A stretch of DNA of 64,000 bases from a virus, in IMG/VR virus record IMGVR_UViG_3300017917_004176, positions 1-64,000 of that record. One strand, given 5' to 3'. Numbering within the stretch: the first letter of the stretch is position 1; the number at the start of each line of letters is the position of its first letter. Positions 1 to 64,000 of the stretch are shown piece by piece. The notes below the pieces were generated by a model. That model worked only from the letters and a program-made list of their open reading frames with translations. It made no database searches and had not been told where the DNA came from. The position numbers and the translations under genes were made by a program.

Positions 1-228
1 TGGAAAATATGACAGAAAACTGGAAATATTTTCCAGAAAATAGGGTTTCCAATTTTTTCCAGAAAAATTGGAAGAAACTTCCAGTGGGGTCTGTCAAATT
101 TTTGTATAGGTGGCAACCCTATCAAAAAATTGTATAGGTTAAAAAAAATTAAAAATAATACTTGCAATTTATTTCATTATCGTTTATTATAATAATGTAA
201 GATAAATAAAAAAAAGGTGGTTGTTCAA

Positions 229-525
229 ATGTTGGAATTAAAAAATGTAAATGGTGTTACTTATGATTATGACTTCGATTTGAAGTCAGAAATCTTGTCA
301 GAAAAATTGGTAGATATGTACCAAATTGGTTTTGCACAAGATTATGGAATTACCCTTCAAGATGCAGAAAAAATGTTTCTTGATTATCAGGCTCTATCTA
401 CAAAACAATTGCTTGTGCAGTTGCAGTCACTTGGTTACCTTTCAAATGAAGGCTCTGAAAATCGTGACTACGATTTAGAAATTGAAATGGTAATGTGCAT
501 ACTACTTAACGAACGCGTTAGGTAG
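229..525 (+). CDS. hypothetical early protein (acidic)
   Basis: ORF with AAGGTGG RBS; TTGCAA/TATTAT promoter upstream. Confidence 0.75.
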   Translation: MLELKNVNGVTYDYDFDLKSEILSEKLVDMYQIGFAQDYGITLQDAEKMFLDYQALSTKQLLVQLQSLGYLSNEGSENRDYDLEIEMVMCILLNERVR

Positions 526-559
526 TATCACAAAAAAAATATAAAAGGTGGAATAAAAA

Positions 560-739
560 ATGAGATACGAATTTGGAATGGAATTGAATGAAATGGAAAT
601 AGCAGACTTAATGAATGAATACTCTGAACTTGAAATGGCAAGAGAATACTACGCTGACGACTATTCAGAACAAGATTTTAATATAGCAGAACGAGCACTT
701 TTTCAAAGGGCGGCAGAACTTCAAGCAAGAATAAGATAA
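560..739 (+). CDS. 59-aa acidic hypothetical protein (MRYEFGMELNEME...), not in ORF track
   Basis: AAGGTGG RBS, ATG at 560, TAA ending 739, followed by hairpin 742-763. Confidence 0.7.
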   Translation: MRYEFGMELNEMEIADLMNEYSELEMAREYYADDYSEQDFNIAERALFQRAAELQARIR

Positions 740-815
740 CAGGAAGGGCTTTACAGCCCTTCCATATATTTCCAAAATAACGAAAAATTTCGTTGCTAAA
801 ATCTTCAAAAAATGC

Positions 816-889
816 TTGACATTTTTTGCCATTCGCACGCGAATGGCAAGTTTGATGCGAATTTTACCACGAAAAATTGCATATGTCAA
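816..889. repeat. TTGACA-palindrome element 1 plus antisense sigma-A promoter
   Basis: TTGACA 816, palindrome ttgccattcgc-ac-gcgaatggcaa 826-849, minus-strand TTGACA-17-TAAAAT 889-861. Confidence 0.8.
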
Positions 890-996
890 GAGTTTTTTTC
901 AAATAATTTTTTTATTTTTTCCCAAAAAAAGTATTGCTTTTTTGCTTGTATTCTTGTATTATTAAAGTATCAAATAAACCAAAGGGGTTATGAAAA

Positions 997-1269
997 ATGA
1001 AAAGAGAAACTATGATGAATTGGATTGCAAGTGTTGATGAAATGGCGGCTACTTGGTCTCAAAAAGAATTGGAGTTTGAAATGAACAAACCAAAAACTTT
1101 TGACCCAGAAATCGTTGATGACTTAATCGACACTATACTCGACTACTGCATAGAAAATGCAAAAAATCGTACTCTGTCTCACCCACACTCTTGGGAACTT
1201 ATGAGACTTATGGGAGTACCACAACAAATCATTGATGATGAGGAGTTGGGAGACTTTCCTATCAGATAA
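997..1269 (+). CDS. hypothetical early protein
   Basis: ORF, AGGGG RBS, own promoter and terminator. Confidence 0.75.
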   Translation: MKRETMMNWIASVDEMAATWSQKELEFEMNKPKTFDPEIVDDLIDTILDYCIENAKNRTLSHPHSWELMRLMGVPQQIIDDEELGDFPIR

Positions 1270-1290
1270 AAAAGCCGAAAGGCTTTTTTT
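1268..1290. terminator. bidirectional intrinsic terminator
   Basis: A-tract-GCC-GAAA-GGC-T-tract; near-identical copies at 1695-1720, 2070-2092, 5184-5210. Confidence 0.8.
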
Positions 1291-1299
1291 ATTTTATAA

Positions 1300-1377
1300 T
1301 TGACAAACGCTCGGGGCACGCGAGATCGCGTGCTATTTTTGATGAGAAATTATACGCGAAAAATTAGAGTATGTCAA
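1300..1377. repeat. TTGACA-palindrome element 2 plus antisense promoter
   Basis: gcacgcga-ga-tcgcgtgc 1316-1333; minus-strand TTGACA-17-TATAAT 1377-1349. Confidence 0.8.
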
Positions 1378-1483
1378 GAGTTTTTTTAAAAAATTTTTTT
1401 TAATTTTCCTATAATTTATAGTTGCTTTTTTTGTAGTAGTCATGTATTATAATAGTATAACAAGCAAAGGGAGACGATAAACA

Positions 1484-1699
1484 ATGACACAAAAAACGCG
1501 CTACGAGGTAAACTTTGAGGGGTTGCATTTTGAACACGAAGTAGGCACTCATTATATATGGGTGCGCGAGGTTGGAAAGGGTCCAGATAGCGAGGCTATC
1601 GACTGCATGTCGTTTCAGTGGGAAAAAAATCAAACTGAATTAACTCGACCTGAATTTCTTTCTAGGGTGCTTCGCTACAATGCCGAACTACTAAAATAA
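1484..1699 (+). CDS. hypothetical early protein
   Basis: ORF, GGGAG RBS, promoter and terminator. Confidence 0.75.
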   Translation: MTQKTRYEVNFEGLHFEHEVGTHYIWVREVGKGPDSEAIDCMSFQWEKNQTELTRPEFLSRVLRYNAELLK

Positions 1700-1729
1700 G
1701 CCGAAAGGCTTATTTTTTTTATCGTTCGA

Positions 1730-1792
1730 GCCTCTCGCGATCGAGAGGCATTTTTGACATAAAATTATACGCGAAAAAATGCGAAATGTCAA
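1730..1792. repeat. palindrome element 3 plus antisense promoter
   Basis: gcctctcg-cgat-cgagaggc 1730-1749; minus-strand TTGACA-17-TATAAT 1792-1764. Confidence 0.8.
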
Positions 1793-1899
1793 TAGTTTTT
1801 TTTGAATGTTTTTTTAATTTTTCCCTAAATTATTTATTGACTTTTTTTACTCTTTTATGTATTATAATAGTATAAATAAAAAAAAGGTGGTTTTCAAAA

Positions 1900-2070
1900 A
1901 TGTTAAAATCCGAGTTTGTTGTCCAAGTTTCAAATGACCTTATTATTGTGACTGATTTAGTCACAGGTGAGCGCTGGGAAACTTCTCACGAGTACCTTGC
2001 CGATATTATGCAAGTCTTGACTGACCGCGTTAAATACGCAGTCGAAGACTTCGCAGAAAAACAAGAATAA
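1900..2070 (+). CDS. 56-aa hypothetical protein (MLKSEFVVQVSND...), not in ORF track
   Basis: AAGGTGG RBS, TTGACT promoter, terminator directly after the stop. Confidence 0.7.
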   Translation: MLKSEFVVQVSNDLIIVTDLVTGERWETSHEYLADIMQVLTDRVKYAVEDFAEKQE

Positions 2071-2110
2071 AAAAAGCCGAAAGGCTTTTTTTATTTTACA
2101 AAAAAAAACC

Positions 2111-2187
2111 TTGACATTTTTTTTGCCTTGCGCTGGCGCAAGGTTTTTTTGATGCAAAATTATACACGAAAAAATAAGAGTTGTCAA
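2111..2187. repeat. TTGACA-palindrome element 4 plus antisense promoter
   Basis: ccttgcgc-tg-gcgcaagg 2126-2143; minus-strand TTGACA-17-TATAAT 2187-2159. Confidence 0.8.
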
Positions 2188-2290
2188 TAGTTTTTTGAAA
2201 AAATTTTTTTATTTTTCCTATAATTTTTTATTGACTTTTTATTGATAATTTGAGATGATAATAATACCAAAAGAAAAGGAAGTGTTAAAA

Positions 2291-2764
2291 ATGAAGGAAA
2301 TGATTTTTATTGATTTAGATGATACTATCGCGGAATTTGAACTCGGGGGTGGCAAAGAAAAAATGCACGAACAAGGTTTTTTTAGAAACTTGGAAATGAA
2401 ACACCAAGCAAAAAATACCATTCATTTTTTGAAATATGTATATGACGGAAATATCCATATTCTCTCAATGTGTATTGATACACCATATTGCAAAACTGAA
2501 AAAATGGAATGGGTACGCGAACACTTGCCATTTATCAAAAAAGAAAATATCCATTTGATTATGGGAATATCAAAAGCCGATTATGTACTAGAAAAGTTTA
2601 ATCTTTCTACTCTTGAAAATCTTACTCTAATTGATGACTATAAAGTCAATTTAATAGAGTGGCAAAATAAAGGTGGTCGCGCTATCAAGTTTGGAAAAAC
2701 AATAAAACAAAATCGCCCATACGAACAAATGAATGATTGGTGGATAGGCTTGAACCTTGTATAA
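2291..2764 (+). CDS. HAD-superfamily 5'(3')-deoxyribonucleotidase (NT5C-like)
   Basis: FIDLDDTIA motif I, K-x-x-W, LIDD motif IV. Confidence 0.8.
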   Translation: MKEMIFIDLDDTIAEFELGGGKEKMHEQGFFRNLEMKHQAKNTIHFLKYVYDGNIHILSMCIDTPYCKTEKMEWVREHLPFIKKENIHLIMGISKADYVLEKFNLSTLENLTLIDDYKVNLIEWQNKGGRAIKFGKTIKQNRPYEQMNDWWIGLNLV

Positions 2765-2795
2765 GGTTCAAGTTTTTTTTATGCAAAAAAAACAC

Positions 2796-2827
2796 TTGAC
2801 AATTTTTTGCCAGTCGCAGGCGACTGG
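2796..2827. repeat. TTGACA-palindrome element 5
   Basis: TTGACA 2796; ccagtcgc-ag-gcgactgg 2810-2827. Confidence 0.8.
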
Positions 2828-3044
2828 AAAAATTTGGAAAAAATGGTAATTCCAATTTCTACCAGTCCAAAAAATTACCATTTTTTTCCAAAAAATTTTT
2901 TTCCCAAAAATTTCCAGGAACCCCCCTTTAAAAATTTGAATGGGTGGTAACCTATACAAAAATTTGGATAGGTGTGTTTTTTGCGCTTGACTTTTTTTTG
3001 CTTGGGGTGTTATACTTATAGTAGACAAAAAAGGGGGTGTAAAC

Positions 3045-3488
3045 ATGAAAACAAAAATAAGCATAAGCAACGCAACACAAGAGCAACGCAAAATTATAAA
3101 GCGCGTAACTGAATTTGTAGCGCAAGAACTTTTTCCGCGCCATCATATCTATATACAATATACCATGAAAAACTTGGATGCCTATGGGTACTGCATATAT
3201 ACATATGACAATATAAAACCAAGACACTTTACCATTGAATTGGAAAAAAACATGAATAAAAAACTTTTGACTGAAACTATAATACACGAACTAATTCATG
3301 TAAATCAAATGGCGCGTGAAATCTTAAAAGATAGATATGGTATCAATGAAAAAGAGCAATTTGTAGAATTGAAAAAAATATGGAAAGATAAAGATTATAC
3401 AAGCGCGCCTTATTCAAGGCAACCTTGGGAACGACAAGCATATCGAATGGAAAAAAAATTAATGAAAAAATGGAGTGTGATGAAATGA
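3045..3488 (+). CDS. HEXXH zinc metallopeptidase-like phage protein (copy A)
   Basis: ETIIHELIH and QPWERQAY motifs; paralogue of 5437..5874. Confidence 0.7.
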   Translation: MKTKISISNATQEQRKIIKRVTEFVAQELFPRHHIYIQYTMKNLDAYGYCIYTYDNIKPRHFTIELEKNMNKKLLTETIIHELIHVNQMAREILKDRYGINEKEQFVELKKIWKDKDYTSAPYSRQPWERQAYRMEKKLMKKWSVMK

Positions 3489-4180
3489 GAAAAAATTATT
3501 TTTTGTTAGTTGATACTGAAACTGCGGGAACATTTGCTGAAAAATGGGTATATGATATTGGTATAGTTGTTACTGATAGAAAAGGCAACATTCAAAAGCA
3601 ATACGCATTTTTAGTAAAAGAAATTTGGGAAAATAAAAAAGCAATGAATAGCGCGTACTATCGTGAAAAAATACCTACATATACAAAAGAAATAAAAAGT
3701 AAAAATTATGAAATAAAAAACTTTGCCGATATTCTAGAAACAATTTATTCACTAATTGATGAATATCAAATAAAAACAATAACTGCCTACAATTTAGTTT
3801 TTGACTTAGATGCCCTACAAAAAACAAGCCAAGCAATTTTAGGCGAAACGCACAAGTTTGAAAAATTAAAAAAATTGTGTATATGGTCGTTTGCTTGTGA
3901 AGTACTTTACACGCAAAAAACTTATAAAAAAATTGCAACACAACAAAATTGGTTAAAAGAAAATACAAATAATTTAATGACTAGCGCCGAAGTTGGTTAT
4001 AGATACATTACAAAAAATTATGACTTTATCGAGGAACACAAAGGCATACATGACGCGCTAATCGAAAATAAAATACTAGCAAAATGTTTTGCGCAAAACA
4101 AAAAACATATTTCAGGTGTGATAAGTCACCCATGGAAAATACCAAATGGAAAAATGAAACTAGCCAAAAAAAATGGCTAG
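3485..4180 (+). CDS. DEDDh 3'-5' exonuclease family protein (copy A)
   Basis: VDTET, AYNLVFD, EEHKGIHD motifs; ATGA overlap with upstream gene. Confidence 0.75.
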   Translation: MRKNYFLLVDTETAGTFAEKWVYDIGIVVTDRKGNIQKQYAFLVKEIWENKKAMNSAYYREKIPTYTKEIKSKNYEIKNFADILETIYSLIDEYQIKTITAYNLVFDLDALQKTSQAILGETHKFEKLKKLCIWSFACEVLYTQKTYKKIATQQNWLKENTNNLMTSAEVGYRYITKNYDFIEEHKGIHDALIENKILAKCFAQNKKHISGVISHPWKIPNGKMKLAKKNG

Positions 4181-4187
4181 TTTTTTC

Positions 4188-4235
4188 TTGACATCGTTCT
4201 TGCCCTTCGAGATCGAAGGGCATGTTTGTTGTCAA
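4188..4235. repeat. TTGACA-palindrome-TGTCAA element 6
   Basis: tgcccttcga-ga-tcgaagggca centred between TTGACA 4188 and TGTCAA 4230. Confidence 0.8.
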
Positions 4236-4358
4236 TAGTTTTTTGCAATTTTTTACAACCCATACAAAAAATTGAATAAGTCTATTTTTTTATCCCAAAA
4301 TGCTTGACTATGTATTTTTTTTAGTGTATTATTAGAGTATGAAAAGGAAGTGATATTT

Positions 4359-4463
4359 ATGCAAAAAGTTTTGGATATTCTTAACCCAAAATACACAAAT
4401 GATGAAACTATTAAAATGGCTTTTCGTTGTGTAAACTTGGCAATTCAAATGTTGAGTAGATAA
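4359..4463 (+). CDS. 34-aa micropeptide (copy A)
   Basis: MQKVLDILNPKYTNDETIKMAFRCVNLAIQMLSR; RBS and promoter; paralogue at 6805. Confidence 0.6.
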   Translation: MQKVLDILNPKYTNDETIKMAFRCVNLAIQMLSR

Positions 4464-4498
4464 AAAAATCTACTCAACAAAAAAAGGTGGTGGCAAAA

Positions 4499-4750
4499 AT
4501 GTTTGACATTTTAGTTTTAATTGGTGGTTTAGTTGTTGCTTTTGGAACAATTCCACAAATTGAACAAATGGTTAGAACAAAATCAGTCAATGATATAAAT
4601 CTAACAAATGTTATTTTAACCCTAGTTGGTATAGTAATGATGATGACATATTCTATTCATTATAACTTAACATTTTTAATTTTAGCAGACTTTATAAACT
4701 TTGTTCTAGTCCTAGTAGTTTTAATTTTACGCTTGCACTATGCCAAATAA
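4499..4750 (+). CDS. PQ-loop / SemiSWEET-like small transporter
   Basis: three TM helices, IPQI...RTKSVNDIN motif, about 83 aa. Confidence 0.75.
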   Translation: MFDILVLIGGLVVAFGTIPQIEQMVRTKSVNDINLTNVILTLVGIVMMMTYSIHYNLTFLILADFINFVLVLVVLILRLHYAK

Positions 4751-4807
4751 TATGGTATAGTGTAAGAGTAAGGCAAATAAAAAAATCTAAAAAAAGGGGT
4801 GTTGTCT

Positions 4808-5188
4808 ATGATGACAAACAAACAAGTTTTTATTTCAGAAATTGAAAACTTAAAATCTCAATTATCTGAAAATGCTCAAAATTATTTTGAGCAAGTAGTA
4901 AAGGCAAAAAAAGTAAATCGCAAGGAAAAAGAAAAATCAGAAATCTTAAAATCTGAAATCTTAAAGTTCCTACAAGAAAACAAAAATAAAATGTTTTCTC
5001 GCGATGAAATTGCAAAATCACTTTTTGACAATGCCGATATTGATGAACAATATCTGCTAAATGATAAAAATGAAATTGCCTACAATTCCATTACTGCTTT
5101 TGCAAATCAACTCGCCGAACTTGGAACAATTTCCAAAATGGAAGTCAAGCAAGGCAAGACAAAAAAAGTCAAGTACTTTTTGAAATAA
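4808..5188 (+). CDS. putative winged-helix DNA-binding protein (copy A)
   Basis: basic; NSITAFANQL...G.I.K...KQGK.K.VKY; paralogues at 6979 and 8382. Confidence 0.6.
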   Translation: MMTNKQVFISEIENLKSQLSENAQNYFEQVVKAKKVNRKEKEKSEILKSEILKFLQENKNKMFSRDEIAKSLFDNADIDEQYLLNDKNEIAYNSITAFANQLAELGTISKMEVKQGKTKKVKYFLK

Positions 5189-5221
5189 GCCGAAGGGCTT
5201 ATTTTTTTTTGTTAAGGGTAC

Positions 5222-5256
5222 TTGACAAAACGCCCGAGCCCTTCGAGCTCGAAGGG
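5222..5256. repeat. TTGACA-palindrome element 7
   Basis: cccttcga-gc-tcgaaggg 5239-5256. Confidence 0.8.
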
Positions 5257-5436
5257 AGTTTTTGGTAAAGATGGTAATTTCTGGAAAAATTGGAAGCCCA
5301 ATCTTTCCATTTTTTACCTTATCACTTTTTCCCAAAAATGTCAAGTCTTACCCATACAAAAAATTGATAGGGTTATGCTTGACAACCCTTGACAAAAATG
5401 AGATACTAGATAGAGATAAAAGAAAGGAGATTTTTT

Positions 5437-5874
5437 ATGCGTACAAAAATAGCAATTTATGGGGCTACAAAAGAGCAAAGAAAAATTGTTCAAGGCGTTG
5501 TACAATTTATGGTAAGTGAATTGTTTCCACGCTATCAAGTAAGAATTGATTTTTATTTCAAAACACTTGACGGGGTAATGGGATATTGTGATTATAAATA
5601 CGATAATTATAAACCTCGTGATTTTCAAATTGAAATAGAAAAAACTTTATCGGATAATTTGCTAGTAGAAACTATCATTCATGAAATGATACATATTGAG
5701 CAAATGGTTACAGAAAAATTAAAATATCGATATGGTAAGATTTTTGACTTGAAACAATTTTGGTATGATAGAGATTTTTCAAATGCAGAATACGATAAGC
5801 AACCTTGGGAAAAAGACGCGTATAAAAGAGAAGTTGTTTATATAAAAAAACTTGCCAAAGTATTAAAAGTTTGA
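5437..5874 (+). CDS. HEXXH zinc metallopeptidase-like phage protein (copy B)
   Basis: ETIIHEMIH, QPWEKDAY. Confidence 0.7.
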   Translation: MRTKIAIYGATKEQRKIVQGVVQFMVSELFPRYQVRIDFYFKTLDGVMGYCDYKYDNYKPRDFQIEIEKTLSDNLLVETIIHEMIHIEQMVTEKLKYRYGKIFDLKQFWYDRDFSNAEYDKQPWEKDAYKREVVYIKKLAKVLKV

Positions 5875-5919
5875 TAAGATTAAAGAGTAATAAAATTATA
5901 AAATTGGAGATGATTAAAA

Positions 5920-6603
5920 ATGAAAAATTATTTTTTGCTAGTAGATGTTGAAACAACGGGGGGCTTTTCTGAAAAATTGATTTACGATATTGGAATATGT
6001 GTAACTGATAGAAAAGGAAACATTCAAGAAAAATACGCGTTTTTAATTGATGAGATTTGGAACGATAAAGACTTAATGAGCAATGCGTATTATAAAGAAA
6101 AAGTTCCTACTTATCAAGTTGATATTGATAACAAAACTTATGAAATAAAAACTTTTCTTGAAGTCTTAAATATCATGTACGCGTTAATTGATAAGTACAA
6201 AGTAAAAACAATATCGGCTTATAACTTAATGTTTGATTTAGACGCGTTGAAAAAAACAAGCGAAAAACTTTTACAAGAAAAACACGATTTTGAAAAATTA
6301 CAAAAATTATGTATATGGTCATTCGCTTGTGAAGTTCTTTATACTCAAAAAACTTATCAAAAAATAGCAGTCAAACAAAATTGGGTAAAAGAAAAAACTC
6401 AAAACTTATTGACGAATGCAGAAGTTGGCTATAAATACATAACTAAAAATTATGATTTTATAGAGCAACATAAAGGCTATCACGATATGATGATAGAAAA
6501 TGAAATACTTGCTAAATGCTTTTCACAAAACAAAAAACATCTATCGGGAATGCTTGTCCACCCTTGGAAAATACCAAATAAAACTAGGCTAAAAAATGCC
6601 TAG
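5920..6603 (+). CDS. DEDDh 3'-5' exonuclease family protein (copy B)
   Basis: VDVET, AYNLMFD, EQHKGYHD. Confidence 0.75.
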   Translation: MKNYFLLVDVETTGGFSEKLIYDIGICVTDRKGNIQEKYAFLIDEIWNDKDLMSNAYYKEKVPTYQVDIDNKTYEIKTFLEVLNIMYALIDKYKVKTISAYNLMFDLDALKKTSEKLLQEKHDFEKLQKLCIWSFACEVLYTQKTYQKIAVKQNWVKEKTQNLLTNAEVGYKYITKNYDFIEQHKGYHDMMIENEILAKCFSQNKKHLSGMLVHPWKIPNKTRLKNA

Positions 6604-6619
6604 TTTTTTTGTTTGTCTA

Positions 6620-6669
6620 TTGACAAACGCCCTTGCCCTTCGAATTCGAAGGGGAAGTTTAATTGTCAA
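6620..6669. repeat. TTGACA-palindrome-TGTCAA element 8
   Basis: cccttcgaattcgaaggg 6636-6653 centred between TTGACA 6620 and TGTCAA 6664. Confidence 0.8.
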
Positions 6670-6804
6670 GACAATTTCACAATTTTTTTGAACCCATACA
6701 ATTTTTTGAATAACCCTATTTTTTTTCCTAAAAATACTTGCTTTTATTATTGTATAGTGTATAATAAGAGTGTAAGGAAAATTGATATAAAGAAGGTGTT
6801 TTAT

Positions 6805-6906
6805 GTGGTTAAGGTTGTTTACAGAGTTTTACCTAAATTGGCTGATGAGGAAGTAATTAAACTTGCTATCCGAATTATCAATTTGGCTTTGACAAGCATG
6901 AGATAA
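6805..6906 (+). CDS. 33-aa micropeptide (copy B)
   Basis: GTG start after AAGGTG; ...DEEVIKLAIRIINLALTSMR aligns with the 4359 peptide. Confidence 0.55.
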   Translation: MVKVVYRVLPKLADEEVIKLAIRIINLALTSMR

Positions 6907-6978
6907 AAAATCATGCTTGACAAATCAAAAAAAATCATGGTATAATAAAGTATACCAAAAAAAAAGGAGATGTTTTTT

Positions 6979-7359
6979 ATGATGACACAAAAACAAATGT
7001 TCATCAAAGAAGTTGAAATGTTGAGAAACCAACTTTCACAGGAAGGTCAAACCTATTTTGACCAAGTAGTAAAAGCGAAAAAAGTCAATCGCAAAGAGCA
7101 AGAAAAAGCAACTGCTATGAAGTCTGCTATTCTTGAAGTATTGACTGCTAGAAAAGGTCAGTTTCTAAATCGTGTTGAGATTATGTCTCAAATCGAAAAA
7201 CTTGACCTAGTATCGCCAGAGTTTTTGTACAATGATAAAGATGAATTATCATTCAACTCTGTAACTGCTTTTGCTAATCAGTTAGTAGAGCAAGGCAAAC
7301 TTGACAAGCAAGAAGTCAAGCAAGGCAAAGTCAAAACTATCAAGTATCGACTAGTCTAA
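6979..7359 (+). CDS. putative winged-helix DNA-binding protein (copy B)
   Basis: paralogue of 4808; TTGACA-17-TATAAT promoter upstream. Confidence 0.6.
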   Translation: MMTQKQMFIKEVEMLRNQLSQEGQTYFDQVVKAKKVNRKEQEKATAMKSAILEVLTARKGQFLNRVEIMSQIEKLDLVSPEFLYNDKDELSFNSVTAFANQLVEQGKLDKQEVKQGKVKTIKYRLV

Positions 7360-7398
7360 AAAAAAAGGGGAAACCCTTTTTTTTTGCTTTGAAAAAAC

Positions 7399-7432
7399 TT
7401 GACAAACGCCCTTGCCTCTCGATTTCGAGAGG
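7399..7432. repeat. TTGACA-palindrome element 9
   Basis: cctctcga-tt-tcgagagg 7415-7432. Confidence 0.8.
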
Positions 7433-7502
7433 TTTTTGAATTTTCAGAATTGTCTGACAATTCAGAAACTTCCAAATTTTGGAAAATTTTCCAGTATTTT
7501 CT

Positions 7503-7840
7503 TTCCTGAATCCAGGACCCCCTCTATATACGAATTTAGATACCGCCCGCGCGCTTTCCAGCGGTTTTCCAGATTTTTCCAATTTTTCTAAAAATTGGAA
7601 TTTCCAAATTTTTCCAATTTTTCCATGAGGCCGATTCCTGGAAAAGGACCCGCCCTATATACGCAAATCAAACGGAGTCCGCTCGTAGTCCAGCGGTTTC
7701 CAGGATTTTCCAAATTTTCCAAAATTTTGGAATTTCCAAATTTTTCCATTTTTTCCAGAGGCGTAATTCCTGGAAACAGGAGGGGCCTATATAACCAAAT
7801 CACTCGGAAATCCGATCGCTCTCCATCGGTTATCACACCA
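7503..7840. repeat. about 2.5 copies of a 132-bp tandem repeat with phased TTTTCCA tracts
   Basis: ttcctg...agga...ctatata...ccagcggttt units start at 7503, 7635 and 7767. Confidence 0.8.
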
Positions 7841-7932
7841 GGAGCCAGCTGTCAAGTATTTACACGACTCCGATTTCTTTCCGCCCGACCGCCCCGCCCT
7901 TCTGGAAACACCACCCCCCCGCCTGACATCGC

Positions 7933-8330
7933 TTGACAAATGGGAGCCTTTATGTTATAATAGAATTGATTGCCTATTTTTTATTCTCCCATACCACAGC
8001 CGTCCCGCTTCGAGGGTGGCTTGACAATCCCGCTCCATCATGCTATAATTATTATATAAAGAAAAAAATCTTTTTATGGGGAGCGGGAGCCGCACTTCTG
8101 TGAGCCCTAGACAAAATGATTTTTCTATGTTATAATTATTATATAAGGTTGAGATTTGTTAAAACTGATTTCGAGCGAGAGTTCTGGTGAGTGTTGACAA
8201 ATTGAAAATCTTATGGTATAATTATTATGTAAGGTTGAAAAAGTTAAAAAACACCTTACGAACTTCGGTTCGCGAGCAAGTAGTCGGCCTTCGGAAAAAG
8301 GTTGACAAAATGTTTCAAGCATGATATAAT
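7933..8330 (+). promoter_or_regulatory. five tandem sigma-A consensus promoters
   Basis: TTGACA/TAGACA-17-TATAAT at 7933, 8021, 8108, 8194 and 8302, all with TG extended -10. Confidence 0.85.
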
Positions 8331-8381
8331 TATCATGTAAGGTAAAAAAAATATATTATAATTCAATGGGGGGCTATTCGT

Positions 8382-8747
8382 ATGTCGAGAGCACAATTTG
8401 TACAAGAAGTAGAGAAAATGGAGTTGTCACCAGAAGCGAAGGCTTATTTCGCGAAGTCTTTCAAGGCACCACGCGTGAACAAGAAAGAACAAGAAAAAGC
8501 ACAGGCAATGAAAGACGCTATCCTTGCAGTACTCGGCCAGTCAGATGACGCATTAGACCGCGAGACAATCGCCAATGCTATCAACGACGCAGCCAATCTG
8601 CCAGAAGAGTACTTGGTCAATGACAAGGGCGACCTTGCTGTCAACTCAATCACTGCATACGCTAACCAATTAGTAGCAGAAGGTTCTGTTGTTAAGGTAC
8701 AGGTTAAAGTAGGCAAAGCGAAACGCGTACACTACAAATTAGCGTAG
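8382..8747 (+). CDS. putative winged-helix DNA-binding protein (copy C)
   Basis: paralogue of 4808/6979 (NSITAYANQL); higher-GC codons. Confidence 0.65.
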   Translation: MSRAQFVQEVEKMELSPEAKAYFAKSFKAPRVNKKEQEKAQAMKDAILAVLGQSDDALDRETIANAINDAANLPEEYLVNDKGDLAVNSITAYANQLVAEGSVVKVQVKVGKAKRVHYKLA

Positions 8748-8749
8748 TA

Positions 8750-8951
8750 GTACGGCGACGGGAGTGGGGAAACTGCGTCTAGTATACGCAGAGTGTGTGT
8801 GGCACACCACTCCTAGCATTTTCCGACCAAAAAGTGCCTATATATGCCATTATATAGCACATTTACGGACATAGAGAGAGGTAGGTCTATTTACAGAATA
8901 GGCTTCTACCTCTCTTTGTGCTGTATATAAAGGTGGGTTACGGCTCCGTAC
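8750..8951 (+). ncRNA. candidate structured ncRNA or structured 3' UTR
   Basis: multiple nested helices, no ORF. Confidence 0.4.
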
Positions 8952-8978
8952 AAGAACCGAAAATATATAAGAAAAAAG

Positions 8979-9923
8979 GTGGTATTTTTGATAAGAAAAA
9001 TTGGAATAATTCTCTTTTTTATATTATTTATAGGACCTGTTTTGGGAGGAATAATGAAAACAGGAGAATACTCAGCAGATAAAAAAGAAGAGAATGTTAT
9101 AATAGAAGAAAAAAAAGATGTATTATTAGGTTATGATGAAGAACTAATAGAAAACCTAAAAGAACAAATGCCGTCTATATCTGAATATATAGAAGAAAAT
9201 AAAGAAGGAATAATTGAAGCCTCGAAAACACATTGCGAAATTGCAAAAAATATAGGAACAATGGAGGAAATGTTAGATTTAACAATAATTTCCATAGTGG
9301 CATCAACCCCATATCCAGCAGAACAAAAACTCATGGCAACTATAATAGGAATTGGAATGAGACACTATTGTTTAGATGAGGTAGAAAGACTTCTAAAAGA
9401 AGATATACCAAAAAAAGAAGATAATAGTATAAAGTATGAGATATATGAGAACGATTATATAGAAGTGAAATCATTAAAAAAAATAGCCTGTGACAAATCA
9501 TCAATTATAAAATATCTAATAACAACAGAAACAATTTCTCCTAATGATGATGGTTTTATATCACATCAAAAAATAGTAGATAATACACTCTGCTATAAAG
9601 CAACTATAAAAAATAATACAAACCAAACAATAGTTGGAATATCAACAGGAATATCAGAAGGAGGCTATTATTATAATCTATTCTCACTAGGTGTTTATGG
9701 AATTGGATATCCATATTCAGAGAAAGAAGCACTTTCTCTAAAAAAAGGAGATAGCCTAGAAATAGATATTTTTGTTTCAATAAAATATGATTTATGGCTT
9801 AACAACATACCGAGCTACAACAAAGAAAATTATGTGGACATATATTTATCCTACATAGTATCAGAAGTAAATGAAAAGTCTTTTTTTGATAACGAACAAC
9901 CAATAGTAAGAATATATAAATAA
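8979..9923 (+). CDS. membrane-anchored hypothetical protein
   Basis: N-terminal TM segment, long ORF. Confidence 0.65.
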   Translation: MVFLIRKIGIILFFILFIGPVLGGIMKTGEYSADKKEENVIIEEKKDVLLGYDEELIENLKEQMPSISEYIEENKEGIIEASKTHCEIAKNIGTMEEMLDLTIISIVASTPYPAEQKLMATIIGIGMRHYCLDEVERLLKEDIPKKEDNSIKYEIYENDYIEVKSLKKIACDKSSIIKYLITTETISPNDDGFISHQKIVDNTLCYKATIKNNTNQTIVGISTGISEGGYYYNLFSLGVYGIGYPYSEKEALSLKKGDSLEIDIFVSIKYDLWLNNIPSYNKENYVDIYLSYIVSEVNEKSFFDNEQPIVRIYK

Positions 9924-9991
9924 CTAATCATATTGACAAACTATATTTTTTCATGTTATAATATATATATAAAATAAAAAAGGGGTGTTTT

Positions 9992-10561
9992 ATGTTATTT
10001 TTAAGTAACATTTTCGCAATACTTTCAGTCGCTGCCTTAATCGCACTAATTGTCGGACTATTCAAACCCGACCTCGTGCTACCCAAGAGTTTCACCAAGC
10101 GAACTCGACCTATCGTATTCTTATTCTACTTTATTGCTATAATCTTGTCAAGCACAATCAGTGCGGCCTTCGACCCAACATCTAACACAGATGATATCGC
10201 GATTGAAGACAAAGAGAAACCAGACGATAAAGAAGAACCGAAAGAAGAGCCAGTCAAAACTCCCCAATATACAGAATTTGATATGCTCACAGAAATACAA
10301 CAAGAAACCTATATCGGCGAGTATATGGAATGGGTAGGAATTGTTTCTTCTGTTGAAACAGAATGGGGACAATATGTTATCTACTTGTGCGTAAGTGATG
10401 ATTTTTGTATAGAAGGATTTGGCGACTTTAAAGCAGAAATGAAAGAAAATGAAGAAGTATTGCTAAAAATTAAAAAAGGCGATATTCTAACTATCAAGGG
10501 TAAGTATGACGGAAAGATTTTTACACACACCCTCATCGACGCCAAAATCGTCAATAAGTAA
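9992..10561 (+). CDS. membrane protein with C-terminal OB-fold (tRNA_anti-like)
   Basis: two TM helices; YIGEYMEWVGIV...IKKGDILTIKGK pattern. Confidence 0.6.
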   Translation: MLFLSNIFAILSVAALIALIVGLFKPDLVLPKSFTKRTRPIVFLFYFIAIILSSTISAAFDPTSNTDDIAIEDKEKPDDKEEPKEEPVKTPQYTEFDMLTEIQQETYIGEYMEWVGIVSSVETEWGQYVIYLCVSDDFCIEGFGDFKAEMKENEEVLLKIKKGDILTIKGKYDGKIFTHTLIDAKIVNK

Positions 10562-10808
10562 TCCTATTGACAAACCTGAAAATATATATTATAATATATA
10601 TATAAGGTTATTTTTCCTGCTCGTAAAAAACTTCTCCCATCTGAGTTAGCAGGTTCCACGATGGTTTCAATACCACTACATCAGTCAAGGCTGAGCAGGA
10701 AGGTTCGAGCCCTTCTAGTAGTATATGGTCTTTTTGTAATAAAATAACCATACCTTTTGCTAATATATTTAGGGGAAACCCTAATATATAGTAAGGGGGC
10801 TATTAGTT

Positions 10809-11054
10809 ATGAAACAGAAACAAGGCGAAGACAAAATTGCCCGTATCGTAGCATATGGTGCGATTGGTCTAGTGTTAACTATGGCAATCCTAGAATTTGG
10901 TAGAGTATTCTTTCTTGCTGCGGTCACAGGCATCAACTATCCTGTCAATGACTCCATCATACAAGTTCTAACTGCATTCGGTTCATCTTTAATAGGTGGC
11001 GCAGTTGGATATATCGCAGGCACTAATGCTGCCAACAACAGCAATAAGAAATAA
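10809..11054 (+). CDS. small two-TM membrane protein
   Basis: hydrophobic ORF, GGGGG RBS, terminator after. Confidence 0.6.
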   Translation: MKQKQGEDKIARIVAYGAIGLVLTMAILEFGRVFFLAAVTGINYPVNDSIIQVLTAFGSSLIGGAVGYIAGTNAANNSNKK

Positions 11055-11084
11055 CTCTCGGGGGACTTGTTCCCCCAACTTTTT

Positions 11085-11156
11085 TTTGGAGTAGTTCAGT
11101 GGTAGAACATCTGGCTGTTAACCAGAGGGTCGTAGGTTCGAACCCTACCTCCAAAG
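11085..11156 (+). tRNA. tRNA-Asn(GTT)
   Basis: cloverleaf; anticodon arm tctgg-ctGTTaa-ccaga; GGTTCGAA T-loop. Confidence 0.9.
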
Positions 11157-11157
11157 T

Positions 11158-11229
11158 CGCGGGATAGAGCAGTGGTGGCTCGTTGGGTTCATAACCCAAA
11201 GGTCGTGGGTTCAAATCCCACTCCCGCAA
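11158..11229 (+). tRNA. tRNA-Met(CAT), initiator type
   Basis: C1:A72 mismatch, GGG/CCC anticodon stem, CAT anticodon. Confidence 0.88.
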
Positions 11230-11254
11230 TAAAATAAAAAAAGGAGGCGTGTCT

Positions 11255-11443
11255 ATGGGCAGCAAAATACAATGCAAGAAATGTCTTGATATCATTCAGT
11301 CTGAATATAGACACGACTTCAAGTGGTGCAGTTGTAAGTCCATCTATATAGATGGGGGCTCTGACTATACTCGTATTGGTGGTAATATCGAGAACATAGA
11401 GTTAGACCCAGAGAAGTTCAGATGGGGTACCCAAGTGGTTTAA
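11255..11443 (+). CDS. small Zn-binding phage protein
   Basis: CKKC...HDF..CSC...IDGG.DY.R motif; AGGAGG RBS. Confidence 0.7.
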   Translation: MGSKIQCKKCLDIIQSEYRHDFKWCSCKSIYIDGGSDYTRIGGNIENIELDPEKFRWGTQVV

Positions 11444-11508
11444 GGGGCTTGTTTGCTAAACAAGTAGGTCGCTCGTGCGGCGCGTAGGTTCAAATCCTAT
11501 CCCCATCG
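11421..11508 (+). tRNA. tRNA-Ser(GCT)
   Basis: long variable arm; cttgt-ttGCTaa-acaag; G73. Confidence 0.9.
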
Positions 11509-11511
11509 TAC

Positions 11512-11584
11512 GAACCATTGGCTCAGTTGGTAGAGCATCTGACTTTTAATCAGAGGGTCGGTGGTTCAAGTCCACCATGGTTCA
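11512..11584 (+). tRNA. tRNA-Lys(TTT)
   Basis: tctga-ctTTTaa-tcaga. Confidence 0.92.
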
Positions 11585-11713
11585 TAGGCGCCCAGGGAAA
11601 TGGCAAAAACTCTCCCGACAACACAACAATAACCTACTAACATGGTGCAAGTCCAAAGCCTTCACGGGCAGTAGGTGGCGCTCGATATGTTTATATGCCT
11701 GGAGGTGCTTTAT

Positions 11714-11866
11714 ATGGCTTTGAATAAAGCAATAGCAAGTGGAAAAGAAAAGCGCCAACCATACAGGAAGGCAAAGACTATTGATAAGCAGTGCAGAAAT
11801 CATGGAACTTGTAGATGGTGTTCTGGAAATAGACAACACAATAGTAAAAAAAGAATGTTATACTAA
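11714..11866 (+). CDS. small basic Cys/His protein
   Basis: GGAGG RBS; CRNHGTCRWC motif. Confidence 0.65.
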   Translation: MALNKAIASGKEKRQPYRKAKTIDKQCRNHGTCRWCSGNRQHNSKKRMLY

Positions 11867-11867
11867 C

Positions 11868-11939
11868 GCCATCGTAGCACAACGGCAGTGCAACTGACTT
11901 GTAATCAGTAGGTTGGAGGTTCAAATCCTTTCGGTGGCA
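11868..11939 (+). tRNA. tRNA-Thr(TGT)
   Basis: actga-ctTGTaa-tcagt. Confidence 0.9.
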
Positions 11940-11945
11940 TCTTTT

Positions 11946-12016
11946 AAGGGCATAGTTCAATGGTAGAATAGAGGTCTCCAAAACCTCGGATGGAGGTTCG
12001 AATCCTTCTGCCCTTG
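11946..12016 (+). tRNA. tRNA-Trp(CCA)
   Basis: gaggt-ctCCAaa-acctc. Confidence 0.9.
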
Positions 12017-12134
12017 TTGCAAAAAACAAAATAGGTTGACAAAACCTAAAAAATGATTTATAATTATTATATAAGTTATTTTTAATTGTCTGGTTTGCAG
12101 TGGGTTCGATGCGTCCCATCAAAACGCATACCAA

Positions 12135-12206
12135 GGCCTATTAGTCAAGTGGTGAAGACGCTGCCCTTTCACGGCAGAGTCACAGGTTCGAATCCTGTAT
12201 AGGTCA
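12135..12206 (+). tRNA. tRNA-Glu(TTC)
   Basis: ctgcc-ctTTCac-ggcag. Confidence 0.9.
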
Positions 12207-12207
12207 T

Positions 12208-12281
12208 CGAGGGTTGGCTTAATTGGTTAAAGCACTCGTCTGATAAGCGAGAGATTGTGGGTTCAAGTCCCATACCCTCAA
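12208..12281 (+). tRNA. tRNA-Ile(GAT)
   Basis: ctcgt-ctGATaa-gcgag; first acceptor pair mismatched. Confidence 0.82.
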
Positions 12282-12503
12282 TAAGAAAGAAGGTGTCATG
12301 TATAGACAGAGAACAGCAACATATAGAAATCTCATATCGTGACGCAGAAAGAACAGAAAGACAGGTTCAACAAAATCTATCAGTGGCGAAAGATAAACGC
12401 AGTCAAGACAATAATCTGCCCTCGGATGGTGGAACTCCACGCAAGGGTGTTGCAAGGGTGAAAGGCCCTGCCTGATACGATTTTTTATAGGAGATGGTAA
12501 AGA

Positions 12504-12914
12504 ATGAAAAGAGTTGCACTCGTGGCGATACTTTCATTGTTTACAATAGGTATAGGAAGTTGTGCGGCTGAACCTCAATTCATAAGCACAGACTTCCACA
12601 CATTTGAGGCCGAGTTTGTCAATAAAACTGAATATCAGAAAACTGACTACTGGGCCCAAATCAAAGGCAGGTATGTCAAGTGGACTGGTGTGGTGCTCGC
12701 TGTTCGTGAGGATGGCAGTATACTTATTGACATAAATCATCTTGAATTTGGAGTGGCAGAAGTTCTGCTCTCAACTGGCGAACCATCAGAAGTTTTGGCG
12801 TCCATCAATAAAGGTGACACAATCACTTTTATAGGTCGCCTCAACAGATTTGAGTATCGTGAGATTGGGCAGTACTTCTACTACCTATCAGTCGGGCAAA
12901 TAATTCCCGAATAG
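12504..12914 (+). CDS. lipoprotein with OB-fold
   Basis: lipobox IGSC; KGRYVKWTGVV...INKGDTITFIGR resembles the 9992 protein. Confidence 0.65.
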   Translation: MKRVALVAILSLFTIGIGSCAAEPQFISTDFHTFEAEFVNKTEYQKTDYWAQIKGRYVKWTGVVLAVREDGSILIDINHLEFGVAEVLLSTGEPSEVLASINKGDTITFIGRLNRFEYREIGQYFYYLSVGQIIPE

Positions 12915-13074
12915 GCATTTCCGTAAAATGTTGACAACTTTAATTTTATATGATATAATTATTATATAAGTTAAAGTTTATTAGTCCCTTATGTCTGGTG
13001 CACCAACCAGAAGAACTCTCTATCCTGCTTGTGGGACTTTCAGGGTAGCACTTTATATACAAGGAGGGAAACTT

Positions 13075-13611
13075 ATGCCGAATTGGTGCGACAATGTAGT
13101 TTATATCTATAAGTCTGAGCATGTTTCTCCCGACCTATATAAAGAGTTGGTGAGGGCTTGTGACGACAGTCGCTTACTCGACTTTCTACATCCTATGCCC
13201 CAAGAGTTGCGTGATGGTTACGCGGCCAACCATTCAGATGATAGATGGTATCACTGGGCCAACAAACACTGGGGCACTAAATGGGATGTGGACTCACCCA
13301 CCGTATTCAAAGACGACGATTACTCAATAGGTATATCGTTCTCTACGGCATGGGCAGCCCCACTAGGGGCTTTCGAACACGCACACAACAAGTGGGGATT
13401 AGAATATCATCTAATGTTCCATGAGCCGGGCGTGGAGTTGCTTGGCGAGGCAACTCATCATGGAGAAGAGTACTACGACTTCCCTTCGAACTGGGACTCA
13501 AAAGAAGACATCAAGAATGCTCTTCGACGCATCCCACAGGAAATCATAGATGCTTTCGACTTGAAGGAATTGTGGCGCGAAATCTACAATGATAATCGTG
13601 AAAATCGCTAA
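13075..13611 (+). CDS. DUF1281/YubB ferredoxin-like phage protein
   Basis: MPNWC, WY.W...HWGTKWD, FSTAW..P, EPG motifs. Confidence 0.75.
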   Translation: MPNWCDNVVYIYKSEHVSPDLYKELVRACDDSRLLDFLHPMPQELRDGYAANHSDDRWYHWANKHWGTKWDVDSPTVFKDDDYSIGISFSTAWAAPLGAFEHAHNKWGLEYHLMFHEPGVELLGEATHHGEEYYDFPSNWDSKEDIKNALRRIPQEIIDAFDLKELWREIYNDNRENR

Positions 13612-13714
13612 TCCTATTTGACTCATCAAAAACTCTGCACAGATGTTTGGATAGGTTTCCTCTGTGCCCCGCCAAAAAGAATAGACCATGGGTTGCGCGC
13701 CCGTGGTCTTTTTT

Positions 13715-14158
13715 TTATTGTGTCGTATGAAACTGCGGCAGAGCCTTCACGCGCCTCCATCTGCGGTCCTCATACTCAACCTGTTTCTGTATAATACCCT
13801 TCTCTTCTAATAGGTTAAAGTATTTGCCTATGGTGTTGCGGTGTACTCCTAGTTGCCGAGAGAGATTTGAATATGATGGTAGGAAATATCCATCTCGTTC
13901 CATCACTATTTCATATAAAGTATATAGCACTACATAATCTATCTTCTCACCAAAACCCCACTCGCGCCGAGCATGGCCCTCAAAAAGAAATATATCGAGA
14001 GATGACAAAGTGACCACAGCCGATGACCCCCTGCCTTTAACAGCAAAATGAGTTGTGTATCTTTGCCATTTCTCTATATATTTTTTTCTGTCTTTCGAGA
14101 ATGTTTTATAGGGCATTCCGATTATCTCTAATAGTTCTAATAAGGTCAGGGTTTTCAT
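13715..14158 (-). CDS. HTH transcriptional regulator
   Basis: LPSYSNLSRQLGVHRNTIGKYFNLLEEKGII wHTH; GGAG RBS. Confidence 0.7.
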   Translation of the reverse strand: MKTLTLLELLEIIGMPYKTFSKDRKKYIEKWQRYTTHFAVKGRGSSAVVTLSSLDIFLFEGHARREWGFGEKIDYVVLYTLYEIVMERDGYFLPSYSNLSRQLGVHRNTIGKYFNLLEEKGIIQKQVEYEDRRWRRVKALPQFHTTQ

Positions 14159-14300
14159 TGCGACATCTCCTTTGAGTTTTCCGATTAAAATGTGCTATTA
14201 TATATATATTTAATAGCATAATCTAGTCGGGAAATTTTACTTGATAATTTTGTAAATATATGGTATAATATATATATAAGATAAAAATAGGGGGAATAGT

Positions 14301-14747
14301 ATGAGCGACATCAAAATTAAGAGTTATTATTATGAAGAGCCCAATCAGGAATATATAATGAACTTGGGGTGGGCCATCGAACAAGATAATGAAAATAGTA
14401 ATAACGCCTTGTATTTACAAATCAAAGACAAGTTAGGTAAAAAGAATTGGGACACCATGTATCACAAAGAAAAGATAGATTTCATAATGACTGCTATGGG
14501 CGCCGACTCTCAAACTGCCGAACTTATGGTTGGTTATTATAATTGGAAACACTGCAAAAATAAAATCAGTCATGTTAAAGCCGCATTCTTTGATTGCGAA
14601 ATGGACTTCATGGAGGCGCAGTTTGATATTCATAGTCTTAAATATAATTTGCAGTCTGCTAAATCTACAAAACGCAAGTCTAGCAAGAGCAACAATAATG
14701 ACGATAATTTTGGCGGCGGCTTTTTCGCAGGGAGGTTATGGGGATAA
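14301..14747 (+). CDS. hypothetical protein
   Basis: ORF with promoter and RBS; shares a domain with 17623. Confidence 0.7.
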   Translation: MSDIKIKSYYYEEPNQEYIMNLGWAIEQDNENSNNALYLQIKDKLGKKNWDTMYHKEKIDFIMTAMGADSQTAELMVGYYNWKHCKNKISHVKAAFFDCEMDFMEAQFDIHSLKYNLQSAKSTKRKSSKSNNNDDNFGGGFFAGRLWG

Positions 14748-15022
14748 TGTATTATACACAAAAATGGGTTATGGACGACTACTATCATGTGGCGCACCCG
14801 AACCAAATCAATTTACAACATTGGCGCTATCCAGCGATAGACTTGGGGTATACGCAAGTTGTAGATTATATTCAATTCTTAAAAGCAAATTATACGAGTG
14901 TGCGGGTGCGTGTCAATCGTGACTACAAAGGCAAGTTGGTTGGTCTGCTTATTGATTTCAAAGACCAGACTGAATGCGATAATTTAGTTCAAATCCTAAA
15001 TGAAAGGAGTGCGGCCCAATGA
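14747..15022 (+). CDS. hypothetical protein
   Basis: TAATG-coupled ORF. Confidence 0.65.
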   Translation: MYYTQKWVMDDYYHVAHPNQINLQHWRYPAIDLGYTQVVDYIQFLKANYTSVRVRVNRDYKGKLVGLLIDFKDQTECDNLVQILNERSAAQ

Positions 15023-15216
15023 AAAATTTTAACCTTCTATTGAGTGAAGATGAAGTAAAATCTATATTAACTGCTATTGATAGCAGGTATGCGGAATTAG
15101 ATGAAGCATTGGCTTACTTAAACCAAGAAAAGTATGGCGACATGTACGACGACATTATAACTGAAATGGAATACTATGATGGTCTTGCCAAGCGACTTGA
15201 AAATCTTTTGAAATAA
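15019..15216 (+). CDS. hypothetical protein
   Basis: ATGA overlap, AGGAG RBS. Confidence 0.65.
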   Translation: MKNFNLLLSEDEVKSILTAIDSRYAELDEALAYLNQEKYGDMYDDIITEMEYYDGLAKRLENLLK

Positions 15217-15255
15217 GTTTATTTTTCAGTCGTCAAGTTTCTTTATTATATTTAT

Positions 15256-15285
15256 ATTATAGCACAAAATAATCGGAATTGTCAA
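15256..15285 (-). promoter_or_regulatory. antisense sigma-A promoter
   Basis: minus strand TTGACA-18-TATAAT with TG extension. Confidence 0.6.
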
Positions 15286-15305
15286 GTACAAAAAGGAGGT
15301 GCCCT

Positions 15306-15446
15306 ATGGATACTTTAATTGGTATCCTGTGGACAACATGGGAGTTAGTTAATATAGCATTTTGGTTATTTATATTTGTAGTATTTATTGCCTCTATATG
15401 GCATTGGAGTGAAATAGTTTGGAACAAATGGTTTAATCGACAATAG
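15306..15446 (+). CDS. 46-aa membrane peptide
   Basis: AGGAGG RBS; MDTLIGILWTTW... hydrophobic. Confidence 0.6.
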   Translation: MDTLIGILWTTWELVNIAFWLFIFVVFIASIWHWSEIVWNKWFNRQ

Positions 15447-15457
15447 GAGGAAAGAAT

Positions 15458-15676
15458 ATGTTAAACACTAGACAAGATGAAATAAAGATTTTGGCCGCAT
15501 ATTATGATGAAATGTATAATAAGTTAGACGATGATGTTCATGAATTATACCATGCTATTGAACAAAATGTCAAGCAACTTGAAGAGTTAAAGAAAGAGCG
15601 TAATAAATATGAGGCGCTTGTTCTTGCTTATGAGTATGAATTAGAGCGATTGCAGCGAGGAGGTCTAACTCTATGA
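15458..15676 (+). CDS. coiled-coil hypothetical protein
   Basis: ORF, AGGAGG RBS. Confidence 0.65.
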   Translation: MLNTRQDEIKILAAYYDEMYNKLDDDVHELYHAIEQNVKQLEELKKERNKYEALVLAYEYELERLQRGGLTL

Positions 15677-15930
15677 TTAGGTCAGCACAAGATATTCGCA
15701 GTGAAATGCAAGAGACAGAGGATTATAAAAGAATTGTAGAGAAAGAAGTTTTTAATGTTATGCGCGCTATCGAGTCTGCAAAAGAGCGTGGATTCACAAG
15801 TACATGTTTTAGTGTGGCTCATCAGTATAAAGACGAGATTAAAAAAATGTTTTTAGTCAAAGGATATTCGTTTAGACCAACAGGATATATTGGCGGCGTC
15901 TGGCAACAGACTGAACATATTTGTTGGTAA
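15673..15930 (+). CDS. hypothetical protein
   Basis: ATGA overlap, AGGAGG RBS. Confidence 0.65.
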   Translation: MIRSAQDIRSEMQETEDYKRIVEKEVFNVMRAIESAKERGFTSTCFSVAHQYKDEIKKMFLVKGYSFRPTGYIGGVWQQTEHICW

Positions 15931-16077
15931 GATAATTATAATTTAGACAAGGTGGTTTTTATATATGATACACACATTAGTCAATACTATTGGTTTGCAG
16001 AATATACTAATTCTAGTAATTGGTTCCATAGCAGTATTTATGGGCTGCATTTATCTTGAAAGGAAAGGGTGATTTGC

Positions 16078-16368
16078 ATGAATAAATATCGAGTATATCT
16101 ATGGTTCGACGAATATAAACGAATGAACGCAAACGAACTTCTCAACTATGCGGCGAACGCTGTTCGTTCCAAAGATGCAGAAGAGTTAGAGTACGACTTG
16201 GTTGAAGAAGGTTTATATAAAATAACCTTTAAGTTCAAGTTCGAAATCGAAACTGATAATATGTTTGGTGCATTCCAAAGTCTATCCCAGCACCTAGATA
16301 GCGCGACACGCATGCAAATTGTAAAGGTAAAAGATGATGAGAAATCCATGGAAGAAGTTTCGCAATGA
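16078..16368 (+). CDS. hypothetical protein
   Basis: ORF with RBS. Confidence 0.6.
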   Translation: MNKYRVYLWFDEYKRMNANELLNYAANAVRSKDAEELEYDLVEEGLYKITFKFKFEIETDNMFGAFQSLSQHLDSATRMQIVKVKDDEKSMEEVSQ

Positions 16369-16569
16369 GTGGGCGATAAAGCCAGTGACGAAAATAAAAG
16401 AAAGTAAAAAGATTTACAATAGAAAGAAAGAGAAGAGGGTGGCGGCCGAATGATGGGAACTCTGTTTGTTTGGGTTCTGGCTCTCGGACTTTGGTTCGTT
16501 GTGGCCCCACTCTTCTTGTTGCTTTTAATTATTATATATAATTTAACTAAAAAATAAATAGGTGTTCTT

Positions 16570-16737
16570 ATGAAAAGACAATGTGATGTTTGCGGCGAAA
16601 CTCATGGGTTTGAGAACTGGTGGTCTTTGCGCAGCCTAGAAACTAGAAAGGTTGTTGTTGAAGGTCATAGAAAATGTGTGGATAAGTTCAAGGAAGATTA
16701 TCAGAACAATCCACCTAAAAGGGGGAAACACAAATGA
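16570..16737 (+). CDS. 55-aa CxxC/HxxC protein
   Basis: AGGTG RBS; MKRQCDVCG...GHRKC. Confidence 0.55.
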   Translation: MKRQCDVCGETHGFENWWSLRSLETRKVVVEGHRKCVDKFKEDYQNNPPKRGKHK

Positions 16738-16946
16738 GTTATATCCAAGAAGGTATAATTTATGCTACACAAAAATATAAGAGTTCTAGAATGCTACATT
16801 ATTCTTTGGCGGCATTAGAAACAGAATATATGATGGCTATTTTAGAAGAAGAATATGAAAATCATTTAAAGGAGTGCTACTTGAATGGCTGGGAACCTCA
16901 ATGCGTAGTTGATTTCCTAGTCGGGAGAGTGGCGAAATGTTTATAG
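16734..16946 (+). CDS. hypothetical protein
   Basis: ATGA overlap, GGGGG RBS. Confidence 0.55.
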   Translation: MSYIQEGIIYATQKYKSSRMLHYSLAALETEYMMAILEEEYENHLKECYLNGWEPQCVVDFLVGRVAKCL

Positions 16947-17575
16947 TTATAACTGCTATTATGATACTTGTTAATATAATTATAAAGATGTGGCATAAGA
17001 AATTTGAAATTCTGGCGCTCACATCTTTTATTTTTATATTTTCAAATCTATCAGAGCTGAATTCTTGGGTTGGTGTTAGATATGATAATGATGGTGTTGT
17101 AATAGCACAAGAACTAACACCAAGAGATAGTATAACAAGAGAAAAAAATTTAGGTATATATGCTTCTGGTTTTTGCGATACTGATCTTGAATGTAAGATT
17201 ATAGACATAGCCAACTATGCATACTGGGGTGGGTTTCGAGGAAACACTTTAAATGAGGCGATAGCAGTTGCGTTAGCAGAATCAGCTGGCGACCCCAAGG
17301 CAGTAAATGTAAATAAAAATAAATCTCGCGATATTGGGCTCTGGCAAATTAATACTTCTGCACATAAGTGGGCAAAAGAAAAAGATTTATATCAACCTTA
17401 TTATAATGCGCACGCAGCCTTTAAGATTTATAAATCTAGCGGCTGGCGTGCTTGGTATGCCCATACTCCTCTTCGTGGAAAATATGGCTCAAATCCAAGA
17501 TATATATACTATAAAAAAATTGTGGATAAATATATGAAAGAATTGACATTCAATCCATATCTTGATAAAAAATAA
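16937..17575 (+). CDS. membrane-anchored lytic transglycosylase (SLT-like)
   Basis: AVALAES, DIGLWQIN, NAHAA...GWRAW motifs. Confidence 0.8.
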   Translation: MFIVITAIMILVNIIIKMWHKKFEILALTSFIFIFSNLSELNSWVGVRYDNDGVVIAQELTPRDSITREKNLGIYASGFCDTDLECKIIDIANYAYWGGFRGNTLNEAIAVALAESAGDPKAVNVNKNKSRDIGLWQINTSAHKWAKEKDLYQPYYNAHAAFKIYKSSGWRAWYAHTPLRGKYGSNPRYIYYKKIVDKYMKELTFNPYLDKK

Positions 17576-17622
17576 AAAATATGTTATAATTATTATATAA
17601 GATAAAATTGGAGGTTTTGTTT

Positions 17623-18096
17623 ATGACATATGATTATATGACACTGCGTAGGCAACAGCCCTACATCTTCAAAGATTTTCAGGATATGGGTATAGACCAA
17701 ATCTATTTTCAAAGGTTAGAAGAATTAGTAGAAGACAAGGAGTGGTTTACAATGAATACACAAGAGAGAGTAAAGTTTCTAATGGAGAATGTCCAAGGGT
17801 GCGATGAGAAGTTTGCCAAAGTATTGGCTGACTTTGATTTAACTTCCAAACAATTTATTCCAACAAAAAAAACTGAAACTAATTGGGGACCTAAGCTAAA
17901 AGATACACAAGAGTTAAATAAAGTAGCACTTATTATAAAAGAGAAGTTTGGCAAAGAGCCATTTAAGTCTAGGGACTTATCTACTCATATTAACTTTTTA
18001 AGTTCTGCCCAGTTACCTTCTCGTCTTCGTAAACTGGTCGAGTCAAATGCGCTTGTCGATTTAGGTGGCTCGCCAAAGAGCTATCAATTAAAATAG
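17623..18096 (+). CDS. protein with C-terminal winged-helix domain
   Basis: F.S.DL...LPSRLRKLVE.......GGSPKSY. Confidence 0.6.
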   Translation: MTYDYMTLRRQQPYIFKDFQDMGIDQIYFQRLEELVEDKEWFTMNTQERVKFLMENVQGCDEKFAKVLADFDLTSKQFIPTKKTETNWGPKLKDTQELNKVALIIKEKFGKEPFKSRDLSTHINFLSSAQLPSRLRKLVESNALVDLGGSPKSYQLK

Positions 18097-18195
18097 GAGG
18101 TACTTAATGGGTTGGGGTGAACTAATTGCCTGTTTAGTAGTATTTATAATTATAATTTGGATTGGAAAAATACCAAATCGTTAGGAGGCGTTAAT

Positions 18196-18360
18196 ATGTT
18201 CGACTGGATAAATGTTCAGCCGTGGTTGTTTTGGTTTCTAGTTGGTGGGTTAACGCTTTCCATCATTATGGAAATTGTTTATTATTTCAGAATACAAAAA
18301 ATCAAACGAGTGCTACAAGCATTTCTCGGCATAGAGTTTGAGAAAGGGGACGACGAATGA
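18196..18360 (+). CDS. small membrane protein
   Basis: AGGAGG RBS, one TM segment. Confidence 0.55.
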   Translation: MFDWINVQPWLFWFLVGGLTLSIIMEIVYYFRIQKIKRVLQAFLGIEFEKGDDE

Positions 18361-18511
18361 AAAAAATGATTTATGAAGGAGTAGTTATTTCTTCTGTGAT
18401 AATGACCATTCTAGTTCTTTTGCTTAATGGTTTTTATCTTTTAACTCGATAAAGCAAAGTCTTGACGGCTTTGCTTTTTTCTTTTATAATTAAATTATGG
18501 GGTGATTTTAT

Positions 18512-19429
18512 ATGACAAAAATTATACATGGTTATGCTTGTGTTTCTGAGTTGAATCCAACTATAAAAACAGGCTCTACATCAACACTAACTTATATCAA
18601 TAGACAAGACGCATCTACTCGCGGCTCTTATTTGCAAACAAAAGCACAAGCAAATATTACTAACTTGCGCAAACTATTGCTCAAAAACTTCGACAATAAC
18701 TTGCTCGCTTATCGCTTACCTGACGACTTTATGCCAATGGCAGACTTGGGTTATTATGACTGGAAATCTTTATACTCTTCTCAGCTTGCAGACATAGGCT
18801 CTCTAATCAATGCTTATGATATGCGCATCTCGTTTCATCCTTCGCAATTCTTTGTGCTTAATTCTGCACAAGACCACACAGTTCAATCTACTATACACAA
18901 CCTCAACATATTCGCAGATATTCTTGCCTCATTCAAAGTTGACCATACACCTACTCTTTTACTTCATGTTGGTGCACTCAACTCTTATCGTAATTGGCAA
19001 GAAGCATCTGACGCTTTTTGTGCTAATTATCAAAAGTTAAATGACAATGCCAAAAAATTTCTTGCAGTAGAAAATGACCAAACTTCTCATAGTACTCAGT
19101 CTTGTCTTCGTATCCACGAACAAATTGGCATCCCAGTAGTTTTTGATAATGAGCATTACAAGTTTAATCCAACACCAAATCTTTCTTTTGATGATGCTCT
19201 TGCTGCGTCTCTCGCAACTTGGAAAGACCGAACTCCCAAAGTTCATCTTTCATCTCATAAAGAAGGTTCAACTCGTCATGCCCATGCAGACTGGTTGCTA
19301 CCACAAGATTATCTACAAGTTTATAATATAGTATCACAATCTGCACACAAAGAAGTAATCATTATGTCCGAAGTAAAAAAGAAGGACGCTGCAGTTGTAA
19401 AATTACTTGATGATTTGAAAAAATTATGA
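18512..19429 (+). CDS. uvsE: UV DNA damage endonuclease
   Basis: RISFHPSQF.VLNS, LAVEND, IPVVFD.EH, PKVHLS, HAD, E.K.KD motifs. Confidence 0.85.
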   Translation: MTKIIHGYACVSELNPTIKTGSTSTLTYINRQDASTRGSYLQTKAQANITNLRKLLLKNFDNNLLAYRLPDDFMPMADLGYYDWKSLYSSQLADIGSLINAYDMRISFHPSQFFVLNSAQDHTVQSTIHNLNIFADILASFKVDHTPTLLLHVGALNSYRNWQEASDAFCANYQKLNDNAKKFLAVENDQTSHSTQSCLRIHEQIGIPVVFDNEHYKFNPTPNLSFDDALAASLATWKDRTPKVHLSSHKEGSTRHAHADWLLPQDYLQVYNIVSQSAHKEVIIMSEVKKKDAAVVKLLDDLKKL

Positions 19430-19478
19430 TATAATTATTATAGATAAAAAAATAAATTAAATTAGGAGTGTGTTAATT

Positions 19479-20615
19479 ATGGACCAAAAACTATTAGATA
19501 TTTTTTCAAAGACACTAGATGTATCTACCGCCGAGTATGTCCAGACCATTCTCGAGAATTATTTTAAGGAGTTAAAAGAAGACCCAGCCAAATACAATGT
19601 TCAAGTTGGCTCTCTATCTTTAATGGCTTCAAATACTAAAAGCCTGCCAATCTATATGATGTCATTAAATCCAGAAACTAAAAAAGAATATATGAAAATA
19701 TTGCTTGAAGCAGATATAGATTATATTATGTCTTTTAGTCTTTCAAAAGAAAGACATCATTTATACAAAGACTTTTTAACATGCGCCGTTCTTTTTGGGG
19801 ATATTGAAAACATGGTTGAAAAAATCGTTGACGATTTTAATAAAAAGTTTATTATCTATAAAGATGGTGGCTCTTACACCGCGACACAGTATGTTTCTCC
19901 ATCTACTTTTGAAACAATAATCAATTCTTATATTTCAGGCAACTTGGCAAATACTCTTTTCAATTCATTTACTTATGACGATGCAAGCACTTTAATAAAA
20001 TATGTGCAAGATAATTATGTTACTAAAAAGACTATTATGACACTTTTGTCTTTGCCATTTATAAACATCATGAATGTGCCAATAAAATACTCTTCAACAT
20101 TTTTGGACTTAGTAGAGATGGGTTATTTTAAGACCTCAGAAAACATGTATGGAAAGCCTGTGTTCCCTGGCTCATATTCAAGGTCATATGTTGTAGATAA
20201 ATTAAAAGATGCAAATCTTTTCTTGACAAAAGATTGTCTTGAATATATACAAAGTAATTCTATTTTATTTGAAGTTTATGATTTTGTCACAGCATTTCAA
20301 ATTAAAGACTATGATGCATTTCAATATATGAATGACAATGTATTGACTGTATTTAGACATTCAGGAAGTCAATCTTCATTATCTGAATTTATCAAAACAG
20401 AAGATGATTTTAGAAAAATAGGAAATTTGCATTTCTATATTACACCAGATGTTCTTAAAAGTTCTATCGAGATTATAAAACAAAATCCACAATTAATTAA
20501 AGAGTATGCTGGCAAAATATTTCCTGTGCAATCTTACTATAATGAAATTGCATTTGATAACTTAAATACAATTCAATCACATATTAAACTTAAAGATTTT
20601 TTAAGAATAATTTAG
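19479..20615 (+). CDS. hypothetical protein
   Basis: long ORF, promoter and AGGAG RBS. Confidence 0.75.
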   Translation: MDQKLLDIFSKTLDVSTAEYVQTILENYFKELKEDPAKYNVQVGSLSLMASNTKSLPIYMMSLNPETKKEYMKILLEADIDYIMSFSLSKERHHLYKDFLTCAVLFGDIENMVEKIVDDFNKKFIIYKDGGSYTATQYVSPSTFETIINSYISGNLANTLFNSFTYDDASTLIKYVQDNYVTKKTIMTLLSLPFINIMNVPIKYSSTFLDLVEMGYFKTSENMYGKPVFPGSYSRSYVVDKLKDANLFLTKDCLEYIQSNSILFEVYDFVTAFQIKDYDAFQYMNDNVLTVFRHSGSQSSLSEFIKTEDDFRKIGNLHFYITPDVLKSSIEIIKQNPQLIKEYAGKIFPVQSYYNEIAFDNLNTIQSHIKLKDFLRII

Positions 20616-20627
20616 GGAGGGGCTTAT

Positions 20628-21812
20628 ATGTTCAAATCAAAAGAAGAATACATTCAAACTATTGGCGAGATGTTAAGCCAAATAAATACAAGAGAAATAG
20701 AAAAACTTATTTTGTCCTCAGCAGATGCTGATAGCATAGATATAAAATTTCATCTGAATGCTTGGGCTGGTAATAAGGCTCATTTATATCGTATGTTTGG
20801 TAATAAGTTTAGAATAGAACAAGAAGTAGATAATAATGTACCAGAGTCAGAGTTTAGAAATGATTTTGATATTTTTGAAAGAAATTATTTGGCAGCTGAG
20901 CCACGAGCAATTTTACTTCATTATTTCTTAAAATCATTTGTTAATAAAGACGAGATGATTAAAAATGAAATTTCTAGGGATATTGTGTTATATGGACTTA
21001 AGCTTCAAACAGGTACAAAAATATCTCGTATTATGTCTAAATTATTACCAGCAGATTTAATAGATAAAACTCAAACTGCATACTCTATGTTTCTACAAAA
21101 GTTTAATGGTAAAGGCAAAGCAATAATTTCTATTCACCCAATAGACTATCTTACTATGTCTGAAAATACATCAGGTTGGCGTTCATGCCATGCGCTTGAT
21201 GGTGAATATCGCGCAGGTACATTGGCATATATGATGGACACAACTTCTACAATTGCGTATGTTACTAATAGTAAGTTTGATAAGAGTTATGTTGAGTGGC
21301 AAGATGGCACTAGAAAAGTTGCTAAAATGTCTATCGACAATAAGAGTTGGAGACAAGTCGTTTTATTTAAGGCTCCTAGATTTGAAGAGTATTTAGAGCA
21401 TTCTGTTCCATTTGCTGTTCAATCAAGACAATATCCAGCTATTATAAATAGTTATTCAAATGCTGTTTCAAAATTAATTGAAGATGTTATGTCCTCTAAT
21501 CTTGGAGATACATATTCTGTTCGCAAAAAACTTTCTGTTTCATTTTTACAAGAATTGGTTGAGAATGAAGACGGCGCAGTTTGGTATAATGATATTTATC
21601 ATGGTTCATTTGATTATGGTCGAGCAGTATATCAAACATCAAAATATAATAGTACAGAAGACCTTGCTCGAGATAATAAATTTTCTACTGCCATAGTTGG
21701 TTATGAAGGCATACCTTGTGTTTGTGGCTGTCGCTCAGCTATTGATGAAGGAGATACACTTTTAGGTTATGGTCATCGTGATGAGGATTATTGGGATGAA
21801 GACGAGGATTAA
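20628..21812 (+). CDS. conserved phage protein, SIHP.DYLTMS..GWRSCH family (paralogue 1)
   Basis: shared motif block with 22950. Confidence 0.75.
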   Translation: MFKSKEEYIQTIGEMLSQINTREIEKLILSSADADSIDIKFHLNAWAGNKAHLYRMFGNKFRIEQEVDNNVPESEFRNDFDIFERNYLAAEPRAILLHYFLKSFVNKDEMIKNEISRDIVLYGLKLQTGTKISRIMSKLLPADLIDKTQTAYSMFLQKFNGKGKAIISIHPIDYLTMSENTSGWRSCHALDGEYRAGTLAYMMDTTSTIAYVTNSKFDKSYVEWQDGTRKVAKMSIDNKSWRQVVLFKAPRFEEYLEHSVPFAVQSRQYPAIINSYSNAVSKLIEDVMSSNLGDTYSVRKKLSVSFLQELVENEDGAVWYNDIYHGSFDYGRAVYQTSKYNSTEDLARDNKFSTAIVGYEGIPCVCGCRSAIDEGDTLLGYGHRDEDYWDEDED

Positions 21813-21830
21813 GAAAAGGAGATGTTTTTA

Positions 21831-22940
21831 ATGGTAAATGTAGAATTATTAAAATCTATATTAGTCTTAACACAAGAAGAGTTGCACGATTTCTTGGTTG
21901 ACTTTTTATTAGAATATTATGAAGAAAATAATATGGTTGAGCATCGAGGTAATTTTATATATGTAAAAGGCGAAATCCCTGTTCTTATGGTTGCTCATCT
22001 TGATACAGTTCATACTCATCCACCTGTTTATGATGATATATTTTATGACCAAGATAAACAAGTAATGTGGTCGCCTGATGGTATTGGTGGCGATGATAGA
22101 TGTGGCGTTTATCAGATAATGGAATTGATTTTGTCTGGGTATAGACCTTGTATCGCTTTTACTTGGAACGAAGAAAAGGGTGCTTTGGGTGCTCAGTTCA
22201 TGACAACTAATACAAGATTAACAAGTAAGATAGACCATACTTATATAAACTTTGCTATTCAAATTGACCGACGTGGTTTCAAAGAAGCAGTATATTATGA
22301 TTTAGATAGTCCAGAGTTTGAGCGATATATTTCTGGTTTTGGTTTCGATACAAAGATAGGTAGTTATAGTGATATATCTGAGATATGTCCCGAGTGGGGT
22401 TTTGCTGGTGTCAATGTATCTGCTGGCTATGTTGGTGAGCATACTCTTCAAGAATTAATTTTAATTTATGCTATTGAAGACACTCTTGATAAAGTCAAAA
22501 TGATTTTAGGCGACCAAATGATGAACCCTAAGTTTTATGAATATAAAGAAAAGAAAAGAGCTTTCGCTTATAGCAAATATTCTGGCTATGATTATTATGG
22601 ATATGATGATTATGTGAGTAAATATGAAGATGAAAATAATTATTACTATGACTATAATAAAACAACAGGTCTTCATTACCATAAGAAAAAGCCTTCAAAG
22701 TTTGACCAATCATTTTGTGACACCTGTTATGAATTAAAAAAATATCCAAATGAGTTCTCAACAAAAAAAGATTTTGAAGGAACTTGTTTGGATTGCTATA
22801 AAGCACTTTCTGAAAAAGAAGAGGGTATGTATTATTGTGCTTGCTGTGCAAAATCTTATGAAGCTAAGAACCCAGAGCAAAATCTTTTCTGTTCTGATGA
22901 GTGTAAAAAAACATTTTATGCAAAAGTAATAAAAAGTTAG
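21831..22940 (+). CDS. M28/M20-clan Zn peptidase with C-terminal Cys-rich domain
   Basis: AHLDTV, GGDDRCG, NEE, SD, GY..EH motifs. Confidence 0.75.
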   Translation: MVNVELLKSILVLTQEELHDFLVDFLLEYYEENNMVEHRGNFIYVKGEIPVLMVAHLDTVHTHPPVYDDIFYDQDKQVMWSPDGIGGDDRCGVYQIMELILSGYRPCIAFTWNEEKGALGAQFMTTNTRLTSKIDHTYINFAIQIDRRGFKEAVYYDLDSPEFERYISGFGFDTKIGSYSDISEICPEWGFAGVNVSAGYVGEHTLQELILIYAIEDTLDKVKMILGDQMMNPKFYEYKEKKRAFAYSKYSGYDYYGYDDYVSKYEDENNYYYDYNKTTGLHYHKKKPSKFDQSFCDTCYELKKYPNEFSTKKDFEGTCLDCYKALSEKEEGMYYCACCAKSYEAKNPEQNLFCSDECKKTFYAKVIKS

Positions 22941-22949
22941 AGGTGTAGT

Positions 22950-24239
22950 ATGAAAGACATAGATAAACTTGAAGTTGATATTATACGAACCATAGGTAAA
23001 AATACTTACACTTCTATGCCCTATTTCGATATTGAAATCTATAAAAAGAAAAAGGGGGAGTTCTATCAAGACTTTGGTGGTAATTATTGGATAGAGAAAA
23101 AAGATGTTCATGTAGAAAGAGATGCTCAATATTTAGAGGAAAGATATAATGTTTTTATTAAGAAACTAAGGATGCGCTCTACAACAACAGACTTAGCAAA
23201 CTTTATTGAGGCGAACGGTATTACAGGTTTTTATAATAATTTTGTTTCTATCACAGAGGCGTCTTTTAGAGATGAGAAAGTAGTCTTTCGTCGTGGCACC
23301 AAGCTATCCAAAGTCTTTAAGTCTTTAATAGGAGATTCTCAATATCTGTTTGAAGAGTCTCTTGAAGATATAAGAAATGAATATTCTGCTATTATAGGAC
23401 AAAAATCTATAACAGGTAATTTAAGAATATCAATCCACCCATACGATTATTTAACTATGTCTGAAAATAATAATGGGTGGAGGTCTTGCCATTCTTTGGA
23501 TGGTGAATATGGCTCTGGCGTGCTTTCATATATGGCAGATAAATGTACTCTTGTAGCATATTTATATACAGAAGACAATACTTCTCTTAGACGAATGCCT
23601 GATGATATTTTGTGGAACTCAAAAAAATGGCGCGCTCTAATTTATATGAATAAACAACGAAATCTAGGAGTAATCTCAAAACACTACCCATATCAATTTG
23701 ATGCTCTTGAAAAGGAAGTTTTAGACTTGCTTAAAACAGTATATCCAGGAGAATGGGAAATGAAAATAGAGCCTAGAAAGAAAATAGAAGAGTATCTTTT
23801 TGATTCTGGTTCTTTACATTTTAATGATATTCTAAAATCAAAACAACATAAAGAAGCTACTACTCTTATAAATCGTAGTAAGTTAGGTCTTGCAGATGTA
23901 ATGTTTGTTGGTGGGCCAGTTATGTGTATTGACTGTGGTAGAAATGAAGTTCATATTCAAGGCAATTATCATTGTATAGATTGTTGTGACTATACTTTCT
24001 GTGATCGCTGCGGGGACACAATATATGAAGACGAGGCATCAATACAAGAAAATGGAGGCATTTACTGTGAAAGCTGTCATTACTATGTAATGAGAGAAGA
24101 AGAGATTGAAGAGTCTGTTGTCTGTGAAGTTTGTGGTTCTGACATACCAGATGAAGAAATTGAACTTATAAGATTTACAACACAAGGGGAAGGTGGGTGG
24201 CGCTTGACTTGTCATTCTTGTCAAACAGGTCAAGTATAA
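22950..24239 (+). CDS. conserved phage protein, SIHP.DYLTMS..GWRSCH family (paralogue 2) with C-terminal CxxC repeats
   Basis: shared motif block with 20628; multiple CxxC. Confidence 0.75.
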   Translation: MKDIDKLEVDIIRTIGKNTYTSMPYFDIEIYKKKKGEFYQDFGGNYWIEKKDVHVERDAQYLEERYNVFIKKLRMRSTTTDLANFIEANGITGFYNNFVSITEASFRDEKVVFRRGTKLSKVFKSLIGDSQYLFEESLEDIRNEYSAIIGQKSITGNLRISIHPYDYLTMSENNNGWRSCHSLDGEYGSGVLSYMADKCTLVAYLYTEDNTSLRRMPDDILWNSKKWRALIYMNKQRNLGVISKHYPYQFDALEKEVLDLLKTVYPGEWEMKIEPRKKIEEYLFDSGSLHFNDILKSKQHKEATTLINRSKLGLADVMFVGGPVMCIDCGRNEVHIQGNYHCIDCCDYTFCDRCGDTIYEDEASIQENGGIYCESCHYYVMREEEIEESVVCEVCGSDIPDEEIELIRFTTQGEGGWRLTCHSCQTGQV

Positions 24240-24240
24240 T

Positions 24241-25089
24241 ATGATAAAAGCAGATGTTTATTTTTTTGAAAATATGAAAAAATTACTAGATACAAAAAAT
24301 GTAAATGTTGATGAAAATCCTCGTGCTAGATATGGAGATGGCACACCTGCCTTCTCCCATTTTATCACACAGGTATATGAAGAATATGATATTTCTAAAA
24401 ATGAATTTCCTCTAATTACATTAAGAAAAATTCCTGTTCAGTCTTCTATAAAAGAAATCTTCTGGATATATCAAGACCAAACTTCTGACTTAGAAGTACT
24501 GGAAAAAAAATATGGAGTTACTTGGTGGAGAGAGTGGGAGTCAAAGAGTGTACCTGGCACAATAGGAAATAGATATGGTCATAGCGTAAAAAAGTTTGAC
24601 CAAATAAATAAACTTATTTCTGAATTAAAAACAAATGCTTATAGTCGTAGACATATTATATCTCTTTGGGATATGGATAGTTTTTCTGAAACAGATGGTT
24701 TACTACCTTGCGCTTATGAAACTATATGGTCTGTTCGCAATGTTAAAGGCACTAAATATTTAGATGCAACTTTAATACAAAGAAGTTCTGATTATTTGGT
24801 TGCTAATCATGTAAATAAAATTCAATATGTTGCTCTACAAATGATGCTTGCTCATGTTTGTGACATGAAGCCAGGAAAGTTTGTACACTTTGTTCAAAAC
24901 TTACATATATATAATAAGCATAGATTAGGTGGATCTGAATTAATGAGACGCACTCCCGCTTCTCAACAACCTATTCTAAAACTAAAGCCCGATACACCAA
25001 AAGATTTTTATCAAATAGGTATTGACAATTTTGAATTATTGTGTTATAATATAGAATATCCCCGAATAAAATTCGATTTAGCCATATAG
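24241..25089 (+). CDS. thyA: thymidylate synthase (Bacillus ThyA/ThyP3 type)
   Basis: SRRHIISLW, LLPCAY, QRSSD, NLHIY. Confidence 0.92.
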   Translation: MIKADVYFFENMKKLLDTKNVNVDENPRARYGDGTPAFSHFITQVYEEYDISKNEFPLITLRKIPVQSSIKEIFWIYQDQTSDLEVLEKKYGVTWWREWESKSVPGTIGNRYGHSVKKFDQINKLISELKTNAYSRRHIISLWDMDSFSETDGLLPCAYETIWSVRNVKGTKYLDATLIQRSSDYLVANHVNKIQYVALQMMLAHVCDMKPGKFVHFVQNLHIYNKHRLGGSELMRRTPASQQPILKLKPDTPKDFYQIGIDNFELLCYNIEYPRIKFDLAI

Positions 25090-25220
25090 TCGCTAAACGG
25101 TGGAATTTACATCACATATAGGTAAAAAAAGAGTGCTGAAATTTTTCGGGATTGGTTGAAAAAGATTAACCTGAAATTAATAGTTTTCAAATATATAACC
25201 AAAGAAAAGGAGAGTTATTT

Positions 25221-25424
25221 ATGGAGTTACAAATTCAGTCTACAAAAGAAAAGTTAATAGGTGTCTGTAATGAAAGTGGATTGCCTGCAGGAGTTTTAGC
25301 ATTAGTTTTCAAAGATTTATTATTAGAACTTGAAGCTATTGCTGCAAACAATTTACGACAACAAGCTGCAGCCGCACAAGAACAAGCCACTCCGCTGCCT
25401 GAAGGCCCAGAAGTTACTGAGTAG
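25221..25424 (+). CDS. hypothetical protein
   Basis: AGGAG RBS. Confidence 0.6.
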   Translation: MELQIQSTKEKLIGVCNESGLPAGVLALVFKDLLLELEAIAANNLRQQAAAAQEQATPLPEGPEVTE

Positions 25425-25452
25425 TAGAAAATTGTAAAATAGGGTGATTGCC

Positions 25453-25695
25453 ATGTCAAGAAGTTTCAAGATTTCTAACTTCTATTGTATTCAGTGTGCT
25501 AATAAAATCTCTCTTCCAAGGAAAGCTTCTTCTATAAGAGAGAAAGGGCATCTAAAAAAATTACATTGTGTTAAATGTCGATGCGAAGTTAATCATTATG
25601 AAGTTCGCGAATTTGATGTAGATTTTTCATTAGATGATTTTAAGAATAAGATTATAGCAGGAGGCTTTCCAAGTGAGAAAGATATACAAATATAA
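25453..25695 (+). CDS. Zn-ribbon protein (L33-like fold)
   Basis: CIQC...PRK...REKGHLKKLHCVKC. Confidence 0.6.
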   Translation: MSRSFKISNFYCIQCANKISLPRKASSIREKGHLKKLHCVKCRCEVNHYEVREFDVDFSLDDFKNKIIAGGFPSEKDIQI

Positions 25696-26098
25696 TGATG
25701 AAACAAAGGTTTCAGAAGTTATTTTTAGTAAGGGTAAGATTAGAGCAAGGGCTAAATCAAAACCCCATAAAGATGATTTTCAATACGCTAATAAAATAGT
25801 GGGTCTTCAAATCACAGAATTCAAAGCTTTAATGAAATTCTTGTCCAAAAGAGTTTCGTATAAAGAAGCTAAAATACAAAAGTTAAAAAATCAAATCGAA
25901 AGTATAGAAAAAGAAATTGAAGCCGATAAAGCAGAGGTTTCAGAAATTGCAGAAATCTTAAAAGATTATGTTGAAAAGAAGCATGATTTTTATGAGCAAC
26001 TAAGAAATCCTAAGCCTAGAATTCAATGGAAAGAACTAACTGAAGATATGATGAATAAAGACTTTAAAGAAGTTCTTGATGCCCAAGACAAAAAATGA
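25673..26098 (+). CDS. hypothetical coiled-coil protein
   Basis: GGAGG RBS, ORF. Confidence 0.65.
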   Translation: MRKIYKYNDETKVSEVIFSKGKIRARAKSKPHKDDFQYANKIVGLQITEFKALMKFLSKRVSYKEAKIQKLKNQIESIEKEIEADKAEVSEIAEILKDYVEKKHDFYEQLRNPKPRIQWKELTEDMMNKDFKEVLDAQDKK

Positions 26099-26197
26099 TG
26101 TGATATTTTTTATCGCATCTTTTTTTTGTTGACAGCATTCTAGATTTTGTGGTATAATATAAATATAAATACTAGATGTAGTAGGAGATGGAAAAAA

Positions 26198-28534
26198 GTG
26201 TATAATGTTTTATCAAATGAATTTTTAGAGAAGTATGAAGATTTTAGTCCAAATATGAATGAGCTTGGAAAGTTTGTTTATTTGAGAACATATTCAAGAT
26301 ACTTAACTAGCGAAAATCGAAGAGAGAATTGGAAAGAAACTGTAAAGCGCTCTGTTGAGTTTAATATAAAACAAGAGTTAGACCACTTAACAAGACAAGG
26401 TATGCCTATAACAAAATATAAAAAACAGCGTATTGAACAAGAGGCACAAATGTTTTTTAATTCAATGTATGGGCTTAACCAATTTTTAAGTGGGCGAACT
26501 ATGTGGGTTGGAGATAGTAGTAATTCTGGTATTCAAAAATTTGCAATGGCAAACTTCAATTGTGCCTATACTAAAGTAGAAAAATGGGAAGATTTGGGAG
26601 ATTTATTTTATGCTCTTTTAGTTGGTACTGGTGTTGGCTTTGGATGTCGATTAGAAAATGCAGAGAAACTTGCGCCTATCAGACGCTTTGGTTACTTAGT
26701 TAAATTCAAAGATTATAATTATATTGGCTTCCCTGGAATGATTAGCGAATCTTCTTTAAGCCTAAGTCAAGATACTGCAACCATTGTAATCGGTGACAGT
26801 AAAGAAGGTTGGGTTGGCTCATTAAATATTTTCCTTTCACTATTGACAGATAAAAAATATGACTATATTAAATATATAACACTTGATTTTGATCATGTTC
26901 GCCCTAATGGAACTCCATTAAAAACATTTGGTGGAACTGCATCTGGTCCAGAACCTTTAAAAGAAATGTTCGAAGGAATTCTTAAAGTTATTAGAAATGA
27001 ATACGATCCTGACAATCTAGCCGATCCAATGATAGATGGAAAAAATCCTGCGTATGTAAAAGTTCGTCCTGTTCATATTATGGATATTGCTAATCTAATT
27101 GGTTATAATGTTGTTGTTGGTGGCGTTCGTAGAACAGCTGAAATTTTCTTGCTTGATGAAAATGATATGGAGTCTGTATTTGCAAAGTTTGGATTAAATG
27201 GGCTTTGGACACAAGAACACTATGATAAGTTTACTAAGATTTGGGATATGATTAAAGCAAGTGGTATGAGATATCCAGAGCAAAGATTTTATAAAATGAA
27301 AGATGATTTTTTATCCAAGGGTTTTTATGAAGGAACTGGCTTTCATCATCGCAGAATGTCAAATAACTCAGTAGCATTTATTGAAAAGCCTGCAAAAGAA
27401 TATGTTATGCTTTTAGGTGAAATGATGCAACTAGAAGGCGAACCTGGAATGATTAATTTATATGAAGCTGCTCGTAGAATTTTTGCTGCTATGGGAATAA
27501 GTAATCCAGGACATGAATCAATTTGTGAAGTGGCCAAAGAAATAGGTTTAAATCCTTGTGCCGAAATTATCCTGTTTTCAAAAGGATTATGTAATCTAAC
27601 CACTGTCAATGTTAAGAATTTCGTAAAACAAGAAAATGGAAAACATGTATTAGATATTCAAGGTCTTTTGAATGCTCAAGTTTTATCTGCTCGGGCAGGC
27701 CTTCGCATGACTCTGATTCAACTAGAACTTCCTGAGTGGCATCGAGTTCAATCTACATATCGTTTAACAGGATGTTCATTAACTGGTTATCAAGATGCGC
27801 TTGAAATGGTTGGCTTAACAAAAGAAGATGAAAAAGCTTTACTGGCGGCTCTACGTAAAGTAGGGCAAGATGCTGTTAATCAATATGCAGATGAGCTTCG
27901 CATTCCCGCTCCTTTGTTTGTCACAGCTATTAAACCAGAGGGAACTCTTTCTCAGGTTGCTGGTGGAGTAAGTCCTGGACTTCACTTTTCTCATGCACCT
28001 TATTATATTCGACGCATTCGAATCAATGCTCGTGACCCATTAGCTCTAGCAGTTAAAGAATCTGGCTGGACTATTAATCCTGAGGTTGGAACTCCTGGCG
28101 ATACCTATGAAGAACAAATGAAAAATGCTCGCACACTAGTTATTGATTTTCCTATTGCAAGTGGTGCGTCAAGAACTAAAGATGATGTTTCTGCTTTAGA
28201 ACAATTTGAAATATATAAAACATTTCAAAAATATTATACAGATATGAATACTTCAAATACAATCACAGTTAAGCCTGATGAATGGACTGGATTATTCGAA
28301 CAAATCTATGAAGACTGGGATCAATATGTTGGAGTTTCTTTCTTGGCTTTAGATGGTGGAACATATCAATTAGCGCCATATGAGACCATTACAGAAGAAA
28401 AATATAAAGAATTATCTGCAGTTCATAATCCTCTGAGATTAGATTTACTTCAAGAGTATGATTTAAAACTATATTCTGAATTATTAGATGACACGATGGA
28501 AGGCTGCGAAGCTGGAGTTTGCCCAGTAAGATAA
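26198..28534 (+). CDS. nrdJ: adenosylcobalamin-dependent (class II) ribonucleotide reductase
   Basis: YLRTYSR, NCA, GGVRRTA, NPCAEI, IKPEGT, C-terminal CEAGVCP. Confidence 0.92.
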   Translation: MYNVLSNEFLEKYEDFSPNMNELGKFVYLRTYSRYLTSENRRENWKETVKRSVEFNIKQELDHLTRQGMPITKYKKQRIEQEAQMFFNSMYGLNQFLSGRTMWVGDSSNSGIQKFAMANFNCAYTKVEKWEDLGDLFYALLVGTGVGFGCRLENAEKLAPIRRFGYLVKFKDYNYIGFPGMISESSLSLSQDTATIVIGDSKEGWVGSLNIFLSLLTDKKYDYIKYITLDFDHVRPNGTPLKTFGGTASGPEPLKEMFEGILKVIRNEYDPDNLADPMIDGKNPAYVKVRPVHIMDIANLIGYNVVVGGVRRTAEIFLLDENDMESVFAKFGLNGLWTQEHYDKFTKIWDMIKASGMRYPEQRFYKMKDDFLSKGFYEGTGFHHRRMSNNSVAFIEKPAKEYVMLLGEMMQLEGEPGMINLYEAARRIFAAMGISNPGHESICEVAKEIGLNPCAEIILFSKGLCNLTTVNVKNFVKQENGKHVLDIQGLLNAQVLSARAGLRMTLIQLELPEWHRVQSTYRLTGCSLTGYQDALEMVGLTKEDEKALLAALRKVGQDAVNQYADELRIPAPLFVTAIKPEGTLSQVAGGVSPGLHFSHAPYYIRRIRINARDPLALAVKESGWTINPEVGTPGDTYEEQMKNARTLVIDFPIASGASRTKDDVSALEQFEIYKTFQKYYTDMNTSNTITVKPDEWTGLFEQIYEDWDQYVGVSFLALDGGTYQLAPYETITEEKYKELSAVHNPLRLDLLQEYDLKLYSELLDDTMEGCEAGVCPVR

Positions 28535-28546
28535 GGAGGAAGTTTT

Positions 28547-29962
28547 ATGAAATATGATGTTTTAATCGTTGGAGCAGGACCTACTGGTATTTTTGCTGCA
28601 TATGAACTTATAAATAAAAGCCCCAATCTAAAAGTATTGGTTTTGGATAAAGGACATGAAATTACAAGACGCAATTGTCCTATATTAGAAGGTAGAATAG
28701 AAAAATGTCCACCACCAGCTGGTAAGAAAGATTATGCTGGATGCTTGCCTGCTTGTTCGATAACAAGCGGGTTTGGTGGAGCTGGAGCCTATTCTGATGG
28801 TAAGTTTAATATAACTTCTGAGTTCGGGGGATGGATGTCCGAATACCTACCCCCCTCTCAAGTTTTAGATTTAATTAAGTATGTAGATAAAATTAATCTA
28901 GAAATGGGCGCACCCCTAGAAAAGACTAACCCTAATTCTCCATATATAAATGAGATAGAAAAAAAGGCTATTTCGGCTGGTCTTAAATTATTGAAGGCAG
29001 AAGTAAGACATCTTGGAACTGAGCTCAATTTAGAAATCTTAAAAAGAATATATGATTCTTTGAAAAATAGAGTTGAGTTTAGATTTAAGACTGAAGTTAT
29101 TGATATTGAATTTCAAGATAATCAAGTTCAATCAGTCGTCACTAATAAAGGAGAAGTTTTACACGCAGAAACCTTTATTATATGTCCTGGTCGAGATGGT
29201 TCTATTTGGTTAAAAAACTTATTATCAAAACAAAAAGTTAAGTTTACAAACAATCAAGTAGATATTGGAGTTCGAGTTGAAACTTCTGACGTTATTATGT
29301 CTGACATTAATAAACACTTATACGAGGCCAAGTTTATATACAATACTTCCTTCGGAACAAAAGTAAGAACTTTTTGCTCAAATCCATCTGGTCATGTTGT
29401 AGTAGAAAATCATTCTGGAACAATGCTTGCAAATGGTCATTCTTATAAAGACCCTGTTTTGGCAAGTACAAATACAAACTTTGCTCTTCTTGTCTCTCAT
29501 GTTTTTACAGAGCCATTTAATCTAACTAATGAATATGCTCATGAAATTGCAAGACTTGCAAACCACCTTTCAAATGGTGGATTGATTATTCAAAAGTTTG
29601 GAGATATAATGAAAAATCGTAGAAGCACAGACAAGAGAATAAAAGAAGGGTTTGTTGAGCCAACATTAAAAGAAGCAGTACCAGGTGATTTAGGATTAGC
29701 TCTTCCATATGTGACCATGAAAAGTCTGATAGAAATGATCGAAGCTCTTGATGTAGTTACTCCAGGAATAGCTTCTGAACATACATTATTATATGGAGTA
29801 GAAGCAAAATTTTATTCTTCTCGTCCACAGGTAGACAAGACTTTTAAAACTTCCATTGATAATTTATATGTTGGTGGAGATGGCGCAGGTCTAACTCGAG
29901 GATTAGCACAAGCTAGTGCATCGGGAGTTTGGATTGCTAGAAATATATCTGAAAATAGGTGA
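28547..29962 (+). CDS. FAD-dependent oxidoreductase (COG2509-like)
   Basis: [29 protein letters not shown]. Confidence 0.85.
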
Positions 29963-29966
29963 ACAC

Positions 29967-31166
29967 ATGAGAGATACTAAAATACTAGATTTAATAAACA
30001 AAGAAGCAAAAAGACAAAAAAATAATATAGAGCTCATAGCTTCTGAGAACTTTGTTTCTCAAGATATTTTATTGGCTCAAGGTTCCATACTCACAAATAA
30101 GTATGCAGAAGGATATCCTGGAAGCAGATACTATGGTGGGTGTGAATGGGTTGATGAAGTAGAGCGAGTTGCAATAGAAAGAGCAAAACAATTATTCGGC
30201 GCTGAACATGTTAATGTTCAACCACATTCTGGATCACAGGCAAATACTGCAGTTTATTCTGCGCTTTTAACTCATGGTGATGTTGTTTTGGCAATGGACC
30301 TTGCACATGGTGGACATTTAACTCATGGAAGCCCAGTTAATTTTAGTGGTAAAACATACAATTTTTATCACTATGGAGTTGATAAAGAAACTCATTTAAT
30401 TGACTATGACCAGGTAAGAGAACAAGCTAAAAGACTTCAGCCAAAAATGATAGTTGCGGGTGCAAGCGCATATTCAAGAATAATTGATTTTGCAAAGTTT
30501 AGAGAAATAGCAGATGAAGTAGATGCTTATTTAATGGTTGATATGGCTCATATCTCAGGTTTAGTTGCAACAGGTGCGCATCCAAGTCCAGTACCATATG
30601 CAGACTTTGTTACGTCAACAACACATAAAACCCTAAGAGGTCCTCGCGGTGGAATAATACTAAGTAAGAAAGAATATGGTCCTGCTATAGACAAAGCGAT
30701 TTTCCCTGGTATACAAGGAGGTCCTTTGGTTCATGTTATAGCAGCTAAAGCCATATGTTTCAATGAGGCATTAGATCCATCATTTAAGTTGTATATTGAC
30801 AAAGTTGTTAGGAACTCAAAAAGATTTGCTCAAAATCTTCAAAACAATGGATTTGAAATTATTTCAGGTGGAACTGATAATCATCTTTTTTTAGTTAACG
30901 TTGCTAAAAAAGGACTTACAGGAAAACGAGTAGAAGAAAGTCTAGATGAAATAGGTATAACTCTAAATAAAAATTCCATTCCTTTTGACGAACTATCTTT
31001 TAAAGTGACTAGTGGTGTTAGAATTGGAACAGCCGCCGTAACCACCAGAGGTTTTGATGCTATTGAGATAGATGAGGTCTCAGAGATAATAACTGACTTC
31101 CTCGGCAATAAAATAACAAAACAAGAAGCTAGTGATCGAGTCAAAGACTTGACCTACGTATTCTAA
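29967..31166 (+). CDS. glyA: serine hydroxymethyltransferase
   Basis: [33 protein letters not shown]. Confidence 0.96.
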
Positions 31167-31183
31167 AAAAGGAGAACAAAAAT

Positions 31184-31675
31184 ATGGCAAATGTAAGTCC
31201 TAAGCTTGTAGAGATGTTGAATCAACAAATTGCACATGAAGGCTTAAACTCTCAAAAATATGCTTATATTGGAGCATGGTTGCAAAACAAAGGATTAAAT
31301 AAAATTGGTGCACACTTTTTTCCAGGACAAACTGATGAAGAAAGAAGTCATCAAGATTTAATTCGTGATTATTTAATTAAAAGAAATGAAAATGTTCAAT
31401 CTTATGTTATTCCAGAATTTAAAATGGAACTGTCTGGCGTAACTCAAATTGCTCAATTTTATTTAGCAACAGAGCAAGAAACAACTGCAAAATTAAAAGC
31501 TATCGCACTAGCTGCTTTTGCAGAAGGAGATCTTTTAACTTTTGATTTTGCTATGGACATGGTTCATAAACAATTAAATGAAGAAGATGAGGCTATTACT
31601 TTCTTGGATAAAGCTATTATGGCTGATGATGCTCCAGAAGTATTATTGCTTTGGGATGCAAATTTTTCACTATAA
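31184..31675 (+). CDS. ferritin
   Basis: NQQI..E, EERSH, EQETT, Q.NEE ferroxidase pattern; 163 aa. Confidence 0.8.
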   Translation: MANVSPKLVEMLNQQIAHEGLNSQKYAYIGAWLQNKGLNKIGAHFFPGQTDEERSHQDLIRDYLIKRNENVQSYVIPEFKMELSGVTQIAQFYLATEQETTAKLKAIALAAFAEGDLLTFDFAMDMVHKQLNEEDEAITFLDKAIMADDAPEVLLLWDANFSL

Positions 31676-31693
31676 TATAAAGGGGGGTTTAAA

Positions 31694-32551
31694 ATGCCCT
31701 TAAAAAGAGATAGTTCTGATAAGTCTTTTAGAATGAATGTTTCTTTCTTAATAAGAGAGGGATATCTACAAGAGCAAGCTGAATTAATTGCTTTACAGAT
31801 ACAGAAAAAATCTGCATCTCGAGTTGTGACTGCAGAAGAAAAACTTTCTCAAATTGATTTTATTGAACTAGAAAAAATAATGGATAGTATAGAAGCAATT
31901 GAAGATGAGAATGATCAATTGAGTAAAAGATATGATATGGGTAGTATAAAAGATATTGGCCCAAGTGGAAAGCATTTAATATACTATACTACTGAAACAA
32001 AAGATCTTCAACTTCTAGAAGACGTAAAATTTTGGAATATGTTTATGGATGAATTGGATTCTTTCCCTTATGAAACTCATATTGAAAACGAAGAAGATAG
32101 AATTATTATTGTATCGAATATTCATGAAGAAGATGAATATGAGTTTGGAAAAAAGAAAACTGGTGCTAGTACACCAGCTCCAGCAAAAGATAGAATAAAA
32201 GGCAGTGAAAAAAATAAGCCTGGAACTGCAAAAGGTCCTGGTGGAGATATTGATATTGATGAAAGTACAGAAGCTGGATTAAAAAATAAAGTTTCTGAGC
32301 ATAATGAAAAAATGAAAAAACTTGGAAAGCCAGACTGGTCTAAGGCTACCTTGGGACAGCTAAAAGCTGTGTATAGAAGAGGTGCAGGAGCATACTCACA
32401 ATCTCATAGACCTGGTGTGTCTAGAGGTGCATGGGCGATGGCAAGAGTCAATGCATATTTGTATCTTTTAAAAAATGGTAGACCTAAGAGTAAAAACTAT
32501 GTAACAGACAATGATTTACTTCCAGAAAAACACCCAAAATCTACAAGATAA
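31694..32551 (+). CDS. hypothetical protein (MPLK N-terminal module plus basic C-terminal domain)
   Basis: N-terminal half paralogous to 32569; LKAVYRRGAGAY...WAMARVN. Confidence 0.7.
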   Translation: MPLKRDSSDKSFRMNVSFLIREGYLQEQAELIALQIQKKSASRVVTAEEKLSQIDFIELEKIMDSIEAIEDENDQLSKRYDMGSIKDIGPSGKHLIYYTTETKDLQLLEDVKFWNMFMDELDSFPYETHIENEEDRIIIVSNIHEEDEYEFGKKKTGASTPAPAKDRIKGSEKNKPGTAKGPGGDIDIDESTEAGLKNKVSEHNEKMKKLGKPDWSKATLGQLKAVYRRGAGAYSQSHRPGVSRGAWAMARVNAYLYLLKNGRPKSKNYVTDNDLLPEKHPKSTR

Positions 32552-32568
32552 AAAAAGGAGGTTATAAC

Positions 32569-33177
32569 GTGCCATTAAAGAAAAGTCCATCTGATAAGGC
32601 TGCACAAGCCAATATCAGAACTTTAATTAAAGAGGGCTATCCTAGAGAGCAAGCCGTAGCTATAGCTCTAGATATCCAAAGAAAAGAAGCTGAAAAGACA
32701 AAAGCAGAGCTAAAAACTCCGCAACAAAAAATTGAAGAGATAGATTTTAAGGCTCTTCATGACGAGCTTCTTTCTGCAAAAGCTATCAAAGATCCGCAGC
32801 ATGGACACTCAACTCGCTATGCATATGTTGGAACTGTTGCCGATTTAACTCCTAGTGGAAAGCACTATATATATTGGTCAGAAGATCACTCAAATCCAGA
32901 AATTGAAGCAGATGTTGAATTTTGGTCTATGTTTGAAGCAGAGTTAGAAAAATTTGATTTTCCTGTTTGGTTGGAAAATAATAAAGATGAAATTCTATTG
33001 GGCGCTTATTTTGCAGAAGATCAAAACTTTGTTGAACAACCTTCTGATGCTATTGAGGCTATGACAACTGAAGATTCAGTTGTAATAGATGAAGAGACTT
33101 CATATCAAGTAAATAATGAAGATGCTGAAGAAAATTCTCTTGGTGCTATATTAAATAAATTAATTACTAAAAAATAA
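32569..33177 (+). CDS. hypothetical protein (MPLKK...EQAVAIAL module)
   Basis: paralogue of 31694; AGGAGG RBS. Confidence 0.7.
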   Translation: MPLKKSPSDKAAQANIRTLIKEGYPREQAVAIALDIQRKEAEKTKAELKTPQQKIEEIDFKALHDELLSAKAIKDPQHGHSTRYAYVGTVADLTPSGKHYIYWSEDHSNPEIEADVEFWSMFEAELEKFDFPVWLENNKDEILLGAYFAEDQNFVEQPSDAIEAMTTEDSVVIDEETSYQVNNEDAEENSLGAILNKLITKK

Positions 33178-33195
33178 ATTTGAGGAGTAAGTAAT

Positions 33196-33456
33196 ATGAA
33201 AATTATTAAATTTTCTGCAGAATGGTGTGGCCCTTGTAAAATGTTAGATAAACAATTACCCCAAGTAATTGAGCATTTTGAATCCAAGGGAATCGCTTTA
33301 GAAATTGAAAAAATAGATATTGACTTAGACAAAGAAAAAGCTGAGCAATATGATATTATGGGAGTTCCAACTTTAATCTTGGAACCATCTCAAAAAAGAT
33401 TAGTTGGTTATATGCCAGCTGCAAAATTAATCGAGGAACTTGAAGCACAAAATTAA
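33196..33456 (+). CDS. trxA: thioredoxin
   Basis: WCGPC, GVPT. Confidence 0.88.
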   Translation: MKIIKFSAEWCGPCKMLDKQLPQVIEHFESKGIALEIEKIDIDLDKEKAEQYDIMGVPTLILEPSQKRLVGYMPAAKLIEELEAQN

Positions 33457-33524
33457 TTGACAAAATATAATATTTTTGATATAATTATTATATGGTCTTA
33501 TTTTTATAAAAAAGGAGAGTTATT

Positions 33525-33710
33525 ATGTCCAATAAAAAATTATTCTTTCAATGTTTCTCAATTAACTTTCATCGTTTTCTAAAAGCAAATGGTCTAAGAG
33601 CGATGAGCAAAAATGTCCACGCAAATGGAAAAACCTTTTGGGTTTATGAGCGCACAGAACAATTTGAAAAATGCCTTAAAATTTGGCACGATACTAAGCC
33701 CGTGAAATAG
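33525..33710 (+). CDS. small phage protein (DUF5659-like)
   Basis: FF.CFS.....FLK..G......H..GKTFWVY; own promoter. Confidence 0.6.
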   Translation: MSNKKLFFQCFSINFHRFLKANGLRAMSKNVHANGKTFWVYERTEQFEKCLKIWHDTKPVK

Positions 33711-33778
33711 GTTGACAAATCCTTATATTTTTGATATAATATAATTGTAATACAAAATAAATATAAGGAGAATTGTCT

Positions 33779-34852
33779 ATGCAAAAACGTTTTATTCTTA
33801 TCTTTTCAATCTTTGCAGCACTTTCTTTAGTTCTTTCTGCCTGTGGTGGAACGACTGAAGAAACTAAGTTTAAAGTTGGTATGGTTACTGACGCTGGTAC
33901 GATTGATGACAAATCTTTCAACCAAGGAACTTGGGAAGGTGTTTTAAAAGCTGGTAGTGATTTTAATTTAGATACTGTATATCTAAAACCAACTGGAACC
34001 ACTCAAGCAGATTATCTAAGAGAAATCACAAATTTATATGATACTGGTTACAAGCTTATTGTAACACCAGGCTTTAAATTTGAAACTACTATTTTTGAAG
34101 CTCAAACAAAATATCCTGATGCAAAATTCATTTTAATTGATGGATATCCTCATGCAGGAGATTGGGCTCCAGTAGTTGGAGAGAATACAGTTTCTATCTT
34201 CTTCGCAGAACATCAATCGGGCTTCCTAGCTGGTTTGGCTACTGCACTAGAAATTGGAACTGGTAAGGTTGGTTTTATTGGCGGTATGGAAATTCCTCCA
34301 GTTCAAAAATTCAACTGGGGCTTCCAACAAGGTGTTGCTTATGCAAATGCTAATTTTGGAACTACAGTAACTATTGCTCCAGAAGATGTTGTTTATCAAG
34401 GTTCATTCGATAATGTGCAAGCTGGTAAAACTATCGCTGCTGCTATGTATGAACGCGGAGTTAAAGTTATCTTTGCTGCTGCAGGTGGAGTTGGCGTAGG
34501 TGCTATCTCTGAAGCTAAAGATCGTGCATTAGCTGGCGAAGAAGTATGGATTGTTGGAGTAGATGTTGACCAATATGCTGAAGGAGTTTATACAGATGGT
34601 AAGTCAATCATCTTAACTTCTGCTATGAAATATATTGATCAAGCTGCGTATGATATGATTAAAGCTGAATTAGATGGAACATTCCCAGGTGGAGAAATCT
34701 TAACTTTCGATGTTACAAATAATGGAGTAGGTATTCCAAAAGAAAATCCTAATCTTTCAGCTGAAACTGTTGGCAAAGTAAATGAAGTTCTTGAATTATT
34801 AAAAGAGGGAACTGTTACTGTATCTGCTGAGCAAGGCAATTTAATTAAGTAA
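33779..34852 (+). CDS. BMP-family (PnrA/TmpC-like) nucleoside-binding lipoprotein
   Basis: lipobox LSAC; DDKSFNQ, GFLAG, FAAAGG.G.G, GVDVDQ, TSAMK. Confidence 0.88.
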   Translation: MQKRFILIFSIFAALSLVLSACGGTTEETKFKVGMVTDAGTIDDKSFNQGTWEGVLKAGSDFNLDTVYLKPTGTTQADYLREITNLYDTGYKLIVTPGFKFETTIFEAQTKYPDAKFILIDGYPHAGDWAPVVGENTVSIFFAEHQSGFLAGLATALEIGTGKVGFIGGMEIPPVQKFNWGFQQGVAYANANFGTTVTIAPEDVVYQGSFDNVQAGKTIAAAMYERGVKVIFAAAGGVGVGAISEAKDRALAGEEVWIVGVDVDQYAEGVYTDGKSIILTSAMKYIDQAAYDMIKAELDGTFPGGEILTFDVTNNGVGIPKENPNLSAETVGKVNEVLELLKEGTVTVSAEQGNLIK

Positions 34853-34943
34853 TATATCTTTAAGTGGTGCTATCTGGCGGCCCACTCTAAAAAATAAAAG
34901 CCAGAGTTTTATTATAAGGGCGAATTTAAAGGAGTGATGATCC

Positions 34944-35618
34944 ATGTTAAATCGCATTTATGACTGGATTGATGAGCGCCTAGATATTACACCTATTTGG
35001 CGAGATATCGCCGATCATGAAGTCCCAGAGCATGTAAATCCCGCACATCATTTTTCTGCATTCGTATACTGCTTTGGAGGACTTACATTTTTTGTTACTG
35101 TCATACAAATATTATCTGGAATGTTCTTAACAATGTACTATGTTCCAGATATTGAAAATGCTTGGCAATCGGTTTACTATTTACAAAATGAAGTTGCATT
35201 TGGACAGATTGTTCGTGGTATGCATCATTGGGGTGCAAGTGTTGTTATTGTTATGATGTTCTTACACACACTTAGAGTTTTCTTTCAAGGTGCCTATAAA
35301 AAACCACGCGAAATGAATTGGGTAGTAGGAGTTCTAATCTTCTTTGTTATGTTGGCCCTTGGTTTCACTGGATATTTACTACCATGGGACATGAAAGCAT
35401 TATTTGCTACAAAAGTTGGCCTGCAAATTGCAGAAGCAACACCATTTATAGGACCACTATTGAAAACATTATTAGCTGGATCAGCAGATGTTGTTGGGGC
35501 TCAAACATTAGCACGATTCTTTGCGATCCATGTATTCTTTCTACCTGCAGCACTTTTTGCCTTATTAGCAGCTCATTTTATTTTTATTCGCAAACAAGGC
35601 ATATCAGGGCCTTTGTAA
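34944..35618 (+). CDS. qcrB: menaquinol:cytochrome c reductase cytochrome b (b6) subunit
   Basis: VYCFGG, RGMHHW, FLHTLR, FTGYLLPWD, AIHVF, AAHF, GISGPL; 224 aa. Confidence 0.96.
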   Translation: MLNRIYDWIDERLDITPIWRDIADHEVPEHVNPAHHFSAFVYCFGGLTFFVTVIQILSGMFLTMYYVPDIENAWQSVYYLQNEVAFGQIVRGMHHWGASVVIVMMFLHTLRVFFQGAYKKPREMNWVVGVLIFFVMLALGFTGYLLPWDMKALFATKVGLQIAEATPFIGPLLKTLLAGSADVVGAQTLARFFAIHVFFLPAALFALLAAHFIFIRKQGISGPL

Positions 35619-35642
35619 GTTGAATAAGGGAGATGAACATAT

Positions 35643-36404
35643 ATGCAACGCGGAAAAGGAATGAAATTTGTTGGAGATTCTCGCATATCAGCAGATCGAA
35701 AGCCAAATATACCAAAAGATTATTCAGAATATCCTGGTAAGACAGAGGCTTTTTGGCCGAATTTTCTTCTTCGAGAATGGATGGTTGGGTCAGTATTTTT
35801 AATTGGATTTTTATTTTTAACTGCCGCACATTCAGCCCCACTAGAAAGAATTGCAGATCCAACTGATACAAACTACATACCATTACCAGACTGGTACTTT
35901 TTATTTCTATATCAGCTATTGAAATACACATATGCCTCTGGTCCATATACTGTTATTGGTGGACTAGTGCTTCCTGGAATTGCCTTTGGAGCATTACTTT
36001 TAGCGCCATTTTTAGATCGTAGTGAGCATAGACGCCCATGGAAACGACCTTTGGCTACTTCATTTATGCTATTAGGAACAGCTGCAACTATCTACTTAAC
36101 GTGGGAGTCTGTAGTAACAACAGATTGGAATAAACGAGAAGAACAGGGAAAAATTGTGGAAGAAAAAGAAATTGATACAAAAGCAGAAGGATATATATTA
36201 TTGTCGAATAATGGTTGTATATCTTGTCATGGAAATGATTTGGCGGGTGGCGCTGTTGGCCCAACATTAATTAATACTGGACTAACTTCTGAAGAAATAA
36301 AATCAATTGCGATTAATGGAGTAGGCAATATGCCTGCTGGAATATTTAAGGGCACACAAGAAGAACTGCAAATATTGGCTGATTATTTAGCCGAATTAAA
36401 ATGA
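35643..36404 (+). CDS. qcrC: menaquinol:cytochrome c reductase cytochrome b/c subunit
   Basis: EAFWPNFLL, PLPDWYFLFLYQLLK, CISCH heme c motif, axial Met NMPA. Confidence 0.94.
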   Translation: MQRGKGMKFVGDSRISADRKPNIPKDYSEYPGKTEAFWPNFLLREWMVGSVFLIGFLFLTAAHSAPLERIADPTDTNYIPLPDWYFLFLYQLLKYTYASGPYTVIGGLVLPGIAFGALLLAPFLDRSEHRRPWKRPLATSFMLLGTAATIYLTWESVVTTDWNKREEQGKIVEEKEIDTKAEGYILLSNNGCISCHGNDLAGGAVGPTLINTGLTSEEIKSIAINGVGNMPAGIFKGTQEELQILADYLAELK

Positions 36405-36431
36405 TATGAATTTGAAGGGTAGAGCGCCAAA

Positions 36432-36599
36432 ATGAAGGGTAGAATGGTTAAAATATTAAAAGAACATGGAATTAGAAGAGATCCTGAGACTCTTGAAAAA
36501 CTTGAAAGAATAAAGACTCATCGAATTATAAACCTTTATTACAAAGAAATTGTAGACAAAGGGCTCTTAGATTCAGTTGACAAAAATAAAAATTCATGA
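36432..36599 (+). CDS. 55-aa protein, YflJ/DUF2639-like
   Basis: KG..V..LK.HGIRR.....KLE..KTH...NLY pattern. Confidence 0.5.
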   Translation: MKGRMVKILKEHGIRRDPETLEKLERIKTHRIINLYYKEIVDKGLLDSVDKNKNS

Positions 36600-36640
36600 T
36601 ATAATAGGTATATAATTAAATAAATGGAGGAATAAATTCA

Positions 36641-37477
36641 ATGAAAAAAATGATTAACAAGACAGTAGTTGAAGGCGTTTTGCTTGAAAAAGAATTACGC
36701 TCTGGTGTGGCAGAAAAATCTGGAGTGAAGTATATTGCAGGCAAATTACATCTTGAAACTGAAGATGGCAATACTATTTCAGTAGAGCTTTATGAAGGAG
36801 AAAAAACTTCAAAAGGTCTAGAAAATCCTAAGTTTGCTACTTTAAAAAGCATTTATGATAATGCTAAAACAAAGCATAGTGGTGCAGAAAAACCAACTCT
36901 TTTAAAGATTAATTCTGCATTTGGAACAAATGATTGGTATAATAAAGAAGGAGAGCTTGTTTGCTCTTTAGTAAATAAAGGTGGATATATTAATGTTGTA
37001 TCTGCTACATCTCCTAAATCTGAATTTGAAGTAGATGTTGTTATTCAATCAGTAGTTCCTGAGATTCGCAATGAAGTAGAAACTGGTCGCGCTTACGTTA
37101 ATGGTTTAATTTTTAACTATGCTAACCAAGCCCTTCCTGCTAAGTTTGTTGTTGATAATCCTAAAGGTGTAGCTTTCTTTGCTGCTCTGCCAAAAAATAC
37201 TTTTACTCGCGTTTGGGGAAAACAAGTTAACTCTAGTGTAACTTCTGAGCGCATGGAAGAGTCTGCTTTTGGCGATGCTAAAGTTGCAAAAACTTCTTAT
37301 ACTCGTAAAGAGTTTGTTATTACTGGTGCACAAGTTGAACCATATGATGACATGCAATTAACTGCAGATGAACTTAATACTGCTATTCAAAATCGTAATT
37401 TAGCTATGGCAGAATTAAAAAATCGAACAGTATCAAAAGAAACTTCAAAACCAGCTTTTGGTGGATTCTCATTCTAA
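36641..37477 (+). CDS. single-stranded DNA-binding protein (SPbeta YorF-like)
   Basis: N.V.VEG.L.EK start, FG-rich tail, first gene of replication module. Confidence 0.65.
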   Translation: MKKMINKTVVEGVLLEKELRSGVAEKSGVKYIAGKLHLETEDGNTISVELYEGEKTSKGLENPKFATLKSIYDNAKTKHSGAEKPTLLKINSAFGTNDWYNKEGELVCSLVNKGGYINVVSATSPKSEFEVDVVIQSVVPEIRNEVETGRAYVNGLIFNYANQALPAKFVVDNPKGVAFFAALPKNTFTRVWGKQVNSSVTSERMEESAFGDAKVAKTSYTRKEFVITGAQVEPYDDMQLTADELNTAIQNRNLAMAELKNRTVSKETSKPAFGGFSF

Positions 37478-37573
37478 TATTTAGGGCGAAGAAATTCGCC
37501 CCTAGATTTGAGGGCTTTAAGATTTAAAGTCTTGAAATGTAGTAAAAATATAAAAGAAAAGGTAGGAAAAACT

Positions 37574-38542
37574 ATGTCAATTTTTGATATTAAGCCGCAT
37601 CAAGTAAGTCGAGATTTGCGTGGATACTCTGTATTGTTTTATGGAGAACCAAAATCTGGTAAGACTACAACAGCTTCTAAGTTTCCAAAGTCGCTCATCA
37701 TTGCCTTTGAAAAAGGTTATGCTGCACTTCCTGGAGTTAAAGCTGCACCAGTTAATAGCTGGGGAGACTTCTTAAAGATTCTTCGTGAATTAAAAGATCC
37801 ACGAGCAAAAGATCTTTATGAAACTATTATCATTGATACTGCCGACATCGCTTATGATTATTGTGAGCAATATGTTTGTAATATGAATGGTGTTGACGCT
37901 ATCAATAAAATTCCTTTTGGTGGAGGATATTCTCAAGTTTCAAAAGAGTTTGATTCTAAGCTTCGTACAATTATTCAACTAGATTTCGGTTTGGTTTTAA
38001 TTTCACATGCTACTGATAAAACTTTCACTTCTGAAACTGGAGAAGAATACCACAAAATCGTTCCAACTTTACCAAATAAGGCTCGCTTAATTGTTGGTCG
38101 TATGTCTGATATTATTGGATATTCTCGTGGAGTAGAAACTGCAGAAGGCAATAAAACTATGTTGTTTATGCGTGGAACTCAACGATTTGAAGCAGGATCC
38201 CGCTTCAAGCATACTCCAGATGCTATCGAATTTACTTATCATAATCTAGTAGATGCTATTGCAGATGCTATTGATAAGCAAGCTCAAGAAGATGGAGGTC
38301 AGTTTGTTGTCGAGTCAAAAGACAACATCTATAAAAAAGTCGATTTAGACTTTGACTTTCTCATGGAATCATTTCAAGAAATCGTTAATGACTTACTTGA
38401 AAAAGATAAGGCAAAATACTTCCCTCGCATTACAGAAGTTGTGGAGCGCCATTTGGGTAAAGGCAAAAAAGCCAGTGAAATGACTCGTGATCAAGCCGAA
38501 CTATTAGATATTATCGTTTATGAATTAAGAGAATTGTTATAA
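37574..38542 (+). CDS. AAA_24 / Sak4-like ATPase (YorG-like)
   Basis: YGEPKSGKTT, IIIDT, LISH. Confidence 0.8.
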   Translation: MSIFDIKPHQVSRDLRGYSVLFYGEPKSGKTTTASKFPKSLIIAFEKGYAALPGVKAAPVNSWGDFLKILRELKDPRAKDLYETIIIDTADIAYDYCEQYVCNMNGVDAINKIPFGGGYSQVSKEFDSKLRTIIQLDFGLVLISHATDKTFTSETGEEYHKIVPTLPNKARLIVGRMSDIIGYSRGVETAEGNKTMLFMRGTQRFEAGSRFKHTPDAIEFTYHNLVDAIADAIDKQAQEDGGQFVVESKDNIYKKVDLDFDFLMESFQEIVNDLLEKDKAKYFPRITEVVERHLGKGKKASEMTRDQAELLDIIVYELRELL

Positions 38543-38594
38543 AAATTAATTGGGGAGGCTAACAACCTCCCTTTTATTTTAGGGTGGTATTGGT

Positions 38595-39095
38595 ATGAGT
38601 AGATTAGTAAAATGTTTATATTGCGAAAAAACAATAAATAGACAACAAGAATCTTTTGTTCAAAAGAATTCTCGATATGCTCATACTCAATGCGACCAAG
38701 AGCATAATAGAGAACAATTTGAAAGAGATGGTTTAACTGACTACATTATAAAGCTTTTTGGTGATAGAGTTAATTTTGGAATGGTTGGCAAACAAATTAA
38801 AAACTTTTCTGATGATTATGATTATACTTTATCAGGAATAAAAGGAACTCTTTATTATTGTTATGAAGTAAAAAAGATGAACATTAATATGGCGCAGGGA
38901 ATAGGTATCGTTCCATATTATTACAATGAAGCTAAAAACTATTTTGAAAAAGTTGAAAAACAAAGATTAAATATTGGTGTTGATTTCACTCCATACAAAA
39001 AGAAATCTGTTTATATAAAATCTCCAAGAACATCTGTCCTAAAGCCAGCAGAGTCTTTAGATGATTTGGAAAGGTGGTTGCTAGAAAATGAGTAA
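38595..39095 (+). CDS. conserved replication-module protein (YorH-like)
   Basis: CxxC...H..C, GIGIVPYYY.EA..YF. Confidence 0.65.
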   Translation: MSRLVKCLYCEKTINRQQESFVQKNSRYAHTQCDQEHNREQFERDGLTDYIIKLFGDRVNFGMVGKQIKNFSDDYDYTLSGIKGTLYYCYEVKKMNINMAQGIGIVPYYYNEAKNYFEKVEKQRLNIGVDFTPYKKKSVYIKSPRTSVLKPAESLDDLERWLLENE

Positions 39096-40626
39096 TAACT
39101 CATTATATGATACTAAGTCTACTATACAAGTATTAGCAGGATTATACAAAAATCCAAATTTGTTTGATAGATACGATAAATATTCTTTGAGCTGGCAAGA
39201 TTTCAATATTCCTATACATCGAATTATTTTTAATGCTCTTCATAATCTAACTATGCAAGGTGTTAAGAATCCAGGTGTAGTTGATATAGAAAATTATCTT
39301 TTCGCAAGAGCACAAATAAAAGAAATATATGATAAAGAAAATGGGGCGCAATTTCTTCAACATCTCGAGTCTCTTGCGGACTTGAGTAATTTTGACTATT
39401 ATTACAACAGAATGAAAAAGTTTTCTTTGCTTGCGTCTTTTTATGATAATGGTATAGATATTTCTACCATTTATAATAAAGACATTATAGATCCTGCTGT
39501 GAAGCGGAAGCAAGAAGATTATATTGATAATTTATCTATTGATGAATTAGTTTCTATAATAAATAATAAAATAGAAGAAATTACTAAAAGTTTATTAGGA
39601 AGTACGATTTCAGAAACAAAACAAATTGGAGAAGGTCTTTCAGACTTAATTGAAAGCTATAAAATTCAACCAGAAATCGGGATCCCATTATATGGCCCCC
39701 TCATTAATACTATAACTCGAGGTGCTCGATTAAAAAAGTTTTATTTGCGATCCGCTCCAACCGGAGTTGGTAAAACTCGTATGATGATGGCAGATGTTTG
39801 TAACTTTGCAACCGATAAAATTTTTGACTTAACTAAAAATACTTGGGTTGAAAATGGAACATCAGAGCCTTCTTTGTTTATTACAACAGAGTTAGAAATA
39901 GATGAGTGTCAAACAATGGCATTGGCATTCTTAAGTGGAGTGCAAGAGGAAAAGATATTGAATGGCTCATATGATTCTTATGAACATAAACGCATAACTC
40001 AGGCAGCTAAAGTTTTAGAAAAATCTCCATTGTGGATTGAGCACTTACCAAACTTTTCTTTAAGAGATATTGAAAGTGTGATACGTAGGCATGTAAGAGA
40101 GAATGGTGTTCGATATATAGCATTTGATTATTTGCACACTTCATTAAGAATATTAGAAGAGATTTCTCAAAAAGCAAAAGGTATAGCTTTACGAGAAGAC
40201 AATGTTCTTTTTATGATAGCTATTAAAATAAAAGACTTATGTAATGAGCTTGGAGTTTTTATCTTATCTGGTACGCAATTAAATGCAGACTGGGAGAGTA
40301 GAGGAACTTCAAATCAAAACGTACTTCGTGGGGCAAAAGCGATAGCAGATAAAATTGACTTAGGTATTATTTCTGTACCAGTAACAGATGAAGATCGAGA
40401 GTCTTTAAAGAACTTTGTTACAGCCAATGTTTTGCCTATGCCAAATTTAGTTCACCATATCTATAAAAATAGACGTGGGAAATTTAAATCTGTTAAGCTT
40501 TGGTGTAGTGCAGATCTAGGAATTTGCAGAGTAACCCCTTTATTTTTAACTGATGATAATTATAACTTAATTGAAATTGAAGACTTGGATATTATTGTTG
40601 AGAATGAAATAGACTTGACCAAATAA
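39088..40626 (+). CDS. dnaB: replicative DNA helicase, DnaB-like
   Basis: APTGVGKT Walker A, ITTE, FDYLH, TQLN, IADKID, KNRRG. Confidence 0.85.
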   Translation: MSNNSLYDTKSTIQVLAGLYKNPNLFDRYDKYSLSWQDFNIPIHRIIFNALHNLTMQGVKNPGVVDIENYLFARAQIKEIYDKENGAQFLQHLESLADLSNFDYYYNRMKKFSLLASFYDNGIDISTIYNKDIIDPAVKRKQEDYIDNLSIDELVSIINNKIEEITKSLLGSTISETKQIGEGLSDLIESYKIQPEIGIPLYGPLINTITRGARLKKFYLRSAPTGVGKTRMMMADVCNFATDKIFDLTKNTWVENGTSEPSLFITTELEIDECQTMALAFLSGVQEEKILNGSYDSYEHKRITQAAKVLEKSPLWIEHLPNFSLRDIESVIRRHVRENGVRYIAFDYLHTSLRILEEISQKAKGIALREDNVLFMIAIKIKDLCNELGVFILSGTQLNADWESRGTSNQNVLRGAKAIADKIDLGIISVPVTDEDRESLKNFVTANVLPMPNLVHHIYKNRRGKFKSVKLWCSADLGICRVTPLFLTDDNYNLIEIEDLDIIVENEIDLTK

Positions 40627-40658
40627 TAAAAAAATGTTATAATAAAAATAAAAAGGAT

Positions 40659-41741
40659 GTGGTTTTTATCTACGATAAAGACCTAGTAAAAATAGAATTA
40701 AAAACCGAAGAAATCCTTAGAATACTGCAAAAGCTTGGTGCGGCAGAGCCATATACGAAAGATGGAAATATTGTTCTTGAAACTATATGTCACAACCCAC
40801 CAGGCGAAGGCAGTAATAAATTATACTATTATCCAAATACAGGATTATTTAAATGCTATACTCATTGTGGCGAAAGCTTTGATATTTATGAGTTAATAAT
40901 AAAAAATAATAAGGCTTCTAATGTTTCAGAAGCAATGAAGTGGATAGATAGAAATATAAAAGGATTTTCTATTAATCAAAATGATTCAGAAGAATGGCAA
41001 ATAACAAAAAGCTATAGAGATTTGTTTTCTATAGAACGAGGATTCAAAGAACAAGATATAATAATTTATGATAAAAAAGTTTTGTCTGTCTTGCCCTTCT
41101 ATATTATTAAAGATTGGCTTGATGAAGGTATCTCTGTTCGAGCTATGCAACAATTTGAAATTAAGTTTAATCCAGTAAATAATTCAGTTATTATTCCACA
41201 CTTTGATATAGATGGAAATCTAATTGGAATTAGACAGCGAACACTAGTAAAAGAAGATGAGATATATGGTAAATATAAACCTGCCACGATAGATGGTAAA
41301 ATGTATAATCATCCTTTATCTGTTGCTGCTTACGGCCTAAACTTAAATAAAGATAATATTAAAAAAAGTAAAATAGCTATTATCTTTGAAGGAGAAAAGT
41401 CAGTTCTTCTTTATGAAAGTTATTTTGGCAGAAAGAGAAATATATCTGTTGCTTGTTGTGGATCATCAATTTCAGAATCTCAAATAGATGAATTGATAAA
41501 AGCAGGCGCGGAAGAAATTTGTATTGCTTTTGATAAAGAGTTTCACTTATTGGGTGATTCAGACTATCAACTTCAAGTAAAACATTTAAATCATATATTT
41601 AACAAGTATAAAGAAAAAGCTTTAATTAGTTTTATATTTGACAAGGAAAATAAGCTTGGTTATAAAGATGCCCCTATAGATAGAGGTGAAGATACTTTCA
41701 TTTATCTTTTTAATCAAAGATTTACATTGAAAGAGGAATGA
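40659..41741 (+). CDS. DNA primase
   Basis: CHN...CYTHC Zn finger, IIFEGEKS, AFD TOPRIM. Confidence 0.85.
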   Translation: MVFIYDKDLVKIELKTEEILRILQKLGAAEPYTKDGNIVLETICHNPPGEGSNKLYYYPNTGLFKCYTHCGESFDIYELIIKNNKASNVSEAMKWIDRNIKGFSINQNDSEEWQITKSYRDLFSIERGFKEQDIIIYDKKVLSVLPFYIIKDWLDEGISVRAMQQFEIKFNPVNNSVIIPHFDIDGNLIGIRQRTLVKEDEIYGKYKPATIDGKMYNHPLSVAAYGLNLNKDNIKKSKIAIIFEGEKSVLLYESYFGRKRNISVACCGSSISESQIDELIKAGAEEICIAFDKEFHLLGDSDYQLQVKHLNHIFNKYKEKALISFIFDKENKLGYKDAPIDRGEDTFIYLFNQRFTLKEE

Positions 41742-43480
41742 AAATGAAATATGCTTTAATATCAGAACCAAAACATAATTTAACTACTATAGAACAAATA
41801 TTAGTTAATAGGGGAATTGAGATTTCAAAAATCAATAATTATATAAGAACAACTGATGATGTTTTATATAGTCCCCTATTATTAAACAATATAGAAAATG
41901 GAATTGACATTTTACTGAGTCACTTAGAAAAAAAATCTAAGATACTTTTACAACTTGATTCTGATTGTGATGGATATACATCTGGCGCATTGCTATTAAA
42001 TTATTTATATGCAGTTAATTCTGAATGGTTAAATAATATAGATTTCAGAGTTCATTCTGGAAAAGAACATGGTTTAGACTTTGCGCTAATTGAATCATTA
42101 ACATCTGATGACTATCAATTAATTCTTGTGCCAGATGCAAGCTCAAATGAATATGAAATTCATGCCCTACTTAAATCTAAGAAAATAGATTGTTTAATTA
42201 TTGACCACCATGAAGCTCCTGCTCAATCTGAAAATGCGATTGTTATAAATCCCCAATTAGATGACTACCCAAATAAAAATCTCAGTGCTGTTGGAGTTGT
42301 TTATAAATTTTGTAAACTATTAGACTCAAAACTCGGTGTAGATTTAGCAGACAATTTTTTAGATTTAGTTGCTCTTGGAATGGTTGCAGATATGATGGAT
42401 ATAAGAGAGCTTGAAACTAAGCATTTAATTTCTAAGGGTATTATTAATATAAGAAATCCTTTTATTAAAAGCTTAATCGAAAGACAATCTAATTCTTTAA
42501 AAGATGGATTAAGTCCAAATAGTTTTGGTTTTTATATTGCACCTTTAATAAATGCAACTATAAGAATAGGAACAGAAGAAGAAAAGCTAACTATGTTTAA
42601 AGGCTTTTTAGATAAGTATGCTAATGAAGAAATGGATTCAACAAAGCGAGGCGCCAAGCCAGGAGAAACTGAAACGTTTGCTGATAGAGCTGCTAGACAG
42701 TCTATGAATATAAAAAATCGACAAGCAAAAATGAGAGACGAAGGTATAGCTTTAATTGAAGAGATTATTCAACGAGAATCTTTAAATGACAATAAAGTTT
42801 TAGTTGTTGTTCTAGACCAAGATATAGATAAAAATTTATCTGGTTTAATAGCAAATAAAATAATGTCTAAATACAAAAAACCAGTTTTAATTTTAAGAAA
42901 CAATAATGAAACTTTAAATGGCTCTGCAAGAGGATATGAGAAGTCTGAGTTGCGCGACTTTAAATTATTCTTAAATGATTCTGGATTAGTAAATTATGCA
43001 GAGGGCCACGCTAACGCGTTTGGAGCGGGAATAGATAAGGATAAGCTTGAAAACTTTATCGAATATTCTAATGAACAATTAAAAGATTTTGATTTTAGTG
43101 CAACCCATTTAGTTGATTTTATTTGGGACTCTGAGACTCTAACTTCCCAAGATATTTTTGATGTAGCGAATCTTAGAAGTTTTTGGGGCAAAGGTGTAGA
43201 AGAAGCTTTAATTTGTATCAAGGGATTAAAAGTAACTAAAGATAGAATTGCATTGCTTTCTCCAGATAAAAGCCCTACAATAAAGATTAATTTTAAAGGA
43301 ATTGATTTTATTAAATTTGGTTCGAGTCAACAAGAATTTGAATCTCTTCGTGCTGATACTGGATATATAGAAATCGATATAGTTGGAAAATGCTCTATAA
43401 ATGAATGGAATGGTAATATCACAGCCCAAGTTTTTATTGAAGACTATGCAATCAAAGATACTAAGGCTTGGTATTTCTAA
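41738..43480 (+). CDS. recJ: RecJ-like ssDNA exonuclease
   Basis: DSDCDG, IDHH, GSARG, GHANAFG. Confidence 0.88.
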   Translation: MKMKYALISEPKHNLTTIEQILVNRGIEISKINNYIRTTDDVLYSPLLLNNIENGIDILLSHLEKKSKILLQLDSDCDGYTSGALLLNYLYAVNSEWLNNIDFRVHSGKEHGLDFALIESLTSDDYQLILVPDASSNEYEIHALLKSKKIDCLIIDHHEAPAQSENAIVINPQLDDYPNKNLSAVGVVYKFCKLLDSKLGVDLADNFLDLVALGMVADMMDIRELETKHLISKGIINIRNPFIKSLIERQSNSLKDGLSPNSFGFYIAPLINATIRIGTEEEKLTMFKGFLDKYANEEMDSTKRGAKPGETETFADRAARQSMNIKNRQAKMRDEGIALIEEIIQRESLNDNKVLVVVLDQDIDKNLSGLIANKIMSKYKKPVLILRNNNETLNGSARGYEKSELRDFKLFLNDSGLVNYAEGHANAFGAGIDKDKLENFIEYSNEQLKDFDFSATHLVDFIWDSETLTSQDIFDVANLRSFWGKGVEEALICIKGLKVTKDRIALLSPDKSPTIKINFKGIDFIKFGSSQQEFESLRADTGYIEIDIVGKCSINEWNGNITAQVFIEDYAIKDTKAWYF

Positions 43481-43591
43481 AAGAAAATGGTTGGTTAATT
43501 AAATATAATCAATCATTTTTTCTTTTTATATTATACAGCAAGAGAAAAATAAAATATCTCTTAGAGTAAAATTAATAGGAGATGGTGGTTT

Positions 43592-43843
43592 TTGTCTCAA
43601 AATTTAATTGATTTTTTTATTATGCAAGGTCCATATGCAGTCTTGTTTGTCCTACTTTTGGTTCATACTCAAAAGCAGGCGACTAAACGAGAAGAAAGAT
43701 TAATGGAACACCTTGAGAAAACATCACAAACTTTATCAGCTATCCACTTTAACTTAATGGAACTTGAAGCCAAATTAATGGATCAGGACGCTAAGTTAGA
43801 TGAGATATGGGAAGAAATTCAAAATGTCAAGGAGGAAGAATAA
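43592..43843 (+). CDS. BhlA/UviB-family holin-like protein
   Basis: QGPYAVLFV.LL...KREERL. Confidence 0.75.
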   Translation: MSQNLIDFFIMQGPYAVLFVLLLVHTQKQATKREERLMEHLEKTSQTLSAIHFNLMELEAKLMDQDAKLDEIWEEIQNVKEEE

Positions 43844-44139
43844 TGTTTGGAATTAACAAAGCAATGTTAGAGTCTTATCTTCGTAGTTTACTTGGACAAG
43901 TTTTTGCAGCAGTAGCTGTAGTAATGGGCGCAGAAGGTCTTGCTAGTCCATTAGAGTTTGGTGCTGGAGAATGGATCTTAGTAGCAAATGCTCTTTGGGC
44001 ATCTTTACTTCCAGTAGCTTTACGCTATTTCAATTCTAAAGATCCAGCATTCGGCCGTGTAGCCGCAACAGTTGGAACTGAAGTTGGAAAAAAACTTGAA
44101 GCAGAAGGCAAAAAAAGAAGTAAAAAAGCAGCGAAGTAA
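43843..44139 (+). CDS. holin-like membrane protein
   Basis: two TM segments, LRYFN.KDPAFG, basic C-tail. Confidence 0.55.
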   Translation: MFGINKAMLESYLRSLLGQVFAAVAVVMGAEGLASPLEFGAGEWILVANALWASLLPVALRYFNSKDPAFGRVAATVGTEVGKKLEAEGKKRSKKAAK

Positions 44140-44238
44140 ATAAAGTTAGGGTTAAGAGCCAAAAGCTCTTAGCCCATTTCTTTGTTTTATTGACACAATT
44201 TTAAAAATATAGTATAATAAATATAGAGGTGAAAAATA

Positions 44239-45327
44239 GTGAATCTTACTGAAGAACAAGAATTAGCCATTAGAGTTGTTAAGCAAAAACTAATGATAGG
44301 CCAACCAATAGTTACTATCGCTGGATATGCGGGTACTGGTAAGACAACACTAATTAAATATATTATAGATGACCTAAGAATTGAAATGAGACAAGTTGCA
44401 TTTGCTACTTTTACAGGTAAGGCTGCATTTGTCCTTCAACAAAAAGGCATTCCTGCTATGACATTACATGCCTTATTTTTTAATTCTTATAGATTAAAGA
44501 GTAATAATTTTATTCATAAAAAAAAGAAATATTTAGATTTACCATATAAACTTATTGTGATAGATGAAATTTCTATGGTAAGTTTAGATATGTTGCAGAC
44601 AGCAGTTTCTTTTAAGATTCCAATAATAGCTCTTGGTGATATTGGTCAGCTTCCTCCAATAGGATATGATAATGGCTTGTTAGCAAAACCAGATGTTGTT
44701 TTAACAGAAATTATGCGACAAGAAAAAGATAGTCCTATCATAGAATTATCATTTAATATACGAAAAGGACTGCCTTTACAAGAACAAGAAAATGAACATG
44801 TTGTTGTTGTAAAAAAAGAAAATATAAATACAAATTATTTATTAGAGGCCGACCAAGTATTATGTGGCTATAATGAAACCAGAGTGTATTTAAATGAAAA
44901 ACTAAGAACTGGATATGAATTACCAGAACCCTTTCCATCTCCAGGAGATAAAGTTATTTGCTTGAGAAATAACTGGGAAAAATTTTCTGATATAAATAAG
45001 CTACCACTTGTAAATGGATCTATAGGATATTTAGCCAGAATAGATAAAAAGATTTCTGAGACGGAAATACAAGCTACTTTTGCCCTTGACTATGTTCAAG
45101 ATGGATATCATAAATTAAATATGACATTCGACTCAAAAAATAAAGATAAGAAGTTTAATGAATTTGATTTGGCTTATGCTGTTACAGTTCATAAATCACA
45201 GGGAAGTCAGTGGAATTCTGTTTTTGTTTTTGAAGAAGTTGTTAATTCTAAGCACCATGCAAAATGGCTTTATACTGCAGTTACTAGAGCAATAAATAAA
45301 ATTATTATAGTCAAGGGAGATTATTAA
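44239..45327 (+). CDS. Dda/RecD-like SF1B helicase
   Basis: GYAGTGKT, DEISMV, GD.GQLPPI, AYAVTVHKSQGSQW, YTAVTRA. Confidence 0.88.
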   Translation: MNLTEEQELAIRVVKQKLMIGQPIVTIAGYAGTGKTTLIKYIIDDLRIEMRQVAFATFTGKAAFVLQQKGIPAMTLHALFFNSYRLKSNNFIHKKKKYLDLPYKLIVIDEISMVSLDMLQTAVSFKIPIIALGDIGQLPPIGYDNGLLAKPDVVLTEIMRQEKDSPIIELSFNIRKGLPLQEQENEHVVVVKKENINTNYLLEADQVLCGYNETRVYLNEKLRTGYELPEPFPSPGDKVICLRNNWEKFSDINKLPLVNGSIGYLARIDKKISETEIQATFALDYVQDGYHKLNMTFDSKNKDKKFNEFDLAYAVTVHKSQGSQWNSVFVFEEVVNSKHHAKWLYTAVTRAINKIIIVKGDY

Positions 45328-45328
45328 A

Positions 45329-45682
45329 ATGTCGTATGAAACTAAGGGTTATCATGTTATTGCTGATATGTGGACTTGTGACGAAGATATACTGGACAGT
45401 CTACAAAAAATGAGAAAAATTTGCGAAGATGCAATTGAACTAGGTGGAGCTACATTAGTAGATGTTTCATATAAAAAATTTACGCCTCAGGGACTAACGA
45501 TGTTATTTTTATTAGAAGAATCTCACTTAAGTGTTCATACTTATCCAGAACATAGATATATGTCATTTGATTGCTATACTTGTGGCTCAAATACAGACCC
45601 AGTTGCGATTTTTGAGTATGTAAAAAAAGAAGTTGGTTCGGGTTATGTTAAATTAAACTTTTTAAATCGTGGTAAATTTTAA
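45329..45682 (+). CDS. speD: S-adenosylmethionine decarboxylase proenzyme
   Basis: F.PQG.T...LLEESHLSVHTYPE...D.YTCG. Confidence 0.9.
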   Translation: MSYETKGYHVIADMWTCDEDILDSLQKMRKICEDAIELGGATLVDVSYKKFTPQGLTMLFLLEESHLSVHTYPEHRYMSFDCYTCGSNTDPVAIFEYVKKEVGSGYVKLNFLNRGKF

Positions 45683-45698
45683 TTAGAGGAGGGTTTAT

Positions 45699-48600
45699 GT
45701 GGCTTATACTTCAATTCATAATCACACGCACTATTCAAATTTGCGCTTATTAGATTGCATTATAAGGCCTACAGACCTTATAGATGAAGCTTATAAATTG
45801 GGCTTAAAAGGTATAGCCATAACTGATCATGAGTCTTTATCGGCTCATATTGAAGCTATACAACATTATAAAAAGAAATATCTAAATACTGATTTCAAAC
45901 TTATTTTAGGAAATGAAATATATTTAGTAGATGAAAAAAAGAGCGGTTCTCAATATTATCATTTTATAATTTTGTCTAAAAATAAGACTGGTCATAGAGC
46001 ACTAAGAGAACTTTCTTCAATAGCTTGGAGAGATAGTTATTTTGATCGCGGCATGGAGCGAGTTCCAGTTACTAAAGATGAGCTTAGAGAAGTAGTTAAA
46101 AAATATCCTGGGTCTTTGATGGCAACATCTGCGTGTATAGGTGGAGAGCTTTCTCAAAATATACTAAGATTAATTGTAGCTGAAAATTTAAATGACCAAG
46201 AAAAGATAAAAGAATATAAGTCAAATATAACTGAATTCCTCTTTTTTATGAAAGAAGTATTTGAGAATGATTTTTATCTTGAGATAGCACCAAACTCTTC
46301 AGAGGAGCAACGTATTGTAAATACAAGAATGAAATCAATTTCTAACTTCTTTGAAATACCAATTTTATTTGCCAGCGATTCTCACTATCTAAAAAAAGAA
46401 GACCGTGAAATTCATAAAGCATTTTTAAACTCCAAAGATGGTGAGCGAGAAGTTGATGATTTTTATACAACAGCCTTTTTAATGTCACCCGAGGATGCCT
46501 GGGATTATCTTAAAGAAGACTTTTCTCAAGATGAATTTCAAGAGATGATGAATGTTTCTAATACTATTTATGATAAAGTTGAATTTTATGATTTATATAA
46601 ACCGCAGATAATTCCTAATGTAGAGTTAAACATAAAAGGTACAAAATTCAAAGACTTAGAAAAGTATGAATATGTTTTGGCTCTTTTGAATAGCGATAAC
46701 ATCCAAGATAAATATTGGGCAGAAACTTGTTTAAATAGATTGGCCGAGATAAAACTTTGGAATGATGTTTATCTTTCAAGATTAGATGATGAAGCCAAAG
46801 AGATATATTTAATTTCTAAAAACTTAGATCTACAAATGACTTCATATTATAATACCATGTCCAAGATTATGGATATTGTATGGGAAGGCGGAGATTCTCT
46901 AGTTGGAGTTGCCCGAGGATCTGCCACTGGATTTCTTTCTTGTTATCTATTGCAAATAACTCAATTAGACCCAATAAAATGGAAGCTCCCACATTGGAGA
47001 CATTTAACTTCATCTCGACCAGAGTTACCAGACATAGACTTTGATACTCAAGCCCTAAGGCGAGGTCAAATATTAGAAGCCATCAAAGATTTCTTTGGTG
47101 AAAAGAATGTGTTAAATATTTGTACATTTGGAACAGAGGGTCCGAAGTCAGCTATCTTAACAGCTTGTCGAGGATTAGGAATTGATTCTGATATTGGTTT
47201 ATATTTAACAGGAATGATTCCACAAGAACGAGGCTTTACATGGCCATTACAAGATTGTCTTTATGGAAACAAAGAAAAAGGTCGAGAGCCAATTCATCAA
47301 CTTAAAAAAGAAGTTGAGAAATATGATAAGCTTGAAGAAGTCATTTTAAAGATTGAAGGTCTAGTAAATAAGCGCTCTATACACGCAGCAGGAATTTATA
47401 TATTCAATGATGGCTTTGAAGAAATGAATGCTTTAATGAGAGCGCCTAATGGTCAAGCGATAACTCAGTGGGATATGTCTGACTCAGATTATATGGGCTG
47501 TTTAAAATATGATTTTTTAACTGTTGAGGCACTAGATAAAATTCGTGTTGCCCTAGATCTTTTAATAGAAGATAATTTTATTCAATGGCAAGGCAGTTTA
47601 AAAGAAACATATAATAAATATTTGCATCCAGATATTTTAGATTATTCAACTGAAATGTGGGAAGCTGCCAGTAATGGCGAAGTAATAAATCTATTTCAAT
47701 TTGATACACTAGTTGGTGGTCAAGCTATTAAAAAAGTTAAGCCTAAATCTCTAGAAGATGCAGCATCTGCAAACTCTTTAATGAGATTAATGCCACTTGA
47801 AGATGGAACGGTTCCTGTAGATAAATATATTAAATTCAAAAATGATTTAAAGCTTTGGTATAGAGAAATGAAAAACTTTGGTTTGACCGAAGAAGAAATG
47901 AAAATGCTTGAACCACATTATCTTCCTGTATATGGAGTTCCAAATACACAAGAAGATATGATGGAAGTTTTAATGAATCTAGACTTAATCGGTTTTTCTA
48001 TTGAAGAGGCAAACTATGCTCGTAAGATAGTTGGTAAAAAGAAAATGGATGAAATTCCAAAGTTAAAAAATATGATTTATACAAAAGCTAAAATAAGAAA
48101 AAATGTTGTTGACTATATTTATTATACTGCTATTGAGCCGCAATTAGGATATTCGTTTAGCAGAAATCATACTATGCCTTATACAACAATTGCCCTGCAA
48201 GAATTAAATCTTTTTAATAAATATCCTACTCTTTATTGGAATACTGCCTGCTTAACTATTAATGCGGGTGCGGCAGATGAGGTTGAAGGTAAAGGAACAG
48301 ACTATGCCAAGATGGCTGCTGCGATAGGATATATAAAATCTCAGGGCGTAGAAGTTTCATTGGCCAATATAAATAAATCGAGCTTTGGCTTTAAACCCGA
48401 TTTAAAAAATGATCGAATATTATATGGACTAAAAAGCATTTCAAACTTGGGCGACGATATTTCAAAACTTATAATTGAAAACCGTCCATATGAATCTATG
48501 GAGGACTTTATTGAAAAGTGTAGTCCTTCTAAGACTGCAATGGTTTCTTTAATAAAAGCTGGTGCCTTTGATGAGATTGAAGGCAAGCCCCGAGAAGAAA

Positions 48601-49490
48601 TAATGAAAAACTATATTGCTTCTACTATTGAGGTTAAGAAAAGGATTACTCTTCAAAATATGCCTGTTTTATTACAAGAAGGTTTAATTCCTGAAGAGTT
48701 TAAGTTTGAAGCACAGCTTTTTGAATTTAATAGATACTTAAGAACAAATCTTAAAAAAGGAAATTATTATATTCTTGATGATAGAGCATATCAATTTTTC
48801 ATGAGACACTTTGATCAAGATTTATTAACTATTGCTGATAATAAAGAAGCAATCTTAATTAATAAATGGGACAAGGCTTATAATATTAAAATGTTGAGAC
48901 TTAAAGACTGGATGAAGGATCAGGCTGGTGAATTAATAAGAACTCTTCATACAGATGTTTTTAATAGTGAATGGGAAAAATATGCTAGTGGAAATATAGC
49001 AGCATGGGAAATGGATGCAGTTTGTTTTTATCACTCTTTTCATGAATTAGATAAAGCAGATGTTGATAAATATGGAATATCAAGTTTTTATGATTTACCA
49101 GAAGAGCCTGTAGTAGAAAAATATTTGGAATTTGGTAAAAAGAAAATACCAATTTTTACGACTTATTTAATAGCAGGAACAATGATAGGTAAAGATAAAA
49201 TCAAATCTACTATTTCTCTTTTAACTACTGATGGGGTTGTTTATGTTAAATTTAGACCAGAACAATTTGCTTATTATGACAAACAACTTTCTCAACAGCA
49301 AAGCGATGGAAAGAAAAAGATAATGGAAAGATCTTGGTTTACAAGAGGAAAGAAAGTATTATTGACTGGCTTCAGACGTGGGTCAGAATTTGTACCCAAA
49401 ACTTATAAACATACTGCGACTGAAACCTTGTATCTTATTGATGAGATTACTGAAGATGGGGAGCTTATATTGAGACGGGAGAGATCATGA
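45699..49490 (+). CDS. dnaE: DNA polymerase III alpha subunit
   Basis: PHP HNHT/TDHE, RGSA, PDIDFD, HAAG, KYDFL, GYSF. Confidence 0.92.
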   Translation: MAYTSIHNHTHYSNLRLLDCIIRPTDLIDEAYKLGLKGIAITDHESLSAHIEAIQHYKKKYLNTDFKLILGNEIYLVDEKKSGSQYYHFIILSKNKTGHRALRELSSIAWRDSYFDRGMERVPVTKDELREVVKKYPGSLMATSACIGGELSQNILRLIVAENLNDQEKIKEYKSNITEFLFFMKEVFENDFYLEIAPNSSEEQRIVNTRMKSISNFFEIPILFASDSHYLKKEDREIHKAFLNSKDGEREVDDFYTTAFLMSPEDAWDYLKEDFSQDEFQEMMNVSNTIYDKVEFYDLYKPQIIPNVELNIKGTKFKDLEKYEYVLALLNSDNIQDKYWAETCLNRLAEIKLWNDVYLSRLDDEAKEIYLISKNLDLQMTSYYNTMSKIMDIVWEGGDSLVGVARGSATGFLSCYLLQITQLDPIKWKLPHWRHLTSSRPELPDIDFDTQALRRGQILEAIKDFFGEKNVLNICTFGTEGPKSAILTACRGLGIDSDIGLYLTGMIPQERGFTWPLQDCLYGNKEKGREPIHQLKKEVEKYDKLEEVILKIEGLVNKRSIHAAGIYIFNDGFEEMNALMRAPNGQAITQWDMSDSDYMGCLKYDFLTVEALDKIRVALDLLIEDNFIQWQGSLKETYNKYLHPDILDYSTEMWEAASNGEVINLFQFDTLVGGQAIKKVKPKSLEDAASANSLMRLMPLEDGTVPVDKYIKFKNDLKLWYREMKNFGLTEEEMKMLEPHYLPVYGVPNTQEDMMEVLMNLDLIGFSIEEANYARKIVGKKKMDEIPKLKNMIYTKAKIRKNVVDYIYYTAIEPQLGYSFSRNHTMPYTTIALQELNLFNKYPTLYWNTACLTINAGAADEVEGKGTDYAKMAAAIGYIKSQGVEVSLANINKSSFGFKPDLKNDRILYGLKSISNLGDDISKLIIENRPYESMEDFIEKCSPSKTAMVSLIKAGAFDEIEGKPREEIMKNYIASTIEVKKRITLQNMPVLLQEGLIPEEFKFEAQLFEFNRYLRTNLKKGNYYILDDRAYQFFMRHFDQDLLTIADNKEAILINKWDKAYNIKMLRLKDWMKDQAGELIRTLHTDVFNSEWEKYASGNIAAWEMDAVCFYHSFHELDKADVDKYGISSFYDLPEEPVVEKYLEFGKKKIPIFTTYLIAGTMIGKDKIKSTISLLTTDGVVYVKFRPEQFAYYDKQLSQQQSDGKKKIMERSWFTRGKKVLLTGFRRGSEFVPKTYKHTATETLYLIDEITEDGELILRRERS

Positions 49491-50038
49491 TGAAAATTTT
49501 GTTTCCCATTTTTGGGAAATCTGGAAGTGGTAAGAGTCGTATCATTCGAGATATAAAAGAGTTAAAGCCTGAATATAATATTGTTCAGCGAGCAACAACA
49601 AGACCAAAAAGAGAAAATGTAAATGACTATGATTTTTTAACTATACCTGAGTTTGAAGAAAAACAGGAAGCTGGAGAAATTATTGGGGCTTTAGAGTTTA
49701 ATAATTGGTTATATGGAACTTATAAAGATAGTATTCTTGATGATGTTGTTAATATTGGTGCTTATGATATTGATTCAGTAAGAGAGTTGAAAAAAGATCC
49801 TGATATAGAAGTTTATCCAATATATATTGAGGCCACAGACAAAATAAGATTGCTTCGACAATTGAATAGAGAAGAAGAGCCCAATATAAAAGAAATCATA
49901 CGAAGATATAAAACAGATGAATATGATTATCAAGAGATAGATTTTTTTCATATTCCTATTGATAACTCTGGCAAAATTTCAATTCATGTTGTTGTTGCTC
50001 AAGTCTTATTACATATTGACAGAAAAATAAAAAAATGA
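49487..50038 (+). CDS. gmk: guanylate kinase-like protein
   Basis: GKSGSGKS, TTRPKR, YGT. Confidence 0.75.
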   Translation: MMKILFPIFGKSGSGKSRIIRDIKELKPEYNIVQRATTRPKRENVNDYDFLTIPEFEEKQEAGEIIGALEFNNWLYGTYKDSILDDVVNIGAYDIDSVRELKKDPDIEVYPIYIEATDKIRLLRQLNREEEPNIKEIIRRYKTDEYDYQEIDFFHIPIDNSGKISIHVVVAQVLLHIDRKIKK

Positions 50039-50065
50039 TATAATATAAATAAACGAGGTGAAGAG

Positions 50066-50458
50066 ATGGAAAAAGAAATTCGACTTGAAGATTTTGGTAA
50101 AATGGTTTTAAAAAATGCAGAGCCTCTGGATCAATCTATTATAGCAGATAAAATCCATGAGTTTGTAACAGATATGCGGGGCGATATGACTACAATTAAA
50201 AGACATGTAAATTATCTTCTTTTATTATCAAAAGAAGTTGGATATTACAGTGTCTTAAAAATTGAAGATCGTCCATCGCTTGAAGAAAAAATTATGGTTT
50301 ATCTTTTTGAAAGTTCATTTCTAAAAGATGGTGCAATTTGTGATTTTAAAAATATTCAATATATAGAATATAACAAAGAAACTCATACCTTAGAGCTTTG
50401 GGTCGATCAAGTATATTTCTGTCTCTTTGATTTCGATTGGGGGGTAGCAACTCTATGA
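50066..50458 (+). CDS. conserved hypothetical phage protein
   Basis: ORF with promoter and GAGGTG RBS. Confidence 0.65.
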   Translation: MEKEIRLEDFGKMVLKNAEPLDQSIIADKIHEFVTDMRGDMTTIKRHVNYLLLLSKEVGYYSVLKIEDRPSLEEKIMVYLFESSFLKDGAICDFKNIQYIEYNKETHTLELWVDQVYFCLFDFDWGVATL

Positions 50459-50700
50459 AAACACTTTTAGTTCCATGTTTTAGTTTTACTTTGGGAACCA
50501 CTGGTATTATGCCAGAAGATAAAACTAATTACAAAATTGATAGTATAAATACACCAAGTATTCTTGCAGCCGTGCAAAAAAGTGGAGCAGACAAATTAAT
50601 TTTAGTTGGTCCTGCTTCATTTACACAAAGAATAAAACAAGAGATTCTTGCAACTGAATATAGTTATTTACAAATAGAATTAATGGAGGAAATACGATGA
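50455..50700 (+). CDS. hypothetical protein
   Basis: ATGA overlap. Confidence 0.6.
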   Translation: MKTLLVPCFSFTLGTTGIMPEDKTNYKIDSINTPSILAAVQKSGADKLILVGPASFTQRIKQEILATEYSYLQIELMEEIR

Positions 50701-50894
50701 CACATTTATTAAAAACAATAGATTATATTTTAACTGGATCAGAAGAAGAAGCAGAGTCAATGGTAGCTTCTATTAAATCATCTTCTAGTTATACTGTAAC
50801 TGGTTATTCAATTACAAAAAAAGTTAAAAAAGATTCTGAGTATTTTATCTTAAAAATTACAAAAGAATTTGCCACAGAAAAAGATGTAGTTTGA
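50697..50894 (+). CDS. hypothetical protein
   Basis: ATGA overlap, GGAGG RBS. Confidence 0.6.
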   Translation: MTHLLKTIDYILTGSEEEAESMVASIKSSSSYTVTGYSITKKVKKDSEYFILKITKEFATEKDVV

Positions 50895-50916
50895 TAATCA
50901 AGTTAGGAGGAAGCTA

Positions 50917-51546
50917 ATGGCTTATTTAAATCATCCCCTTCCTCCGTGGACTTGTTATATAAGAAATGAGTTTCTTTATAATCATACAAAAGGCCATGGA
51001 GAGCTTACTTTATGCGACGTTCATTCTGTTGCATCAATAGAAAAACGCGTACCACTTTTTGAAGCTTTTCTAGAAAATGGTGTTAATTGGACTCGAAGGC
51101 CATTGCATGCTTTTTGCTGGCGAACAGATGCTCCACCACCAAAGTTAGAACAAGTTATTTATTGGAATTCTTTTTCTCCATATATTGATGTACAAATACG
51201 CCCTAGATTGGCAGGATTACGTGCTGATCTTATAACACCCGATGGCAAGCTTGAAGGTGGAGAATATATGTTTACATTAGATTGGGGATGGGAAAATAAA
51301 GCTATATTAGATTGTAATTTTAGTGAAACTCCTGAGCATAAATGCGCACATCTTTTTAAAATGGATTCTGGTAATTTTTATGCCTATCCTAATAATAGAA
51401 TAATATGGCGCGATGCTGCCTTTACACAAAATAGAATTAAAACAAATCCAGGCTATAAAATAGATTTAACATATTATGCAGTAGAAAATCTTAAACGAGG
51501 AGAAACTGATGATAGTTATATTTATATTATAGAGGAAGATAAATGA
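50917..51546 (+). CDS. conserved hypothetical phage protein
   Basis: AGGAGG RBS; PEHKC.H...PNNRIIW motif. Confidence 0.7.
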   Translation: MAYLNHPLPPWTCYIRNEFLYNHTKGHGELTLCDVHSVASIEKRVPLFEAFLENGVNWTRRPLHAFCWRTDAPPPKLEQVIYWNSFSPYIDVQIRPRLAGLRADLITPDGKLEGGEYMFTLDWGWENKAILDCNFSETPEHKCAHLFKMDSGNFYAYPNNRIIWRDAAFTQNRIKTNPGYKIDLTYYAVENLKRGETDDSYIYIIEEDK

Positions 51547-51555
51547 GGTATTCAT

Positions 51556-52014
51556 ATGAATAAATTAAGAGGATTTGAAGTTGTTACAAAAGAACATAGA
51601 AAGCATCCAAACTTAGAAATTCAATTACCTATTCGGGGTAGCGCAAATGCCGCGGGATATGATTTATTTAGTCCTATTGATGTAACCTTGGGACCAGAGC
51701 AAAGTATTTTAGTTTGGACTGATGTTAAGGCTTACATGCTAGCAAATGAAGTTTTGGAAATATATCCAAGATCTGGATTAGCTACAAAGTTCGGCATGGT
51801 CTTAAAAAATGGGGTTGGAATTGTAGATAGCGATTATTATTCAAATCAGAGTAATGATGGCAACATAGGATTATTTTTTATAAATAATGGAAAGAGTACT
51901 GCTTATATTAAAGCAGGGGATCGAGTTGCACAAGCTATTTTTAAAAACTTTTTACTTGCAGATGGAGATGAATCTTCAGCTGAGCGAGTTGGGGGATTTG
52001 GTTCTACAGGATGA
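51556..52014 (+). CDS. dut: trimeric dUTPase
   Basis: AAGYDL, PRSG, GIVDSDY, RVAQ, RVGGFGSTG. Confidence 0.93.
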   Translation: MNKLRGFEVVTKEHRKHPNLEIQLPIRGSANAAGYDLFSPIDVTLGPEQSILVWTDVKAYMLANEVLEIYPRSGLATKFGMVLKNGVGIVDSDYYSNQSNDGNIGLFFINNGKSTAYIKAGDRVAQAIFKNFLLADGDESSAERVGGFGSTG

Positions 52015-52481
52015 TATATTTAGCCTTAGATCAAAGCTCAAACATAAGTGGATATTCAGTATGGAAAGATAAAAATCTTATTGAGTATGGTAAAGTAAAA
52101 TTTGATGGAGAGTTTATCGACAGAGTTGTTTCTTTAAAAAACTGGATGAAGGACAAAATTGAAGAGCTTGAATCTGAGGGATTGGTAGAAGTTATAATCG
52201 AAGAAATACAAGAGCAAGCAAATATGCAAACATTTAAGATGCTCGCTATGGTGCAAGGAGTTTTGCTTGCCGAGCTTGCCGAACAAAAAATAAAATTTCA
52301 CTTAGTATATGCGTCAAGCTGGAAAGCTAACTCTGGAATAAAGGGTGTAAATAGAACAGAGCAGAAGCGAAATACTCAAGAATATATTTTACAAAAGTAT
52401 GGAAAAAAAGTTACGCAAGATGAAGCTGATGCTATATGTATTGGTGAATATGTTGCTACAAAAATAATAAACTGGGGCTAA
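52011..52481 (+). CDS. RuvC-like Holliday junction resolvase
   Basis: LALDQSS..SG, IIEE, SWK, DEADAICIG. Confidence 0.8.
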   Translation: MIYLALDQSSNISGYSVWKDKNLIEYGKVKFDGEFIDRVVSLKNWMKDKIEELESEGLVEVIIEEIQEQANMQTFKMLAMVQGVLLAELAEQKIKFHLVYASSWKANSGIKGVNRTEQKRNTQEYILQKYGKKVTQDEADAICIGEYVATKIINWG

Positions 52482-52502
52482 TATGCCCCAGTTTTTTTTT
52501 GT
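52470..52502. terminator. terminator at the convergence of the replication and structural arms
   Basis: aactggggc...gccccagtt followed by T-tract. Confidence 0.75.
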
Positions 52503-53834
52503 TTAGTAAATTTTTTCTGCTGTAAGACTCATTGTACCGCCGTTAGTTAGATCATAGTTAATAGCTTGAACCCTATAATCACCTATCATTTTTGTGTCTA
52601 GATCCATTATATTTACAATAGTATCTACATCAATAGAATAGATAGGTATAGAAACGATATTTACTTTTTCATTAAAATTAGTATGTGTATACAATAAATT
52701 TTTTATTGCACTAAATGCATCATTTTTATATTCATAAATTTCGTTATTTAAATAGTCTTGTATTTGGCTTCTTAATACGCTAAAGTATGGGATACCCTTT
52801 GATTTTAATTCTTCTTCTGCCGCGATAGCATCTTTATTATATAATAAAAAATCCATATAAGTATAAGTTAGTCCATTTATTGATACAGATCCTGAATCAT
52901 GTGTCGGAGGAAGGGTTCCAGTTTTTATTGGTTCGCCATTAATTGATGTTCCAGATATTTCATAGTATTTATATATATATTCATTTGGTTGTGTTCCAGA
53001 TATAAGCACTTTAATTATTGAACCCTCAAATACCAAATAATCATCTGTTTTAAAAATTTTAGCATCTTTGAATGGCAAGTCGTTAAAAATAATAATGTTT
53101 TTTCTTTTTCCTTGAAAAGTTTCTGGTGTATCAAAATATTCAATATCAAATATTCTTTGCTCAGAAGTAGTTTCAATTGGAAAATCTAATTCTTCATCTG
53201 GCAGTATAATGGGAGGTGGATTTACATTATCTTTATTTTTTATACTATAGGATAGATATTTATTTGGATTATAGATATTAATCTTATATAAAAAAAGATC
53301 TGGATCCTCATTTTCTTTTATTCCATCTCTTGTTTTATATCCATAAATCGTATTGCCAAAAGATGTATCTGGATTCAAAGGACCTCTACCATCTCTTCTA
53401 ATTTCGTAGTGAAGATGAACTCCAGTTGAATATCCTGTTGTCCCCATTACACCGAGCAATTCATTTTTTGTAACAGGAATTCTTTGTTTTCCATCTACAG
53501 GAGTGGCTGTGTCAGCTGCCTTCTGAAAAAATTTTGAATCTATAGATTTTAGGTGACAGTATAAATGTAGGGCTTTATTTCCATCCCGTATTACTACCAC
53601 ATTTCCATATCCACCAAGACCAGTTTTTTTCTTGCCTTCATCCGCATAGATAACTTCTCCACCAACAAAAGCATATATATTATAGTCTTCACCTTTTTTA
53701 GGAATTAAATCAAAACCACAGTGAAAAACCCATTTTTTATTTACATTATCCCATCTATTTGTAAATAGACTTGTTGAATTATATCTACTAAAATTAGAGT
53801 TTAAATCTCCAACATCTATATCTAGTACGCCCAC
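52503..53834 (-). CDS. tail-associated protein: N-terminal M23 peptidase fused to tail-protein C-terminal domain
   Basis: HCGFD, YCHL, TGVHLHYE; C-terminal IPIY...IGDY.V..I.Y.L..GGTMSLTA. Confidence 0.75.
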   Translation of the reverse strand: MGVLDIDVGDLNSNFSRYNSTSLFTNRWDNVNKKWVFHCGFDLIPKKGEDYNIYAFVGGEVIYADEGKKKTGLGGYGNVVVIRDGNKALHLYCHLKSIDSKFFQKAADTATPVDGKQRIPVTKNELLGVMGTTGYSTGVHLHYEIRRDGRGPLNPDTSFGNTIYGYKTRDGIKENEDPDLFLYKINIYNPNKYLSYSIKNKDNVNPPPIILPDEELDFPIETTSEQRIFDIEYFDTPETFQGKRKNIIIFNDLPFKDAKIFKTDDYLVFEGSIIKVLISGTQPNEYIYKYYEISGTSINGEPIKTGTLPPTHDSGSVSINGLTYTYMDFLLYNKDAIAAEEELKSKGIPYFSVLRSQIQDYLNNEIYEYKNDAFSAIKNLLYTHTNFNEKVNIVSIPIYSIDVDTIVNIMDLDTKMIGDYRVQAINYDLTNGGTMSLTAEKIY

Positions 53835-53852
53835 AATCTCACTCCTTTTACT

Positions 53853-55448
53853 CTATTCTTCTGGAACCAATGTCGGATACAAACATTTTATATTAGGATT
53901 ATTAAGTGCCTTAATTCTTCTACCTATTGCATTAACAGAGAATCCATTATATGCAGGAGCACCTTCATCAATTATATCAAAAAAGTACTTCCATTTAGAT
54001 GAAAAGCCCTTTCTTAATTTTGAATCAGTTATCTTAAAATCTTTTTGTTCTATCCCTGTATTATCAGATCTCCAAACTCCAGTTGTTGAATCTATTTTTT
54101 TATATATGCCCATTAACTGATCATCTTTTTCCGAAGTGTATTCAAAAAAAGCTTTTAATTCTTCATAATAAGGAGATATTGTCGCACCTGGATTTTTATA
54201 TAGAAGATATTCTGATTGATCTATTAAAAATTGCTGCCAAGGCTGATCATATTTAACAAGTACATCTCCCCAAGATCCATCACTAAATTTTTCATAAAAA
54301 AAGCTTGGAACTACTGGCTTTGAATCTATTACCAAATGAAATAAAAGATTGTCTGCGCCATATACATAAAAATCATTTTTTATTCCTCTCCAATCTGGAT
54401 TATTGGAGTAGGATGAAACTATTCCTTTATCAGAAAAATCATAAGAATAATCAAAAGATTCATAACTAGGAATATAACTATCATTAGATATTTCTTGTAA
54501 ATATTGCAGCTGAGTTGAATACTCTCTAAAAATCATTTTAATTGGTTCAAATTTAAAAAAACCATTTTCATCATAATAAAAATCATAAGACCCAAATAAA
54601 TCTTCTTTGACTTTATTTAAAACTTGAACAACTGTTGAGTTAGACTTAAAACTAAAAGCTCCTTCTACTTGAGAAGCAAATGGAAGATACACGTTAACTT
54701 CCTCTTCTTCTTGAAGCTTTAAGATAGGAGGACTAAAAAAACCTTCTTCTGATTCAAGAGGTATGCCGCTGTCGTTAAAAGTTCTTCTTGTTTCAATATT
54801 ATAATATAAATCTGGAACACTAGATGTAATTTGTTGTATATTTGTTATGTAGATCGGCAAATCGTTTATAATTATTTTTTGCGGATTTTCTGCTCCAAAT
54901 TTAGTCATTAAATCCTTAATAACATAAAAATATGGAATATTTTCTTTTGTGTCTCCATAGGTAAAAGATGTATCTGCTCCAAGCTCTCCGCCTAAAGTTC
55001 CATCCAGCATACTCATTTTATCTTGACATTGCATAGATATAATATTAGAATCAATTCCATGAGAAAAAGAAACTGAAGAAATTAAAAATATACCTAGATT
55101 AAACCATATAATATCATCATCTAAGGCTTCTTTTCTATCATATACATTATTTTTTAATCCTATATATGCTTGAATTTTTTTATTTATTGAAATTTCGTCT
55201 GCTGCAGCAGAAAGAGAATATATATTTCTATCAAGAAAAAATTCTAAGGAAAGGGTTCTTCTAATTGGACTATTGCTTTGAGTTGAAAAATTTCCAGATA
55301 TAATTCTACCCTGGATTTCTTTTATCTTTTCTTCGTCCCAAGATAATAAATTTATTTTTACAAACATGGATCTATCTCTATTTAAAAAAAGAGAATCTAA
55401 AAATAAAGAAGATAGTTCATTGCCTTTTTTGTCAACAGGAATTCCCAT
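53853..55448 (-). CDS. tail/baseplate hub-like protein
   Basis: LLSWDE..IKEIQG.I, WF.LG.F, DKM.MLDG.LGG, IKNDF motifs; structural context. Confidence 0.6.
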   Translation of the reverse strand: MGIPVDKKGNELSSLFLDSLFLNRDRSMFVKINLLSWDEEKIKEIQGRIISGNFSTQSNSPIRRTLSLEFFLDRNIYSLSAAADEISINKKIQAYIGLKNNVYDRKEALDDDIIWFNLGIFLISSVSFSHGIDSNIISMQCQDKMSMLDGTLGGELGADTSFTYGDTKENIPYFYVIKDLMTKFGAENPQKIIINDLPIYITNIQQITSSVPDLYYNIETRRTFNDSGIPLESEEGFFSPPILKLQEEEEVNVYLPFASQVEGAFSFKSNSTVVQVLNKVKEDLFGSYDFYYDENGFFKFEPIKMIFREYSTQLQYLQEISNDSYIPSYESFDYSYDFSDKGIVSSYSNNPDWRGIKNDFYVYGADNLLFHLVIDSKPVVPSFFYEKFSDGSWGDVLVKYDQPWQQFLIDQSEYLLYKNPGATISPYYEELKAFFEYTSEKDDQLMGIYKKIDSTTGVWRSDNTGIEQKDFKITDSKLRKGFSSKWKYFFDIIDEGAPAYNGFSVNAIGRRIKALNNPNIKCLYPTLVPEE

Positions 55449-55460
55449 TAATTATCCTCC

Positions 55461-57272
55461 TTAGTTAAAATAACCTGGAATATAGTTTCCAGCATATTTT
55501 AATTTATATGTACCAATATTAGTAATTATAGTATCTGGATCTTTTAAAGTTGGAGGGGTATCATAAGAAGCTCCACTTTCAACAACTTGATAATATTCTC
55601 CTTTATATTTTACATATGATCCTTTATAATAATCTGTTAAAGGAGTCCAATTATATATTTTTAAGCCGATTTGAGAAAAATCATATAAATCTCCTTGTAT
55701 TTTTCTAAAACCATAATAATTTAAACTATTAGTATTTATTTCATCTATCTCAGTCATCGTACAAGAAAAAGAATATAATATTCTTCCCATTTCTTCTACT
55801 GGCTCTAACGATATTTCTGTTATCTTAACAACAAACAATCCTTCTGTGTCAGACTTGAAAACTTTTGGTTTTCCATCATATAACCAATCCATAACTTTTT
55901 TTCTGAATTCTCTTTCAACTAAATAGTTTTCATTTTTATTCAAATAATTTTTATCGTTCATTGTAGTTTTAATATAATATTTAGAAGAAACATCGCCAAG
56001 TACTTGTTGAGATCCTTCTAATATAAATTTTTCATATAAAGTATTTATATTAACAACATCAGTTCCATTCATTAATGTGGAGTAAGTCATTCCAGTTAGC
56101 TGTCTTAATGGATCAGCGATCGAAGTAATAAGAGCAGAGAATTGAAATTGTTTATATCCTATATCAGAACTTCTAACAACAAAAGGATATTTTGATCCTA
56201 TTGTTTCTATTACAGCATCTCTTTTTACTTCCTTAAAGCCTGAAATTTTTCCATTATATATGAAATTTAATTGTACTTGGTCTGTTCCATATAAATAAGA
56301 TCCTTCAAAATCAGGAATTATATTAACTCTTTGTCCAATTGGAGTTGTAGCCCCTCTTGATACTACTTTATTATTTGATTTATTTATATTTACAGCTTGA
56401 AGCATATAGGAATATAACATGCCCGGCTCTAATAAATAATCATAAAAATATTTTGGATTTTGAAATTCAGTTACATCAAATAAGGCAATTTGTTTATAAT
56501 TTGAAACACCTTCTGATAAAGAGCTTCTTAAAAGTGCAATTCCATTATTTGATGAGTCAAAACTACCAGCGTCTAATCCTGGCTCTTCTGGACTTCCATC
56601 ATTATTAAATAATCCTCTATAAACAGTAGAATCTTGAATCCAATTTGAATCAAAATATGGACCAATTATGTAAGCATTATCATAAGTTGCTCCAAGTGGA
56701 CTAATATTTGTTTTAATTTTTATATATCCATTTTCTATCGAATGAATTGGCCATTCACGATTAAAACCTGTAGATCCAGATACTCCTGTAATTATAATAT
56801 TATCTCCAGCTGCATAAGTTTGATTTGCTGAATTTGTAAAATAAATATTTGCATAGTCTCCATCTAAAACAATAGATGAGATCGATCTTTTTTCTCCATT
56901 TGATTTTGGTGGATTCATCTTTCCAAAATCTTTTTCTAGGTTAAACAAATCATATCTATAAGTATATGTAACATTTAAAATAGTTTGACTTCCTTCAGTT
57001 ACATTTGGACCAGCACCACTACCTTCGGGAACAAAACCTACGTTAGTTGAAGTTATTTCATAAATATATCTTCCATTTTTTACATTTAATCCTTGAGAAA
57101 TTTCTAACCCTATGGCCCAATCTCTATAAGGAAATACTCCATTATATGCAACGGATTCATCTATAATTAAATTCGAAAAATTTATAAATTTTAATGCATC
57201 TGTCGAAAATCTATTCTCAAAAGTATTATTAATAAAAAGATAGTTTCCATTTATTAATTTGGGAAGTGGCAT
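55461..57272 (-). CDS. tail/baseplate structural protein
   Basis: ETIGSKYPF, EREFR..V.DWL.DGKPKVFKS.TEG; structural context. Confidence 0.6.
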   Translation of the reverse strand: MPLPKLINGNYLFINNTFENRFSTDALKFINFSNLIIDESVAYNGVFPYRDWAIGLEISQGLNVKNGRYIYEITSTNVGFVPEGSGAGPNVTEGSQTILNVTYTYRYDLFNLEKDFGKMNPPKSNGEKRSISSIVLDGDYANIYFTNSANQTYAAGDNIIITGVSGSTGFNREWPIHSIENGYIKIKTNISPLGATYDNAYIIGPYFDSNWIQDSTVYRGLFNNDGSPEEPGLDAGSFDSSNNGIALLRSSLSEGVSNYKQIALFDVTEFQNPKYFYDYLLEPGMLYSYMLQAVNINKSNNKVVSRGATTPIGQRVNIIPDFEGSYLYGTDQVQLNFIYNGKISGFKEVKRDAVIETIGSKYPFVVRSSDIGYKQFQFSALITSIADPLRQLTGMTYSTLMNGTDVVNINTLYEKFILEGSQQVLGDVSSKYYIKTTMNDKNYLNKNENYLVEREFRKKVMDWLYDGKPKVFKSDTEGLFVVKITEISLEPVEEMGRILYSFSCTMTEIDEINTNSLNYYGFRKIQGDLYDFSQIGLKIYNWTPLTDYYKGSYVKYKGEYYQVVESGASYDTPPTLKDPDTIITNIGTYKLKYAGNYIPGYFN

Positions 57273-57299
57273 AATAAAACCTCCTTTCTATCTTCATAA

Positions 57300-58310
57300 T
57301 TAAACCGTAACGTTTGTATCAAACCATATATAATATCTTCCACCATAGCCTTTTACTGCTGGATCAGTATCAGATATTTTTACCATTAGTGCATTTACAT
57401 CATTAATATACTCAGCAGCTGATCCAAGTTGTGAGTTTAAAACCGATGTAACACTTGTAAATTCATCTTCCATATACTGAGCTAAATATAATTGAATATT
57501 CATAATAGCAGAAGACATTTTATTATAATCTGTTTCTGTTAAAATATAGTTTTGAACATTTGCAGCTTTAGCATTAACTAGATCTGCATTTGTAATAGTA
57601 GGATTAGAGTAATATGTTGCTAATGCCGAATAATATGCTGATAAATGTCCAGCTGCAGTTCCATCTGAAGAATAATCTAATATTTTAAGTTCATCAATAC
57701 TAACTGGAAAAGTGCTTAATCCAAGTGGTATTGGTTGTGTTGCTCCAGTTTTATATTGTTGAACAGCAATTAGTACAGCAGAAGATAGTGACAATAGTGA
57801 AAATCTTAAATATGGAGGAGTGCCTCCAGTATTAATATATTCTGAATTATCAAGTAGAGATAAAACTCTATCAAAGCCGTATCTTAATACTCCTAAATTT
57901 GTACTTAAAGAACCAGTACTATCAAAATTAGATGAGACAGAAAAAGTAAATGTATCATCTGTTTTTTGTGTAATAGTCCACTCTCCATTTAATTTTACTT
58001 GTTCTGTTCCAGTAGCTCCATTAATAAATATTTTATCTCCAACTAAAAAACCATGAGCCGTAGAAGTTCCAACTACTATATTAGAATTTAATGTTACTGC
58101 ATAAGATGTAACAGTTTTAGTTGGAGCAACTCCTGGCTGAGATGTAATTTTTGTACTAATAACACTAGGAGTGTTCTGATCTCTTTTATATATTCCACTA
58201 TTTGAATTATCACTACTAACTAAAAAATAATCTCCAACTCTTATATCTGTCGTATTTTCATTTGCAGTAGCAAGAGTTGTAAACGTTTTTCTAACATAAA
58301 AATAAGCCAT
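57300..58310 (-). CDS. structural protein with FCCH-like beta domain
   Basis: AHGFLVGDKIFI.GA...LNGEWTI...DTFTF. Confidence 0.6.
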   Translation of the reverse strand: MAYFYVRKTFTTLATANENTTDIRVGDYFLVSSDNSNSGIYKRDQNTPSVISTKITSQPGVAPTKTVTSYAVTLNSNIVVGTSTAHGFLVGDKIFINGATGTEQVKLNGEWTITQKTDDTFTFSVSSNFDSTGSLSTNLGVLRYGFDRVLSLLDNSEYINTGGTPPYLRFSLLSLSSAVLIAVQQYKTGATQPIPLGLSTFPVSIDELKILDYSSDGTAAGHLSAYYSALATYYSNPTITNADLVNAKAANVQNYILTETDYNKMSSAIMNIQLYLAQYMEDEFTSVTSVLNSQLGSAAEYINDVNALMVKISDTDPAVKGYGGRYYIWFDTNVTV

Positions 58311-58330
58311 TTATTCCTTTTCCTCCTTTA

Positions 58331-61300
58331 TTATAATAATCCATTTTGAGTATTTATTCTATCTACTTTATTATTTGTTAAATCTTTTACATATAAAAAT
58401 AATTTTCCTTGATTTTCTCCAAAAAATAAATAATAATTTAAATTTGAATTAATTTCTGAATAAGAGCCCAAGCCATCTAAATTTCTCATATAAGCTCTAT
58501 AAATATTTACTTTTTCATTTTCATCAATTTTTATTGACTCTTGTCTACTATATCCATTTTGTATATTTAATCTATTAAAAAATTTTATAGCTATATTAGA
58601 AAAAATATTGTCATTTATAGATTTTTTTACAAGCCAAAAATCATTATAATTTTTTTGCACCAAAGGATCTTTTTTAAATGTAATATTTCCAGAAACTTCG
58701 CCGATATTATTTTTAGATAATAATATTGAAGTTCCATTAATAGAAGCAACCTTACTGCCTTCTTTTATTCCAGTGCCTGAAACTAAATATCCAATTTTAA
58801 TGTCATTATTATTCGATACTATAATAGTATTTTTATTTATACTACCAGAGCCAGTTTTGGTTATGGACACAGAATTAATTTCTTTATCTATAAATTTAAT
58901 AGGAATTAAATAATAATCAAATCCATCTCCAGAGGTTAGCTTTGCTATATAATTTGATTCAAAATCTTCAAATGTTTTTGGTATTTTATTTAATGGATTT
59001 ATGCCTGTTACTATTGAATGAACTCCCCATGATGAGTTTTGAGTATTCCAAATTAATAAATTTTTATTTGTCATAAAACCATTCTTTATTACTAGTTTTT
59101 TAGCTAGATTATTTTCATTGCTAAAAGTTATAGTTTTATTAGAAAAATTATTTTTGTTCTCTAAATCTAATGTAATTACTAATCCAGATATAGAAACAAC
59201 TTTTGAACCAGTAGCAATACCGTCTCCATAAACAAGCATTCCTGGAACTATTCCTGTTGAATTATTTACGGTAATTGTTTTATTATTTATAGATCCGCTG
59301 GCAATTTTATCTAACCCATCTATAAAGCCATAAATTGTATCTGAATTGCCTGGTACAAATCTTACTTGATTACCAGACATTAAAAATTCAATTCTTCCAT
59401 TATCAGGATCGCTTAATGCGTCAAAAGCAAGTCCGAGAGGTTTTGAAGTATATTGAGTTGTAGCTTGATACCTAATTTTTCCATTATATCCACTAACAGT
59501 TGAAAATTCAAATGTTATATAATATTTTTTTCCATTTTCAAAAGCAATTGAATTTATCCACTCTATAGAAATATTTGTATAATTTGGAAAGAATCCCAAT
59601 GGACTCTTTTCAAATTCATATGAAGATAGTGGTTTTGATTCATTTACAATTAAAGCATTTCCATCATTATAATGTATAATAAATTGATAGGACTCAATTC
59701 TTTCAAGAGGGTCATCAAATACCCCATTAAAAGAAAAAATTGCTGCATTAATTATATTATTTTGATATAAAGAGAGACCAGTTCTAGAAGTCCATAATGG
59801 GATAGTAGATATACTAGATTGAATTCCTATGTTGGCTAAATTTATTAATATAGGCCTAAATAAAATTTCAGAGGACCAAGGAGATATTTGATTTTGTATA
59901 GTATTTTCAATCCATCCAGTTGTTAAAATTTCTGAAAAAACATTGTTATTATATATAGACCATAAACCATCTGGATTAAAATCTATATTTTCTGTAGATA
60001 ATAAATTAATTTTCTTTAATTGGATTTTATAATATTGGTTCCATCCATATAAAACATCTTTATGTTCATAGTCTATTTCATTATAAAAATCAATAAAACC
60101 TTCATTTGATTCAAAATAAGGCCCAAAAGAAAAAGATACTTGAGGTAAAAATTCAATAGTTTGATCTGTGAAAGTTTGTGCAACTGGTTGATCTAATGAA
60201 ACCTTTATGTAAGATGGTCCATCGTTGGTTATAATTTCTACTTTTGTAACTAAAGTTCCTAATGGAATTGGAGGATTAACTACTTGATTAAGATATTTTA
60301 GGACTTGGCCTGCTCCGATATCATCAATTGTATATCCTGCAGATAGTTTAACAAACTTATCACCAGCAACACCGCTAGCATTTTTTGTTATTTGAGTATA
60401 AGAATTTAAATTCTTATCTAAAGTAACTACAATATATCCATTAAAAGCTAATGATATACTAGTAAAAGTTGCTAAATTTGGAACACTCAAAGTTATTGTA
60501 GTTCCAGATGTTCCAGATATTAAAATTACTCTTGCCCCTATACCAATACCACTTCCCTGAACAAACATTCCTAATTGAATGCCAGTATTACTTGCAACAG
60601 TTATAGTTGACTGACCAACTGTGCCACTACCTGTAGTTGTAACAGGAGTAACAGAAGCTATATTTGTAATTCTAGTATTTTTTGGTATATATGTGTTTGA
60701 ACCAACTAATTGATTAACAGATAAATTTGTAGAATTATTTACTAAAATTTTATTAGAGTCAAAGGATAAAAGAGCTCCTACTTTATTATACGATAAAATA
60801 TATGGCTCTGTGTTAAAAGAAACTTCTTCATTTGTAAATTGAGATGTTGTTTGTCCATTAGATAGAGTGATTGTATAAAGCCCATTCACAGGCCCACTTA
60901 TAGATGAAATTGTAACAGGCTGAGATAAATTTATTGCCGCTATTTTTGCTCCATTAACAATTTGACCTGCTATTAAATTTGTAATGCTTGTTGTTGTAAT
61001 CGCTGTAGCACCAATAGCCGCAGAACTAGCAGTCTTTGTATAAACTATTCCTTTTTCTGCAATTGTTTTATTTGTTTTTATTGTAAAAGTATCTCCTGTT
61101 GCAGAGTCAATTGTCCAAGTTCCATTTATTTTTGCTGCTTCAGTATTTGATAGAGGAACTTCTTTTATTACAATTGAGTATCCAGGTAATAAAGAGTGAT
61201 TATATGATGTTACAACAATAGTAGAAGCATTAGTTACTCCATCACTTGTAAAACTTTGAATTCCACGATATAATAATCCTTTAGTATCTATTGTTTTTTT

Positions 61301-62047
61301 AGATAGTTTAAAAGAGCTATTATCATTAGATATAATAACTGTTCCAGGTGCTATGCCAGGACCTTCAATTTGCATACCAGGCTGTATTGATCTATAATAT
61401 CCACAAGCTCCAATAGAACTTCCAAAATAAGAGTTTTGTAATATTGATTGTGAAACAGAAAAAGTAAAAGTATTTCCATTTATTCCAGTTACAGTCCAAG
61501 TTCCATTTAGTTTTTCTTGTTCTGCTCCAAAAGCACCAATAATTCTAATTTTATATCCAACTTGTAATGGATTTACACTTCCAAAAATAATTCCTATAAC
61601 AGTAGTTCCTGTTGTTTCAACAGTATATTGTTGAATATCTAATGAATTTGGAACATAATTTGAAGAAGTGTAGGAAATAGTATCTACTCCTTTCGACCAA
61701 GCAAGTTGACCTAAAGACAATTCTTTTTTATATGAATTTAAAAAAAGATGAGCAGGAATATCAATATAATAATTATCATCAGTTTGATCCAATCGTGGCT
61801 TTGAAAAATAGTAAGGAATTGAAAATCCTCTTATTGCCAAAGGATTAGATGAATTGGTGGCAGAAACTATCCTTGTTGCTATATGAGTATATGGTTCTAA
61901 TGTTGTAGGCCTTGGAACCAATATACTTAAAAAATTTTCTGAGTTAGAATTCAATGTATCATATGGATTTTCTTTTTCTAGATTTACAATTGCCTTAGAA
62001 TCCCAAGAGCCTATTGAGGCTGGAACTGTTGGTACCGTTAATCCCAT
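58331..62047 (-). CDS. large repetitive tail/baseplate fibre protein
   Basis: repeated G..V.G.GI..G..V..I and NGTWT....TFT beta modules; S/T/N/G-rich. Confidence 0.65.
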   Translation of the reverse strand: MGLTVPTVPASIGSWDSKAIVNLEKENPYDTLNSNSENFLSILVPRPTTLEPYTHIATRIVSATNSSNPLAIRGFSIPYYFSKPRLDQTDDNYYIDIPAHLFLNSYKKELSLGQLAWSKGVDTISYTSSNYVPNSLDIQQYTVETTGTTVIGIIFGSVNPLQVGYKIRIIGAFGAEQEKLNGTWTVTGINGNTFTFSVSQSILQNSYFGSSIGACGYYRSIQPGMQIEGPGIAPGTVIISNDNSSFKLSKKTIDTKGLLYRGIQSFTSDGVTNASTIVVTSYNHSLLPGYSIVIKEVPLSNTEAAKINGTWTIDSATGDTFTIKTNKTIAEKGIVYTKTASSAAIGATAITTTSITNLIAGQIVNGAKIAAINLSQPVTISSISGPVNGLYTITLSNGQTTSQFTNEEVSFNTEPYILSYNKVGALLSFDSNKILVNNSTNLSVNQLVGSNTYIPKNTRITNIASVTPVTTTGSGTVGQSTITVASNTGIQLGMFVQGSGIGIGARVILISGTSGTTITLSVPNLATFTSISLAFNGYIVVTLDKNLNSYTQITKNASGVAGDKFVKLSAGYTIDDIGAGQVLKYLNQVVNPPIPLGTLVTKVEIITNDGPSYIKVSLDQPVAQTFTDQTIEFLPQVSFSFGPYFESNEGFIDFYNEIDYEHKDVLYGWNQYYKIQLKKINLLSTENIDFNPDGLWSIYNNNVFSEILTTGWIENTIQNQISPWSSEILFRPILINLANIGIQSSISTIPLWTSRTGLSLYQNNIINAAIFSFNGVFDDPLERIESYQFIIHYNDGNALIVNESKPLSSYEFEKSPLGFFPNYTNISIEWINSIAFENGKKYYITFEFSTVSGYNGKIRYQATTQYTSKPLGLAFDALSDPDNGRIEFLMSGNQVRFVPGNSDTIYGFIDGLDKIASGSINNKTITVNNSTGIVPGMLVYGDGIATGSKVVSISGLVITLDLENKNNFSNKTITFSNENNLAKKLVIKNGFMTNKNLLIWNTQNSSWGVHSIVTGINPLNKIPKTFEDFESNYIAKLTSGDGFDYYLIPIKFIDKEINSVSITKTGSGSINKNTIIVSNNNDIKIGYLVSGTGIKEGSKVASINGTSILLSKNNIGEVSGNITFKKDPLVQKNYNDFWLVKKSINDNIFSNIAIKFFNRLNIQNGYSRQESIKIDENEKVNIYRAYMRNLDGLGSYSEINSNLNYYLFFGENQGKLFLYVKDLTNNKVDRINTQNGLL

Positions 62048-62097
62048 TTATTGTCCTCCTTTTCTCTTATTACAAAAAATAGGGAGCAAGCTCCCTA

Positions 62098-62838
62098 TTA
62101 TTTTTTGTAATATAATTTGTCACCAATATTTAAAATATTTGGATTTTTTAATAATCTATTTCCAACTAAAGGATTATGCTTTACCGTTTCTTCAATTAAA
62201 TTTTTTTGATCTTTTAAGCCAAGTCTTAAAGTAATTCTACTAAGACTATCTCCAGATTTTACTATATAAAATAAAGGCTCTACCACTTTTACGCCTTCCG
62301 ATTTTACTGATGTATTTATTGTTGAAATTGGCTTAATTTCAATATCAGCTTTTTTAGGAGTTTCTTTTTCAAGAGACTCAAGATATTCAGTTGGATTGTA
62401 TACATGTAATTTAGATACGAAATCTTCTTCTGTTTGTCCTTCTGCTAGCTCAGGAATTGCTTTCCATCCAAAAGAAGGCTTTGATTTTTTACGAATTTCA
62501 TAATGAAGATGAGATCCTGTAGATTTTCCAGTTGAACCTTGAAGACCTACTAAGTCACCTTTTTTCAATTTATCTCCTACTTCCACTTTACACTCATCAA
62601 GATGAGCATAAACATGCAAAGCGCTATTACTATCCAAGACTGCCACGACATTACCATAGCCTCCAAATCCAGAGCCTTTTACTCCTTCTCCAGCAAATAA
62701 TACTTCTCCATCTGTAAATGATTCAATAGGTGAACGATGAGGCTTAACTAGGTCAATTCCTTGATGAAAAGCCTTGCCACCATTAACAGGGTCAATGCGA
62801 AAACCAAACTTGCTTGTAATTTTATATCCTTCAAACAT
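62098..62838 (-). CDS. endolysin, M23 peptidase plus LysM
   Basis: HQGID, YAHL, HLHYE; YIVKSGDSLS.I...NPNIL..G LysM. Confidence 0.85.
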   Translation of the reverse strand: MFEGYKITSKFGFRIDPVNGGKAFHQGIDLVKPHRSPIESFTDGEVLFAGEGVKGSGFGGYGNVVAVLDSNSALHVYAHLDECKVEVGDKLKKGDLVGLQGSTGKSTGSHLHYEIRKKSKPSFGWKAIPELAEGQTEEDFVSKLHVYNPTEYLESLEKETPKKADIEIKPISTINTSVKSEGVKVVEPLFYIVKSGDSLSRITLRLGLKDQKNLIEETVKHNPLVGNRLLKNPNILNIGDKLYYKK

Positions 62839-64000
62839 TTATTTTATCCTCCAATTGTTTAATTTTATTATTTAATTCTTGAATACTTTTAACTAGCAAG
62901 GGTATTAATTTTGATTGATCGATTTGTTGATAAACAGGATTTCCATTTTTATCAATTGCGTCTTTTTCTCCAGTAACTGCTTCTGGAACATAATTTTGTA
63001 ATTCATGTGCCAAAAATCCTATTGTTTTTATTTTTATTGGATCATCTTTCCAGTTAAAAGTATAAATAGGTATAGATATTATTTTATCTAATGCCTTATC
63101 GTATAATTTTAAATCTTCTTTTAATCTATAATCTGAAGTTCCATTTACAGAAATTGAACCATAATTTACAACTATACTTCCTACTTCTACAGTATTTTGT
63201 GTACCATTGGTTCTAGTAAAAGATATTTTTTTATCCGATGGGCTGGTTGAAGTTTCAACAGCACCCTGAAAAGAAGTAATAGAATCAAATCCAAATTCTG
63301 CAATAGGTGTATTAGCATAAAGAGTGTTGCCATATTTAATGTATAGTGGAACAGAACCTCCTGCTGTAAAAGCCATGTTATTAGATCCTCTTCTATAAAT
63401 TCCAGTATTAGTATCATTTGCAAAACTAATCGATGGAGCAGTAGCGGATCCATCTTCGAATTGTATACTTGAAGCTGAGGCTCCATTATTAAAAACAGCT
63501 ATTTTATTAAAATCTATTGTAGCATTTCCTATTGCTAAAGCGTTTACTCCATTTGAAGAAAAACCCATTTGACCATCGGCCATTTGGTAGATTCCAGTAT
63601 TTGTATCTCCACTAAATGTAATAGATGGAGAAGTTACATTGCCAACTCCAAATGCTACAGTAGCACCAGTTGCTCTTACTAAGCTACCACTGCCTGTTGT
63701 TGATGACCAGGTTGGAACTGTTCCATTTGAAGTAAGGACTGTATTATTTCCTCCAATAGGAAGTCTAGTACTACTATTAGCTGCGTTTCCATAAATTAAA
63801 TCTCCAACATTAGCTATCGGACTTAAATTGTTAAATGCGACAGCTTTTGTTGTTGCTCCTGTACCACCTTTTTCCAATGGAACTGTATTAGAATAAGAAA
63901 GACCAATCCCTGATAAGTCATTATTACCATCTATAGTAAAGGTTCCTATTACATCTCCACCACTAAATGTTACAGTTCGTGCCGTTGTCCATTTTCCTGC
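62831..64000 (-). CDS. tail fibre with C-terminal intramolecular chaperone (peptidase S74), 5' end outside window
   Basis: frame open to window edge; KWTTARTV and PSI.F..DTNTGIY repeats; SDYRLKE, GFLAHELQ. Confidence 0.85.
   Translation of the reverse strand, partial: AGKWTTARTVTFSGGDVIGTFTIDGNNDLSGIGLSYSNTVPLEKGGTGATTKAVAFNNLSPIANVGDLIYGNAANSSTRLPIGGNNTVLTSNGTVPTWSSTTGSGSLVRATGATVAFGVGNVTSPSITFSGDTNTGIYQMADGQMGFSSNGVNALAIGNATIDFNKIAVFNNGASASSIQFEDGSATAPSISFANDTNTGIYRRGSNNMAFTAGGSVPLYIKYGNTLYANTPIAEFGFDSITSFQGAVETSTSPSDKKISFTRTNGTQNTVEVGSIVVNYGSISVNGTSDYRLKEDLKLYDKALDKIISIPIYTFNWKDDPIKIKTIGFLAHELQNYVPEAVTGEKDAIDKNGNPVYQQIDQSKLIPLLVKSIQELNNKIKQLEDKINV

Follow-up and report, generated by a model that had tools for sequence, protein, structure and literature searches.

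Why should a tailed phage carry two genes of the aerobic respiratory chain, qcrB and qcrC, with no gene beside them for the Rieske subunit, QcrA? Phage takeover of the host energy supply is well documented for photosynthesis, in cyanophages; to our knowledge, phage genes for aerobic respiration in heterotrophic bacteria are hardly documented. The gene pair lies in a window of 64,000 nucleotides, the whole stretch of DNA analysed, which constitutes the first 64 kb of IMG/VR record IMGVR_UViG_3300017917_004176. The record is linear, comprises 92,171 bp without terminal repeats and is ~60% complete by the CheckV estimate, with ~40% of the genome not on it. A preliminary description of the locus had reported intact QcrB and QcrC with their characteristic haem and Qo-site residues, ribosome binding sites (RBSs) before both genes, phage genes on either side and no qcrA beside them; it was correct in each detail that could be checked here. 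The best reading of the locus is a cassette that appears to be still constrained, whether as cargo or as an auxiliary metabolic cassette, and that would depend on the QcrA of the host.

Two respiratory genes embedded in a tailed-phage genome

The two genes at the centre of the analysis are the following.

34944..35618, + strand: qcrB, b6-type cytochrome b of menaquinol:cytochrome c reductase, 224 aa, intact
35643..36404, + strand: qcrC, subunit IV fused to a monohaem cytochrome c, 253 aa, intact

QcrB scores 413.9 bits against NCBIfam NF002990 (cut-off 325), with profile positions 1-223 of 223 covered, and matches PF00033 at 4.6e-49. Cys43, located in the motif YCFGG, is invariant in a 21-sequence alignment together with His94, His108, His196 and His211. 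On alignment with cytochrome b6 (PDB 7r0w), these histidines coincide with its four haem ligands, and Cys43 falls on the cysteine of haem cn; the phage protein has the four His ligands of haems bL/bH as well as the cysteine for covalent attachment of haem ci. QcrC combines an N-terminal subunit IV/PetD-like membrane domain (PF00032 at 1.2e-9) with a C-terminal monohaem c domain (PF13442 at 7.6e-11). The P(D/E)WY motif of the Qo site reads PDWY at residues 82-85, the CxxCH motif is CISCH at 192-196 and the axial Met230 is found in GNMPAG. Over its full length, QcrC is 68-82% identical to proteins named menaquinol-cytochrome c reductase b/c subunit in their sources. Shine-Dalgarno sites precede both genes, AAAGGAG 5' of qcrB and GGGAG 5' of qcrC.

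The surroundings are those of a phage, as the preliminary description had also stated, with nucleotide-metabolism genes 5' and replication genes 3' of the pair. On the 5' side and on the same strand are a cluster of 8 tRNAs, UvdE endonuclease, thymidylate synthase (ThyA), ribonucleotide reductase (RNR), an FAD oxidoreductase, SHMT, a ferritin-like protein, a DUF5824 protein, thioredoxin and a Bmp/PnrA-like lipoprotein; on the 3' side follow a Sak4-like protein, DnaB helicase, primase, a RecJ-like exonuclease and a 1,263-aa DnaE-type polymerase. Viral hallmark genes thus flank qcrBC on both sides (the replication module 3'; RNR, ThyA and the tRNA cluster 5'), and the remainder of the record encodes a portal, a 1,505-aa tape measure, a tail fibre and a phage sigma factor. 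With ~35 kb to the end of the contig on one side and ~56 kb on the other, qcrBC is embedded in a genuine tailed-phage genome.

Along its whole length, the DnaE-type polymerase shares 44-45% identity with YorL of SPbeta and with the polymerases of the Enterococcus phages EF1, H1 and VRE9. Compared by the two features of SPbeta/EF1-like phages considered here, a DnaE-type (YorL-like) replicative polymerase and a genome of ~130-150 kb, the phage appears to be only a distant kin of the SPbeta-like and Enterococcus EF1-like large siphophages. It is a large tailed phage, estimated at ~150 kb, with an SPbeta/EF1-like polymerase, and it probably infects a low-GC bacterium of Bacillaceae type that has yet to be sampled. 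No integrase and no tyrosine or serine recombinase was detected on the 92-kb record, a result of limited weight for lifestyle in a ~60% fragment of the genome.

Promoter, transcription unit and edges of the cassette

The elements that surround the gene pair define how it would be expressed and where it begins and ends.

33712..33740, + strand: perfect sigma-A-type promoter (TTGACA, 17 nt, TG-extended TATAAT; 12/12 consensus positions), likely driving bmp-qcrB-qcrC-orf55
33779..34852, + strand: Bmp/PnrA-like lipoprotein, nucleoside-type ABC substrate-binding protein with lipobox LSAC (PF02608 at 2.4e-67), first gene of the unit
34853..34943, + strand: AT-rich spacer between bmp and qcrB with its own RBS AAAGGAG and no trace of a qcrA 3' end
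36432..36599, + strand: orf55, small phage ORF of 55 aa, directly 3' of qcrC and kept in close relatives
36577..36605, + strand: next perfect consensus promoter, at the end of orf55 and the start of the replication-module unit

Perfect TTGACA-N17-TATAAT promoters, most of them TG-extended, occur 16 times in the 64-kb window against 0.07 expected from shuffled sequences. The one at 33712-33740 sits 39 nt 5' of bmp, whose ATG at 33779 agrees with a 357-aa database entry, and the next on the + strand is encountered only past qcrC. Between the promoter at 33712-33740 and that at 36577 no convincing terminator was found, the sole terminator-like match being weak and located inside qcrB; likewise, the 91-nt spacer between bmp and qcrB gave no sign of a structured terminator or attenuator, its fold being no better than that of shuffled sequences (z=0.40). 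The simplest reading is that bmp, qcrB, qcrC and orf55 form one transcription unit that would be read by the sigma-A RNA polymerase of the host.

Bacterial loci are organized otherwise. In 79 of 80, qcrA, qcrB and qcrC are contiguous, and the 14 qcrA-qcrB junctions laid out for comparison have the RBS of qcrB within the end of qcrA, with a conserved hairpin terminator 3' of qcrC. The phage cassette has neither the qcrA-embedded RBS nor the operon terminator after qcrC, and a search for a qcrA remnant 5' of qcrB, made against the same 14 junctions, returned noise only. Long repeats were not found at the cassette junctions. Flanking direct repeats, considered as scars of insertion, were not convincing either, a single 12-nt match being probably due to chance. 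The right edge of the insert is marked by orf55, since this gene is conserved in the close relatives. The cassette thus appears to be trimmed exactly to two ORFs, which are equipped with their own spacers and RBSs and placed behind a phage promoter. The co-transcribed Bmp lipoprotein would point to nucleoside scavenging and may fit with a cargo unit for "energy plus precursors". Bmp and qcrBC are not an obligate pair, however, because relatives of the phage appear to have Bmp without qcrBC.

Descent, constraint and occurrence among phages

Phage QcrB is 85-92% identical to QcrB across the Bacillales, and 91-92% identical to that of Bacillus. For QcrC, a protein search across 5.8 billion clusters gave as best match a protein, P0122, that is 82% identical and encoded on an unplaced JGI contig of 2,187 bp. 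Identity to the QcrC of any named genome is at most 75%; when 185,579 species were represented by one genome apiece, 74% was the highest value, and those genomes that harbour the nearest QcrB (92%) have a QcrC just 67% identical. An attempt to identify the donor or host among the sampled genomes was unsuccessful, none being close for both QcrB and QcrC, and because of this the donor lineage appears to lie outside the sampled genomes. A metagenome scan returned no QcrC copy of at least 82% identity, nor did it return the 2,187-bp contig of P0122.

The comparison with host copies that had been proposed in the preliminary description was done for QcrC. A tree built from 120 sequences pairs the phage protein with P0122 as its sister (support 100%, stem 0.17) and nests it among the homologues of Bacillus-type bacteria, as the host derivation of an AMG entails. 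The two sisters have derived states in common, for example K44R, A107G and G140S. As regards base composition, GC3 is 0.25 in qcrB and 0.21 in qcrC, compared to about 0.15-0.25 in the adjoining phage genes and to medians of 0.42 (qcrB) and 0.36 (qcrC) in bacterial homologues; the lowest bacterial values are 0.19-0.23, and a phage-like GC3 would be expected from a low-GC donor as well. Second, prophage-borne copies of QcrB in bacteria were considered as well. Among 401 sampled Bacillales genomes, 382 had exactly one match to QcrB and none had two, and prophage-borne extra copies are therefore not common.

Near-invariant columns are altered at 3 of 149 positions in QcrB and at 6 of 134 in QcrC, all changes being conservative and within the range of single bacterial sequences. 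Compared to the bacterial copies, dN is ~0.08 for qcrB and ~0.22 for qcrC, with synonymous sites saturated against every bacterial copy. A usable dN/dS was not obtainable from saturated dS and was replaced by a test of where substitutions are placed, in which the differences between phage QcrC and P0122 were polarised against the 118 other sequences. Since the split from P0122, phage QcrC has acquired 17 specific changes, only 4 of which fall in columns that are at least 90% conserved, although such columns make up 64% of the total (binomial p=0.0007). The sister branch, with 14 changes and 5 of them in conserved columns, exhibits the same pattern (Fisher p=0.69). The branch leading to phage QcrC therefore appears to have been under purifying selection, and the copy does not look like one in decay. 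Relaxed selection, which the preliminary description had named as a finding that would speak against its proposal, is not seen. The constraint could, however, have been earned in the unsampled bacterial donor before a recent transfer.

In phages the gene pair was seen only once. Queries with QcrB, QcrC and the 21-sequence QcrB alignment, which includes the N-terminal motifs invariant in Bacillaceae, revealed no second contig among the 2.9 million of IMG/VR; PHROGs had no family matching QcrB, QcrC or Bmp, and a literature search turned up no description of qcrB/qcrC or of bc-complex subunits on phages. In tblastn against 50,697 GenBank phage records, the only match was to Helicobacter phage Pt11470_1 (PQ159902.1). 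As a second case it was rejected: the match, which carries a hypothetical annotation and covers cytochrome b together with the adjoining gene, is confined to the final 1.1 kb of a linear record derived from a prophage. It is most simply understood as host bc1 DNA at a prophage boundary rather than phage cargo. With that record set aside, qcrBC has no precedent in the phage collections and the literature searched.

Relatives of the phage are known. The nearest in IMG/VR with readable DNA (L056; neighbour protein 63% identical) keeps the order of RNR, DUF5824, ferritin and replication genes, and has glycosyltransferases where the phage has thioredoxin, Bmp and QcrBC; its 46.8-kb contig encodes no cytochrome b. 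In protein-cluster tables, three contigs, of 83,588, 63,327 and 88,477 bp, stand out as those of very close relatives. Their Bmp is 91-92% identical (on the contigs of 83,588 and 63,327 bp) and their orf55 89-98% identical (on all three), and they share 90% clusters for the downstream 278-aa protein, DnaB helicase and thioredoxin. The protein database contains no QcrC from these contigs; the cluster of the phage QcrC has a single member and no match above 82%. At least two very close relatives that possess both flanking genes thus probably lack qcrBC, as judged from the protein-cluster tables; scans of viral collections returned no very close relative. Taken together, these tables and comparisons suggest that the slot between the nucleotide-metabolism and replication modules is variable and mosaic, and they indicate that qcrBC is a strain-specific cargo, seen once, rather than a trait conserved throughout the phage lineage. 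The cassette could have been gained recently from the unsampled host or exchanged between phages.

Two rival explanations have to be weighed against these findings. In one, the cassette is recent passenger DNA, acquired by illegitimate recombination from an unsampled host, intact merely for lack of time and of no benefit to the phage. Its apparent absence from relatives with both flanks 89-98% identical would be expected in this case, as would its uniqueness among the IMG/VR contigs and GenBank phage records; bacterial copies with low GC3 exist, and the donor lineage being unsampled, near-identity to a host copy is possible. Raw capture, however, usually brings along partial neighbours, and here neither qcrA nor an overlapping RBS nor the operon terminator is left. 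Both genes have a spacer and RBS of their own within a phage transcription unit, and the nearest protein in 5.8 billion clusters is still only 82% identical. Passenger DNA is thus considered unlikely, if a serious competitor. The chance is very slim that the locus arose by false assembly, with a host fragment wrongly joined into the phage contig. The data do come from a metagenome assembly, and a single contig has the cassette. Yet an artefact of this kind presupposes that false joining happened twice, each time so precisely that just two whole ORFs are left on the phage coding strand, and it would have to fall between two conserved phage genes, without host flank and with phage-like GC3. Long repeats are missing from the junctions, and the same phage proteins are recorded from both JGI/IMG and Logan sources. 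A cassette that is intact, constrained, trimmed and wired into phage transcription argues against misassembly as well as against raw, very recent capture. That it is a genuine host-derived qcrB-qcrC cassette, carried as cargo in a variable slot of a large phage and proposed to give a hybrid complex with host QcrA, has in our judgement an even chance of being right.

The missing Rieske subunit and comparison with known systems

It is established bc-complex biochemistry that QcrB and QcrC without a Rieske subunit are unable to oxidise quinol at the Qo site, and because of this the phage proteins would need the QcrA of the host. In the phage, the position directly 5' of qcrB, occupied by the Rieske gene in the qcrA-qcrB-qcrC operon, is taken by bmp. 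A search of the remaining record for qcrA, which the preliminary description had suggested, was equally negative: the Pfam Rieske profile PF00355 gave no match at E<=1 across the whole 92,171 bp, and control genomes did match.

Absence of qcrA holds for the 92 kb of the record and, the record being ~60% complete, a copy may be present on the other ~40% of the genome. The whole complex would then be phage-encoded, a notion with which a linear record lacking terminal repeats is compatible. Considering that qcrA directly abuts qcrB in all but one of the bacterial loci, and that the phage cassette is cut exactly at the start of qcrB, we regard this as highly unlikely, the empty PF00355 search of 92 kb adding to the doubt. 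Absence of qcrA from the record could also be taken to mean that the proteins have a Rieske-independent or interfering role, as an incomplete haem complex that titrates host QcrA or the caa3 supercomplex, that alters ROS or redox signalling, or that acts independently as a redox module in the membrane. Had the function shifted, one would expect new domains or faster evolution at conserved positions. Neither is observed; the full Qo motif PDWY is kept along with all residues typical of canonical QcrB and QcrC, and we accord such a role the faintest probability of any considered here.

The most likely function of the genes would be that of an auxiliary metabolic cassette providing menaquinol:cytochrome c reductase with its two haem subunits. 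In the mechanism proposed, host RNA polymerase would transcribe bmp-qcrB-qcrC from the phage sigma-A promoter, and QcrB and QcrC would enter the membrane and receive their haem through machinery of the host (haem synthesis, cytochrome c maturation by system II and covalent attachment of haem ci at Cys43). Assembly with the host Rieske protein QcrA would follow. As the outcome, menaquinol:cytochrome c reductase activity could be raised or maintained, to yield proton motive force and ATP, with a benefit that might be timed to the copying of the large phage genome or, if the phage is temperate, might accrue in the lysogen. Expression, assembly with host QcrA and physiological benefit, like the age of the cassette in the phage lineage, we infer from sequence.

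Bacterial qcrA is co-transcribed with qcrBC, an arrangement that counts against QcrB and QcrC alone being limiting. Speculatively, the two subunits could become limiting through a quicker turnover after host transcription is shut off, by analogy with D1/psbA. The growth-phase repression to which the qcr operon of Bacillus subtilis is subject offers another conceivable, equally speculative reason, namely that the phage bypasses a repression of this kind. The adaptive reading, put forward in the preliminary description as a supplementing or remodelling of host respiration, has partial support. It is strengthened by the consensus promoter, the trimming to two ORFs and the constrained substitutions, and it is weakened because the record is only ~60% complete and close relatives with the flanking genes apparently lack QcrC. 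That phage subunits are expressed with the host Rieske protein in a hybrid virus-host bc complex, and so sustain or boost the proton motive force in an aerobic Bacillota host, is a tentative proposal that we hold with rather less than even confidence.

If the proposal is true, this would be the first virus with the membrane-bound catalytic core of a quinol:cytochrome c reductase, and it would suggest that energy-efficient bc-caa3 respiration can limit phage production in Bacillus-type hosts. The hybrid complex, if it exists, would represent the respiratory counterpart of cyanophage psbA. It would also constitute a natural experiment in subunit exchange, the phage proteins having to work with a host Rieske protein with which they have not co-evolved. 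Bacillus subtilis offers clean qcr mutants together with the genetics of SPbeta-type phages. Even as mere passenger DNA, the cassette would still show how precisely the cargo slot takes in and re-wires fragments of a host operon.

Among known systems, the closest is the qcrABC operon of Bacillus subtilis, which encodes the b6c complex. QcrB has the same length there, with the same four haem-ligand histidines and the haem-ci Cys43, and hydropathy predicts four transmembrane helices for the B. subtilis-type and the phage protein alike; QcrC is also a fusion of subunit IV and cytochrome c featuring PDWY, CxxCH and Met. The phage differs in lacking qcrA and the operon terminator, and in having the Bmp gene and a phage consensus promoter where Bacillus has qcrA and a host-regulated promoter. 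A PDB sequence search gave no structure of the Bacillus-type complex. The nearest solved structure is that of PetB/PetD in cytochrome b6f (PDB 7r0w, 6rqf, 1vf5), whose b6 aligns with QcrB 3-224 (E=1e-59) and whose subunit IV residues 29-144 align with phage QcrC 35-153; unlike b6f, the phage and Bacillus form works with menaquinol and joins a c-type cytochrome to subunit IV in one protein. Helicobacter phage Pt11470_1 shows likeness in its tblastn match (QcrB 39%, QcrC 33%), but the match is at the very end of a prophage-derived record, unlike the internal phage cassette described here.

Cyanophage electron-transport genes are thought to keep the energy supply going during infection, and two of them, petE and petF, encode soluble carriers. 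The cyanophage genes psbA, psbD, petE, petF, PTOX and ndh resemble the cassette in being host-derived membrane or electron-transport genes on phages. Cyanophage electron-transport genes include psb, psa, petE, petF and ndh, a list that contains no cytochrome b6/subunit IV core (PMC12801897). The phage analysed here, by contrast, carries two haem-bearing core subunits of quinol:cytochrome c reductase and belongs to a non-photosynthetic host of Bacillota type. The kind of gene, an electron-transport AMG, is already known; new here is the core of respiratory complex III in a Bacillota-type phage.

Cargo site between RNR and the replication module

The site between RNR and the replication module, in which qcrB and qcrC sit, is a cargo hot spot, as illustrated by its occupants in the present phage and in the nearest readable IMG/VR relative, the 46.8-kb contig L056 (IMGVR_UViG_3300022752_004296).

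Window 33779-34852: phage-encoded Bmp/PnrA-like lipoprotein (lipobox LSAC), an ABC substrate-binding protein of the nucleoside type
L056 2845-9923: site region between RNR and the replication module

The L056 region encodes a DUF5824/Hva1-TUDOR protein plus a ferritin-like one; where our phage carries thioredoxin, Bmp, QcrB and QcrC, it has three glycosyltransferases (two with TPR repeats). Bmp is understood as conserved cargo, unlike qcrBC, because very similar phages that share both flanking genes, apparently without QcrC, retain it at 91-92% identity. No PHROG family matched the phage Bmp, and no permease or ATPase gene was found near bmp. As a candidate nucleoside-scavenging AMG, the protein would have to dock on a host transporter.

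In their 3' parts, bmp (34713-34734) and qcrC (36307-36328) share 12 identical nt, TAATGGAGTAGG, within a stretch where 16 of 19 nt agree; both copies encode N-G-V-G, and their spacing of 1,594 bp lies near the length of the qcrB-qcrC cassette. Recombination between the copies would remove the cassette; the match itself is probably due to chance.

Surrounding modules and transcription signals

Window 11084-12282: cluster of eight tRNA genes (Asn, Met, Ser, Lys, Thr, Trp, Glu, Ile)
Window 18512-19429: phage-encoded UvdE-type UV damage endonuclease
Window 24241-31675: nucleotide and one-carbon block (ThyA, RNR, FAD-dependent oxidoreductase, SHMT, ferritin-like protein)
Window 7933, 8021, 8194, 8302, 33457, 33712, 36577: examples of perfect promoter sites, TTGACA-N17-TATAAT
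Record 88600-89595 (10600-11595 of L141, a later part of the same virus record), minus strand: the phage's own sigma factor, phrog_5767

The tRNA cluster accounts for the GC-rich bump at 10-14 kb. Within the nucleotide and one-carbon block, RNR comprises 795 aa and the oxidoreductase, showing GIDA and FAD-depend_C signals, 471 aa; the listed SHMT open reading frame shares 47 nt with that of the oxidoreductase, and the real SHMT start may therefore lie further downstream.

Perfect sigma-A-type promoters number 16 in the window (0.07 expected by chance), spread over 1349-50044, the majority having TG at -15/-14 and an A after the -35 hexamer; three, close to the window's left end, are on the minus strand. 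The 16 look like an early/middle set of the phage read by the host sigma-A polymerase, and the phage sigma factor suggests that host sigma-A promoters later give way to late promoters specific to the phage.

Probable host bc1 genes in a Helicobacter phage record

In 'Helicobacter phage Pt11470_1' (PQ159902.1), two terminal open reading frames (35684-36736 of 36761), annotated in GenBank as hypothetical, match cytochrome b and the next bc1 gene, and thus likely represent host DNA at a prophage boundary.
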